Notes under the pieces: model-generated | What the model was told of the DNA's origin: nothing | Databases searched by the model: none | Seen by the model: only the letters and a program-made list of their open reading frames with translations | Shown here: positions 1-64,000 of the stretch, piece by piece | Numbering within the stretch: position 1 is the first letter of the stretch | Layout of the letters: each line of letters opens with the position of its first letter | Origin: Schizochytrium sp. TIO01 | Taxonomy: Eukaryota; Protista; Bigyra: Labyrinthulomycetes | Direction: 5' to 3' | Assembly: GCA_004764695.1 (NCBI GenBank) | Contig: SMSO01000031.1 | Location: 2,270,436-2,334,435, forward strand | Length of the DNA: 64,000 nucleotides | Translations under genes and position numbers: made by a program

Positions 1-1552
1 CGCTGCGATGGACCTTCCTTTGTACTACGGCTCTTCAATTGCAAGTAAAAGCGCGCTTCCATACCAAAACTAAGTTTGTTTATTCAGCCATCCATGTCTA
101 TGACCACTTCTACTGTTTACTCTAACCCTGTGCTTCTCTTTCATCGAGTTTAGCCTAGACAGCCGTAAAACCACTCTAGCGCACCGTATCAGTCGCTTTT
201 TGCACGTGCACGACGTGCGTCTGTATTTGTTTGGCTTCCTTCCCTTTTAACGTGTGTTTAGAGAATGGATTAGGAGTGGGCTAGTGCTGTCCAAGTTTAT
301 CTCCTCAGCAATTTCAGACCTCGATCGTTCGATAGCAGGTACGTAAGTACAGTATTTCTGAAGTGGTCGAAGCTTCTCCAAGCAAAGCTCGGACTGGATT
401 CGCTCGAGGCAAAAGGTGGGTTGATGTCTGGCATTAATCCTGGTGGAGAGACACGCAAGCAAGTCTGGGATAAAATGGTGCGGCGACAATGGCCAGAGAA
501 GAAGTAGAACAGAGCATCCACGGCTTGCGAGTGCAATATTCAAGGCAGGACTTAAGACGAGAGAACGAACTTTGCGGGTGCACATAGTGGGCACTAGCTA
601 GCTAGTTATGACTTAGGTAATTGCACTTCAGGCTTCTCTGTGTTAGTCGAAGGAATACGTAGGTGGTAGTTGTGGGCATACAGGCTCTTCAATTATAGCA
701 ACCAAGTTAAGACTATGTTTTCGCAAGCTTTAAATTAGGTTACCATTCTGTATCTCGGTGTTGAGCAACATAACAATTGTCTTCACAATACCAGCGGTTC
801 CAATGCTGTAGAATTGGCAGGGAGTTGCATTGCCATAATTCCCTAATAGTCTTAAACCTTAAGAATGAGAAGCCTTTGTGGACTTCCTGAGGTCTGAATT
901 CACCCTCCCCTAGTGCTTTCGTAAGCTTGCCTGAATGTAAAATTAAAAGATGGCTGCCTAGAGTTTGAATAAAGCTCTTCAAGATTCCTTCAAAGAGCGG
1001 CAATGTAATAACCATCTATGAAATATTTCTTTCGAAAACAAATAGTAACCAGTAATTATCAAAAATATAATCGGTGGTAGCCTTCGTAGAAAAATATCTA
1101 ATTTGCTTGTAGCTTGATATTATTCTTTCTGAGAAATTTATTTTACTATTGGGTGGTCCACTCAGCCAAACATCATATTTGCTAAACTGCTTGACCTGCT
1201 TGTGGCAAAACCGTGATCTTGTGCGTTTTGGCTTTTATACAGAATCATAGCTACCCCCTACCACTACCAGCTCCTAATAACACCAGTAGCAAAACCCCCA
1301 TGAATAGTCTTAATGAAGCCTTAGCGATCCCTAGTGAATAAATATAACATGAACACCTTCGTCGGTTACCAATTCTGTCTAATCTTTGGCGCAGAGCCCG
1401 AAACCACCACCGAGCTTAGAGTTCCAAAGCTTCTCAGGCAAAAGCTTTGGAGGTTTCCGAAGACTGCGCTAAAACCGTGGTGCGTTGTACGCGTTTTGCG
1501 GACGACCTGTGGACTATTTGTACAGTCACACAAAGCCGAAAGCTGGCGCAGG

Positions 1553-2541
1553 ATGGACGGTTTGCTCGACAAGGTAAGTCACTAAGTGAACGATGGCAGA
1601 GCAATCTTCTGTGCAAGAGGCTCACGTGGTTCAAGCGACTGCGACACTTACAGATTCAAGATCACTGAGGATGTAGGAAAGATCATGTGCTACTACTGCT
1701 ATTGCAAACACAATTGCTGTTGTCAATGTCAATCGCATGTTACAATTTTTCGATGCCACCGACTAGTTGGTATTTATTGTATGTGCATTCGCAGAGCAAC
1801 TTCGTCAACCTGTTGTATCAATACATCCATGGTCGCTCATGCAATCATCAACATACAGACTTACTAACATGGGTTGTATATGTGTACTTTATTTTTTTTG
1901 AGAAGGAAATGGGCGAGAACACCGGAGATAAAGCAAACCAGGATGTACTCCAGGCAAATGGCAAACAGAAAAGGGCTCCACTTGATTTGCCAGCGGATAT
2001 GACTGTGGAAGAATATCTGAATGCAGAATGTGAAAAGCAGGTCGCCGATATTCAAAACTATGCTCAAGGTCTTGTAGAGAAGCTCAAGAATGAATATGCG
2101 AGTCTCAAGAAGGAGTTCATGAATGATCTTAAAGAAGAGGCGGCACGGAAAGCAGCTGAAGAAGATACCAATGACCAAGACAATATGCAAGTTGTCCTCC
2201 ATTTCAATGTCGTGGAGGGTGTTTACCAAGGCAAAACATATACTCTCAATGTTGAATGTGGGAAGCCCGCATTTATCGGGCGTTCGCGAGGCAAAAAGTT
2301 TTATCAACCTGGAGGAATCAGTTTGTCACGCGATGATGAAACCTCGACAACACACGGTCGCTTTGATCTTAAAGAGGATGGAACATGTACCTATACTGAC
2401 TTGACTTCGACTAATGGCTCTTTCCTCAATTACAGTGAAGACAAGCTAGAAGAGAATGTTGAGACAATGATCTCCGTGGATGACGTCCTGAAGATTGGTA
2501 CAAATTTTTTCAAGCTTTGCTCCATTGACAAGTCATCCTAA
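1553..2541 (+). CDS. FHA-domain protein with N-terminal coiled coil; probably two exons (1553-1573 and ~1903-2541)
   Basis: C-terminus has FHA hallmarks (FIGRS, S-T-T-H, DLTSTNGSFLN). Candidate exon 1 is ATG GAC GGT TTG CTC GAC AAG|gtaagt (donor at 1574). Acceptor is ttttttttgag|aag at 1902 or 1905, in frame with the main ORF. An alternative start is ATG 1909. Confidence 0.85.
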
Positions 2542-3115
2542 CGTCGAATTTCAAAATTCATGAGAAGCTCATACATGACATGATTCACCACTAAATCTGC
2601 CCAGATTTCCCCCTTGCTAACACCAACTGTTCTCTTATCTTCAATTTTGCGCACTTTTCAATTTCTCTTATCTTGCTTCATTTTATTTTTTTCTCTTTGG
2701 TTTGGTATAATATGCTGGACCTCAACCTATCCAGGTTTACTCTTACAGATACTTCTCTTGCTTTAAAGATGCATCATGCTAACATTAAGGGGTGACTGCT
2801 TTGTTCACTTCTCCCAGCTTCATTTGATTTGCTGCTGTTGCGTACGTGAACCAAACATTTTAATGTATACCTGCAAAATTTATATAGTGAAATATCGGGA
2901 AATAGTCAGAATTTTACAGCAGTGTTCTGCCCCTGACACCTGTTTGCCATCTCGAGCAAGTGTTGTTTATCAATTTAAGAATGATTGTGATAATTCTTTT
3001 TAAAGTTTTTTTTTTTTTTTTAGTTTTCAGGCTGAGAACGAGATATTGTGATTGACGACTTTGATTTTCGCCCTCCACCAAACAAACCTAAATCTTGGGC
3101 TACTGCACAACACAC

Positions 3116-5227
3116 ATGGCCCCGCGAAGGCTACCCAGGCGCTTGGTGCTGCTATGGTGGTTGGCAGTAGCAGCAGTCGGTGGCCTTTTTGAATGTCTTG
3201 TGAGTTGTGCGGAAGGTCACGTGGCAAGCTCGATCGTAGCGGATCCTGACAAGGAAAGAGACTCGCGCTGCAAGGAAGCCCCTAGTGACAATGATTTTAA
3301 GGAAGATCACAAGCCTAGGCCTTTAAGAGTCCTCGCAGTTGCTATGGCATTTAGAGGGCATGCAATGCCCATGTTTGAGCTCACAGACGAACTTCTTCGG
3401 CGAGGCCACGAAGTGCGAATGGCTATTCAAGATGAAGGACTACCATGGTACGCGGAACATCGATGTTTGGAGTCCAACTTCACCTCAAGCTGCTGTCAGG
3501 GCTACAGAGCATGCCCACGTGGGGAGCTTATATCTTTGGGAGGCTTAATTCATGGTGGATCTGCAGTTCGTAAACACTTGTACTCTGTAGTAGACGACTC
3601 CTCACTCATTCATGGTATATGGGGCGTTCTAAGGGACCTCTATCTTGGCCAGGCCACACGCACAGTCATACGCTTATGCAGGTTCTTACAAGGAGCAATA
3701 GACGCAAACGTCACATCATGTAACTTTATGGACCCCTTCAATGATGTAGAGCAAACCAAGGGTCATGATATTGGGCCAGATGAACTTGTTAATCCAGATA
3801 TGTGGTTTCCAGATGTGATCCTCTCCGATATTGGCGCAATAGGCGTTGCAGAAATTTCAGACTTGTTTAATGTTCCTTTGGTATTAAATAGCCCAACATT
3901 GTTTTTCTCCTTTGGTGACCCACAGCAAAGCTCATCGAGACACCTGCCAGGCTGGGGATCGGGGTTTTCCCGCCACATGGGCTTCCTAGACCGTTGCATC
4001 AATGTTGTGTATCCTAGGCTGATGGCAGCTGCACTCACACCAGACTTTGTACTACTAAATCAACTACTTGAGAATATGGGACTTCCTTCCTTCCACTCTC
4101 AGTATGCAATCTTTCAAGGTCGACATATGCTCGTTGACTCCGTGATAGGCTTTGAATATCCTCGCTTCCTTGAACCAACTGTGCACTTCATTGGTTTGCT
4201 GCAACGAGGAAACTACCATGGCCTTCCTGGTCAAGTACCCCAGCGCGAAGTGTCTCTAGGATGGCTTGCCGAGCAAGTTGCACAAGATCGCCCAATCGTG
4301 GTGGTTGCGTTGGGGTCAATTGGAATTGTAAGCACGGACCTTATGCAAGTGTTTTTGCACGGGATGCGCAACTTTTCAGTGATGTGGATTGTCTCTACAG
4401 AGCCTGGCCGTGAGCCATCTGGATCAGCGGAAGTTAATGCCGCTAATTTCCTTACCTTTCTTCAAAAGGTTCGGCCTCAACTTGCTCATGCATCGATGAA
4501 TGTAGCTCATCACGATCTCATAGCTTCGTTTATTGATTTTTGCCGTGATACAGAACACCTCACTGAATGGCACTTAGACTTATGTCCAGTCTCACGCGCC
4601 AGAACTCCCTCCCAAGCATCCTCATCATCTACTAAAGCTGATGAAGATCGTCAAGACGAGGGGTTGCAGTACGCGGTTCCCAATCACTTCTTCGTTCATG
4701 AGCAAACAAGTTACTTACCTTTGACAGAATTGCTCTCGCAGCCAAACATCCGTGCAACTGTATCATATTGTGGTCTCTCAATTGTACAGGAGAGTATTCG
4801 TGCACAGACGCCACTTGTTTGCCTTCCCCTTTTTGCAGACCAGTTTGATGTAGCTGCTCGTGTGGCTGATCTTGGTGTAGGCGTCACGATCAACCGTGAA
4901 CGCGCCGCTACTGAAGAGGATGTGGAAGAAGCTTTGAGAATAGAATATCCAAGAAGTGTTCTTGTTCGTGCAAGCCGCCTCTTTCGTAATTTGGACGGTA
5001 AACGGCTTGCTGGAGATGTGATTGAATATGTAGCGAGAAGGCCTCCGCAAAGCCTCTTTCGGTCGAAAAACAATTCATGGCCTTTTTTTCGTGCTTTAAA
5101 TTATGACATTATTGCATTAGTTCTAAGTGCAATCGTCTTTATTGCAAGTCTCTGTATTATGCTGCTAAAAGGTATACGCCGCGGACTCAGATTCAACAGC
5201 GTGCCACATGAGCCATGTACCAATTGA
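3116..5227 (+). CDS. UDP-glycosyltransferase (GT1/UDPGT family) with signal peptide and C-terminal TM helix
   Basis: Motifs RGHAMPMFELTDELLRRGHEV (catalytic His region), PDVILSD, VVVALGS and a UGT-signature-like SYCG...QESI...PLVCLPLFADQ. Hydrophobic N-terminus and C-terminal TM (IIALVLSAIVFIASLCIMLL) followed by a basic tail. First ATG at 3116. Confidence 0.9.
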   Translation: MAPRRLPRRLVLLWWLAVAAVGGLFECLVSCAEGHVASSIVADPDKERDSRCKEAPSDNDFKEDHKPRPLRVLAVAMAFRGHAMPMFELTDELLRRGHEVRMAIQDEGLPWYAEHRCLESNFTSSCCQGYRACPRGELISLGGLIHGGSAVRKHLYSVVDDSSLIHGIWGVLRDLYLGQATRTVIRLCRFLQGAIDANVTSCNFMDPFNDVEQTKGHDIGPDELVNPDMWFPDVILSDIGAIGVAEISDLFNVPLVLNSPTLFFSFGDPQQSSSRHLPGWGSGFSRHMGFLDRCINVVYPRLMAAALTPDFVLLNQLLENMGLPSFHSQYAIFQGRHMLVDSVIGFEYPRFLEPTVHFIGLLQRGNYHGLPGQVPQREVSLGWLAEQVAQDRPIVVVALGSIGIVSTDLMQVFLHGMRNFSVMWIVSTEPGREPSGSAEVNAANFLTFLQKVRPQLAHASMNVAHHDLIASFIDFCRDTEHLTEWHLDLCPVSRARTPSQASSSSTKADEDRQDEGLQYAVPNHFFVHEQTSYLPLTELLSQPNIRATVSYCGLSIVQESIRAQTPLVCLPLFADQFDVAARVADLGVGVTINRERAATEEDVEEALRIEYPRSVLVRASRLFRNLDGKRLAGDVIEYVARRPPQSLFRSKNNSWPFFRALNYDIIALVLSAIVFIASLCIMLLKGIRRGLRFNSVPHEPCTN

Positions 5228-8200
5228 TCGGTATGGCCTCCACGCGGTCGAGAGTTCAAGTAGTTCATATTCGTCCGGAAGTCGGACAACCTTTGTGTCT
5301 TCTACCTCTTCGCCATTAGATAAATTGTATAACCTTTTGAAACCCTTTCGTACAACCAAATCTCCATAAGGTAGCACATCAGGTCGACCCAAAGAAAAAA
5401 GAAGAAACATGTGAATACTCCAAGGTCCGATTCCCTTGACTTTTATAAGCGAGTTAAAGACCTCATCGTCTGACATTGAATCTAGACGTTTTCGAGAGAG
5501 ATCTTGAGTCTGAAAATGCTCAGATAGACTCTTTACATATTCTGCCTTTCGTGCGCTAAGTCCTGCACTTCGCAAGTCCTCGATCGATGTTTTCATTATC
5601 CGCGTAGGGGTGATATCGTTCTCTAAAAGTGCATCAAAACGCTTAAAAATGCTAGCGCCTGCCTTCGTCGAGATTTGTTGATAAATTATAGATCTCGTTA
5701 AAGCCATGAACGGGTCAGCCACACCTACCTTCTCCATGAGTTTTGTGGGAGCACCCACTTGATTGACCACGTTCGCCATTTTGGGATCATTTTTTGCAAA
5801 GTGTGCGAGCGCTTGAGCCATCAATTCGTCAGAAATCTTTTGGGGTGGCCCCTGACCCAAGAATTCGGTTTCACTAGGACGTTTCTTACGCTTAGGTTTC
5901 AATGGACCTTTGACAACGCTTTTGGCCTCATTCTTTTCTGCTAGAGTTTTCCTCTTGCTTGCAGTTTCTCCCTGAGAAACTGACTTGCGGCGCTTTGCTG
6001 GTGGTATTTCTTCTGCGGTTTTTAAATTGGATGCAGGCATGTAGTTTGCATCTTGCTTGTCTTCGTCGCTAGAAGTAGCCACCTCATTCTCCTCTTCCAA
6101 AACGTCATGTTTTCTTTTCCGAGCTGTGGTTCTACGGGTGGTGCTGGGTGGCTTCAGTGAAATATCAGTACTGGTACCTCCAGTAATTGAAATTGATGCA
6201 CTTGAAAGATACTCCTCATTATCAATGAAGGTCTCCAAATGAGACCGAAAGTCATTCGCTAAAGCGCCCCCGTAACGAGTTTTGTAGCGCTGCGCTGGTG
6301 CCTGAGGCTTAGACGACCCTTTCTTTGTTTTCGCTGTAGTTCTTTCTGTATCGAAAATGGATTCCATAGAGCTCATTGCGCGTTCTTGAAAAGTCCGTGA
6401 AAGAGGATCTAAATACTGGCGGAAGAAAGATCCGCAGATGCGGATATTAGCTGCCTCAGCTTCTTCAATTGTGTCGTGTGCAACAACAACAGTAAGTAAC
6501 AGGTTCTTCACTTTCTGTCCAGGTCGATCAATACGACCTTTCATCTGCTCCATTATATCTCCAGGTTGTGGCCGGGTAACAACTGCATCAGCGTACTCTT
6601 GTAGATTAAGGCCATGCGAGCCCTCACGGACAGTGACTATCAAGACATTCTTAGCATCTCCGCTACCAGGTAATGTCTCTGAATTAGGAATTGCTTTCAA
6701 CAGTAGCTTTTTCTCATTTTCATTAGCCGCAAATACGAGTGGGCGTCGTTTAGACTTGCGAAACGTTTCAACCTCGCTAGCGATTGCGTTTACAGCGAGA
6801 GTTTGCTCGTAGTTGTGGCGAAGAAAAGTTTTCAAATCCTTGTAAAGCGAACGTGCATCTGATACACCATGACCATGAAAACTCTGTTCTACCAGAGCAC
6901 GATATCTCTGTTTGGCATCGTCATCTAAATAAACAGGCCGAAATTCCATATGCCACTTACGAGGGTTTTCAGGGAGTGCAACGATGGCGTGCTCGCTCAA
7001 AAGAGTTGCAAGATACGGCTGAATTCGTGGTAGAGGACTACGTAACATGCGAATCAAAACAAAAAGGTCAGACATGCGGGAACGATACATAGTTGCAGAC
7101 AACATCATAACTCCACAGCGACTTGCCAACACCTGACGCCAAGCTGCAAAACTTTGCAATGCAGTTTGTGACTGCACTGAGACAGCTTCATCAATGATTA
7201 CCAAATCCCAACCCAAAGTTGAGAATGGATGATCGCGTGCTCTCCCAAGCGTTGTCAGCACGATGCTGTCCGCATCAACTTTGATGTGACGGCCCCTCGC
7301 AATACGGCGTGCTGGTTCCCCAGCGTTTGATATGCCTAAGGTCTTTAAAAATCCACTCTTGTCCTGAGCTAAGACATGGACACCCTTTGTATGCAGCATG
7401 ATTTGAGTGGTCCATTCTGAGATCAAAGAATTAGTAGGTAAAAGAACCAAGCTACCACGCAAAGTTTCACCTCGGCTTGAAATAATCTTTTGTGCACTAG
7501 CAATGCAGGCGAGCGCAGAAAGGGTTTTACCAGCACCAACGGTCGAAGCATCAGCGAAACCAAGCATTCCGTCTTGAATCCCCTCTGTTACTTTGTCAAC
7601 CGTTTCTTGCTGATGTGACCACAGTTTGGTTGTTACCTCAATCTGGGAAGCAAGCTGCTGCTTCATTCCATCTGCGTCTTCCTCTTCCACAGGAAAAGCC
7701 AGCTTGCGAAGGGATTCTATGAAGTCCACATATTGCAGGTTAGACTTGCTTAGAATGCGGAAGCGTGTGAACGTTTGAAATTGATGTTCCTTCACACGTT
7801 CAATACAACCAGGGTAGAGCGCAGCGAGGCCAAACATGACACGAAGCGCAGTCCCTTCATTAGTGAAGTCTTGCTGCCAGTGCTGTGAGTTCACTCCAGC
7901 TGATGCTGAAAGACTGAATGAGTTTCCTTCCATCATCATTATTTTCAGCAACAGGTCACGAAAGACGTGGGGTGTGATTGGAGTTGCCTCAAGAATGGAG
8001 CTCCAGTTGTAGACAGCGTCTACATTTCCATGTCGCCCGCATCTTGCCGCATCCTCAAGACGACGAAAGAGGTCCATGTAACTTGTGGTAGGCGTCTTCC
8101 CAGCCTTTGCTTTTTTTATTTTCAAACTAGCACTAGGTGTTGTAGAACACTCTGAAGATATATAGAATGCTTCCTCAACAAGTTGACGAAGCTCTCCGTA

Positions 8201-10894
8201 AAGTTCTTGCTCATCTAAAGGGGCATTGCATGGAACAAGCAGTGACGATGCATCAAATACAGGTATTTGTTGATTATTCACCCAAAATTCCAAGAGTTCA
8301 ATTTGTTCGCTATGATGTGTTCGCGCATCCTGCTCCAATATCTCCTGCTTTGCCATACGTCGAGTCTTACGCCGCGCAGGTGGGTCTGGTGGATCTTGGT
8401 CAGCATTGTAGCCACCTAGCTTGACTTCAGTCACCACATTTGTATTAACAGGATGATGTGACTTTGTAGGATCATCCCAAATCCAACGAAACCCTTGTGG
8501 TGGTGGAAAGTTAACTTTCACATGCTGAGGACCAAGGGCACTAAGACGCTTCCGAGCCTCGGCTACTAAAGGGTTATTCGTATCGAGGAAGCGGTTCGGG
8601 TTTTGCATACCAGAAGACTTTGTCTCTACTAATTTAACCAACAAGGGCTCCTTTGCATCACCTGCTAAAATCACAGAAAGCGCTGTTGGTGAGGCTTTGG
8701 TGGGCGAAAGAACGAATTGCCTGCCAAACAGCTGTAAGAACGCTGTTCGCGCTTCTAAAGGGGTAGGGCTTCGTCCATGCGGCGAAGAGGTAGCTTTTGC
8801 TCGTTGCAAACTGCCATCTGTAATGGAGTGAATGCTTTCAATATGTTGATCTTCGTCGAGTCCAGATGTCACTCCATAAGGTCCATCTCGCCAGCTAGCC
8901 GGGGCATGTTGCATCGTGTTCAACCACAATGCATTTTGTACATCTTGAAGAATCCCTGAAAGTAGATTCTCGTGTGGAGTCAATTTGAGTGTTTCTGTCA
9001 CAGTTCCTTGAAGAATAACCATATCTTTAGCAGCATCATCAAGGTTTTTGCTTTCTGGCATTTTATCTGAGTTGGCTCCAAGGAACTGCTGGATACGGAA
9101 AAGTTCGGCATCATCTTCTTGGCCTGCAAGTTGCTTGCGTACAGACCTTACGTTTAAATATCCAGAAATTCGATCAACAAGCATACCCAATGACCGGATG
9201 CTGTGCTGCAAAGTGTTATTTGGTGGCGAAGGCATAGCGGCTTGCAAGAAGAGCAATAAGTTTGCACTGAACCGAGCATCCATACTTGCTTTCATGGTCT
9301 CCATTTCCGCAACAGATGCAGGATGAACCATTCCTAGCATTGACTGAGTTACCTTGGGCTGAGGTATCTCCTTAACCTTCTCGGCCCAGGTTGGCTCCTG
9401 AAGGCAGGTTAGATAGCGACGAAACATATCTCGATCAGCAGCGTTGGCGACAGGAAACGGCCCCATAGATGCACATCGTAATGCATTGCGTAGTTGTACG
9501 CAAGCATCTTCATCATCCTCGATCACCAAGGTTTTTTCTCGTACTTGTTGCATAAACCCTCGCCATGGCCACAAAACAGTACGCACGTCTTCGTGAGCCT
9601 GCAGTGCCAAGGCTGTCTTTTGTACTCGATCAGAAAGCACTTCTGTCAATCGAAAGGATGAGTCAATATATGAGACTAAGCTGAGCCCAAGCAGATCCGG
9701 AAGAGAAAAGATGGCCTTCCTACGTGCAGGTGGGAAGTACGGGCAAACATCTCGCCATGCAATGGCAAAGAGACGCCAAAGAAGAAGGTGAGTTGCAGAT
9801 GCCCCTAGCTGGCCTATGCTTTGTGTCTGCAATAGTTGTTGGATAGCAAAGTTGATTTGTCGAGGCGTTGAGAAGCTTGCACCTCGAAGAATAGACTTAT
9901 GCAGCAGCGAGAGTGGAAGGTCAACCTCTAGCATTGTTTGTGATGGCGGGGGCAAAAAATTCTCTCCAATACTTTTGGACACTGTGCTCTTCGAAGATGT
10001 AAGAACGCCCTCGACCTTGAGATTAGCATTGGCATCCACTTCAGCCTCACTACGTTCTTCTACGAGAATGGGTTCCTCGTTAAGAATGTTTGAGGTTCCG
10101 TCTTGAAGAAGTTGCTCCGTGACGGCAATGACAATTGAGTGGTCCTCTTTTTTGTCTCCACTAAGATTTCCGTCGCGCCCTGACAGAACCTGAAAAACAT
10201 GTGTACTGCTGTCCAGATCCTGGAAATGAGCTTCTGTGAATGGCAATATAGTTGTATGCGGGTACGTATGTCGCACTTTGACAATCACACTTGGTGTAAG
10301 ACCACGAGCTTCAATGGTGCGGGCAAGATCTTCCTTTGTCTCCCAGATATTGTGCGATCTTGCGAGGTTCTCATACTTCAGCAACTTGCGAAGCTCTCGC
10401 GGGTATTCTTCTCCAAGCTCCTGCAATGCCTGGTCCAGTGCTGCTCCATCACAGAACTCACGACCCATCCAATTAATTGGAAGAATAGGCGTGAGATCTC
10501 CATTGCGTTCCCGTCGCGCGCCACATGCTTCGACTACAAATGCGTATCCAAAGAGATCTCCAGGTCTGGTCTTTGCCCGAATTCTCGCATCGTCCGAGAG
10601 CTCTTCAGGGTCTGCATCAAGGAGGTTTGGAGGTACCTTGAGACCTTTTTCTGCATCCACCCATGCTCTCAAAAACGCTGCAACTGTGCTCGGATCTTGG
10701 TGCCCCACTACATTCGCTATGGACTGTGCATCTGATCCAGATTCGTGCATCCGAAGAGCGCGTTCCATGTCCACAGTGGTCGGCACATCCCAGCATGACT
10801 GCCGCAGCCGAATCGCCGGCAGGAAAGCTGCTCCAGGGAGTTTGACTGACAATACGGTGCCTTTAGCTAGCAGGGCGCTGCGAAGGGCTTTCAT
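5165..10894 (-). CDS. Large SNF2/SF2-like helicase fused to C-terminal HhH-GPD (AlkA/Mag1-like 3-methyladenine) DNA glycosylase
   Basis: One uninterrupted ORF, open to 11092; first ATG at 10894; possible splice acceptor at 11034-11035. Helicase motifs: LWSHQ, ASTVGAGKT, LVLLPTNSLISEW, IIDEAV, LSAT, GSHGLNLQ, QMKGRIDRPGQ. Glycosylase motifs: SIIYQQIS, GLSARKAEY, VKGIGPWS (HhH), DVLPYGD, WRPYRS. Confidence 0.9.
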   Translation of the reverse strand: MKALRSALLAKGTVLSVKLPGAAFLPAIRLRQSCWDVPTTVDMERALRMHESGSDAQSIANVVGHQDPSTVAAFLRAWVDAEKGLKVPPNLLDADPEELSDDARIRAKTRPGDLFGYAFVVEACGARRERNGDLTPILPINWMGREFCDGAALDQALQELGEEYPRELRKLLKYENLARSHNIWETKEDLARTIEARGLTPSVIVKVRHTYPHTTILPFTEAHFQDLDSSTHVFQVLSGRDGNLSGDKKEDHSIVIAVTEQLLQDGTSNILNEEPILVEERSEAEVDANANLKVEGVLTSSKSTVSKSIGENFLPPPSQTMLEVDLPLSLLHKSILRGASFSTPRQINFAIQQLLQTQSIGQLGASATHLLLWRLFAIAWRDVCPYFPPARRKAIFSLPDLLGLSLVSYIDSSFRLTEVLSDRVQKTALALQAHEDVRTVLWPWRGFMQQVREKTLVIEDDEDACVQLRNALRCASMGPFPVANAADRDMFRRYLTCLQEPTWAEKVKEIPQPKVTQSMLGMVHPASVAEMETMKASMDARFSANLLLFLQAAMPSPPNNTLQHSIRSLGMLVDRISGYLNVRSVRKQLAGQEDDAELFRIQQFLGANSDKMPESKNLDDAAKDMVILQGTVTETLKLTPHENLLSGILQDVQNALWLNTMQHAPASWRDGPYGVTSGLDEDQHIESIHSITDGSLQRAKATSSPHGRSPTPLEARTAFLQLFGRQFVLSPTKASPTALSVILAGDAKEPLLVKLVETKSSGMQNPNRFLDTNNPLVAEARKRLSALGPQHVKVNFPPPQGFRWIWDDPTKSHHPVNTNVVTEVKLGGYNADQDPPDPPARRKTRRMAKQEILEQDARTHHSEQIELLEFWVNNQQIPVFDASSLLVPCNAPLDEQELYGELRQLVEEAFYISSECSTTPSASLKIKKAKAGKTPTTSYMDLFRRLEDAARCGRHGNVDAVYNWSSILEATPITPHVFRDLLLKIMMMEGNSFSLSASAGVNSQHWQQDFTNEGTALRVMFGLAALYPGCIERVKEHQFQTFTRFRILSKSNLQYVDFIESLRKLAFPVEEEDADGMKQQLASQIEVTTKLWSHQQETVDKVTEGIQDGMLGFADASTVGAGKTLSALACIASAQKIISSRGETLRGSLVLLPTNSLISEWTTQIMLHTKGVHVLAQDKSGFLKTLGISNAGEPARRIARGRHIKVDADSIVLTTLGRARDHPFSTLGWDLVIIDEAVSVQSQTALQSFAAWRQVLASRCGVMMLSATMYRSRMSDLFVLIRMLRSPLPRIQPYLATLLSEHAIVALPENPRKWHMEFRPVYLDDDAKQRYRALVEQSFHGHGVSDARSLYKDLKTFLRHNYEQTLAVNAIASEVETFRKSKRRPLVFAANENEKKLLLKAIPNSETLPGSGDAKNVLIVTVREGSHGLNLQEYADAVVTRPQPGDIMEQMKGRIDRPGQKVKNLLLTVVVAHDTIEEAEAANIRICGSFFRQYLDPLSRTFQERAMSSMESIFDTERTTAKTKKGSSKPQAPAQRYKTRYGGALANDFRSHLETFIDNEEYLSSASISITGGTSTDISLKPPSTTRRTTARKRKHDVLEEENEVATSSDEDKQDANYMPASNLKTAEEIPPAKRRKSVSQGETASKRKTLAEKNEAKSVVKGPLKPKRKKRPSETEFLGQGPPQKISDELMAQALAHFAKNDPKMANVVNQVGAPTKLMEKVGVADPFMALTRSIIYQQISTKAGASIFKRFDALLENDITPTRIMKTSIEDLRSAGLSARKAEYVKSLSEHFQTQDLSRKRLDSMSDDEVFNSLIKVKGIGPWSIHMFLLFSLGRPDVLPYGDLVVRKGFKRLYNLSNGEEVEDTKVVRLPDEYELLELSTAWRPYRSIGTWLMWHAVESESAAYTF

Positions 10895-12344
10895 TGCAGC
10901 TTCTTTGCCAAGTATTGCGGTTGGTGTCTCAAATATCCTCGTATTGAGTTGAGAAATTAGTTGTTGAACATCTTGAAGAGTTGCGGTGATGAACTCGTCG
11001 CACCGAGTTGGACCTGTGGCGGAACCATAGGAACTGAAGCGAACAAGGATTTTTTTTAATAATTTTAATTTTAAAAAATCATTTGAGATCAAGTTCTATT
11101 TATTCTCATAAATCAAAGTTTCGAGTTATGTGGGACTGCATAGAATTAACGTTTCTTTTGTCTAGGCGTGTGGTCAGCATACCAAGTTCGAGTCCTGAGG
11201 TAACTGTAATCAAACCGGATAACACTTACAGTGTACGCGGAGTCTTTGATTGTTACAAACATTGCGAGGTGGATGTACTTGATCACATGAAAGAAATGTA
11301 AATACGGCACGACATGTAAAACTCCGAACCTTTAAAATCAAAGCAAATAACAACTAGTATTTTACTTTGAAATAGTCATAGATTTTTGCTGTAAAGAAAT
11401 AAAGTAGAAGAAACAAACAATACTCCCTAGATTACTGTATAGAGAATTTCTTAGATAATCATGTTGGTTTGAGCGACTGCTCAAGGCAGTACAACATCGT
11501 TAATCTTGTGAGATGCGGTAGAACTTCTAGGTCAAGATTTGGTTACTTACAATACTTCCGGGATACCTGTAGAGACGCCTCACGCTTCAATTCGGCACTC
11601 AATGTTTATACAACTTTGCTTGATATTTATTTTTTAAAATTATGCTCATTGCAGAAAGTTTATCCTTTATTGTTTGAATATACGGGAAGGTTCAACTCAA
11701 GATAGACAAGGGTGTGGTACTGCAAGTTGCATAAAATAAAATCCACATTTATTTGTAAAAGCCTAATTAAGCAGATAAAAGTATTTTAATGTCATGATGC
11801 GGAATCTATATTCATACTGCCGAGGCAAAAAGGGGTGCGGCGATAAACTATTTAAAAGTGTCTTGCTCCTTCTTCGTAGATGAATTGGGAGTGAGCATAG
11901 TAGAGAAACAAACAAAAAAAGCGTACAAAGACATGCGCGTGGAGGTTGCCCAGAATCTACACTTATCGAGAGAACAAAGTGAGAAAAATGAGGTTTGATT
12001 GGAGAGGCAGGTTGAAAAGGAGGAGGAAATTGCTGTTGGGTATCGAGGTGTCGCTTTCAGACATGAAGATTGTAAATCCCTACGTGCAAACCATCATTCA
12101 GGTGATATATGAAAATGAAGAGGAGTCGTTCCATGCATTCTTTTGACAAGGCGAGGAGAGACAACTATATCGCACGCAAAAGTAATATCATAATTCACAT
12201 CTCATCGCTGGCATCAATTGAAGAAAACAGTGTCGGTGTTGTCTTCCCGATTTTCCACATGTCTTGCCTCACTGTCTGTGGCAATTGTGTTTACTTGCAG
12301 GAGATTATCTGCAATGCCAGGGCGCAGTAAGGATGCGTGAAAGC

Positions 12345-13757
12345 TCAAAGCATTTCTTCAAGTCGGGCAATAACTTCCTCAAGACAAGGGCGATGATTGG
12401 GCTCTAGCTCTACACAGTCAGATGCTAGCTCTAAAAGTGGAGCTGGGCAGCATTCTTCCACAGACTGCGTGCGCGTACGGAGGCCCGATTTTCTACGAAA
12501 CAGGGAGCGGCGCTTTCCTGCACCCTCCGAGTCTCGCTTCTTAGTCGCCGTGGAGGCACCCGTGGCACCCCCGCCGCCTCTAGATGGCGCATTTGAGCTT
12601 TCTGCGCTTTCTGACGATAACCTCTTTGTGTTGTTTGTGCAGCCCTGATCATCTTCAGTCTCAAACTCCAGCATACTACGGTTTGCCGGATTACGGATCT
12701 CTTCGACTACAACCAGCGCATTCGATTCAATAGTCATCTCCCGGACTGAGAACATGTCAATAGCTAAGGTATGTGGATTGCGAGGAATATCGCGGGCTTT
12801 TCGACGTGTGACGATTTCAAGCATGAGAACTCCAAATGTGAAAATTTCAGATTCAATTGTGTAGCCATCGCGAAATTTCGGGTTCATGAGCTCTGGTGCC
12901 ATAAGCCAAGGTGTACCAACAACCGTCATTGGCTTTTTCATGGTGCCTACATTTTCAGACAATGAGTGAAAGAAGCGTGAGAGACCGAAGTCTGCGAGCA
13001 CCAAGGTGTACTGACTGAAAAGCGCATCTGGAGGTTCATCATTAATTCGCAACAAACAGTTGTCTGCTTTTAAGTCTCTGTGGACAACATTGTGGTTGTG
13101 TAAGTGTTGCAATCCGCACGCAGCCTGATATATCCAGCGGATTCGTGTTTCCCAGGGGATGGGGAGGTCCTTTTCATCCAGAAGTTTGTTGAGTGACCCA
13201 CCTTCACAATATTCGGTAACAAGGTAGAGTTTATAACCCACATTGGTTCTTGTAAGACTATGGACAGTAGAGTTTTCGTGTTCTAGTTCCCCACTGTCAT
13301 ATGGTGCATCATCTGCAAAAGTAGACTCCCCACTCTCGCCGAACCCAGCGTCCTCAGTTGTCACTGATGAGGTGTCTGAATAGTCTTCCCCACTACTGCT
13401 TATTTGACCACGAATAGTTTTGAGCCATCTGGTTGTTCTACTCTTGCGAGGGCTTGGAAGCGAGAGTGCATCGTTAGAAACCGAAGCATCGTACTCAAGA
13501 ACAAAAATCGCCCGCAACCGGAGTAAGTATGGATGTCGCACTTTGCGAAGGACACTTGCCTCTTTAAGAAAGTCGAGCTTGTTCTTCACAGTCCTTCCAG
13601 AGACTTCTTTAATAGCTAGAACTTCCCCAGTGGACTTATTATGGCCCACGTAAACCTTGCCAAAGACGCCAGCTCCGATCATCTCACCAAATTCAATGTC
13701 CGCGAGGGATCTAGGAGCTCTGGATTGCCTCCGGCTTGTCACAGTTTGAGCCATCAT
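12345..13757 (-). CDS. Protein kinase, TKL group (LIMK/TESK-like)
   Basis: Motifs GAGVFGKV, AIK, FLKE (alphaC), HRDLKADNCL, LADFGLSR, TVVGTPWLMAPE and C-terminal CxxxxPxxRP. First ATG at 13757. Confidence 0.9.
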   Translation of the reverse strand: MMAQTVTSRRQSRAPRSLADIEFGEMIGAGVFGKVYVGHNKSTGEVLAIKEVSGRTVKNKLDFLKEASVLRKVRHPYLLRLRAIFVLEYDASVSNDALSLPSPRKSRTTRWLKTIRGQISSSGEDYSDTSSVTTEDAGFGESGESTFADDAPYDSGELEHENSTVHSLTRTNVGYKLYLVTEYCEGGSLNKLLDEKDLPIPWETRIRWIYQAACGLQHLHNHNVVHRDLKADNCLLRINDEPPDALFSQYTLVLADFGLSRFFHSLSENVGTMKKPMTVVGTPWLMAPELMNPKFRDGYTIESEIFTFGVLMLEIVTRRKARDIPRNPHTLAIDMFSVREMTIESNALVVVEEIRNPANRSMLEFETEDDQGCTNNTKRLSSESAESSNAPSRGGGGATGASTATKKRDSEGAGKRRSLFRRKSGLRTRTQSVEECCPAPLLELASDCVELEPNHRPCLEEVIARLEEML

Positions 13758-16700
13758 GATGTGCAAATTGATTCCTAGAAAGCTTTCCTTGTGGCTATTA
13801 ATGGCAAGAAGCGCTTGTGTTCAGCTTCTGAGAGAAAAGGAGAGAATTAGTAATGATCACAAGTATCTAAGAGATCACGCCAGCACAAATTGAATGATTC
13901 TTTGAATCCTATTGCGTCCTGATGCTTTTCGCGTAAGACTAAGCTTTCGACAAGTTTTACCCCTCAAAAAGCATACAGCACTTGCTTCTGTTGATATCTT
14001 ATTGTCTTACACAGTACGTGGCAGGGCCACGCACGTTCTTTCTGTCGCAGCAAGTCTTCGTAAAGTAGTACCCTTTTTGCCTCGAGGGTCTTTCGGTGCT
14101 ATCACAAAACTTGCTCTCCTTGTTTACAACTAAAGCGCCCAGAGCACTCGATCTCCCGTATTTCTCCCTCGACTTATACGTTCACGTTTGAGACGTTCGA
14201 TCTTGCTGGAATTCCCCAAAGCCACGCTGCGATACCTTGTCGTTTCCCCGCCCTCCGCCGCCGCGCAGGAACAGTTTTGGCGCTCCCGAACCTCGCGAAG
14301 GCAGTCCAAGTCCGGCAATTGCGTTATGATTTGCATCCACATCAAAAAGTAAAAGAAAGAACACCTCTCAATAGCACATTCCTATCAGTCGCTAGCTGAT
14401 AAAAGAAGAAAACAGAAAGGGGAATGTGCCACTCCTACGAGTTTAAGTTAGCAAGCAATACGCCACCATCTGTCAGACAACATTTATTCATCATTGATTG
14501 ACTGATTGATTATGGGTTATATTGTTATTAGTTATAGAGAGCCGCGGCACGTGCGTGCACCTCTCTCTTATTGTTCTAGTTAGTACCTATGGTAGCTACT
14601 AATCGGTGTCCCTATTCTCTCCTAAAAAGGCAAACTTCTTGAATAATTTATTCATTTGCTGCCGCTTGCTGCCATCGCGAACCCGGCGATCTGTTAAGAG
14701 GTCTGGCGGTTGGACTCCCTCGCACGTGCCTCGATCTAGTCAGGGGGATATGAACTGCTCGGCCCCCCTCTCGCATGGCTTGAGGAGTGAGACGCTGGCG
14801 GCTGTAAAGGAAGGAAAAGAGAAATGAGAAATCGCAAAAGAGCAAGTGCTATTGTTTAGGTTAAATAGATTGTAGGAGTTGGGGTGTGAGGGAAAGAGAG
14901 ACGAAGAGAGTATAGGCGTATATCATGTCATACATATAAATTACTTTGCCTAGCTTTCGATTAAGCGATCACGAGCAAAGGGTCTACAAATTGCGATTAG
15001 CAAGGCTCTAACACGGAACCTTGCCGAAGACCTTGCTTTGGACCAATAGCAAGATTCGCTAGTACCTGCCAAGACACAGTGCCATGGATCGGAATCTTTG
15101 GTCAGCATCAGAAACCCTTTTATCGCAATTATTTATATTTTTTAATAGCTGAAAACTTTGAAGGAACAAATTACAAAATCAATCAAGATCAGAAGCCAAG
15201 GGATGATCAAAGCGCTGTTTACCTTCCCGACGGCAAATCAAAAAAGGTTAGAAAAGTCTTCTCAATAAGAGATACGTATATCCCAATCGCAATGCCATGC
15301 GACGGTGGGAGCTCTGAAAGCTGTGTTGAACCCACTTGAGCCTGAAGACACTTCTGCGCGTGGGAATGACGCGCAAAAAAGGAGCTCTCCGGGCAGGAAT
15401 CCAGAGGCCTAGAGTTCCTGCTATATGGTCTCGTACGCTCACGCAGGTTCGCCATCCAATATAAGAGGATATCCTCGCTTTTGGGGGTGTGCGCAGTGAG
15501 CGGCGGCAACTTCGCATTTGGCTCCGTGAGAGTTGATCGCTCTACAGCGTGAGCACTAAGAATTCATCAGCGAACGGGCTCAAATGGTAAGTCCAGCACG
15601 GAAGAGCGCGCTTCCCCCCTCTGTATCTATGGAGCTCCTTCAAGCTTGGACGTGGGTTTTCGTGTCTGGAGGGATACCAATTTACCTACCTAGGTCATCA
15701 AGCTGCTCGAAGTTTTGCTATTCGTGAGTCGGAAGTAGCACTTTCTTCTTTGTCGGAAGTACCGAATGACCTAGGTATGGCTACGGTTTTCTCACTCCTG
15801 CAGCATTACAGCCGCCGATGTGGTTGTGCTTCATTGGAGCTAGTTCGTAATTAGTTAGCACTGCTTCTATGAGTCTTTTGTTTGATCTCACTTTGGCACC
15901 CAGAAGCAACTTGAAGTGACAAAAGTACCCACCACGTCGCGCCATAGTGCTCGCGTCTCCACGGTGGTAGCGTATGCTCGTAGATCCTGTTGCGCACTGG
16001 TTGACATTTGCGTAGTAATTGTAGGTCAATGCATTTTAACATGCGATCATGATGCAATGGAGGCTAAAACCTGTTGCGAAACTCATCCGTGCTAGCAGGT
16101 CCTGGGCCAAGAGCAAGCTTTGAAGGTCAACTACCAATTTAAAACCTGAGTAGTCAACAGTACTATTTAATATGAAAAGTGTACAAAAATCATGGGTGTA
16201 TTCTGACACACGATATCTCCCCTAGATTGATTTTTCTTCCTTTGTAATCTCTTTCCTTGAGGTGCACGGGCCTTCAAGTTCTGTTGGCTAATTTCATAAT
16301 TGCGATCAGCAGCAAAAACATACAGAAGAATTTCAGATTATGATCATTTATACTTTCTTTTTCTTGAAACATGAGTAAAGATGCTGTTAGGTATTGCAAG
16401 GCTGATGGAAGAAGTTATGGATGTATGATTCTTTTTCACTCACAATAGTTTATTGATTCATCCCCACCCCCCCAACTATACTAACCTTTTGAATCCCTTG
16501 CGTGTGGCATTGTGTGCTTTTGTTGGCCATGCAAATCTCAAATGCCATTTTATAAGTTCTGACGATACTTCCCTGATTCTCGAAATGAACATCTCTCTCA
16601 ATAATTCTGTCCCTCCTTACTACGATGAGCAACGTGTTAATTTAGTAAGATGTCAGAATGTTTAGAGAAGTTTTGACTAAAGAATCTGATGACAGGGTGA

Positions 16701-17991
16701 TCTACAATCCAAAATAGCCGCAAAAGCATGATTTAGGAGTTTTGATGACGTAAAAAAAATCGCTAGTGAAAGTTCCGTGTTTGCAAGAAACTTGCATGAA
16801 TATTTCTCTGATCTTTTGCACGCTATCGCAACGATTTTATAATTAAATTTGTTCTCTATGGATGTCTCACCTGATCATGCACTCGGCGCTCTATCTAAAG
16901 ATTAAAGATTATGCTTATACTAGAGTCTATACCAGCTCAAGGCATCCCCCAGATAACAACCAAGTAGAATTCATTCTTGCGCGCTGCGCTGCTTCCAACT
17001 CAATAAGCTCGCGTATGGGTTTCTGTTTCTCACTTATAGTGAAGGTCAACTGTTGCCCAATAGCTATAGTGACATTCTTTCCGTTTCTTTGGAACAATAT
17101 CACTCTTCTGCCAGCGTTGCTGGAGTTCCGAGTTTCTTCGTGGGTGGGCATATTTCGATGAGGGGTTATAATTGTCGCCTGGTAGCAGCCCAGTTGACGA
17201 TTTTATTGGGCTTTGGGATTGCAGCATGGGACTTCTAAACCCATTCTGTCTCAGAGTGCTGGATGCAAAAGATGGAGTTCACAGGAAAAAATGGTGCGTA
17301 GCTTTACAGGTCTTTCAGGCATGTAATATAGCACACCCCTTCAGGAGACAGCGAGCTGTCTCTCGCACCGGATGAGCCAAAGTTAAAGCACGCGCGCTTT
17401 GTGAGCTGACCACAACGTGTCATTGGTAATCTCTGAAAAAAAAAACGCTGCATGATCGTCCGAGCCTCCATCAGATCGACCAGGCAAGCGGCCTGGTAGA
17501 GCAGCACTTCCACGTAGCTAAGAAGTATGTGAAACACCTACCGCGGTACCAAACTACTTCTTTTAATTAAACTTTAATTAGACCACCATATATTCATAGC
17601 AGATAAGTAAACAAACGTGAGCAGCCTTGAGCTTCCTCTTGCCAATTCTACGCAAGATGACCGTCAAGGTACCTGGGTGAACCGCGCATTCGAGGTGCAA
17701 AGCAAGGCGCACATTCTGTTGCAATGTCCGGAGTTTCCTGTTGTTTCTCATGCTTCCCCATGAAAAACAAAAAGAGAACCTAAAGAAAAAAATCATCAAA
17801 AAATATTCTTTACTTAGCTACTAGTACTACGAATATTACCACTAGTATTAGGTAGGTAGGTCGGTAGGTAGCCTTTCTACAGAAGTTATTTTAGAGATCA
17901 GTCTCTTGTGGAGGCGAGTGAAGGAAACACACCTCTTCCAGGCTGTTTGGCTGCCCGATCACTCGCTCACTGGCTGGCTGGCTAGCTAATT

Positions 17992-18032
17992 AACTGACTG
18001 ACTGACTGACTGACTGACTCACTCACTCACTC
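17992..18032. repeat. (ACTG)n/(ACTC)n microsatellite
   Basis: Direct reading of tandem tetramers upstream of the coiled-coil gene. Confidence 0.9.
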
Positions 18033-18621
18033 ACTGGCCGACCGCCAGCCAGACTGACCATCTGACCTGAGCATGAAACGCCCGAGAGTGTTTTTTACTA
18101 CTACTGAGAATACTAGTAAAAGGAAGTCGTTTTTGTTGTTCTCTGCAGAACCACTTCTATAGTTTGGCATAGCGGTTACAATAGGAGTTCCACTTAAAAG
18201 GGGAGGGCCTAGACTGTTACATTCTTGCACTCTGACCGCAAGAGACGGAATGCGTAAGACCGCCGACTGACTGAGCTTTGCCATAAACATCAGCTAGCCC
18301 TCAGCTCTGCGTGCAAACCTACTTCAAGGAGCATTGCTCTAAGAGTTTGTAAAGACGCATACAAAGCTGAGCATTACTGCATTTCTTGCTGCTGTACCAT
18401 CGAGCCCACGTCAATTCCAAAACTTTCGAAATCAGAGGTGGCGCTCTTGGTGAGCCCAGCCCAGTATCGAGACAGCGCCCAGGTTGGGGGTGGACCGGGT
18501 CTCAGAAGCTTCATTCGCTTCCACGTTTGTTGTGGCTGCGCGTGAATATCTTTTTTTGACATATACTCGAGGTTCCTGGCGCAAGTTGCAGGTCTCGTTT
18601 TTCCCCATATTGTACAGCACG

Positions 18622-20676
18622 ATGATGGACTACAAAATGCGCACGCCTCCGCGCAATAACAAGGAGAACATGCGTGATAGCAATGCTTCGACCCCGCAAA
18701 AGACAACCCCGCTCTCTGGAAAGCAAGAGATTTTGTACCTGCAAAAGGTTGAGGCTGCGGAGCGTATGCGTGAAGAGAAGGAGCGCCTTCGTGAAGAGAA
18801 AAAGCGCCGGCAGGAAGAATTCTTGAGAAAGACAGCTCAACGTCGCAAAAAAATGGAGGCTCAGCTCGAGGCCAGGCGCTCTGCAACCCGCCACGCGAAC
18901 AACATTGCCCATGCCAAGAAGGAAATGGAGATCGCTGACCTTCGCTGGTCGCTTGAGCAGGAGCGTCTTCACCGTATTGATCGAGTTGAGGAGCACCGCA
19001 AGAAGCACAAGCACGAAGAAAAGCTCAAGGCTCGCCAGCGTTATGTTCGAAGTGAGGCAGAAGACCGTCAGCGAATGATTGAGGAAGAGGAGCGCCGTGT
19101 TTTTAGATTTCAGCTTGTTGAGGACATGGAGCACGCTCGTCTCGTCAAGGAAATGCAACGCATGGAAATGATGGAGGAGCATGCTCTCCGAGCTCACTTT
19201 CGTAATGAAGCTCGTCGCCATGCAGAGGAGCAGCAAGCCGAGGCTGACCGTCTTGCAAAAGAATCCCGTGAGCTTGATGAGGCGGCATATTACGATGTGC
19301 AGGACTATCTTCGCGATGAAAAGGCCCGTCGCCGTCAATCCGTGGCCTTTCGTTTGGCTGAAGCCTCTGAGTGGAAAGATCGTCAAGATCAAAAGCGCAT
19401 GCTTGACCAAATCCTCGAACGCCAGGATCGCGAGGCCGAAGTTGCCGCGTATGGTGACATGAAGCGTTATCTGGCGACTGAGAAGAGTACTCGCCGTCAG
19501 TCTTTGCAAGAATTCTTGCAGCAGGAATCTGACACTCGTCGTCTTGAGGCTCTCGATCGTGAGGAGGCTGGTACCGAGAGCGTCGCAGAGTCGCAGAAGT
19601 ATGAAGCTGCCATGGACCACCAACGCAGACTCACTATTGCCAATCAGGTGTACATGGACGAATACCGCAAGCGTCTTATGGAGCCCCCTTCTGATGACGA
19701 AGAGGAGGAGAAAGAAACCGAGGTTGACCCAGCTCTTCTCTATGCACAAAACGAGATTCGTTCAGCCATGAGAATGGAGCGTCAGCTTGCAGCGGAGCTG
19801 AAGAACAAACACGCAGTCAACGAGCAGAAGCTTGAGGAATACCGCCAGGCAATTTCAGAAAAGTACTTTCTATGCGAAGATCCTGGAATTTCAGTCATCA
19901 CTGAAGAGGAGAGGAAGCGTCGTGCCTCCGTGAGCAGCCGTGCTTCTCTCGGAAGCATTGAGGGCCTTCCAGCTCCACCAGAGATGGCTCCCGTACTCCC
20001 ACCTCGCCCTAAGATGCCTGTATCAGCTAAAGAAGAGTCACAACATTTCCCTCAGGAGTACGGATCTAAACATTCACAACAGCAGATCGAGCAACCTGAG
20101 GCCCTTGAAAAGCCTCGCCAAAAGCCTTCGCAGCAATCAAAGCAGAAGCCTCATCAGCAGAAGCAGCAACTAACGGAACAGCAACCAAAGCAGCAGCAGC
20201 AGCAGGAACAGCAGCAGCAGCAGCAGGAACAACAACAAAAATCACAACAGCAGATTCCTATGCAGCAGCCCCAACCTTGGTTACAACACGCATATCATTT
20301 GGAGCCAATTCCTCAACCACCTCAGCTACCGCAACGGAAGCAAAACCTTAAGGTTGAGCGTGACCTGCGGGAGGTCGCTGCTCAGTCTGCAAAGGAGAAG
20401 ATCAAGCAGCAGCCACGTCACGTCGAGTTTGCAGCAGATGATGAGGACGAGGATGATAACATTGAGCGTAAAGCAACAAAGCCTTCTGCTCGTCCAAACT
20501 CAGGCTTTGACTACAAGCCCAAGAAATCCAAGCAAGAGGTTCTCTCAGACATGCTTAAGAAACAAGCTGAGAACTTGAAGAAGGGAAAGCAATCCCTTCA
20601 CAAACACACCAAGTCGATGCACAACTATCTGCGCAAAATTTCTGTACAATTTCGTGACCGCCGCGCTCTGCACTAA
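18622..20676 (+). CDS. Long E/R/K/Q-rich coiled-coil (trichohyalin-like) protein with polyQ tract; function unknown
   Basis: 685-codon ORF from ATG 18622 with strong coding-like codon bias, charged helical composition, internal repeats and a CAG/CAA polyQ segment. Confidence 0.85.
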   Translation: MMDYKMRTPPRNNKENMRDSNASTPQKTTPLSGKQEILYLQKVEAAERMREEKERLREEKKRRQEEFLRKTAQRRKKMEAQLEARRSATRHANNIAHAKKEMEIADLRWSLEQERLHRIDRVEEHRKKHKHEEKLKARQRYVRSEAEDRQRMIEEEERRVFRFQLVEDMEHARLVKEMQRMEMMEEHALRAHFRNEARRHAEEQQAEADRLAKESRELDEAAYYDVQDYLRDEKARRRQSVAFRLAEASEWKDRQDQKRMLDQILERQDREAEVAAYGDMKRYLATEKSTRRQSLQEFLQQESDTRRLEALDREEAGTESVAESQKYEAAMDHQRRLTIANQVYMDEYRKRLMEPPSDDEEEEKETEVDPALLYAQNEIRSAMRMERQLAAELKNKHAVNEQKLEEYRQAISEKYFLCEDPGISVITEEERKRRASVSSRASLGSIEGLPAPPEMAPVLPPRPKMPVSAKEESQHFPQEYGSKHSQQQIEQPEALEKPRQKPSQQSKQKPHQQKQQLTEQQPKQQQQQEQQQQQQEQQQKSQQQIPMQQPQPWLQHAYHLEPIPQPPQLPQRKQNLKVERDLREVAAQSAKEKIKQQPRHVEFAADDEDEDDNIERKATKPSARPNSGFDYKPKKSKQEVLSDMLKKQAENLKKGKQSLHKHTKSMHNYLRKISVQFRDRRALH
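20155..20270 (+). repeat. Coding CAG/CAA polyglutamine tract
   Basis: cagcagcagcagcaggaacagcagcagcagcagcag... within the CDS. Confidence 0.9.
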
Positions 20677-21544
20677 TAGCTCTCAAACTTGAACCATTTC
20701 CGCGAGCATTGAAAACAACGCACACTAACGCAATATTTGGTTTTTACTAGAAACAAACCTTCTTATAATCTGATTTTAACTCTTTTTCCATTTGTCGTCT
20801 TGACTTTTCACGATCGAAGTCTATTTGGTTGATGCTTTCTTGTTCTTCTAAGCACAAACGGATTAACCAAGTAAGAAGTCTTTCCATGATAAACGGTCTT
20901 GCAGATCACGGATGTTTAGTATGTATGTGCACAGTAGTTCTGCAGGAGCACTCTTAATGTGATACTGTGAGGAAAAAATTAAGATTGCATCAAATTTATG
21001 GACTTCACCAAACGTTTGTATCACGAGATTTGGTGTGGTAGATAAGTTCCGTGTTCTCAGGATAAGCATCTCTATAGCTTGAAAATGTCGTTCGACTTTG
21101 CAGTTAAACAATTAAAAGTTGAAACAGATTGTGCAAGATGTTGTGTTGTATTAGATTACAAAAAAATATCACCCCACCCTTCGCATGGAGTTTGATGTTG
21201 TATTTATGCAACAAGGAGGATTTTTCCTTACAGTGTTGATTCATATGTTGCCTAAATTCATCTTTGGAGATTGCCGTGCTGCAAATGGTACCAAGAAGCT
21301 CGAATGAAGAAGGATCGTGTAGAGGGGATGGGGGTGCATATGGAATGCAGAAGAAGGGGAAAGGAGGTTAAAAAAGAAAACCAATTTCTCGAGGGAGTAG
21401 ACGAAAAAGAAGATGGAGTTTGATGGGTGTCCACATATGTTTATGATTGGCATGATCCATGCGATCCTGTTGTGATTGTATAGAATTAAAAGCTCAAGGC
21501 TGGACTCTACAATTTTGCTTCCGGTTTTTAAAGCATTTGTTTAT

Positions 21545-23650
21545 TTATTCCTGCTTTACATCGGAACTTTGAGCAGAAGTTGATGGGGCGTCGCTAGTAC
21601 CAGAGCTTACAACCAGAGCAGCCTTATTACCAGTCCTCGGGCGTGGTCCATCAGTTCCCCATATCTGAATAGCGCGCTTAATAGCAGCATCGGCCACAGG
21701 CGGAACAGCGCCATACGATTTATTTTGCAAGAGCTCCTCGATTTTGGACACAACTTGGGCCTGGTCTCGTGTCATCCATGATTCGTAGCCAACAACTCGT
21801 TTCAGCTGCTTATCAATGGCACGACTAGGGCGCTGAATTCCTGCATAGACACAGACGTCGCAAACAGCACGCAGTTCCTTGCGGATAAAAATCTTAGCAA
21901 TTGTGAGCAGGGTGGCCATTTCGCCAGGCTTCCAACGGCCTTGCTGGAAGGGCCCATGAGTTTGCATGCGGCGACGGCGCTTACCCTTGCGTAGAGCTTC
22001 GACTGCTTCAAGCGCTTCCATCTCCAACGACTTTCGTGGTGCCACGGTTCCTGTTGTTCCTGTTGCTCTAGCATTGTTGTTCATAGTAGGTAGCCCATGA
22101 GATGGCAAATGTGCAAAAGTCTCGCGTCCACGTTTGTTCGAGTTGGTCGTGGTTGCAGCTGGACTTTGCATCGCCACGATTGAGCTCGGGTATTCCACTT
22201 TAATTGCAGCACTGGGTTGCGGGTGCATGATCGCAACATGCTGTTGTTGCTGTGTAAAGCCAGAAGACGGTGATACTGGTGGTGATGCCTCCATAGCTGC
22301 AGGTAATTGAGGAGTACTGTCCACGCCAACAATCGTCGAGGAGGGAGACACGCAGGGGGCTAATCCCACAGTTCTCTCATCGGTCTCGCCAGACCGAACC
22401 TCAGATTTGATATCGTGTCTAGGGTTGCTCAGATGCTGAAGCTGGAGCTGGCGGTGGCGAGCTTCGCGTAGCGCAGCAGCACGTTGAATTCTCTGCATCG
22501 TTGGGGAATGCGGTGGCGAGGATGACGACGACGAAGAAGAAGATGAAGACGATGATATTGGAACGGTGGAAGATGCAGGCAGTGCCGGGGGGGAGGATGA
22601 CCTGTGGAAGGAATCGTCTTCCATGCTAATTTGTTGCTGAGGTTGCTCCGGGTGGGAGTGCACGGGCAGGGTCCTTCCAGTGGCGTAGGTGTAGGCGCCT
22701 GCGGAGATGTCCTCGTAGCCAATGTACGGGACATTTGATTCTTGAGTTTGTGCGGCATGTCGGTGGAAAGTGCCGGCCGGTGGAGGTTCACGTCGTTGGG
22801 GGTGAGGATCCCTGCCATGCTTGTAGGAAGGCGAGGAGTAATGCTGGCGAGGGGGCTGGTACGAACTGCGTGGGTGCTCATCCCAATTAGGCTCTGCACT
22901 TGCGCTTGGATTGGGAGAGGATGTTTGATTTTCATGGTACATGTATGAAGAAGGATTGCTGACAACTGTGTCATAGTTGTGAAAAAGCTCACGGCTCTGG
23001 TCAGCAGCACTAGGGTAGTATGATGCAACTATGTGTTGTTGGGGGTGCTGATGGCTGTGAGGATGCAAAAGTTGGTGCCGCGGGTTACGGGAAAATCGTG
23101 GCTGAGGATAGTTCTGCTGATTCCGATGAGTGTCATGACGTGCTGAACTACTAGGATATTCATGTTCCTCTGGCGCAAACTCCTGCACTGGTGTAGGTGG
23201 GTGGTGATACTCGTCCCGAGATGGATGTGGTGGTTGCTGTGGTGGTTTAGCATCGTATTGAGGTTGAACCTGTTGCTCTCCCGGTTGATCTTCTTGGAGG
23301 TCAAATGCATAGAGCATCCAGTCCATGTCTGGGGGATCATCATTGTTCTGCTGTTGCTGTTGCTGGTGGTGATCTTGGTTGTCCATACGGTAGATGTGGG
23401 CTTGTGGAGAACCGGAGGAAGGGAATGAGCACGATTCTTTAGGCGCTGAGTCAACAAAAAACCCCGAAGAAGGCGAAAAGACCGCCTCTTCTTCGTCGCT
23501 GCTGTCGTAGAAGTTTGTTGTGGTGGTGGTGGAGAGAATATCGTCGCACTCGAGTCCAGGGCAGGTCTTTTGGTAGGCAAAACCGTCTATTCCTTCGGTC
23601 TCCGCCGTAAGCTGATGTTTTTGCGTGCACTCATAAGCGAGAATGGACAT
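21545..23650 (-). CDS. Q/H/P/S-rich putative transcription factor with C-terminal Myb/SANT-like helix-turn-helix
   Basis: Long ORF with ATG at 23650 or 23386 and a low-complexity, activation-like N-terminus. NLS-like KGKRRRR is followed by GRWKPGEMATLL...GIQRPSRAIDKQLKR, resembling a single Myb repeat. Confidence 0.7.
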   Translation of the reverse strand: MSILAYECTQKHQLTAETEGIDGFAYQKTCPGLECDDILSTTTTTNFYDSSDEEEAVFSPSSGFFVDSAPKESCSFPSSGSPQAHIYRMDNQDHHQQQQQQNNDDPPDMDWMLYAFDLQEDQPGEQQVQPQYDAKPPQQPPHPSRDEYHHPPTPVQEFAPEEHEYPSSSARHDTHRNQQNYPQPRFSRNPRHQLLHPHSHQHPQQHIVASYYPSAADQSRELFHNYDTVVSNPSSYMYHENQTSSPNPSASAEPNWDEHPRSSYQPPRQHYSSPSYKHGRDPHPQRREPPPAGTFHRHAAQTQESNVPYIGYEDISAGAYTYATGRTLPVHSHPEQPQQQISMEDDSFHRSSSPPALPASSTVPISSSSSSSSSSSSSPPHSPTMQRIQRAAALREARHRQLQLQHLSNPRHDIKSEVRSGETDERTVGLAPCVSPSSTIVGVDSTPQLPAAMEASPPVSPSSGFTQQQQHVAIMHPQPSAAIKVEYPSSIVAMQSPAATTTNSNKRGRETFAHLPSHGLPTMNNNARATGTTGTVAPRKSLEMEALEAVEALRKGKRRRRMQTHGPFQQGRWKPGEMATLLTIAKIFIRKELRAVCDVCVYAGIQRPSRAIDKQLKRVVGYESWMTRDQAQVVSKIEELLQNKSYGAVPPVADAAIKRAIQIWGTDGPRPRTGNKAALVVSSGTSDAPSTSAQSSDVKQE

Positions 23651-25897
23651 ACAGCCAAATTTGGGGCCTCCAAATTTGGGGGCGCACAACAAACGGGCTC
23701 GTGAGGCCAAGCCTTGCCGCTACTGCCTATGCAGGTGTACTTGTGTTTGGTTTGTGTGGTTTATGACCAGTATGCACCGCGTGCTCCACCTTTGCTGGTG
23801 GTTATTCGCACGTCGGCCTGGTCAGATCAGGTTTGCTACCCAGAACAACCTAAGCTGAGTCCCGTTTGGGATTTGTTTTGATATTTGGCCCGCGTCCTGT
23901 TCTGCTAAGATCAATCACCGACTTGCCACAGGGAAAAACGGGAACAAAACAAAATCAATTCAAACTAGCAATCACTCTTCTTCAGCTCGTGTGAGCGTGC
24001 GAGGGAGCGTGTCTGGGACGGAGTTTGAGCTTTATGCTTGCTTGTTTATCTGTATAGAGCCTCGGCTAGCTATCAGCAAGCAAGGCCCGATTGAGTGACT
24101 GGGTGGTAGGCGAATAATCAGTTTCTGAAAACCAAAGCTACAACGAATGTGGCCGAGGAGCCTGTGTCAATTTTGTTTTACTCTGTCCTGTTTCGTGCGT
24201 TGTTTATTGATCTATTTATCTTTTAACCGTTCTTCCTCCTCGCCGTTACTGGAAGGAAGACGATGTCCAGGCTAAATGTAAGACCACTCTAAAACAAGAC
24301 AAACCGATTAAAAAAACAAATCAACACTCACTCACTCAGCAGGCTGGCAGACAAGTGAACGAGGCGATCGGTCAGCAATACTGCTGCCAAGTCAGCTGTC
24401 TGTGTGTGGCGGAGGCCTCGTAACACTCAGATGGCAGCAGTAGCAACAACAATAACAACAAACAACAACAACTATAGCTACAACTTCAACTGTGACAACA
24501 GCGCACGACAAGTACTATGACAAGTGTTCTCCTCCTCTCTTTGTCTTTCTTTGTTTCTCTCTCTCACTCTGCTTCTTTCTCTCTTCCCTTCGAACTATTT
24601 TGTTCTTCCTTTATAGCAGAAAACTAAAACAAAGTTAACGCGACAAATGAGAAAAAGAAAAACAAAAGAGAGAGATAAAACACTCGACCTGTTCGCGAGA
24701 CACGTTGCTTGTACGTGTATCTTCTCAAGGTTCTCGCTTAATCTCTCCACAAACTCTGTCTTTGTACCACTCTACAGGCAGTGAGCTTCTACTCGTACAA
24801 AGGACTACTGCAGTCAATGTTACCAGTGATGGGCGTTTTCCCTTAGTGATGCTCAATACGGCACTCGGGTTGCGGGCCTAAGTTGTGCCCTGCTCTGTAC
24901 CTTTATTTCGTCGCTGCCGCTCGATGCTTACTCTTCTGATTGTCGCAAGGTGGTAGAGCTAGGCTCTCTTGAGGTTGGAATCAGCAGGTCTGTGCAACTG
25001 ATTCAGACTTTGCTGAGCTTAAGCTTGAAAGAACTATCTTTGTCGTAGGTGATGCGATGAGTTCTGCTCACCTCACGCTGCAGGTGCTTTGTGCTACCAA
25101 GTTGAGCAACTGAGCAACGGAGCAAGCAATCAAGCTAAGGAAGAAAATAGATGCCCGATCACACAGTTGATTGGTGCTAGTATTCTCTCTCCTGTCTCCT
25201 TCGTGGCCTCGTCGAGAGTTGTTGCAGTCACCTGCACGCAGAGTTGTGCTGTGCGATGGCAAATCGGGACTGCTTCTTCTGTTGTTCTTGCTCGTTTGTG
25301 GGTTCTGAACGGAGCTACGGGCGGCTACGACAAAACCGGGTCTGGTGCTCGACAAAGAGCGAACCTGGGTGGTGGCTAAAAGCGACTCCGAAGTAGTTTG
25401 GCTGTCTCTAGATCTCGTGTGTTTCAATATTTGCTCGATTGATTGCTCTGGGTCTGTTGTTTGCTGATTGTTCGTCTCCCCATTTTATTTTTGTTCTTAT
25501 GCTTATTTTGTTAAAAACGTTTTTAAACAAACACTTAATAAAATAAATGGTTTTCTATTATTTCTATCTTTTAAAATACTACTAGTAGTGCAATGAGTTG
25601 TTGGAACTAAGCCAAGCTTCCAAACCTCTTTTTAAAAAGTGATTTTAAAAAAACATTTGTTTTCATTCAGAATGCTTTCAAAATCCAAACAGACAAAGTG
25701 AATATTATCGACACGGTGGGTTCCAAACTGCAGAAAAGGATGCAGGGGAAAAGTTCACATAAATTCATCTAAATAAATGTGAAACGAGCTTTTCCTTTGG
25801 GTAGCATGAGTCAGAAACCTACTCCTTTTTGCCGTATCACATATTACCCCCAAGATGGTAAGAGTCGCAGAGTTTTAAAAATATAAATAGTACAGCG

Positions 25898-25929
25898 TCT
25901 TCTTCTTCTTCTTCTTCTTCTAAAAAGAA

Positions 25930-25985
<56 letters not shown>

Positions 25986-25987
25986 AA
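25898..25987. repeat. Compound microsatellite (TCT)n followed by (AAAG)n
   Basis: Direct reading. Confidence 0.95.
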
Positions 25988-28900
25988 CTTTGTTACAAAT
26001 GTTAAAATGAATGTTATGAGAGTGAAGGTCGCCCACTTCTTTTGCCAATCCACGCACTTGTCTCCATTTTTTCTTCTTTATAAATTTAAGTTTCTTCATT
26101 TCATAATCGTAGACAGTCCTAGACCATAACATAAATTCACAATATGCAACAACAAAAGGTTTCCAGGCATAAAATGGCCTTCGTAGGCTCCTCAAGATCA
26201 AGACTCGGTACAGGAAATGACCATACGGCCATGCCTACGACCACTTATGACGATCGCTACGCAATCAGGTTGAACCAGCCAGCAGTTTTCTGGAGTAGAC
26301 AACCATACAAAATCAACAAATTTGTAGAAACTATGAAGCTTTTGTTTTGTTTTGTTTTTGCTTTTAAAATAAGTTTTTAAGGCCTCTTGATGAAAATAAT
26401 ATAATTAAAAAAAATAGTGAATAGGAAAGGTAAAGAAAGGTATTCCCGACAACCCAGAAAGACAAGTTTTCCAGAGCTCTTGTACATGTCGGGCTATATT
26501 CATTCACGGCTCTCCCCGGTTCGTCTTTTCCCCTCGAGACTCTAAGCGCTAAGTGTTCGCGCAGTTCTGCCTGCCTCTGCTGACTTTGTTGCCGCTGCCA
26601 TGAGCCCCATGATCGATTGGCGCTGCGTTTGCGCTGTCTCGCTCGATCTGCCTTGAGAGATACCAGCGTGAAGGAGAGACAATGGACGAAAACCACGAAT
26701 GCCAACAGTAGTAGTACCTTCTACTACTAGCCAAAATAGGTAGGTACCTACTCTCAGAGTCGGTCGAGAACCATTCAGATCGAGGTGCGTGGAGTTGAGA
26801 AAGAATGTCAGTTTTGATCATTCATCATCACTAGAGCGGAAGTGGCTGGCTAAACTATGTCATGAAGAAGATGGTGCAATGCCGAATGGAGGCTTGGATG
26901 GTGGACACGGCCTCTTTGCCGAAGTACTCGACGGTGTTGGAAAATTTGCTCCGCTACGGACTGTTTGTCTTTATTTAGTAGTAGTACATTTTCTTTCACA
27001 TTTTTCTTTCAAAATTGTGTTTAAATTTAAGCACACTATTTTACAGTAAGTACCCTACTTTAGAATGACTTGTTGAAGTGAGGTGTTTGAGTTTTGTACA
27101 AGTAAGACGCTTTATACGAATAACTTCTGTGTTCTGTTATTACAGAGTCTGAATATTCTTTCAAGTGCATTTGTCATTCTAGTATTTAGTGCTTTCCAGG
27201 CGTCGGAGGTGTTTGCTTTCGCTACTCCAGTTTCGAGATACATGATCGTGGACTCCTCCACGAATCCCTCTATCTATAAGGAATGGTGTTTGTGGCATAC
27301 AACATCTGCGTTATCTAGACAACAAAATACTTGGTTTTGGGGCAACTGAAGAAACCTACAAAAGTATGTCACCAAAGTATTACGTGTAGAACAAGTTGCG
27401 AAGCACAAGATGCAAAGCAAGGGGATTTGATGATTTCTGCTCTTAGAGGATATGCAATTAACGGCAAGTTTTCGTGGACCCTAAATAACTGATGATGCAA
27501 ACAAAAGAATGAAAGTGTGACACTTCGAAACTCACAGTCCTATTATTTAAATGCAATTACTTGGCAAGCAAAAGGTCGTAGTGAGGTTGCTTATTTACAA
27601 TTTGAGCAACTGGCACTCACTTGCAGGGACAATTTGCAGAAGACATTAGAAACTTGAGCTGTGTTTCTGGAAACCTTTTCTGGTTGATAGGACTTTTAAT
27701 TCGCTGAGGAAAAAGCTTGTTTTCCTAAAAGGCCCAATTGCTCCCGTTTCACATACGCAAACCAAAACATTGTTCACTCTATATCGTACGTAGGTTAATG
27801 CAGAGATACTCCCAATGTCTCGAGGGTATTCCTATACATGGTCTGGGTCCACCTTTCAAAATTGTGGAGATAGGCTTGGGTCTCAACAACAATTTCGATG
27901 TAGTGATGAATTCGCTCGATATTATTATTTTATCTTTTGATGCCCTCTAGAAGCTAAACACATACAGAAACGTGTCTTCTCATGACCCACCAAATAGTTA
28001 TCGACGAGTATTCTTTCATCTTATTCTTGTAAGTAATCTAGAACTGTAACTTCTATATATTGATGTACTTGGACTGCTAGTCTTTCTGGAAAACTGAGCT
28101 GTAACTACTTTGACTGCCAGCAATTTACTGGTGCAGAGTGCTTAGCGTTGGCGGGAAATAGCTGGCTTATTAATCAAGAGTTCCTAACTTTATTATTAGT
28201 AATACACCTTGAAATCATTGATGCGGAGTAATGCCTTGGAAGAGAAAGGGTTGTGGAAGCTGGCTTAGCCACACGAAGCATCAAAGAGGAAGAGGATGAC
28301 GACCTCGGCAGACTGAGGTGAATGCTGAAAATGCCAGCATAAGTATGAACTGAGACTGTCCAGGAGATGCTAGCTCTTGAAAATCATGACTTTTTATAGC
28401 TCGTTCTCTTATATAGTAAGTACAACCAGATGCGTCTTTCAGTTGTATAGCGGTTTTCAAACTCCTCTTCTGTCATTGTTGGGAAGAAGTCCTTTCGGAG
28501 CAGCTCTAGAATGATCAATAATTTGAAGCGACAGAAATAGGTTTAATCTTTTTTCTTTCTATAGCGATGCCTGAAAAGAGATAGATAGATATCACCAAAA
28601 CTTTATTACAAAACATACCCATATTTTTTTTTTCAGTGAACAAATCAAAGACGCAGGCAGGCGACGCCCGGACTGTTTTTTCTTTAGTCGCTATTTTTTT
28701 TAAATTCACTTTTAATTTTTGGAAATGAACGTTCTTTTCTTTATATATAGATTATTTTTTTAATTAAAATATTCTTTGCATTTGACATTTCTGAAATGTT
28801 TCAATGTTGGATTTAATTACGTCAATACCAAAATAGTTATGACAGGGTGATCGACAACCTGGCGGCTACTTAGATAGTTCGGAACATATAAAGCGAAAGA

Positions 28901-31900
28901 GTGGCACAGGTGAGCCATGCAATATGCGATTTTTGATATTTAGCAATTGACAAAATTCGTGAATTATCTCAACACTCATACAATACTTTGTACATCAAGA
29001 AACTAATCTACTCGAGAGGAATTATTGCTTGTTAGGGCCGTAGCTTAAGGTAAAATATGAAAAAAGTAGCTAGTAGTCTTAAACTTATCTCCCATATAAT
29101 ACTATCAAGAATTCATCCAGAAGTTGATTTTCCTTCTTCTTTTAAACATGCAGTAAATTATTACTAGTATATGAGATTACAGCAGGGTGCAACAACATAG
29201 TCACATGTATAAACTCATTGCAGTCTACAGCGCAATGACCTGTGCAGAACTAAGCTCAATGTATAAGAGTCTCACTGTTCTTGTAGTGTTATTGCTTGAA
29301 TACACTCACAAAGTTGTGACCACAATTCAGAACATACTTCGGAAATAGAATGCGTATGTTTGATGCCAATATGACAATCAATTTGTCTGCCAAAACTATA
29401 AGAGATAGTCGAAAATACTTCTTAGCTTGAGATGGTTAAGAACAGTGTTCTATAGGTATTTAATTGTATATATGTATCATGATTCAGGACAATAGTGTCC
29501 AAACAAAAGCGTCCATACGAATATTATCTTTTAGCACATCTCATGTTAAGAGATAACAGAAATTGTTATGAAAACTAGCGTTGCTAAGGGATTTGTAAGT
29601 ATGATAATTAGAAAGGGGTCGAACGGAAACGACCGTAGGCTACTTCTATCAAGAGAACTAAGATAAAATATGTTTAAAATTCACGATGATGACCTCGCAA
29701 CGATTTTATTATCAAAAAATCTATTAATACTACTTCAAGACTAGAAGAGTCAAGCTATAGTTCATCTGATAACTGAAGAAATGTTAAAATGCAAGGGCAA
29801 GTCCATAATATTTAGCCAATAATGTTGGTTTTTTAATATTATTGCTCTTTATTTCTGTGAAAAAGCCATACATGATCAAATACTGCATTGATTGGAGTTC
29901 TGGTAAAATGTCTTTAAAATGTCTTTGGAGATATAACGTGATAATTGAAGAATGAGAGGATTTTTTTTTAAATCGATCAAATACTATATTGAAGTTAAAT
30001 ATAAAAATGACTAGCAAGAGGTTTCTTTGAAACCATATTTGAGATACGCTTAGAACCAGTAGGACATCGCCATCCACCAATTCCTCGGGTTGTCCTATGC
30101 TTTAAAACCATAGTAAGGGATACGTAATATCAGATTATGCAGAGTACGAAAACACAGATACTAGACCAAAATCAGCCCAGAGCAGCGTCATCTATTTTCA
30201 GCATTTGCCTAAATGTCCACTGATATTAAATTTCATTGTACAAGGAATTTTCGTGGAAAAGAGGGTATCAATAGAATCAAAGATTTTGCTCTTGAGGAGT
30301 AGAACAAGAAGCGATATCTAGTACCTCAACATTTTATAATTAAAAAAGAAAAAGAAAAAAAAGATAGTATAATTTATTAAAAGTGTATACATATTGAAAA
30401 GCTAAAAGTCGACCATGTTTCATTTACATTCATTCACATTATTTTGCTTTTCGGTACTCCTTTTTTAAAATGAGATGTTAATTACTACAATAAATTACTA
30501 ATGAACCTTTGGCCCATCAACACGCTTCAATCCAGACCTGCTTGTGGTATGGCCTTTCTATCTCGATACAGGCTGGTATCATCAGATATAAATAGCAAAT
30601 AGACAAAGTTCTATACCCTCAGGTCACTACGGATTACCCTTTGCATAGCAACCTCTTCCCCAGCTTGATTACAGGGGGCTTCTGGATTCTTCTTCTTTCT
30701 TTCGGCAACGCGCTCGGTTCCTGCAGCGAGGCTGCGAAAAATGAGGAAGTTCAAGTATAGAAAATAACTACCCATATAAGTACACCAATATGGATGGAAG
30801 CTGCGCTCCATCATGAGTTTGAATAGCCTATCTACTACTATATCTACAGAGTGAAACTCGATTTGCCAAAATATAGAAACTGAGAATTTTGTCTTAGTTT
30901 GGAAGACATGTAGGTTAAAAACATTTAATTTATTTTTTTATTTTGTTTTTAAAAATTTATTCTAAACTTTTATCTTCATTATGGTGTAAAACAACCAACC
31001 TTCAATCATGATGGCAACAACAAATTTAATTATTTCGAACATTATCTTTTCCATGTAACACCTCGAATTCTAAACATCAGATCACTTCCTCAGGACCGCT
31101 TCAACCCTCGTGACGACCGGGGCTTGAATACTTGAGTGCTCCGGGCAGTCAGTCAGCTGTCTGCCATCAAGCTTTACTTTCTCTAAATCATCTTTAATTC
31201 TGTCAAAGAGAAAGAGTAAATGGCCATATGACAGTAAGTACCTGTCTCTCCTGGGAAGTTTTGGCCGTCAAAGTGTCGTTTGGGGAAGTGGGACTTTTCT
31301 TCCGCTGCAAAGTAGTTCCTCAATGTTGAACTGCCTTCCTTCCGTTACGAGAGTGGTACTCACAATCTCGATGAGCCGTACGTGCGCCTACTCTTGACGC
31401 TAGCTATAGGTAGGTACTTCCTAGCTGAGGCAGCGGTAGTTTTGCTTTGAGTTTTATTTCGAGATATCGCTCGCTAAGTCTGCTGTACTGCTGCAACTCG
31501 AATTCGAAGCCGTGCGTGCGTGCAGAGTCGCAGCGGCGGCTGGTTCGTCACCTGGGCTCTTTTGCGGGTCAGAACCTGCGATGGACAGGCCAGGAGACGC
31601 TCGTGTTGCCAAGCAGGAGCGGGCGCGTTCCCATACTCTTGCAAGCGGGCTTAAACCCAACCCTTCTCTGTAAAAAACACGGTTGGTACTATCGAAAGCG
31701 GCTGAAAAAGAGCGAACCGAGGTTTCACAGAACGCAGCACTCGGGTGGATTTTCTTTGCCTGCGATTTGCTGGTTTCTGCGCGTTCTCTCACTGGAGCGA
31801 CGGGACCGTTTCAACCTGGGTGACACCTTGTGCCGCGCTGGAGCTTCGGCTTGCTCGCGTGTCCTATCCGCTCTCGCGAACCTCTTTCTGCACGAGAGCA

Positions 31901-32869
31901 GCGCAAGCACAGACCCAATGCAATGTCCTTTCCTTACGTGTTCTGGCGTTTTCTCCTTCGCCCATATGGCTTTCAATCTCAGCCGTTCCCAGCCATTATC
32001 ATTTGCAAGCTCCACAGTTTTGCCTCATCTTCTGTGGTTCCTGAGCAAGCACGGACTTCACTCATTTAGCCAGCCAGCCAGTACTCTCGGCAGCAAGAGC
32101 TCTTCGAAAACAGCAACAGCCACAACGACAACGACAACAGCAAAAGCAGCACCAAAAGCATTACGAGCAACGAAATGAAAGGGCTTCTGCGTCCAGCCGA
32201 AGGAAGCCTGGTAGAGTGGTGGAGGGAGGAGTTTGCTTGCTTGCTTTCCTCCTTGCCTCACCGATGCATTTCTTCGCTCGCCGTGCCACCGCCAGCGATA
32301 CCCGGCTTAAACAGCGTGAGCGATCGACAATCGGCAGCGATCAATCGACGGATGATTGGTTTTTTCACAAAGCAGGCATTCGGAAGCCTCGATTCCTTCT
32401 GCCTTTTCAAGCAATTGGAAACTAATTCGATGCGCTGACTCGTATACTTCCAAAAGAGGACCCTTATGTATGTATGTGGGTACCACCCTGCGTGTGTGAT
32501 GTACGGCGCCGTTCGTAGAGTACAAGATACGGGGTCCGGCCTCCTCGTGAAGCGCTCGATGGGCCTTTTCAGGAGCTAGCTGGTAGACCTGGCGGCGCTG
32601 CTTCGCTTTCCTCCGAGACTCACGGCAGTTCGTTCCGCCATGCAGGCAGAGTTGGATTGAAGTCATGGGCACATCACATGGCGCCTTGGGGATCTTAGCC
32701 TGGAACCAGGAGCACAAGCTGTACGTACCTAAGCTTTCCTTTCTTTTAAATTGTTAATTTTTAATTGATAGAATATATAATTAACATAAACCAAATACTA
32801 TTTAGCATTTTAAGTAGTGGAAAGTTGTAAGTATTGATTTACTGATTTGTTTTATTTTAATTAAAAGGT

Positions 32870-32908
32870 CTGATTTGATTTGATTTGGTTTGGTTTGGTT
32901 TGGTTTGA
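32870..32908. repeat. (TTTGA)n/(TTTGG)n pentamer microsatellite
   Basis: Direct reading. Confidence 0.85.
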
Positions 32909-33155
32909 TGGAAATAAAACGAAATGATTTGTAAGAAAATGTCGGAGATGCAGTTATTAGATATTCTTTGCACAGTTGCTTTGGATTTCAAGGCAAATTT
33001 AAGCGGAACGATCAAAACAAATGCATACGCCAGCTGGCGTGTTTCTTGATGCGATGTTGATAACATGAGCTTCCTGCAGAATAGCTTGAGGTGGGTGAGC
33101 TTTTAGCGAAAGAAAGTCCTTCGCAAATGCACACCGTCCTCCCTAAGGAGGGAGC

Positions 33156-33193
33156 GACTCGACTCGACTCGGCTCGACTCGACTCGACTCGAC
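33156..33193. repeat. (GACTC)n pentamer microsatellite
   Basis: gactcgactcgactcggctcgactcgactcgactc. Confidence 0.9.
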
Positions 33194-34807
33194 CCAACTT
33201 TTTTGATTTCTCCAATCAAGAAACAGCAAGCATGCGAGCTAATTCAAGATGGAGATTTATATCCTGTTGTAATAAGCAGTTCATGGCACCGGCATCAAAT
33301 AGCGGCTGTTAAAAGACCTCTGCATCTCTGCACTGCCACATGCAAATTAATGAGTCTTTCGCTTCGATCTAATTCGTCAAAGCAATGCCTCAGATCTAAA
33401 CTCCAGGCTGCCTGGCTTACGCGCTCAAATTTCCGGCACCGAGCGACATCATTTCAACTGCCTCCTTGTGTGAAATGCCAGGAACAGCGATGAGCAAATC
33501 GTATCCCGAAATGAAATTTGGCGGATCATGGCAACAACAGGCATTTTGACCATTCCCGCATTCCAAGATGTTTCTTGCGATCCTGAATTTACTACATGCT
33601 TCCACAGGCCAGCCTTCTCGGAGCTTATCAAGATGCAGACCGTCGCCCGAGCTCTGGCGCTTCCTGCTCGTCGCGCCAGGGCCGCTGCTCAGGCCACCGA
33701 TTACGGACGCGGCGGCGTCGCGACGAGCATCTGGGCAAAGCAAAAGAAACAAGAATCAAGGGCTCCAAATGAATAATTAGGTCGCCCTAAGTGAATCCTC
33801 TGAGCCTCGGCGTCTCTTTTTCTTTTTCCTCTAAAGAAAAACAAAAAAGCGAATGCGGAAATGTACGAAATGAATTAGTGATGGTAATGGAGCAAGCAAA
33901 TGAATGCGCAGGAACAGGTGTCAGTCGCGCGGCGTCGCGATCGCGACCGCCTCCTCTAAGGCAAAGCAGGCTTTTTATAAGTGTCAGCCGAATGATAGAT
34001 AGTCTTTAGAGCGGCCTTTACTGGCGCCGCTCCCCTCATAGCCGTGCGCAGAGTGCGAGGAGGCAGAGGTTTCTGAGGAAAGGCAATTTCGAGCCTCGTC
34101 TGAAAACTAAGAATACCCCGCCAAAAAAAGTACTTAAAAAAACAAAGCCCTCGACCTAAACCAAAAAAATTCTCGTTCTCCTCTTTCTCCTTTTAAAAAA
34201 TGATTCTTAAATTTACTTTTTACTATTTATTGATTTATTTATTTTAAATTTGTTTTCAAATAGGAAAAGCAGAGCAGGAAACCCCTCTTTTATCTAACCA
34301 AACAGACGAATAAATCAATAAAATTGAAAATTAAAAAGAAAAGGTGAAGAGGGAGATGGAGAAGAAGAAGGGGAGTGGAATGTGATAAAAAGAGAAAACG
34401 CAAGCAGAAATCAAGCAAAAGCAAAGGCCGCTCCGTATTCCGGTGCTGGTGGCGTGCCGCGGCCTCCTCTCGGATGGATGGCTCTGCAATCTCCGCAGCG
34501 ATGCGGCCGCCCGCGCTTTCTTCGCTCCCACTGCGCAGTCAGAGGCGCCAGAGGCGGCCCCTCTCTCGTCCTCTGCTTTCCCGAGCCCCTCTTGGTCTCA
34601 CAGAAACCAAAAAACAAACAAAAAAACTTAAAACTTATGAAACTAAAAACCGCTCAGGGTAAGTAAGGTACCTTATCTAAACAGTAGGACAAGTAAAAAT
34701 AATCATGATGGTAAGTAAGCCCCCTTTTTCCTCTTTTTCTTCTTTCCACGCACGAAAGCTCAACTTCTCAAATAACCAAATGATCCTAAAGGAAAAGGAA
34801 AAACCCT

Positions 34808-34992
34808 TTCATTCATTCATTCATTCATTCATTCATTCATTCATTCATTCATTCATTCATTCATTCCCAAGTTTCAACTTCTTTTCCGGAGTCTAATTCT
34901 CTCTCCCTCAATCAGTCAGTCACTCAGTTAGCCAATGAATGAATGAATGAATGAATGAATGAATGAATAAATGAATAAACGAATGAACGAAT
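34808..34992. repeat. Inverted pair of microsatellites: (TTCA)n 34808-34866 and (AATG)n 34934-34992
   Basis: The two tracts are reverse complements separated by ~67 nt. Confidence 0.9.
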
Positions 34993-35135
34993 CGCTTCGC
35001 TTTAAATTCCTCCGTAGGACCAGCTAGCGCCCGCCTACTCCCCCTCGCAGGCGGCCCAGGAGTCATCTAGGCGGCAAGCAGCGCTTAGGGGTTCCTAGCC
35101 TCCACTTAGCGCCTCCATATTAGCGCGCAGTAAAA

Positions 35136-35234
35136 AAATACCTACATAAGAGTTATCCCCATAAAAATGATAGCGAGGCGGCAGGGCAAGCAAACCCAGA
35201 ACTCTGTGCGCAAATACCTACATAAGAGTCATCC
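35136..35234. repeat. 23-bp direct repeat pair (AAATACCTACATAAGAGTYATCC), 76-bp period
   Basis: Copies at 35136-35158 and 35212-35234, 22/23 identical. Confidence 0.9.
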
Positions 35235-38200
35235 GCAATGGGTGGCCTGCCTCGCGAGCGCTTCGCAGGGAGGCCTGCGGCTGGCTGAGGACCGCCGCTG
35301 GCAGGCCGGGGCGGCCTCGCGGCGCGTATTGCGGCCGGTAGCAGCGCAGGAGCAGCGCCGGAGCCCGCGCGGAACGGCCTGGAGGCTTGTTTGATCAACA
35401 TTCACATTCAAATGCGCTCCTCTCGCATTGGAAACAATAGGGGACTAGGACCAGACAGGGGAAACTCTAGGAAGAGCCACGTCTTGAGGAGGCTAGAATG
35501 ATGCTCGATCGATTCGTGGATCGATGCCGAGGACGAAATTCATGCGAGCAGAGCTTGCTTGCCTCCGTGACTTTGGCATTTACTCGGATGCGCCCAAATA
35601 CGCACGCTGCTGCTGGGTCTCTCGCGCCTGCACGTGGTCGTCGGGCCGAGGCTTCCGTCGATCGAGCTGCTGCTGCAGTCCTTTCTTTCTTTCTTTCTGT
35701 CTTTCTTTCTCAGCCACATCGATGAGGGTATTAAATTGGCACGACTGGATGTTCCATACGTTCCAGCCTCGAGGTTTGAGACACAACACAGATTGGATGA
35801 TCGAAGAAGGGCAAATGAAGCAGCAGCAGCAGGCCGCTCCGAAGCGGGCGCCGCGAGCGCAAACAAGGCCGACGAGAAGGCCGCGAGCGGGAACAGCTTG
35901 GAGGTGACTAGCGATTTCTAGCTATAGCTAGCTGCCTGCCTGCCTGCCTGCCCGCTTTGAGACGGAGAAGTCTTGAATGCAGGAAGCACACACGGGCACA
36001 TGCTAAGGAAGAAAGAGGGATCGCTGTGATGAAGTTGAGGAATGTGACTGTTTTCTGTTAATTTCTTTGGTTATTCAGAAAACAGTTGTAAAAACAGGCG
36101 ATCAATCGATATACCGATGAGACATTGGAAGAAAAAGTGGAAGCAAGTGAAAGAAACAAGAAAAAGTAAAAAAAGAAAAAGAAGAAAAGAGCAAACAAAC
36201 TAAGAGCAACTCGAGAGACATGATTTGTTTGTTTGTTTGTTTGTTTGCTCTCTCTCTTTCTACTTGTGGATTTTTTTTTGCTGTGGTTGCCGAAAATGGG
36301 CGGTCTCCGTGCGGCATTATTGGTATTTCTCTATGTAGCGGAATGTGAAGGCGACCCCTGTTCTTCTGAAAGCTCCTGGCGAGGGTGTCCACCGAGAAAT
36401 TCATCGCTTCGAAAAGGAATAGCGAATAATGCAGGTGATGTGGTAAATTTGCCAAGGGGTGACAAATTTTCTCTCTCTTTTACTTTCCCGTTTTCTTTTT
36501 CTTTTTTAAATTGTGTAGGTAGGTTACCTACTATGAAAAAGGAAATAAAGAAAGAAAAATAGAAAGGCGATGAAAAACTGGGGCAATGTCGAAGGCGAGA
36601 AGAAATAGATATTGTAAGGGACCTTGGGTGAACTTTTAGTACTCATACACTACTTCTGAAGCTCGAAAGATTCGACGAAGGTTCTCGAGAGCTCGTAAAT
36701 CAACACCATGTTTGGAGGAGAGAGAACATGCAATTACTCTGGAGCACGCGCCGATGCCTGGTTAAAATCTCTTTGTTCTGCATTTCTCTCTCTTTATTCC
36801 CATTGCTGCGCTGACCCATTTTCATTCTCCTGCGCTCTTTATCTTTGTTTGCAATTTAAAGAAAAGCTATGGCTCAAGCAAGTTGTTCCTCCAATGTCAT
36901 CTGCTGATTTGTTCCTTGAAATTTACAGCAAGTATCTCCCCAGGTAGCGATCAATGCGGCGGATGAGCAGCAGCAGCAACTCCCAACCCAGATTATTGTT
37001 GTTGTTGTTGTTTACAGACGGACACGCTGGTAATTTATTTTCCACGAAGAGAAGAAGACCACCGCGGCTCGATCTGTGTGTTGCCTGCACAGGTTCACTT
37101 ATTCACGCCTGATTTTCACTTTCTTTGCATCTGCGCTCGATCATTTTCTCGATCTTGTTGTTGACATGTTTTTTGTTTTATCTTTCGGCTGGAGAAAGGT
37201 CGTCGTCGAATTTTGCCATTTCGCAATCTCACTCTCACTTCCGGACAGAGGTTTGTTGCTCTCTCTTTTCTGATGAATCAGACCTGATGATCAGAGAACA
37301 CGATCAATGCCTCATATTTCCAACTTCGTTCTGCAGAGAAAGGAAGGCGACTCCCGGTCCTCTGTTTTGTTCTCTTCCTCGCCACCATAAACAACAACCC
37401 AACAGCTACAAAAGAAAAAGAATGAAGAAAAAAAATAAACAACACAATACTGTTTACTCTTTCTTTTTTTCTTCTTTTTTTCTTTGTGCTGCTTTCCGTT
37501 TCTTTTCTTTTCTTTTCTGCGTGTCTAGAAATGAAACATCCTCGAAGAAGCGAGTTATGGAGTGAGATGAAGGCACCCGACTGTCTCTCTCTCTCTCCTT
37601 CTCCCGATCTTGTTTGTCCAAACAAAAGTCGAAGCCGTCGCTTGCTTTTCTCCGAAGAAGTTCGTCTTCAAAGAAGCTCTTCGATCGAAGAATCCGAAGA
37701 TCGCTCAAGTAAGCAAAACTAGAGAGGGAAGAAGTAGGTACCTTCCTACCAACCTACCTTCAGTACTAGAGCAGCGCTAGTGAAATTAAATTAAACTCCA
37801 GTAATAAGAAGTGTCGCACACGAGTCGTGAGCATGGTCAGCAGGTGCCGGGGAAGGTGTCTCTCTCGAGTGAGGTAGCTCAGCTACAAGCCCAAGCAGGA
37901 GGAGCAGAGGAGGGCTCAGCAGTCAGTTGCCTTGACGAACGAAAAGGCAAGCGAGCTCTTCCTTTGTCTGCTCGCGCCCACTGGCTTATTGCGAGCTCAG
38001 CGGCTCGGTTCGATTCTTGGCATTCATTTATTCATTCATTCGTCGTCTGCTCGTTCTTCTTTCGGGAGCGAAGAAGAACTTACTTCTTCAGGTTGAACTT
38101 TTAGCTCGAGCTCAAGTGTGTTCTGTACTTATGAAAAGCAGAGCTACCTACCTAGGTGGAGCGGCAGTAGGTACGTGTACTGTTTGTTTGCTTGCCTGTT

Positions 38201-41200
38201 AGCTTCTGTGCTGGGTGCTCCCGTTGGGGTCTCAAGAGACGCCAAGGGCCCCCCCTTGAAGTGTGCGGATACGAGTAGGATCCTTTGGACTAGGCGGCAG
38301 GGAGCGAGACCTGCGCGACAGTGGGGGGCACCAACACGCCTTAATGGCCGGGGACGGGCTGTTCTGAGGTTGGCGATGGCAAATGTGATCAAATAAATGC
38401 CTTTACTTCGCTGGGAAGACTGCACAGAGACCCTGGTGCTTCTATTTGGAGAATCCAGCGTTAAGATTTGAGCAAAATTAGTTGTGACTACTCACTTTGC
38501 TGTTGATGAGGCCTGCTGCCTTCTCGGTGGGTTTCCTTCAAGTTCTTCTCGATGGTTGCGAGCTAGGCTTGGCTGCAGTGCAAAGGTAGCTGAAGGGGAA
38601 AGAAACTGCAAATGTGTGAACGTCAGTAGTAGAACAGAGGTAGAGACAGATAGATATCAAGAAAGTGGTGTACTACTACGTACGCCCCGTGTCGAGTCGT
38701 CATTTGCAGTGCTTCTATATATTATCTTCTACCTTTCTTTCCATCTGCGAAAGCCTGCAGTAGAAGTTGAAGCTTGAATGGCGCAGACATATATATGACA
38801 TCTTCGCCTGTAACTTAAGCAAGAGAAGTGTAAAATGAGTGAAGCTTGTGCTATAGCTATAACTTTCCTTCACTTGCTATGTCTGCCTGTGCTTGCTTGC
38901 CCGAACTTGCTCCATTCCTTGCAATAATTTACCTTCACTTTGATCGAATCCGTTCGTTCATTCATAGATGAAATTTCTACCTAGCCCAGCCTCCTCCATT
39001 ATACGTGTGTCACAGTGTTGAAGCTATTTTTGGATTTCCCTGCAGACCACTGATCAAAAGATCCCTCGCTCCGGTTTGCGACGTCGTCGCGTTCTCTGCC
39101 CTCCCTCTCTTTGGCGATGATGTCAGATTTGGGCCCTCCTATTAACTCCTGTCATCCTGACCCTGGAGATGCACTTACAGGGCTATTATAAACTTGTAGT
39201 AACCGGTTCGAAGCACAAAGCTAGCGCCTCGAAAACCGAAAAGTATTTTGCTAAGCTTTCAGGAAGAAACGGCGCCACCCGCAAAAAGGTATCGTCCCAG
39301 TTAGAATGATGGGAAGAAGAAACAAAGAGAACATGAGCAAAGAAGAAAAAGACGGGAGTAAGAGAGAGGCTCTCAGACACAATAATCTCTCACTGTCTCC
39401 ACAGTCTCGCAGTCTTTTTATTTCTTTTATATTTCTGTTTTCTTTTTACCTTCCTTTTTTTTTTAAGTTTTTTTCTTCTCAAAGCCTACTCGAGTCTAAT
39501 TTTTCTCTTTCTTTTGATTTAAAAAAGTTGAATTAAACAAAAAAAAAATGAACTGAAAAGAATGGGCAGAGAAGAAGAAAAAGAAAAAGAAAAACTAAGG
39601 TGAGACCCTGCTGCGGAAAGAGAAGAAAAGGGAGATTAAAGTTTTGCATGGGGTTTTCTTTCTCTTTTTCATTAACTGTTCTGTTACTTTTGAAAGTTTT
39701 CTCCTCTGGTTTTAAAATGAAAATGAAAAAAATGACAATGAGCGAAGCTCTTTTTCATCCCTTTTCAAAATTTGGTTTTAGAAAAGAGAAAGAAAATAAA
39801 CTCCCACGATGTTAGATGATGTTGAGAAAACATCAAAGGCCTGCTTGAAAAAAAAAAAAACATGTAGAACAGGGGATGAATGGGTTAAGCTCAGATTGCA
39901 GCACGGCCTTCGCTTCAGTTTGATTTAAATCTATTTCAAAAGAAGTTTTTTTCCAATGACCCTCCATCATATCAAAGGAATTTGAGATCTTCTTATCCAA
40001 AACGTCCTTGAATGTTGTGTGAATCGAGGGTATATCACTCTGATATCAATAAAAAGAAAACCGTGCAACTCTTCAGCTTGAGTAGCCAAAACCCAGGCAG
40101 AAAATCATTCTTTCCTCCATTCACTCACAATATCATGCGATGCAACACCCACCTCCAAGATGGTTTTTAATCCGCATCCATTCATTCATTCATTTCGCTC
40201 CTGAGAGATATCAATCTTTACGATGACGTTTGAATCTGGCGCGGAGCCTATAGCCTGTGTAAAGAGCAAGGCACTTCGCTCATTCTTCGCAATTTGATTG
40301 TTCCCACTGTGTTTCTTACTTTTCCGAAACTATGCATGAGAGCACAATACAACCTGTGCTTGCTCGAGTGTGATTAAAAAAAATGAATGATTCACAACTC
40401 GCGTCCGTGTAAGAAGGACTTCAATCTTCCCAAAAGTGCGTTCCCTTCTCCGTGCCTCGTCTTCCAGACTTTAATCCAATTTGAGGAAAATAGTTTCTCA
40501 CCTTAATCGAGCACGAGCTTATGTCACATATATTTCATGAAAGGCGGAAATTCTAAAGACGGACTCACCCAACTCGGGTTACAATCACTGAGAACGCACG
40601 TTCTCACGCGTGACCGCCTTGCTGCCGTGAACTGTAACTTTGACCTGCTTGCTGGGCACGCTGGATTAATGAGGAAACGCTGGATGGAGCCAGGGTCCTG
40701 TTACCCTTATCTACTAGAAATGCCTATGTTATTTGCAATCTGACAAATGCAAAAAAGGCCGTGGCATTGCTATTGCATTCTAATTGTATAGGCTGCCATA
40801 TTACGTTTTGCTGTCTATTTGACTGGGAGAATGAAGGTCGCGATCCCTAATGTGTAAACAATTCACTGGGATGTTTTAATGAGGAAGTAAAAGTGGACGA
40901 ACAAGAAATATGTCCGCAAAGATCTTGAAAACTAGTGCTTTCGTTGAATTCTGAGCGAATTGATCAACCCTAGTTGTAGGAACGAGTGAAAACATGTAAC
41001 CTGGGGAGTCACATACTGTGACTCTATTTCCACCAAATGCTAGGAAAAACTAGGTTTTATCTGCTGTTTTACAGAAGTAATTCATTTGCTGGCACGATCT
41101 CATTCTGGACATTTTTTTCAAACCTCAACAATCAAAATATTTGAACTCCATCTCAAATTGTGGAAGTGGCATTTCGTGCATTGAAAATACATGGGGACCA

Positions 41201-44200
41201 ATCGAGCTTAATATTGTTCGATTTCATTTCATGTCCACAAAACATCTTCTCCTGTTGCAAAATGCTCCGTTATCCACGATTTCCTTCTGATCTGTGAGCT
41301 CGGCGAAGCATACCAGCGTCTTCAAAGTTGCAGAGATTTTGCAAAAAGGAATACAGAAGAAATTACCCTTGCTAACTTATCAGCACATTCCACAGAAATA
41401 TATAAGAAACTCATCGCGACCATCGGAAAAAAGATAACAAACAAACCTCAATCAGAAGTATTCATTTGGAAAAATCGCCAACTATCAACAATATCCAGTG
41501 TATGTGAATAAGAAGGATGATCCTGTCGTTTTTGATTGATTTGCGGATGACTACCCTAATAAATGTTAAGCAACATGATGCACCTACAATAACCTAAATG
41601 AAGAAATTACACTACGGACTTGGAAAAGCGAGTTGGACTTGTTCTTTGAATTCACAAGGAGGCAACAGTCCTTCTAGTCCATTCAGCCTCCCAAACAATG
41701 AGCCGCGCAACAGTATCCAAGCGCAGATATTAACATTTCCGCAGCATGATCTGACTTGCTATTGTTCTCTATAGGAGAAAAAGACAAGTGCCAAAAGTGC
41801 TAACAGACCTGCCAAAAGTGTTCCGCACGAACGGGCCATGGCCCATTTCCTTGCCGATGACCCCCCCAGAGAATTATAAAAGAATCCACTATTAGAGTAT
41901 ATGCGATGAGAAGGCTTGAAATACTCCTCGAGTAAGAAACACTATCAACAGAATGACAGGGCCGCAAGAGTCTAGAAAGCAACATCTGGGCAACAGAGGG
42001 TCCAAGTGGCTTTGTTGGCTTTTGCTCCGCAACCACCGAGTTCTACACGTAGAAAATAAAAGACTTTGTTGACATCCACCAGACTGGCTGCATAATGAAC
42101 ATTCAGTTCGTAAAGAGACTTTAAATCATATTTCTGAAGCCATCTCGTTTCTTTCACTTCAAAAAAGAGAAAAGAAATTTAGTTTCTTCGGATGTCCTCC
42201 GAATCCAGTAATCCTCGAATCTACATTATCTACCTACGATCTGGATTCTGCTTTTTAAATTTTAATGTTGTATTGAAGTTCCTCCTGGCGAAGCCACTTC
42301 AAAATTTGAAGCCATTTACAGGAATAATTACACCGGGTTTTCGCCAATTTACAGTTTTTGGCTGGCGCGGCTTCCATTTTATACACCCAACCAAAGCGTG
42401 AGAGCCTCCCTAAAGAACTTTACACACGCTTAGGACGATTATTTTTTTATTTTTTTCGGTTTTATCAATGCGTACGCCGTTGCAAAAATAAGTGGTTTTC
42501 CTTCCGCACAGCCACAGATTGATATCGTGCTAGAGAGTATAATCATAAACAAATAGCTCGAATTGCACTTTGAACCCCGTGCCGAAATTTAGACAATGCT
42601 GACGAGAAAAAGAATTACACAGACGGATGCGTAATTTCAATAAACACTGAACGAAACTAGCAGTCGGCTTTCTTTCTTCTTTTTTTTTGTTTCTTTTAAA
42701 GCCAACAACAACAACCCCCACCATTTCGCGGACAAAAGCTTCTGTTAATATCACGGTGGTCGAGAGGAACGTCATGCCGAGATCGATCATTCTACTGTGA
42801 CTTCATTTGCAACGTCACCGTTTGATGTCATAATATATTCCTTACCCATCCAGAGCGTACACTCGCTAAGTTAAGTAGCCCTAAGTAAAATGATGTTGCA
42901 ATCGTCCCCCCATGTGCTCCGCTTCAAACAATAGGGTGACGCTCCTTTAAATGGCTTAACTGTTTTGGCCCGTGAAAGTTTAAGGCTTTTATAGTGATTA
43001 ACCTGAGGGAGAGACATTTTGAGAGCACAGCGATAATATCCATATCTACAAATAACTCCAAACGCCAGTCACTCGTTAACTTGCTGATGCATCGTAGTTT
43101 TAAGATAAGCCTCTATCATAAATGAGAGCCATCTTTTAGTAATGTTGTCTCTCGAGCACAAGAATCAGTCATGGCCTTTCCGTTTTCAATGCCCAGGACC
43201 TTGAAGTTGCATTAGATTTTGCGCATCGAAATGTAAGACTTAGAATGTTGGTAGAAGTTACACATAATCGTAGAGGTATCTCTTCTAAAACCGAGTTGGC
43301 TCCTCTGTGCAACCCTGTCATTATTCTAGCATAGTTGTATCTTCTTCGAAAAAAAATCGCTGAAAACTATCGTGTAGACTCTTGCAACCTTCTTCACGTT
43401 TCCTTGAACTTTACATATGTGTAAGGTGCTTAAATGATACACTGCTATTAGCCAGCAGGGCTACCAGTCTCTATCCCCCTGCGGATTAAACAAGTAGTAC
43501 TGTTTGCGTGCAATGTATCGTGAATCAAATGCGCGAGCCTAGCAAATCATACAGAAGACATTGCCATATCACCTACCGAATAGGCAATAGACCCCATGAC
43601 AGCAAAAATGCACAGGCAAAGTGATCCTAGACTTCTACATGCGCTAACACTGGCAACAGAACTTTTGAAATGGACCAGACGATCCAGTTGCAACTTCATC
43701 AGCTTCAATGTCCAGCTTTTACTTTACTTAAAGATCACAATCGTCCTGCTCGGCATCTGGTAGCACCTTTTTTTTTGTCAGAAACGACTCATCCTTGCAT
43801 ATCTGGCACAAAAGCTAAAGTGACCAGGATCAGTAAACCCGTATCATCATCAATGTCCGGACTGAAGGCCACAGCGAATTTGCGTTCGCCTGAAGAAAGT
43901 AAAGGGTAGCAAGACCATAGTGGAAACGATTCTGCTCGTGGCTTACGTTATCATTGAGACGAGATATCATTCGTTCATGATCAGGTCTTGCGCAACCCAG
44001 ATACTCCTGGAACACCTAAGTAGTTCTACTAGTGATCTCCACCTCTAACACCATGCTTCCCTTATGTCTTTAAAGCAACCAAGCCGACAAATTTTCAGTA
44101 GGTAAAGTTGCCTTTGCTTCGCGGTTCCTCTGAATGACGAACAATTGAGACTGTTCAATAGGAACACTCCCTAGAGAATAATCACATCATGACAAGTCAA

Positions 44201-47200
44201 CAGATCAAAAGAAAGAGGAGCTAATACCCAGCATCCCGAAGTCGAAAGCTATTATCACTCCGTCATGTTCAAGTTCCCTTCGTGAGGCTATTGGCAACGC
44301 GACCACGAGCTCGCCTCCTACTACGCACGATCCTCGCACAACCACCTCTCCATCAGCTCGTGTCTCCTGTCTCATGTCTCCTTCAGCAGCAGCGGGAGTG
44401 CTCCTTGTTTTGTGTTTGCTACACAATCAGCAGCATGGTCTCCCATTCCTGTATCCTTAACCTCTCACTATCGGGAAGATAGCTGGTTACTAGAGGTTTA
44501 AGCACTGTTTTTCGTCGAAAACCTTACATACCTAGGAACAATGAATTACAATGCAGACGGCAGCAGATCTTCGGCGACGCGTACGGCGAGAACCACTACT
44601 CCAATCTTGGCGAAGTAGGGAATATAAAAAGAACTTTCTACGTTTACTCTTCACCCAGGACGAATGCCCATCAATTGACAATTCGCCAGGAGGCGAATGG
44701 AGAAATGGAGTGAGAAATTCCTTGCTGCAGACCTGGGAATTACATCGATTCTTACATCTGAGCGAGGGAAGACGCGAATATGCCGGAAATGAAAATAATA
44801 AGTTACCTTGAAGGAACAAATCGGAGGAGGACTCGCAGAAAGAGACACGGTGTTAACCAAATGGATGCAGTTCAATGGGCACCTGCTTCAGGACCCTCGC
44901 CAAAGACGAAATCATGCTCCTCGGAGTTCCAATGTGGTCAGCCAATCATTTCGAGCTCAAGGCCTCTGTATTTTTCATTTGACAGTGACTTCATCACCTG
45001 CACAAACAAAATGAGCTCCTCGGCAACCGCAGAGCGACTTTTCACGTGGTATCCGGGTCGCCGGGGGTGAGAACACTAAGAGGCAAAGCTTGCCACAAAA
45101 ATTGGTAGAAGAGCTTCCGTGTGCTAATATTATATACTTTGTGCGTTTCTTACCTAGCAAAGAGCGCCGCTCGAAATAGCAAAATACAGCGAGAATCGCG
45201 GCAGTACTCTCGCTCTGCTGGATAGATGGTTGGTTGGCGCCTCGCTCCATTTGTGATTGATTGCCAAGCAAGCAAATGTCAGGGTGAAGTTGGTCCTGTT
45301 CACCTAGACCAGCGTTGCTGGCGTTATTCTGATATTCTCTGATTTACCTATTTGGAACCCCACGAGAAACAAGACACGGGATCATCTCCGCATGTAAATA
45401 ACAGATTCACGGCACGGGGAGACAATTATGCATTCCATTACTGAGGACGAGCACAGGTTGTCTATTGACAAGCTCTGCTCCAGGCCACCGACTGAATTAG
45501 CGAGAGGAGTCGAAGGTACTCCTTGGATCTAGAACATATGATTGTCTTGACATTCAATGCGGAATGTATCTGAGCTGCTTATTCCTAATGGCGATGTATG
45601 CCGATTCCGCATGCAAATAAAATAGCAGGGATTTTTTAATCTCACTTTGAGCACCTAAAAAGGAGGAAAAAAACAACTTGAATGTTAAAAAACCTGTTTT
45701 ATCTCATGGAAAGGTGACGCAAAGTGGCTATGATGATTGCGATACGTACTACGCAGCCTGAAAAGTGTTGTCCTGGCGAGACAAGCGTGCTTTGCTCTGG
45801 ATCATTCTGCATACACCAAATACCATGTAGATTTTGTGACGAAAGAGAGAAGCTTTGTTGCGTTAGCTGACCTTACTGTTGAAGTGCGCGGGCCCTTCGT
45901 GTGAATACCTACAAAAGGTTTGGTGTAACTCTGAAGCGGATAGTTGGAGAAGAGAAGACGTGAACGCATTGCAACCACGCAGTCCCCGAAGTATATAAAG
46001 TAGTACCTACCTTTAATAAGTTTTGAGGGTTTAAGGCACATTTCGCGGCTCTAGTCTTAAGGCAGCACAGGGCCTTCCAGATCGCCTACTCGACACAAAG
46101 AAACTCTTGCGGAATTACTTTGCAGGTATGCAAAGAAAAAAGAGCAATTTGATTATGATATCAGAGCATTGAAACAATATACTAGTGCGGCCGGGACAAC
46201 CTCTTCGACCATGGCCGGATCAAGCAGAGTTAGCCTCACGGTCATACAGCAAGACTGAAGACCTGGTCTAGGGAAGCGAGAAGCATAGGCGGAGTCGAGT
46301 CCCTACGTTCGAATGCTAGTGCGCAAAACTTTGGACGCATGTTTCGGGTTTGCTAGCAAGAAACTGCGCTCGTGCCAGACAACTATAATAAAAATAGCAG
46401 TTTCATGTAGAACTAACTGTTCATAAATGCTTAAAGCTTACTTGCAATTCGAACTACAATTTTTCGCGAAGGCCAGTCATCATTTTTACGTTGCAATAGC
46501 AGGCCAGAAACAAATCGGATTCTATTTAGTTTCTAAAATAGCAAGAGATACCACATTGACGCAAATGAAAGTAATCTGTATGCTATCGCAGGATACAAGT
46601 ATGCTCAGATGCAGTGTATGAAGACTTGCTTTGTTGAAAGGCTTCTTAGTTTGGGTTTTTGCTCATCGTGATGACTTCAATTATCATCGTTGAGACATCA
46701 ATGAAACAAAACTACAAGAACACCGACCCAGTCGTTCTGATATGGAACCTTTGGTATCTACTGCATTGAAGACGTATAGGAGTGACACTTACTGGGCGAC
46801 ATCGCAATGTTCAACCGGAAATTGTGCCTTAAAAAGTGAGATCCGATCGAATGGAAAACTAATGAGACATACCTCCTCTGCTGAGAATCCCCTTTGCCTG
46901 GGTTACAACATAGCATCATGTCAATTCTAGTGTCCTTCTCTTAGCTTGCGCTTTGCTCGCGGGCATACCGGTCATCATTGCTCGATTCCTTGGCTCACAA
47001 GCCTCGAGCATGACATTTCTCAGCCGCAGACTCCCCGGCGAGTTCCTGAATTTGGATCCATCTCACCACCGGTTCCTGAAGAGCAGTTCCACGCAATATT
47101 CTACATGGAAGAAGGGAATTCCTTTTAGAGGTACCTACTATTATTTCACTACTTACTGTCTGAGGCTTTTCTAAAAAAGTAGCTAGGAGAAAGTACGCTG

Positions 47201-48047
47201 CTCACGCGAGTCTTGTCACTACCACCTGAACGCTTTCATTCCCAGCCACCTACTCCTCTTGTCTTCAAACTCCATGCGAACAGCACCCACCCAGCATTAG
47301 TTGTTTAAACTTCACCATTGTCTATCTTCATGACCGCCAGAAGCAATCAATTAACCAAAAACGCAAACAAACAGATAAAAACTCAAAGCTAACAGCATCG
47401 TAGCACTTTGCCCCCTCCGCGACTGACGCGTACAACGAGTGGCTGCGGCGTCTTCTGCCTAACCCGTATTAAACTCTCACCCCATCTAAACGTACTATTT
47501 TATAAGAACAGAACAGCCGTTCTTTTCCCCTCCCCGAGTTGAAAAGAACGATGAGAACAGTAACGTTCTTTGGCCGCATAAGTTAAATCTCAAAGAACGG
47601 AACATGTTATTGCATGATATGAGTTAAGGTATAATTAATTGATACAATAGGATTTGAAGAACCCAAAAATAAGTTGATGAAGAATTTGAAAAACTAACGA
47701 CGGGTGAAGTAGTACTACTACTCCTCTTCAATATCGCCAAGATAGAGCGGCTTCTGCTCAAAGCTAACTCCCGCGCTGGGTCAGCAAGCCTCGTGACAAC
47801 CCTCTTCTGAGGCGGCATCTCTCACGTACCTCGTGCGTGAGCTTGCGCTCATCCGAAGTTCCTTAGCTTTCTGAAGGAACGGGATCTAGCTGCTTTTGCT
47901 GCGTTTGTCGTCTTTGAATTCTAGTTGGCAATACGAACTGTTTCTTGGCTGTCTAGATTGCGAACGTGCGTGTGAATAGTGCCTGCAAGTTTATTGGCGA
48001 ACTTCTTTGCTGGAACTAGCTTGATTTGCAACTGGAATTGGAGCAAA

Positions 48048-51000
48048 ATGGGCGGAATCAATACAGATGGCAAACTTCGCGTAGCATACAGTGTTAGCGG
48101 CAGGGGACTTTGTAGAGGTCGTGGTTGTAACAAGAAGATTGCTAAGGATGAACTCCGTGTGTGCAACGAGGTTCTGGTCAGGTTCGGTGGTAAAATGCGC
48201 CCTCAAACCATGTTTTACCATTTGGACTGCTTCCCGCAGGCTGTCTGGAAAAAGTTTGAGAATGTTGACATGGAGGGGTTAAGATTGGAGGACTCGCTCA
48301 AGGTTCTCAAGCTTATGGGGGGCAAAGAATCTGGATCTTCGGCATCGAGTTCAACACCTGCTGCTTCAAAGACCGCGTCGACAGGGCAACCGAAGTTCAA
48401 TACTACACCGGGACATGAAAACAACGCATCTCGTGTTTATGATCCAAGGCTTCTACCTGTAGTGGAAGCCGGAGCTCTATTAAAGTCCCCCGAGGTTGGT
48501 TTGGAGGAGCGATTTGTAGACATGCTTATGCCATTTCAGCGTCAGGGTGTTGCGTTTGCTGTTAAAAAGTGCAATGGCAGAGCGTTGATTGGAGATGAGA
48601 TGGGACTCGGTAAAACTGTACAAGCGATTGGGTTTGCGCTTGCATTCCGTAAGGAGTGGCCTTTGCTAATTATAACACCGTCTTCTGTTAAATTGAACTG
48701 GGCTGACGAGCTAGAGCAGTGGGCACCGACTCTCCAACCAGGTGAAATTAATGTGATCAAGTCCCGGTCATTTCCTGGTGATCTGAAAAAACCTGTTACG
48801 ATCATCACATATGGAATGTTTGCTCGCGGAAGCAAGGTTGTAGATGCTATTGAAGCACAGAAATTTCGCGTTGTTGTGGTTGATGAAAGCCATTACCTTA
48901 AGAACTCCACTGCAATCAGGACTCAAAAGATTTCCCCCATTCTTAAACAAGCGAGACGAGTAGCTTTGCTTAGTGGTACTCCTGCACTTGCAAGGCCAAT
49001 CGAACTTTGGACTCAAGTTCATGCCTTGCGTCCTGATATATTCCCAAAGTATCGAGAATTTACCAATCGGTTTTGCAACCCCACACGGCGACCATGGGGC
49101 ATGGACTATAATGGAGCAAGCAACCTTGAAGAACTCCACGAAAAGCTGCAAGGTCTCTTGGTGCGGCGACAGAAACGAAATGTTCTCCGCCAACTCCCTC
49201 CAAAGCGACGGCAGCTCCTCCGCCTTGATGTGGCTCCGGGTGCAGCTTGTATGAAGGAGGTCAAGAGCCTGATGGCGAGACTTCGAGACGTTGATATGAA
49301 TAATCTTCTCGCTGCTGCAGAAGAGGGTGGTATGGATCGCGAACTTTATCGAGAGGTAATGAGTGCACGTTCTGAACAACGTCAAACTCTGATGAAACTC
49401 TATAAAGCTACTGGCGAGGCTAAGGTTGCTGCAGCTGCAGAATATGTAAGCTCAACTGCAGAGAGTGGAGAGAAACTTATTGTTTTTGCCCATCACCTGG
49501 ATGTACTCGACGCCTTGCAGACTGAATTGACAAGAAAAAAAAATTCTTTGATCCGTATTGATGGTTCAGTTTCTACCACAGACCGTCATGCTTACGTTAA
49601 ACGCTTTCAAGACCCCAATTCAGGCGTGACAGTTGCTCTCCTTGGACTTACTTCAGCTGGGCAAGGAATTACATTAACCGCTGCATCAACAGTAATATTT
49701 GTAGAAATGCATTGGACCCCCGGCGTTCTGGTCCAGGCTGAGGACCGTGCGCATCGCATTGGACAAGTGAATGCTGTAAATATCATTTATCTAACTGTTC
49801 GCGGAACCCTCGATGATATTGTTTGGCCGATGGTACGGCGCAAGCTGGATACTGTTGGAAAGGCACTTGATGGCGTCCAGCATGAGAATATGTTTGATCG
49901 AACTCAGAAGACCCTAATGGATGCCAATCATGTCGATCTTAAGGCAGCACATCATATCGAAGAAGATGAAAGCGGCCATATCGGGAATTTGGACGGACAA
50001 ACATCTGTGAACTATCCCAAAGGCGATGTTCGTTCTTGGTTTTCAACTTCTGGTGCTTCTCCACTCGTAATGACGCCAAAGCGAAAGGTAGATCGCGAAG
50101 CAGATATTATAGTTTCGGAAACTGAGGTTTCTGATGTTACACCCCTAGCAGACCGTACACCGAGAAGGAAGCATGCACGATTGCGAGAACCTAATCTTGG
50201 TGAACCAGCTATTAACGAACAGGTTTCGCCTAGTGCCCCGTCTGAACCAGATGTATTTGACTTGACCATGTCGAATGACGCGTTCGAGACCTTCTCAACG
50301 CCAGCCAAAAAGGATTCTTTTTCTACGAAGAAGCCCTCGAAAGTGCTCATGGATGATTTTGAGGCCTTTGGAACACCAACTGGAAAAGTCTCATCCACAA
50401 GCAAGGCTACAAAAGTGTCTAATGATAGGTTGGGAGCCTTTACAACGCCGGCTAGACAAACACCAACTTCTGGGAGTAAGCTTTCAAAAGCAACACCATT
50501 TACGGACGTCGACTTACACGATGAAATTGAGGATGATGATAGTGAGCCTGTAGATAGTGCGCAAGAAGCATTAGCCAAAAGCCTCCATTTCTCTGTATCT
50601 GGAAATACTGGGCGCATATTTCTCTTTGACAGCAAGAAAGAGCCCTATGGGATCAATTTTGCTGCTAATATTGCCTTAGAAAAATCATGGCAAGATGTGA
50701 AAGACCTACCCAGCATGCTGCAGGATAGCAAACCCGTGCAACGAGCCGTGGAGAGATTTGCTCGCCAATGGGAAAGTTTGCGTTCAGCCGAGCGAAATGC
50801 GCTTGTTGATCAGGTTATTCGTCCTCCACTCTTGCCCCTTGTACAAGACTTGTATGCCAAACGAAAAGCCCAAGGACTTTGCTTTGAACGGTATATGGAA
50901 AAATCCCCAGGAGTGAATATAACTACATGTGATAAAGCTGATGAAGGCCAAGCTTCATCTTCAAGTGCAGAAATAGACGTACAGGCAGAAAAGGTTCCGA

Positions 51001-51599
51001 CTTGCATCGAGTGTAGCAAACCCATTCCTGAAGACTTGCTTAAACTCCAAGTGACAACACTATGTTCTTTCGACTGTCATAGCAAGTACCGTATTAAACT
51101 AAGTGGATCCGCCATTCGTCGCCAGCTTTTCTCTTTAGAGCATGGCATATGCCGTAAGTTTGTACATACAAGGTGCAAATGCAACAGCACCATCACCAAT
51201 GTTTGCTATATTTCAAATCTGTCAACTAACTAACACAAGTCTGAAATGGTCACGACAATAAAAATCGCAGAGGTTTGTAATGAGAATGCGCAAGCTCTGT
51301 ATGAAAAGGTCAAGGCTGTAACATCTGCAGAGCGCTATCAAATGCTTGTTGGCACAAAATTTAAGCCCACTAAGCAGCGCTTAGAGAACCCACGGGCTGG
51401 GGATTTCTGGCAGGCTGATCACATTCAAGCAGTGTCGCTTGGTGGAGGTCAAGCATGTATGCTAAACTTCCGAACTTTATGCTGTCCTTGTCATGAACGG
51501 GAGACAAAGGCTCTGATGAGAGTTCTCAAGAATCAAAAACTAGAAAAAGCCGCTCAAGGGAGCAAAGACATCCGTGGATTCTTTTCTGTCGCTAAGTAA
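48048..51599 (+). CDS. ZRANB3: ZRANB3/SMARCAL1-type SNF2 annealing helicase with HNH endonuclease and N-terminal PARP-type zinc finger; exons 48048-51153 and 51271-51599
   Basis: Motifs LMPFQRQGV, GDEMGLGKT, VVDESH, LLSGTP, QAEDRAHRIGQ. Intron gtaagt(51154)...actaac...cgcag(51270) joins HGIC|QVCN in frame. HNH motif WQADHI...GGG...NFRTLCCPCH. Confidence 0.92.
51154..51270 (+). other. Spliceosomal GT-AG intron (117 nt) in the ZRANB3-like gene
   Basis: GTAAGT donor, ACTAAC branch-like motif near 51225 and CAG acceptor. Removing it restores a CxxC motif and the reading frame. Confidence 0.9.
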
Positions 51600-52058
51600 A
51601 CAGACTTACCTTAGAGTCCGCTTGAAGGATCAAAGTCGAGTTTTTATTCTCTCCTCAAGCAAGTGCACTGTTTGGACAATCACCTTTTTTTATTTTAAAC
51701 TTTGACTCGATCAATAGAAGAACTAAGTGGCCGCTGGGAAATGAGGTTTAAAACGAGACATAAGAATAACTTTATTCAACCATCCTGTACCCATGTTAAG
51801 CTGATATTGTCTGATCCTATTCTTGGAAATCCTACATATGAAACACGACAAGCGAGTAACTCCCCGATCCCATTGGAGGATGCCAGTCTTTTATTTACAA
51901 TTAAGCTGGTAGCGAAAGACTTTCAGTCTACTATAGTTTTGAATAAATGTGATTGTCAACTTGAATTATAAAATTAAAATATATGTGATACTGGCTGTTG
52001 TTTTAAGTAAGTACAAGAAAAAACTATCATTTCTATTGCCCAGATATGAAATTCACTT

Positions 52059-53198
52059 TCAATCTTGATCCTCACTTGTTGGTGGAGTGAGGGCGCGTGC
52101 AGCGTTAATAGCAGAACCTGCTGCAGGCGTATCTGTGTTGACACGATACAAATCAATCTGGCGACGCATAATATCCTTGCAAGGTCCAAGCAATCGCTCA
52201 AAGGCAGCAATGTCAAGGTAGGCACATTGAACAGGCGTCTTTGCTATGACTGTAGCAGCGCGCGGTGCGCTTTCGATGAGTGCCTTCTCACCAAAAAACT
52301 CGCCAGGACCAGACCGACCTACCACGGTGCTTCGGTCGTCTCCCTTGAAAGCTTCAACTTCACCAGAAATCACCATATAGAATTTCATTTCACTCTGATT
52401 GTCATCTCCCTCCGTGATAATCACAGATTCGGGGTCAAAGTATTGATCCACAAGAACATCTGCGATGCGGTAAATCTCTTGCTCTGCAAGATTCTCAAAT
52501 AGAGGGCAGCTCTTAAGAAAATCCTCGTATTTGCTTCGTTTAGCGCTTTGATTTACCGAGAGAATATGGCGAAAAGTTTGTCGATCAAGAGCCCAGAGAA
52601 CACAATCAGATGTGGCTTTTACGGTAGCAGCGCGAGGGCAGTTGTACATGAGCGCAAGCTCGCCGAATGAGCTTCCACCACTGTAACTGAGAACCTTAGT
52701 CTCGTTCACGAAGACATCCGCTGTACCAGAGTCAAGCACGTAAAAGAAATCACCAGCAGAGCCCTGCTCAATAATTACTTTATTTTTGCTTGCGCGCTTC
52801 TCTATCATAGCCCCAAGGACTTGGTTCCGCTGGTCATTGTCCAAAGTTGCAAAGAGAAAATTGTCCTCTACAGAGCGCTCAATACGTTCTCTCTCTTCTG
52901 GGGTCTTCTCAATAATATTGAGCTCAAAACTGGCGTCGTCAGCAGGATCAACGCATTCTGCTGAAATAGATGTACGGCGATTGCGGCGCTTCGGGCGAGG
53001 CTGAGTTGGAGCTGGGTGCGCCTGCTGCGTCGGTGCGTGCTTCACGGGGACCACATCGTTTTTACGCTCAGCGTCGTCAGGAACTGACGCATGATCCGTT
53101 GCCGGCTGCCCTCCTTCCACAGACGGTTGCTCAGCCTGACCTGCCTCGATCTCTCCCTTTGGGGAGGCCATCTCTCCTGCATCAATAATCGTGCTCAT
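52059..53198 (-). CDS. pkaR: cAMP-dependent protein kinase regulatory subunit
   Basis: Inhibitor site RRTSISAE. Two cyclic-nucleotide-binding domains with intact phosphate-binding cassettes (FGELALMYNCPRAAT; FFGEKALIESAPRAAT). Confidence 0.95.
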   Translation of the reverse strand: MSTIIDAGEMASPKGEIEAGQAEQPSVEGGQPATDHASVPDDAERKNDVVPVKHAPTQQAHPAPTQPRPKRRNRRTSISAECVDPADDASFELNIIEKTPEERERIERSVEDNFLFATLDNDQRNQVLGAMIEKRASKNKVIIEQGSAGDFFYVLDSGTADVFVNETKVLSYSGGSSFGELALMYNCPRAATVKATSDCVLWALDRQTFRHILSVNQSAKRSKYEDFLKSCPLFENLAEQEIYRIADVLVDQYFDPESVIITEGDDNQSEMKFYMVISGEVEAFKGDDRSTVVGRSGPGEFFGEKALIESAPRAATVIAKTPVQCAYLDIAAFERLLGPCKDIMRRQIDLYRVNTDTPAAGSAINAARALTPPTSEDQD

Positions 53199-54835
53199 GT
53201 TTATATCGTCGAGTTACCGCCTGAACTGCGTCTTTGTAAAGCTGTTCTGTCCGCACAATCGAATAAGTTCTGAGTTGAAAACTTAAAGACTCCGTTCCCC
53301 TTTGGATCTGTTGCGGGGTTTGAATGCCGTCGCCAACCCTCTAAAGGCACCGCAGGCTAATCAGGCGATTGCAAATGGCAGGCTCTGGGCGCGAAGTTTC
53401 TTGTGGTACTAATACTCGTACCACCACCATGCTGTTTCTGATAGTCGCGCTGTCCACTTTTGTCAAAGACAGAAGTGTAAGTAAGTTCCATATCTAGCAG
53501 AAACAATAGGATTGATTTAATCCTTTGGCACTACTAGATCTTGTTCTTTAGAGATATTCGAAGAACCTTAGGCTGAAGAAACTTAACACCTTATTCCTAC
53601 TACGTATACTATGTCTGGTTCTTCCAGCAGGTAGTGCTAACACTGGAGCAGAGTTTATTCTCTAAGTTGATCCAGTAATGAGTATGAAGGCATAGATGAG
53701 ACTATACCTTGTCCCATATTTTTGGAAGCTGAGATCATTTTAAGGAGCAGGTGGTTGAGTTCTACCACCAGCAAAAACCACATCAATTAAAGAAAGACTT
53801 GCAGTTTTACGTGGTTACCGAGGTGATAAGACTCGGTCAAGAAGCTAGCAGTACAAATTATCTTGAGTGCACTGCCAGCTCTAGTCCTTGGAAATTGTGC
53901 AACCTGTGCTACGGCCGGAAATGTGCAACGGATCTATACAGGTATAGATAAGAATTATTTAGTATCTTCGTTACATATTATCTACTCAACTCAGTTTTAA
54001 AATTAGAAATGGTTCGAATGAAGTGATTTCGATTCCGAGGAAGGAGAGCATTAGGTCGTTAGTGCCTTTCCAGCCCTCAAGCTAGGCATACTGAAAAAAA
54101 AAAAGAGAATTCGACAAAGATATATTCACCAACCGCTTTGTAATAAATTATGTAGCTTGAAAACTGGATCAAAAGTTAGTTTGTTTTCAGAATCGGAGGA
54201 TAACCAGGAATGACCCCGCTATCATTCTCACTGAAACTCGCAGTCAAATTGTAAGTGTTGGCAGCAAATTCTAAAAAGGGAAAACTTCTAAACATATGAA
54301 TTATTATAGACTTGTTCCCAACACAGGAGAAAAGAATGTTTGTGACATGTTGTGGCGACATCTCCGTGAGTAATAGCTATACTTCGTGAGGTCCTTGTCG
54401 TTCTATACGCAGATATCTTATTTGAGTAGCTGGGTTAGATATCAGGATCACACTTGGAAAAAGATGTTTGCTGAGGCTTGAGCTCTCCAGATGCCCATTT
54501 AGGCTTGTATTTGTACTTTTAAGTTAAAAGAAGATTGTCCTAAATTAAAGGCCAGGTTAAAGTTAAGTTTGCCACTGCAGTGATCAGTGGTTATAAATTG
54601 AAATATCACAAGATAGAAGCAGAGTCAAAGACGGATGGCTTTCAGCTGTCAGCCATTACTGAGTTTTCGAATAAAATAAAATCTTTCAGACTACACACCA
54701 TTTCCATTTTCGCCGGTGGCCTTGTGTCAACATGTAGGTCCGCAAGGCAAATGCAACGATAACGCCTTCGTAGCGCCATATTGAACAAGAATGATTTCAT
54801 GATATAAAGTAGCAAAGTCTATGAAGAGCTGTGAA

Positions 54836-55771
54836 TCAAGGCTCGGCCAAAATCGTCAATAACATGACACAAAAGCCAGCCAAAAATCCTATTGCGCACG
54901 CTTTAGGCTCATTATACGCACGTGCCTCTGGAATAAGCTCACGAAATGACACCGCAGTCATGATGCCTGCTACAAAACACAATAGATACGAGACCAAGAA
55001 AGGAGACCTACGAAACTGATTCTGGAGCACGGTGAGTGCAATTGATGCACCTAGAGGCTCACTGAGGCCACTGAGCAATGCCATGCCAACTGCATAGCTT
55101 TTGCGACCTGTAGCTGCGTAGATGGGCACTGCAATTGCAAGTCCTTCTGGGATGTTATGCAACGCAATCGCAAGGGTCACGACAAACCCAAGCGAGTCAG
55201 ACTTGATGTTTGCCATGCTCACAGCAAGACCTTCTGGGAAATTATGAGCTGTAAGCGTGACCATCATGATCATCCCTAGTCTCAGCTGCTTGATCTTGGA
55301 GTGTGGCGCTGAGGACCCTGATTCATCTTCCTCTTCATCATCATTCTTGTGTGTCATTCGACGGTACTGCGGCAACATCATCTTCTCAGGCTGTGGCAGC
55401 AATCTAAGAAGTACGTCGAAGATAATTCCGCCACATAAAGCAGTGAGACTTGGATAAAGGAAACCATCCTCGAGTACTAGCGGAATGTACATGTCGAAAA
55501 CTGAGACCGTGAGCATGACGGCGGCTGCGAGCGACATTGAGAATGCCATGTGTCTTGGTTTTGGTTTGCGGTCCATAGCGATTACTGAGAGAGCTCCGAT
55601 TCCAGTGGCAAGACCAGCGATCATGCTCATGCCTAGAGCCGTCCAGAAGTCGCCTTGGGAACTAAATTCAGAGGCCTGCGAAAGGGACCCTGGCTGGCCA
55701 AGGAGGTCATCTTCAAACAAGAGATCCATTGCGCTCGACTCCATGGAAAATGGCCTTGGCACAGGCTCCAT
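54836..55771 (-). CDS. zupT: ZIP-family zinc/divalent metal transporter (ZupT/GufA/ZIP11-like)
   Basis: Multiple TM helices and paired metal-site motifs AHNFPEG and LHNIPEG, plus SGLSEPLGA. First ATG at 55771. Confidence 0.92.
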   Translation of the reverse strand: MEPVPRPFSMESSAMDLLFEDDLLGQPGSLSQASEFSSQGDFWTALGMSMIAGLATGIGALSVIAMDRKPKPRHMAFSMSLAAAVMLTVSVFDMYIPLVLEDGFLYPSLTALCGGIIFDVLLRLLPQPEKMMLPQYRRMTHKNDDEEEDESGSSAPHSKIKQLRLGMIMMVTLTAHNFPEGLAVSMANIKSDSLGFVVTLAIALHNIPEGLAIAVPIYAATGRKSYAVGMALLSGLSEPLGASIALTVLQNQFRRSPFLVSYLLCFVAGIMTAVSFRELIPEARAYNEPKACAIGFLAGFCVMLLTILAEP

Positions 55772-56936
55772 GCTCAACGCGGGTGGTTCCTTAGTGACGA
55801 GCCGTGCGTTTCGCAGCGGCAAATGCTGGTGAGGTGGATTCTCAACAATGACTTTGTTTACTCGCTCCTCCAGAGCTAGCTAACTAGCTAGCTTGGGTTT
55901 GCCTTGGGTTTGTTTTGTCTCGCCTCAAGATGTTTTTCTCAATAACCTAACTTGTGAAAGTCTTTAGATAAGTATGGCAGATAGATCAACTCTCGACCAT
56001 GGAGTATATACAACCTCCAATTATGCAACAGCGAGACAAAGAGTCGCGGGTACTCAAAGTATCGTGTGCTGGTGTTTATAGTAAATTAAAGAGCTAAGTT
56101 TGAAGTTCTGCTCGGCCCAATTCAAGTAGGATATATAAGATTATCCATTCACTCTTATCGAAAAAAGGGTCAATCATTAACTAAATCGAATCAAATTGAT
56201 GAGAACCAAAATTCATCAGCACGAAGCAAGCTCAGTGGGCAACAATAAGAATATACAATGATGTGCTTCTTTTGTGTAGTGAACACTTGACGTTTTAAAT
56301 TGACAATGAAATCAGAGCTCAAAGCTTGAAATTGGGTGGTGAGCTAAAACCACGAAAGCCCGAGAAGCACTTACTTGCACACTGACTCTACTAGAAAGAC
56401 TCTAGGTAGGTAGTTAGGTAAATGTTATGTAAATTTCATTTTCATCAATTGCGACTCTCATCATTAATATTACAAATAGTGCGTTTCTTTACGGACTATC
56501 AGACTATGTGAGAGGCAAGATACATACTAAACCCGACCACAAGCAAGATGGCTCGTCCATGTATCAATAGATTAATTTATAAACTTTGAGATGTTTTATG
56601 CTTGCTTGACTATTTATTACACATGTTTCCTTCTTTATCCATCACATTAGCTAGGGGTTGACTAGCTGGAGATAGAAGAGTTCTCATCAGCGCCGACCAT
56701 ACGATTGAAAGAAGGAAGAAGTGCAAAATAATGAGACAAAAACGTAGCCATTGTTAGTAAAGTTTGGTCACTTCAAATTTGTATATATTGTTTAGAAGAC
56801 CTACTACGTTCATAGATTGTACTCGACGCTTTGCAGACTTTAATTACCAATATAAAATGATGAAATAGCCTCTTCATATCTGCGAATAGCATTTAGAGAT
56901 TCCTGGGGTCATGTAGTAGGCTATGTCTCTACCTAC

Positions 56937-59003
56937 TCACCGAGATTGCGGCAAAGGAGGTGGGGCACGCATGTGAAGAACCATGGAGCTTTTAGAAGTA
57001 GACGTAGTTTTATGAAGTGCAGAAGACTCTGTTGCTGGCTTGTCGTGCTGAGCGACATCATAACTAGACACTGCAACATGGCGTTTAGCTTCAAGGGAGA
57101 GGAGACGATCAAATTGATCAAAGCGAATGTTTTGGCATGAAGGCGCAATCCCAGCACGATGAAGCGTTTCGTCGAATTCTGCCCGATCAAGTTGCGTATG
57201 TTCAGCTTGACACAAACAGTCATACAAGTCGCTCGACGAAAGTGTTTGGCCTTGCTTCATTCCAAGATATGCCTTATTGACACTCTTGCGGCGCGTTTTA
57301 ATGAGCTGGAGTGCTCTGTGCGTCATCGAAGCACTATGCGAAGACGCTGACATCATAGCTGTCTTGTGCATCTTGACTTGGGCCTGAGCTCGTTTATTCC
57401 TGGGCAGCTGCATGCCATCTAGGGATTCTCGCCCTTGATTTCCAGCTGCGGCTATGTTTTGTACTACAAGTTCACCCGCTGAGAAGTCTTTTGTTGACAT
57501 TTGCTTTGCGAATTGTGCAAATGCGGTCGACTTACATGGAGAAACAATATGACGCAACTCAGCAACTTCATCACCGCTAACGTCAAGCCCAAGACGTTTC
57601 AGCAGATTTGATGTTGCGCTGGCTACAGATCCACTATGTAGCTCCCGATCTAGTTGTAAATAAATGTTATACATAGTGGAACCCTTACTCTTTCGAGAGG
57701 CAACCCACTGTTCCAGCTTTTTATACGCACGACTCGCTGTAATAGGATCTAATCCTGAGGTCATGGATAGCGAAAGATTTGTTTTAATTGATGAAGAAGA
57801 GTGTTCATGCTCCGCAAATTTTGTTTCATCATCCCACAGACGGGTTGATAATGCGTGCTGAGGCGTACCCAGTAGTACTCTCGTAAATGCCTTCTCATCG
57901 AGCTGGTTGTTCTTTGTTTGCTTGACTAGCTCGGCAAATAAGTCAGCTCGATCGGAGGAAGACAGCAGGATTTGTAAACCGTCTTCAATATGCGCAATTA
58001 CTGACGTTGGTGTAACGCGACCATCTTGCCCACTGCACGCGCTGAATGCTTGGCGTGCATTGTGGCGTGATGCCCTAAGAACAGTAGACCCAATTCTACG
58101 TTGCAGCCCAAGAGTTCTCCGTTGGGCAATGTTTACTTGATGCAAACTTGTATCAGGTAATGTCGCATATGCAGTCTTTGTCAGATCGCTAACAAAGTCT
58201 TCGTAATTAACTTTGCCATCCCATGTTTTCTGTGTTTGGTAAACTTCAACAAGCCGGTGAACATCATCATTGAGTAGCTGAATACCTCCAACTTCATTTA
58301 AGGCAGCTCGAAGATCATCCAGGTGAATAGATCCTGTATTTTTAGGATCTTTCCCCTTGAAGTAATCATGTAACTTGCTCATATCCCCACCCAGCTGATC
58401 AAAAAGTTTGTTGCTTACATTATGCATCAATTTTGTCTCTTTCATGCATTGTTCATACTGAAAAGGTTCAGTTTTTTGTTTTTGGTGCAATAAGTCGCAA
58501 GCCCCTCTTCCCGAGAAGGTCTGTTTTTGAGAATTGACATTTCCACGTTTTCGGGGCGACTTTGGTATCAAGAAAGCCTCAACAGGAGATGGCAAATCAA
58601 CATCTGCTTGTAAGAGTCCTCGGATTGGAGCAGAGTCATTGTAAGAGCAAATTCGTGGGCGTTGCCCTAATTTATCAATTTCAAATGATTGCTCTTGGGA
58701 TAGTGCTGTATCTTCGTGACTTTCGATTAATATACCAGAAACAGCAGAGGATAAATTCTTGTAATTGTTCATCCTTGCACGTGTAGCAGTAAATCTTTTT
58801 TGCTCTTGCTTGGGTCTATCGGACAGTGCTGGTGGAGTTTCTGACCGCTTTTTCAATTCTACAATAGACTTGAGAACATTTTCGCCGGCTAGTTGACTCA
58901 AGCGCTCTACTTGAGCTGCACTAAGGTTCAGTCCAAGAGCTCCAAGGCCTTGTGTAAGCCCCTGGATTGAGACTGCACGCTCTACATCTCCTTGGCTAGC
59001 CAT
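56937..59003 (-). CDS. Multi-EF-hand-like protein (mostly degenerate EF hands)
   Basis: 688-aa ORF with EF-loop-like segments DPKNTGSIHLDDL, DGKVNYEDF, DGRVTPTSV, NNQLDEKAF, QNIRFDQF in helix-loop-helix spacing. Confidence 0.8.
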   Translation of the reverse strand: MASQGDVERAVSIQGLTQGLGALGLNLSAAQVERLSQLAGENVLKSIVELKKRSETPPALSDRPKQEQKRFTATRARMNNYKNLSSAVSGILIESHEDTALSQEQSFEIDKLGQRPRICSYNDSAPIRGLLQADVDLPSPVEAFLIPKSPRKRGNVNSQKQTFSGRGACDLLHQKQKTEPFQYEQCMKETKLMHNVSNKLFDQLGGDMSKLHDYFKGKDPKNTGSIHLDDLRAALNEVGGIQLLNDDVHRLVEVYQTQKTWDGKVNYEDFVSDLTKTAYATLPDTSLHQVNIAQRRTLGLQRRIGSTVLRASRHNARQAFSACSGQDGRVTPTSVIAHIEDGLQILLSSSDRADLFAELVKQTKNNQLDEKAFTRVLLGTPQHALSTRLWDDETKFAEHEHSSSSIKTNLSLSMTSGLDPITASRAYKKLEQWVASRKSKGSTMYNIYLQLDRELHSGSVASATSNLLKRLGLDVSGDEVAELRHIVSPCKSTAFAQFAKQMSTKDFSAGELVVQNIAAAGNQGRESLDGMQLPRNKRAQAQVKMHKTAMMSASSHSASMTHRALQLIKTRRKSVNKAYLGMKQGQTLSSSDLYDCLCQAEHTQLDRAEFDETLHRAGIAPSCQNIRFDQFDRLLSLEAKRHVAVSSYDVAQHDKPATESSALHKTTSTSKSSMVLHMRAPPPLPQSR

Positions 59004-59204
59004 GGTTGGATTTATCTTCAGGGTAGTTCGCTACCTTTGAAGTATGCTACCTCGCGAAAAGCCAAAATTGTCATAGACACACAATTTCCCGGGTTCTCAT
59101 CACAGAACTGATTGCTTATTGATTCCTGCCCTACTTTCTAATATATCCGTTGTGGTCCTCTTTTCCAAAACAGCGTGCTTATCCTTTTCCCGGTTTCCTA
59201 ATTG

Positions 59205-59500
59205 ATTCTTAACCACAACGCGTTTGTAAAGAACGAAAAGATTAAGATTCCGACTGACTGGGACCTCACGACGTTTCTGGAGAGTTATCGCACGAACATC
59301 AATACACCATTTTGCATGGATCAATCAACTGGGATGCCTTTCATATGGTAGTTTCTTGTGATACAAACCCTCGTGTCTACCTTGCCGACTATGGAAACGC
59401 CTATGTTGTTAATAAGATGACACAGGACGCAATGGCTCTCTTCCGTGACGAGCGGGAGGAGCTTGAAACGATGATCAATGAGATGGTCAATCCATATTAA
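59205..59500 (+). pseudogene. Frameshifted gene fragment (3' part of an unknown gene)
   Basis: One frame reads ILNHNAFVKNEKIKIPTDWDLTTFLESYRTNINTPFCMDQSTGMPFIW. It appears to continue after a shift near 59350 as VSCDTNPRVYLADYGNAYVVNKMTQDAMALFRDEREELETMINEMVNPY*. Confidence 0.4.
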
Positions 59501-59669
59501 TTAAAATTCTAAATGATGATTCTTTTTTTCAAAAAAAGATAATAATATACATGTAAATCCCGAACTTTGGTAAAAAAATAAAACAGAAAGAAAACAAAAC
59601 CTTAACTCAGCGTCGCCGAGAAATAGTCTACGCACCTAAGCCATCCCTAGCTAGTTCCAACCTTCGAAA

Positions 59670-60925
59670 ATGATGCAAGCTAGCAACAACGGCCAACTTC
59701 CTATTGTAGATGTGCCAACTATGAGCACAATCACGAAATTAGAAGAATTTATTGGGAAAAAAACATGCAATGAGGAAGTAGAAATAGAAGAAAGCAAACT
59801 CAGCGAAATAGAGGTCGAGCTCTACCTCAATCGATTTCTTTGCGCATTCGGACATATAGGGTATGAAGGTAGCTTTCTATAGAGACTAGTATGGCGCGCC
59901 TACTTAACCAATCATATTGAACCCTGTGAATGGCCACTCTATGATTTTTCTATACACAAAAGATTACACAAGACTTTGTGGCGGGTGAAATTGAACTCTT
60001 TTACAGTGGCGCGAACAATCGTTCATGGCCGAAAACACTCAAACGACTTTATTATGCTCTCTATGACGCTATTAGACTTTGCCACTTTGATACACTCTTG
60101 GATATGCAAAAAAATAAGTGGGCAGCGTATGACAAACCACCACACATTATAAACAAATATAACATCATTCAGAAGGATTTCAATGATGGTCGTATCAAAA
60201 ATCAGCTCAAAGCAACACTCCCAGGGTTACTTGCTCGAATGATTCTGGTTAATGGAGTTGCTAGAACATGTATGCATTGCCCAATATTACACAACGAGAA
60301 AAAGGCACCTTATTATTGCGAGTTGAAATCGGCAGAGGAAATCAATATAGAGAGGCTCTACTCCCCATCATATTATTTTAAACATTGGTATTTCGATCTA
60401 AACGAACACTATAAAAAAAAAAAAAGAAACTTAACAGGAATAATTGCGATAGAATGGCATCGATTCATAGCGCGGAGAGTATTACTAGAGACACAGGAGA
60501 TGCCTTTAATACTTATCTATCGATGTACTATATTGGTGGTACATACTTTTGCCCTTATGAACTTTACAAGAGGAGGAATCTTTTTAATACTATTTTGACG
60601 AATACTATCCATAAAGATTCCTTTGGAAAATATTCAATCAACTCGATGGTCCTCAATGGAATTGACCCAGTTTATAATCAATCATTCTTGGAGCTAATGA
60701 AGTTAGTCTCCGGGGGTTGGGAAAAATGCGAAATCAACTTCGATGAACAATTAATGCAAAGTGTTTTAAGCTTTACACACAAAGACACAAAATCAATGAC
60801 GCAAAAGGTCCACGAAGAAGCTTCAATGTGCTGAACAGCTCATTTGCTATGTGTAAAGTAGATGATGGGGCTTTTATGGTGTACCTTGATGAAGCAGTCA
60901 GTGAAATAGGACAAGTTTTTTCCCA
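59670..60925 (+). pseudogene. Disrupted ~420-codon AT-rich intronless gene of unknown, possibly viral, origin
   Basis: Three co-directional ORFs (59670, 59978, 60454) join into one protein-like reading via one in-frame TAG (59880-59882), a shift at the T5 run (59945-59949), a shift at the A13 run (60413-60425) and probably another near 60820. Confidence 0.6.
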
Positions 60926-61381
60926 TTTTTTTTTTTTTCTATACAATAATATATTTATATATATTTTTCTCTCAAGATGACATTATTTGAAGTTCATGCT
61001 AACTTATTTGGAGTCCCACAGATAAAGAGGTTAACGCATATGCAACTTCCATTTTCTTCTCGTTGTCGAATCTAGCGCACACCTGGCTTCAATGTTTTAG
61101 GATACAAGAAGACAATCTTTTGGTTGAGACAAAGAAAGACAATTTACTATTTATGGTGTCATCATGAGATATGAATTCAATCAGCCGAAACCACAACCCT
61201 GTGCTGGTGTGAACCGCTTACGAAGTCGTGCAAGTGGCAGTGAAGGGAAGAGGTCTAAATCACGAGACTTGAGTTTCGTGAACACCCATCTTCAGTCAAG
61301 ATGTTTGCGCCGCACCACGTGAGATGACAACGCACGCGCTGCTGCCATTTTGGCATCAAATGTACATCGGGACAGCGCAAT

Positions 61382-61720
61382 TTACTTCTTGTTCTTCTTG
61401 TTGGTGCCCTTGGCAGGCTCAGCGGCCTTGGCAGCCTCCTTCTTGCCGGGCTTGACGGAGACGGGGCCCTTCTTGTCCTTGGCATCCTTGACGGGGGCAG
61501 GGATAGCGGCGGCAGCCTTGGCAGCCTTCTCCTTACGGTCCTTGGAGGAGCCACCAGCGCCACCAGCAGCGGGCTTCTTGGCAGCGGCGGCAGCCTTGGG
61601 CTTGCCGGACTCGTTCTTGACCTTGGCCTCGCTGGCGAGCACGGCGTCGAGCTCAGGGGTTGCAATGGGGATGCGCTTGCGCATCGCGGAGGAGGCAGGG
61701 AGAACCATGGGGGTAGACAT
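61382..61720 (-). CDS. Small basic Lys/Ala-rich protein (112 aa), likely highly expressed
   Basis: ATG-TAA ORF with extreme codon bias (AAG, GCC/GCT, GGC); 24 Lys and 27 Ala; A-rich start context (AAAATG). Confidence 0.85.
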   Translation of the reverse strand: MSTPMVLPASSAMRKRIPIATPELDAVLASEAKVKNESGKPKAAAAAKKPAAGGAGGSSKDRKEKAAKAAAAIPAPVKDAKDKKGPVSVKPGKKEAAKAAEPAKGTNKKNKK

Positions 61721-61764
61721 TTTCCTTAGAATTGTTGCTTGAAGACTTGCTCGTAAGCTTGTTG

Positions 61765-61801
61765 GCTTGTTTGCTTGTTTGCTTGTTTGCTTGTTTGCTT
61801 G
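61765..61801. repeat. (GCTTGTTT)n octamer repeat in the 5' leader of the Lys/Ala-rich gene
   Basis: About 4.6 tandem copies. Confidence 0.9.
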
Positions 61802-62869
61802 AGGTTTTGCTCGAGCTCTTGAGTTGCTGGTTTGCTTTGCTCTGGTCGCCGGCGCTGCGACAATTTATCGAGTCAACATGGCAGCCCTCATCTTTGTATT
61901 GACGAGGTCATTTTGTTTTGCAGAACTTAAGTCCAATTTTCACATCAGGGTCTTCAGATCCTGCAGCACATTCTCTTGTTTTCATGTATTAATTCTTCGC
62001 GAGCATGGCTTACGACGGATTGCCTCTCCAGGATTAGGCCTTCCTTAGATCTGCACTACTGTCGCTCATATATATATATATATATTCATGCTGGTGTTAT
62101 TTTTCTCCATTTCGATCAGCACAACTCCTCTGAGAGAGAGAGTAATTTTGACAAGAGTTCAAGCCATATCGAACCTCATCAATTTTAAAATCAATCAAGC
62201 AAGGAGTTCGTCTTAGAAATCCTGTTTGTTAAGCGTTCCAGCGAAACTCGAATTCCATACACGGTCATTACGCTGACCAGGGGAACCCGCTCCTCGGCTC
62301 TCCCTTACGAGAAAGAAGAAGCGGCAGTGGCACCTTTCGCCGCCAAGATCTGCCACACCCTGTGCATCAATGATTGAAAGGATGAGTTCTATAAACGAAG
62401 GAATTAATGAATTCTAACGGGACGCACGTATCTCTGTGCCACGGTTTGCAAGAGTCCCTGAGAGCCGCACGTGCACCTCGAAACTTTGTCACCAAGATTT
62501 CGCGCCGCCTCTCTTTGCGGCCTGTTTTCTTTCGAGTTAGTTCTCTTGCGCGCCTGCTCTATGTACCTACCTACCTACCTGGCCGATCGCTTCCTGTGTC
62601 TGATTTCGTTAGGAGCTTACAAGTCCAACTCGTCGTCCAGTTTCTCTGTCACGTGAGTGAGGCCATTCATTGCCTTCGGCCGCCAGTTCCTTCGGCTCGA
62701 GTTCAACTCATAATTCTTTTCTTGAGCAGCTCGTCGTAACAGGATTCTTTCATAACCCGGTGTCACATCTATTTTTCAATTATTAAAAACTATTTATCCT
62801 AAAACAAAAATTACAGTTTTATTATTACTACTGTTATCATTATTATACTACAAAAACATAATATATATA

Positions 62870-62870
<1 letters not shown>

Positions 62871-62908
<38 letters not shown>
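62871..62908. repeat. (AAAG)n microsatellite
   Basis: Direct reading. Confidence 0.95.
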
Positions 62909-62909
<1 letters not shown>

Positions 62910-63731
62910 GCATCGCATTTTTTCAACATTGGCTCTCATATTAATTAGCTTGCTGGGAAATGCAATCTCCCGCTGGAATTGAGCGCCTCCCTTTGCGAGA
63001 TGGGTCCTACGCTTCGCTGACTCGCTCGTCGGTTCCCTCGAACAAGCCTCGGCCAGCCTGCAGGCAGGCACATGTCCTCTGCTCACCTCCTCACTCCCAA
63101 ACTCGCGCGTAGAGGAAAGGGCGCGATCTTCCGAAGCGGCAGCCAACTCAACTTCTTCAAGAGTTTTCCTCCCAATCGAAGAGAAGATTGAGTGACTGAC
63201 TGAGCGAGTCATCGAAACGCGCGTTTAGCGGCCAGGCTCCGGCTGCTCTGCCTTCGAGCTCAAGCAAGCTAGCAAGCAAGCAAGCTAGCAAGACGCGGCA
63301 CGACGCGGCGCGGGTTTCACGCGTGGGCGACTCTGCCGAGGCAGCCAGGACCAGAGCAGACCTTTCGGCGGCTTCTTTCGGGGCGCCTGATTGGCTGGCG
63401 AGGAGCAAGGATGCCCAAGCTGCCAAGGATAGGACAACTTGGAGTTCTTGGCACGTTTTCGAGGTCTGACTTTCTTACAAAAGGCCGAAGAAAGTACTGG
63501 TTTCGTCCATTTGGAGTGCAAAGCTAACTCTTGTTATTTTTAGCGCACTCACTCACTCACTCAGTCAGTCAGTCAGTCTGGCAGAAATCTTCTTGGACTG
63601 GACCTCGAGGCTCGCTCGATGCCAGGCCGTGGAGTGACGAGAGGGGCAATCCGAACGCTCTCCTTCCAGGCGCACGAAAGATCCGCTGCTGTCTGTCTAG
63701 GTTTAGGACTCGGGTCAGCTTGATCTTGACA

Positions 63732-63894
63732 GAAGGGTGCACCCTTCGGTGCTGACGTCATTTGGTCGTATTGCATTGCATTGCATTGCATTGCATTGCA
63801 TTGCATTGCATTACATTACATTACATTACATTGCATTGCATTGTATTGTATTGCATTGGATTGGATTGGATTGGATTGCAACTCGTGACGTCAC
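63732..63894. promoter_or_regulatory. Candidate regulatory module: 16-bp palindrome plus two CRE (TGACGTCA) sites flanking the pentamer array
   Basis: GAAGGGTGCACCCTTC at 63732-63747, TGACGTCA at 63753-63760, GTGACGTCAC at 63885-63894, and ATTGG (CCAAT-box) units inside the array. Confidence 0.4.
63770..63880. repeat. Variant pentamer array (ATTGC/ATTAC/ATTGT/ATTGG)n
   Basis: About 22 in-register ATTNN units with blocks of variants. Confidence 0.95.
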
Positions 63895-64000
63895 AAGACT
63901 CTGGCCCTGGAAAGAAAGGTTTCTCGCGCTGCCTTGGGGTCAACGAGAGCTTCCTAAGCACAGGAGCGTTGGAGGCCAACTGCTGCGGCCATGCGTCTGT

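Follow-up and report, generated by a model that had tools for sequence, protein, structure and literature searches.

A protist protein that joins a divergent Snf2-like ATPase to a predicted AlkA/Mag-type DNA glycosylase

Gene structure and transcript support

The window analysed here is a stretch of 64,000 nucleotides from Schizochytrium sp. TIO01 (contig SMSO01000031.1). Its minus strand carries a stop-free frame of 1,975 codons at 5165-11092, with no stop within 5.9 kb. The first ATG, at 10894 (ORF codon 67), falls where the Hondaea orthologue starts in the alignment, and it opens the likely coding sequence (Table 1), so that the span of 5165-7630 proposed in an earlier sequence-only reading represents the C-terminal 43% of the protein. 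That span is real, but it holds only the C-terminal ~820 residues; the same frame continues upstream with ~1,080 more, which are conserved. The ~820 residues first treated as standing alone thus belong to the C-terminus of a protein of ~1,900 residues, and giant-virus helicases are homologous to its N-terminal module and ATPase together. From the N- to the C-terminus, the product consists of a ~1,080-aa module, a divergent Snf2-like ATPase, a basic linker of ~170 aa and an HhH-GPD glycosylase domain. The central proposal of the earlier reading, an SNF2-like translocase and an AlkA/Mag1-type glycosylase in one polypeptide, was borne out by the single frame, the Pfam domains and the fused orthologues.

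Contigs from public runs, whose RNA origin is guessed, extended from 5300 to 11008 (X2) and from 5300 to 10988 (X4) without joints or gaps; they crossed the linker at 5850-6400, the interval singled out earlier as the place to check continuity, although such contigs cannot prove one single transcript. The gene is present as a single copy in the 64-Mb genome. Its neighbours are of host type (UDPGT, a protein kinase, a canonical SNF2 and a cNMP-binding protein), and a variable or island-like context was not seen among these ordinary host genes. Six of the eight between-strain differences were non-synonymous, a number too small to interpret. A single intron-free gene encodes the motor and glycosylase protein.

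Table 1 Positions of the gene, its domains and motifs in the window
Feature	Position	Strand	Remarks
Likely CDS	5168..10894	-	1,909 aa; first ATG to stop TAG (5165-5167); no intron
Contig ends, possible transcript 5' end	10988..11008	-	94-114 nt upstream of ATG; runs guessed to be RNA
N-terminal alpha/beta region	9941..10894	-	Small HTH/Myb-like three-helix unit at ORF aa ~101-155
Helical module	8873..9940	-	Without Pfam family; common to giant-virus helicases
Family motif LxKSIxRG	9881-9913		In helical module
Family motif LWRLF..x..D..PY	9737-9787		In helical module
Pre-ATPase alpha/beta region	7673..8872	-	Conserved blocks RxxFLxLFG, PPxGFxW, FDxS
Divergent Snf2-like ATPase core	6368..7660	-	Pfam; AF2 model and Foldseek; orthologue motif conservation
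Q-like motif KLWSHQ	7598-7627	-	String located in translation
Motif I DASTVGAGKT	7520-7552	-	String located in translation
Motif Ia	7421-7450	-	Motif assignment
Motif II DEAV	7172-7201	-	String located in translation
Motif III SAT	7079-7108	-	String located in translation
Motif V GSHGLNLQ	6599-6622	-	String located in translation
Motif VI QMKGRIDRPGQ	6515-6547	-	String located in translation
Linker	5861..6367	-	~170 aa, rich in Lys, Ser, Glu, Thr; three basic NLS-like motifs
NLS-like RKRK	6110-6121	-	String located in linker
NLS-like PPAKRRK	5984-6004	-	String located in linker
NLS-like KPKRKKR	5879-5899	-	String located in linker
AlkA/Mag-type HhH-GPD glycosylase domain	5168..5860	-	Pfam and PDB sequence matches
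HhH motif GIGPWS	5405-5440	-	Aligns with GIGRWT of Mag1
Catalytic-position Asp in LPYGD	5342-5374	-	Aligns with PADD of Mag1

N-terminal module and ATPase core

The Pfam scan matched no family in the ~1,080-aa N-terminal module. The N-terminal region was modelled by AF2 (me1920b05784c) with a pLDDT of 82.7; its alpha/beta part is kept in orthologues, and HTH/Myb matches for the three-helix unit were weak (Z 3.5-4.1, VIA). A profile search with the helical module returned 175 matches among 1.84 billion representatives. Five MgsA C-terminal structures (2r9g, 8g28, 3pvs, 3bge and 2qw6) matched model residues 319-452 with Z of 3.9-4.5 and rmsd of 2.7-3.7 over 84-97 residues, below the trust level for helical matches. 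PF12002 (MgsA_C) gave no Pfam match in 12 family members at E up to 5 and none anywhere in the genome, and no MgsA chain appeared among the PDB profile matches at E up to 10. A sequence-profile match to the MgsA/RarA C-terminal domain was thus absent from Pfam, genome and PDB results, and the 175 proteins of the profile search make the module look like a small family rather than a match to MgsA. As a whole, the large N-terminal module probably serves to target the motor or to regulate it.

In the ATPase core, SF2 motifs I, Ia, II, III, V and VI occur in order, and every motif string quoted in the earlier reading is present in the translation. GAGKT, DE, SAT, GLNLQ and GRxDRPGQ are kept across the family, motifs V and VI in the Snf2 hallmark forms GxxGLNLQ and QxxGRxDRPGQ. 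Orthologues from three eukaryotic supergroups retain the residues that ATP hydrolysis requires, namely the Lys of Walker A, the motif II DE and the arginines of motif VI. Among the Pfam families that had been anticipated, SNF2-rel_dom (ORF aa 1185-1352; 29.0 bits, barely above the cut-off of 24.9), ResIII (ORF aa 1156-1336) and HhH-GPD were matched, but Helicase_C was not; it was found in one of 12 orthologues, with an E of 0.16. For comparison, SNF2-rel_dom gave 125 bits for the window's canonical SNF2, versus 29 bits here. The top 50 Foldseek PDB matches to the AF2 model of the ATPase (m6dc9b26321d3, pLDDT 86.8) were all Snf2-family proteins (E 4e-18 to 4e-14), including Chd1, ISW1, CSB, INO80, DDM1, Mot1 and ZorD, with a query-normalised TM of ~0.55-0.60 for most of them, and the best sequence-profile link was to RapA, which the family profile reached at 4e-5.

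The two-lobe fold, the Snf2-type helical elements and motifs I, Ia, III, V (GLNLQ) and VI (QxxGRxxRxGQ) are common to this protein and the Snf2 ATPases Chd1, ISWI, CSB/Rad26, INO80, DDM1, Mot1, RapA and ZorD, whereas the sequence here is very divergent and motif II lacks the usual Snf2 His, being DEAV rather than DEGH or DEAH. The replacement of the DExH His by Val was thus read correctly for this protein, but the form DEAV is particular to this genome; motif II of the Hondaea orthologue is DECV, and Cys follows DE in at least 90% of 12 aligned orthologues. The lobes had also been described as compact; at ~430 residues, however, the core is as long as Snf2 cores usually are, and the lobes are not notably compact. 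Judged by its motifs and modelled fold, the ATPase is Snf2-like and a predicted motor.

Linker and glycosylase domain

The Lys/Arg-rich linker expected between ATPase and glycosylase was found with its three basic motifs, on which we read the product as a putative nuclear protein. Linker conservation is poor (identity 0.13-0.22 to orthologues). The domain that follows was matched by HhH-GPD at ORF aa 1800-1929 (E 3e-15; 56.9 bits, cut-off 26.2), and PDB sequence matches included 2h56 (1.5e-27), S. pombe Mag1 (3s6i, 1e-25) and 2yg8; the family profile reached 2h56 at 1e-45. Alignments with Mag1, Deinococcus AlkA2 (2yg8), Bacillus halodurans 2h56 and prokaryotic 'DNA-3-methyladenine glycosylase II' cover the whole of the C-terminal 230 residues, and identity is 40-45% to stand-alone AlkA-II/Mag enzymes of bacteria, archaea and fungi. 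These short enzymes and the present domain have in common the HhH GIGxW, the catalytic-position Asp and the overall length, but the former stand alone with ~200-230 aa, whereas the latter is the predicted C-terminal domain of a 1,909-aa ATPase protein.

The HhH and the catalytic-position Asp, which base excision requires, are intact, as had been stated, both aligning with Mag1; the HhH G and the D are invariant in 12 orthologues, and the Asp and the HhH are kept in the divergent diatom clade. Trp follows GIGP here, as in Mag1 (GIGRW) and 2h56 (GIGQW). Bifunctional HhH glycosylases have their catalytic Lys at this position, and the presence of Trp instead of Lys suggests that the predicted glycosylase is monofunctional. 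Mag2 (4b21, 4hsb) is almost as close in alignment as Mag1 (E 7e-24 versus 1e-25) and keeps the same Asp, and S. pombe Mag2 is reported to be without glycosylase activity; catalysis therefore does not follow from the conservation of this Asp. At the position of the His in the QQLHSKAA stretch of Mag1, the domain has Ser, as does Mag2. The genome also encodes two Tag-type 3-methyladenine glycosylases, and the fusion protein therefore need not be the general 3meA enzyme.

Distribution, likely function and alternatives

An architecture search across eukaryotes and giant viruses, as the earlier reading had proposed, returned the fusion in protists and viral kin without the glycosylase. In all, 23 homologues, among them proteins of Hondaea, Seminavis, Euglena, Diplonema, Rhynchopus, Artemidia and Picozoa, are fused in the same order and frame, and represent Labyrinthulomycetes, diatoms, Euglenozoa and Picozoa. 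Orthologues are thus fused rather than split, and several are single transcriptome ORFs (Euglena, Artemidia, Rhynchopus). In a quick tree, all fused homologues fell into one clade (SH-aLRT 98), and the giant-virus helicases formed a separate one. In the diatom clade, members begin with a Tudor domain (PF21743, above cut-off) in the N-terminal part, which points to a link with chromatin. Names in the databases are automatic only ('DNA-3-methyladenine glycosylase 1', 'putative helicase'), and the literature search found no paper on a Snf2 motor with an AlkA-type glycosylase. The impression that the architecture was not characterised therefore stands, but it is not unique: as judged from the sequences, the fusion is a conserved protist family already in databases, without any study found.

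The nearest glycosylase-free kin are giant-virus "SNF2 family helicases" of ~1,250 aa, which have the N-terminal module and the ATPase in common with the window protein. Homology was detected by BLASTP against Moumouvirus P0072, by tblastn against 16 viral loci and by profile search, and BFVD fold matches to viral proteins reached 4e-22. The viral proteins annotated as 'SNF2 family / DEAD-SNF2-like helicase' (Moumouvirus YP_007354283, Edafosvirus, Pithovirus, Megavirus) were 31% identical over 504 aa and aligned in N-terminal segments as well, with the KSIRRG and WRLF..ED..PY blocks and the same domain order; whereas they (~1,200-1,350 aa) stop after the ATPase, the window protein and 22 relatives add the linker and the glycosylase. 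No glycosylase was found inside or within 6 kb of 27 giant-virus copies. Since the viral relatives work without a glycosylase, the motor must also have a role independent of it.

We favour, with moderate confidence, a nuclear, motor-coupled, monofunctional base-excision enzyme, whose substrate and motor role are inferred. The Snf2-type motor would track duplex DNA, possibly nucleosomal, without unwinding it, and would use ATP to move along or distort it. This action may expose damaged bases to the glycosylase, held on the flexible basic tether of ~170 residues, which would flip out and then excise alkylated or otherwise aberrant purines and leave an abasic site to ordinary base-excision repair. 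The earlier proposals that the protein scans or remodels chromatin, or counters foreign modified DNA, are likewise inferences. Fusions of a Snf2 motor with an enzyme that acts on DNA bases are a known theme. JBP2 of kinetoplastids combines a thymine hydroxylase with SNF2, and DNMT5 a cytosine methyltransferase with SNF2, so that both have the same design of a Snf2 ATPase and a base-flipping enzyme in one polypeptide; here the partner is a predicted glycosylase, which would remove the base, and the ATPase differs in coming from a virus-related lineage with an extra large N-terminal module. DEMETER and ROS1, plant chromatin-targeted HhH-GPD proteins of the Nth-like bifunctional branch, are likewise large and multi-domain and act in chromatin, as the present protein may, but have no ATPase and need separate remodellers.

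That two adjacent genes are read as one because a stop is missing between them by chance is hardly credible. The linker is poorly conserved, and several gene models fall short of full length (the N-terminus is missing from JGI P0001, of 1,420 aa, and the glycosylase from P0019 and P0026), but the order and frame recur in the 23 homologues, complete transcriptome ORFs among them, a longer member of the P0019 cluster is annotated as a glycosylase, and both the 5.9 kb without stop and the continuous contigs argue against an artefact. It is also unlikely that the glycosylase acts on deliberately modified bases, whether epigenetic or hypermodified bases of the cell's own or those of giant-virus DNA, which would make the protein a motor-coupled demodification or antiviral enzyme. 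The sister relationship of motor and N-terminal module to the giant-virus family, hosts that are protists exposed to giant viruses, the separate Tag enzymes for 3meA and the Tudor domains of the diatom clade all speak for it, as do the prokaryotic Snf2-like defence proteins DrmD, DpdE, a PLD anti-phage protein and ZorD among the weak sequence or fold matches. However, the glycosylase domain is an ordinary AlkA-II/Mag member at its level of identity to housekeeping enzymes, the gene is single-copy and its context is neither variable nor island-like, and the phyletic pattern tracks no known modified base; base J occurs in Euglenozoa but is not known from diatoms or thraustochytrids.

A catalytically silent domain which, like Mag2, reads lesions or abasic sites and recruits the Snf2 motor as a damage-targeted remodeller, for example at stalled forks or polymerases, appears quite improbable. 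The closeness to Mag2, the shared Ser and the likeness of the N-terminal module to the C-terminal domain of the fork-associated ATPase MgsA/RarA are consistent with such a reader; that likeness is weak, though, and without backing from HMM searches, active bacterial-type enzymes reach the same level of identity as Mag2, and even very distant orthologues show no change in the HhH, the catalytic-position Asp and the residues that flank them. More speculatively still, a cellular lineage may have captured, or may share ancestry with, a giant-virus Snf2-like motor and added an alkylpurine-type glycosylase, giving an ATP-driven remover of a specific modified base from its own chromatin or from viral DNA. 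If true, such an enzyme would be to eukaryotes what motor-plus-nuclease or glycosylase defence systems are to bacteria.

Gene structure and continuity

The helicase-glycosylase gene lies in a stop-free frame on the minus strand, in which the first ATG, at 10894, is codon 67 (ORF residues are counted here from the start of the frame). The likely coding sequence begins at this ATG, because the protein translated from it aligns with the N-terminus of the Hondaea orthologue. A sequence-only reading had placed a SNF2-like translocase fused to a glycosylase at 5165-7630. The observation was confirmed, and each of the motifs quoted was found at its expected position, but the gene extends well beyond that span, which takes in no more than its C-terminal 43%. 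A Pfam scan detected HhH-GPD, SNF2-rel_dom and ResIII in one frame and no family in the first ~1,150 ORF residues. The 3' end of the gene overlaps that of a convergent UDP-glycosyltransferase-like ORF by 63 nt (5165-5227), with the minus-strand stop at 5165-5167; the stop is considered genuine because the C-terminus ...AAYTF is kept in orthologues. A single copy of the gene is present in the 64-Mb assembly of 37 contigs, and its neighbours are ordinary eukaryotic genes encoding an FHA protein, a UDPGT, a protein kinase, a canonical SNF2 and a cNMP-binding protein. An endogenous giant-virus insert was ruled out by these host-type neighbours, the unremarkable base composition and the single copy, and orthologues at 73% (Hondaea), 58% and 51% identity fit vertical descent. 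The canonical SNF2 carries an N-terminal PARP-type zinc finger just below the Pfam cut-off (37.8 vs 39.3 bits).

Features of the helicase-glycosylase gene, its neighbours, other host glycosylase genes and paralogous giant-virus loci (G000, host genome assembly; C, its contigs; L, giant-virus loci)
Feature	Location	Strand	Details
Stop-free frame	5165-11092	minus	1,975 codons
Likely CDS	5168-10894	minus	1,909 aa, stop TAG
ResIII (Pfam)	ORF aa 1156-1336		
SNF2-rel_dom (Pfam)	ORF aa 1185-1352		cut-off 24.9 bits
HhH-GPD (Pfam)	ORF aa 1800-1929		E 3e-15
UDP-glycosyltransferase-like ORF	3095-5227	plus	convergent neighbour
A/T-rich low-complexity stretch	11050-11074		upstream of gene
Canonical SNF2 ATPase	47979-51233	plus	SNF2-rel_dom; Helicase_C 57 bits
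Tag-type (PF03352) 3-methyladenine glycosylase I gene	G000:C32:2564290-2564847		
Tag-type (PF03352) 3-methyladenine glycosylase I gene	G000:C33:3695203-3695736		
Viral helicase paralogues L003 + L004	IMGVR_UViG_3300042922_001492, 9137-34565		
Viral helicase paralogues L014/L015			
Viral helicase paralogues L016/L019			

Two contigs from public runs (7,949 and 8,202 nt) cover 5300-11008 and 5300-10988 with no joint, gap or indel. Both stop 94-114 nt upstream of the helicase-glycosylase ATG, and their opposite ends fall, by arithmetic, at ~3060 and ~2787, just upstream of the UDP-glycosyltransferase-like ORF. The layout resembles transcripts merged from a convergent gene pair, although it is only a guess that these runs are RNA, and a single mRNA cannot be proved by contigs. 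Read mapping skipped the upstream low-complexity stretch as a repeat, and this stretch may contribute to the contig ends near 11000. Stronger evidence for one gene than the run contigs is provided by the orthologues: fused homologues of 1,630-2,590 aa come from many sources, and complete ORFs with the fusion are present in transcriptomes of Euglena gracilis, Artemidia motanka and Rhynchopus humris. The single polypeptide proposed earlier thus agrees with the uninterrupted frame, the continuous contigs and the fused orthologues, which occur in several protist lineages and so are not always split. On these three grounds an artefact of two adjacent genes was rejected, and we regard it as extremely improbable; the fusion gene is very probably real, with both enzymatic cores predicted to be competent. 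Three runs whose organism labels differ depart from the window sequence at the same eight positions (6493, 7073, 7572, 8092, 9218, 10117, and also 6548 and 10460), six of them non-synonymous (T1534S, M1340I, D1174G, P1001S, N625K and E326K). These look like a strain difference, and there are too few of them to argue for relaxed constraint.

The ATPase and glycosylase domains

The ATPase is very divergent in sequence, with a SNF2-rel_dom score of 29.0 bits against 125 bits for the canonical SNF2 40 kb away, and no Pfam match to Helicase_C was obtained in the protein. Its ATP-binding residues are kept throughout the family. Motif II reads DEAV here and DECV in Hondaea, and Cys follows DE in at least 90% of the aligned orthologues; GSHGLNLQ and QMKGRIDRPGQ resemble motifs V and VI of Snf2 enzymes. 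ORF residues 1060-1600 gave a confident AlphaFold2 model (pLDDT 86.8, pTM 0.83), which was compared with the PDB by Foldseek, and all 50 listed matches were Snf2 enzymes (E 4e-18 to 4e-14), including Chd1, ISW1, CSB, INO80, SMARCAD1, DDM1, Mot1, ZorD, Sulfolobus Rad54-like and Rad5. The family profile reaches bacterial RapA at 4e-5 when viral members are added, and NCBIfam gave only sub-threshold matches (RapA, PLD anti-phage protein, DpdE and DrmD). The predicted fold and the motifs support a SNF2-like translocase, and at that level the earlier assignment is upheld.

The last ~230 residues align end to end with solved short AlkA/Mag enzymes, namely those of Bacillus halodurans (2h56, 1.5e-27), Deinococcus (AlkA2, 2yg8, 1.9e-26) and Schizosaccharomyces pombe (Mag1, 3s6i, 1e-25; Mag2, 4b21, 7e-24). 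The family profile matched 2h56 at 1e-45, and before viral members were added glycosylases were its only matches among PDB sequences. GIGPWS aligned with GIGRWT of Mag1 and LPYGD with PADD, whose second Asp marks the catalytic position. The HhH element and this Asp, described as intact in the first reading, are borne out by the Mag1 alignment and by their invariance in 12 distant orthologues; the conserved Asp is no proof of catalysis, because S. pombe Mag2 retains the same residue yet reportedly lacks glycosylase activity. Bifunctional HhH enzymes have a catalytic Lys at the position following GIGP, where this domain and the aligned stand-alone Mag-type enzymes share a Trp, suggesting that the glycosylase is monofunctional. 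With 40-45% identity to hundreds of stand-alone 'DNA-3-methyladenine glycosylase II' proteins of ~200 aa from bacteria, archaea and Mucoromycota, the domain is an ordinary family member joined to something unusual. Elsewhere in the genome there are three other HhH-GPD loci and two Tag-type 3meA glycosylases, with no second copy of the AlkA/Mag-type domain and no match to AAG/MPG (PF02245); two Tag-type genes without AAG/MPG are thus found in a eukaryote.

The N-terminal module and its giant-virus relatives

The N-terminal ~1,080 residues, outside the span first reported, are conserved in all orthologues and homologous to the first ~800 residues of ~1,250-aa giant-virus proteins annotated as 'SNF2 family helicase' or 'DEAD/SNF2-like helicase'. 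BLASTP against one of these, Moumouvirus YP_007354283, aligned the ATPase at 31% identity over 504 residues and also the helical block, a KSIRRG-bearing N-terminal module (LxKSIRRG, LWRLF..ED..PY), which tblastn detected in 16 of 27 IMG/VR giant-virus loci. The model of the N-terminal region (pLDDT 82.7, pTM 0.80) matched predicted structures from Edafosvirus (4e-22), Pithovirus, Pandoravirus, Megavirus and Hyperionvirus, and the whole multi-domain model found nothing in the PDB at E <= 0.001 with Foldseek. No functional linkage of the viral helicase to a glycosylase was found: none of the 27 loci had an AlkA-like domain in the protein or within 6 kb. Several giant-virus genomes have two paralogues of this helicase with its N-terminal module, and on one viral contig both adjoin in opposite orientation.

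Of 1.84 billion cluster representatives, an HMM of the helical block detected only 175; the majority are 1,200-1,350 aa long, and some are stand-alone forms of ~270-365 aa. The stand-alone forms P0204, P0208, P0211, P0214, P0215 and P0219-P0225 are essentially the KSIRRG module without the ATPase; eight short forms scanned had no Pfam family, and similar short proteins occur in Pandoravirus and Hyperionvirus (BFVD). For homology of the helical block to MgsA/RarA, VIA-align gave a weak structural hint, placing five MgsA C-terminal structures on this block (Z 3.9-4.5); HMM searches from the helical block or the family do not reach MgsA, and the ESM Atlas gave no usable match for the block. MgsA_C (PF12002) had no match at E <= 0.001 in the 64-Mb assembly, in a search that matched 9 of 14 control bacteria; therefore, no canonical WRNIP1/Mgs1-type protein was detected.

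Distribution and proposed function

The glycosylase is present in 23 of 78 homologues. The named sources of the fusion are stramenopiles (Hondaea fermentalgiana, 73% identity; the diatom Seminavis robusta), euglenozoans (Euglena gracilis, Diplonema papillatum, Rhynchopus humris and Artemidia motanka) and two Picozoa single-cell genomes; it was seen in none of the 27 viral loci. The identity to Hondaea puts the window within or close to the thraustochytrids. A quick maximum-likelihood tree (IQ-TREE) built on the ATPase placed all fusions in one 28-row clade (SH-aLRT 98). Together with four glycosylase-less rows at its base it forms a 32-row clade, separated by a 100-supported branch from a glycosylase-less clade of 45 rows that includes Moumouvirus. 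Five rows of the fusion clade have no detected glycosylase, and at least two of these appear to be truncated models: P0026 ends with the ATPase, and the cluster of P0019 includes a longer member annotated as a glycosylase. The simplest reading of these sequences would be that the fusion arose once and was then inherited vertically or passed between eukaryotes; being unrooted, the tree gives no direction of virus-cell transfer. In a diatom clade, P0020 and P0024 have a ~90-residue insert within the glycosylase domain, with GIGDW and YGDL retained, and no glycosylase was detected in P0028. All three carry an N-terminal PTM/DIR17-like Tudor domain (PF21743) above the cut-off. Tudor domains read chromatin marks, and this domain therefore points to a possible action on chromatin.

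The key residues of both enzymatic cores are kept across very large evolutionary distances, and the linker between them is non-conserved and, as the sequence-only reading had described, basic with three NLS-like motifs. We lean towards motor-assisted repair of base damage, in which the Snf2-type motor would translocate on duplex DNA and expose or distort it, possibly on nucleosomes, the tethered monofunctional glycosylase would then flip out and remove bases that are alkylated or otherwise aberrant, and the N-terminal module may target or regulate the motor. Precedents for joining a Snf2 ATPase to an enzyme that flips bases are JBP2 and DNMT5. An unlikely alternative is that the target is deliberately modified bases, in the cell's own chromatin or in viral DNA, and it is rather doubtful that the glycosylase is a silent lesion reader.

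How glycosylases find lesions buried in chromatin is an open problem, and in the known eukaryotic systems the remodeller is a separate protein. A natural enzyme with motor and glycosylase on one chain, conserved in stramenopiles, euglenozoans and picozoans, would offer a direct model of how a motor assists the search for lesions and would add to the few Snf2 motors known to be joined to base-flipping enzymes. Since thraustochytrids of this kind are culturable and transformable, knockout and MMS tests are feasible. The viral link could be an entry point to giant virus-protist gene flow and to the function of a widespread, unstudied giant-virus helicase family, whose ~1,000-residue module belongs to no Pfam family and lacks a significant fold match. 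A Snf2 motor joined to a DNA-base enzyme is a known theme, here conserved and with an unexplored giant-virus relative. No description of the architecture was found in the full-text literature searched, whose coverage misses many subscription papers, so that a prior mention is possible, and a review of eukaryotic conflict systems (PMC3417536) does not mention such a fusion. The fusion proteins are present in public databases under automatic names such as 'DNA-3-methyladenine glycosylase 1' and 'putative helicase'.
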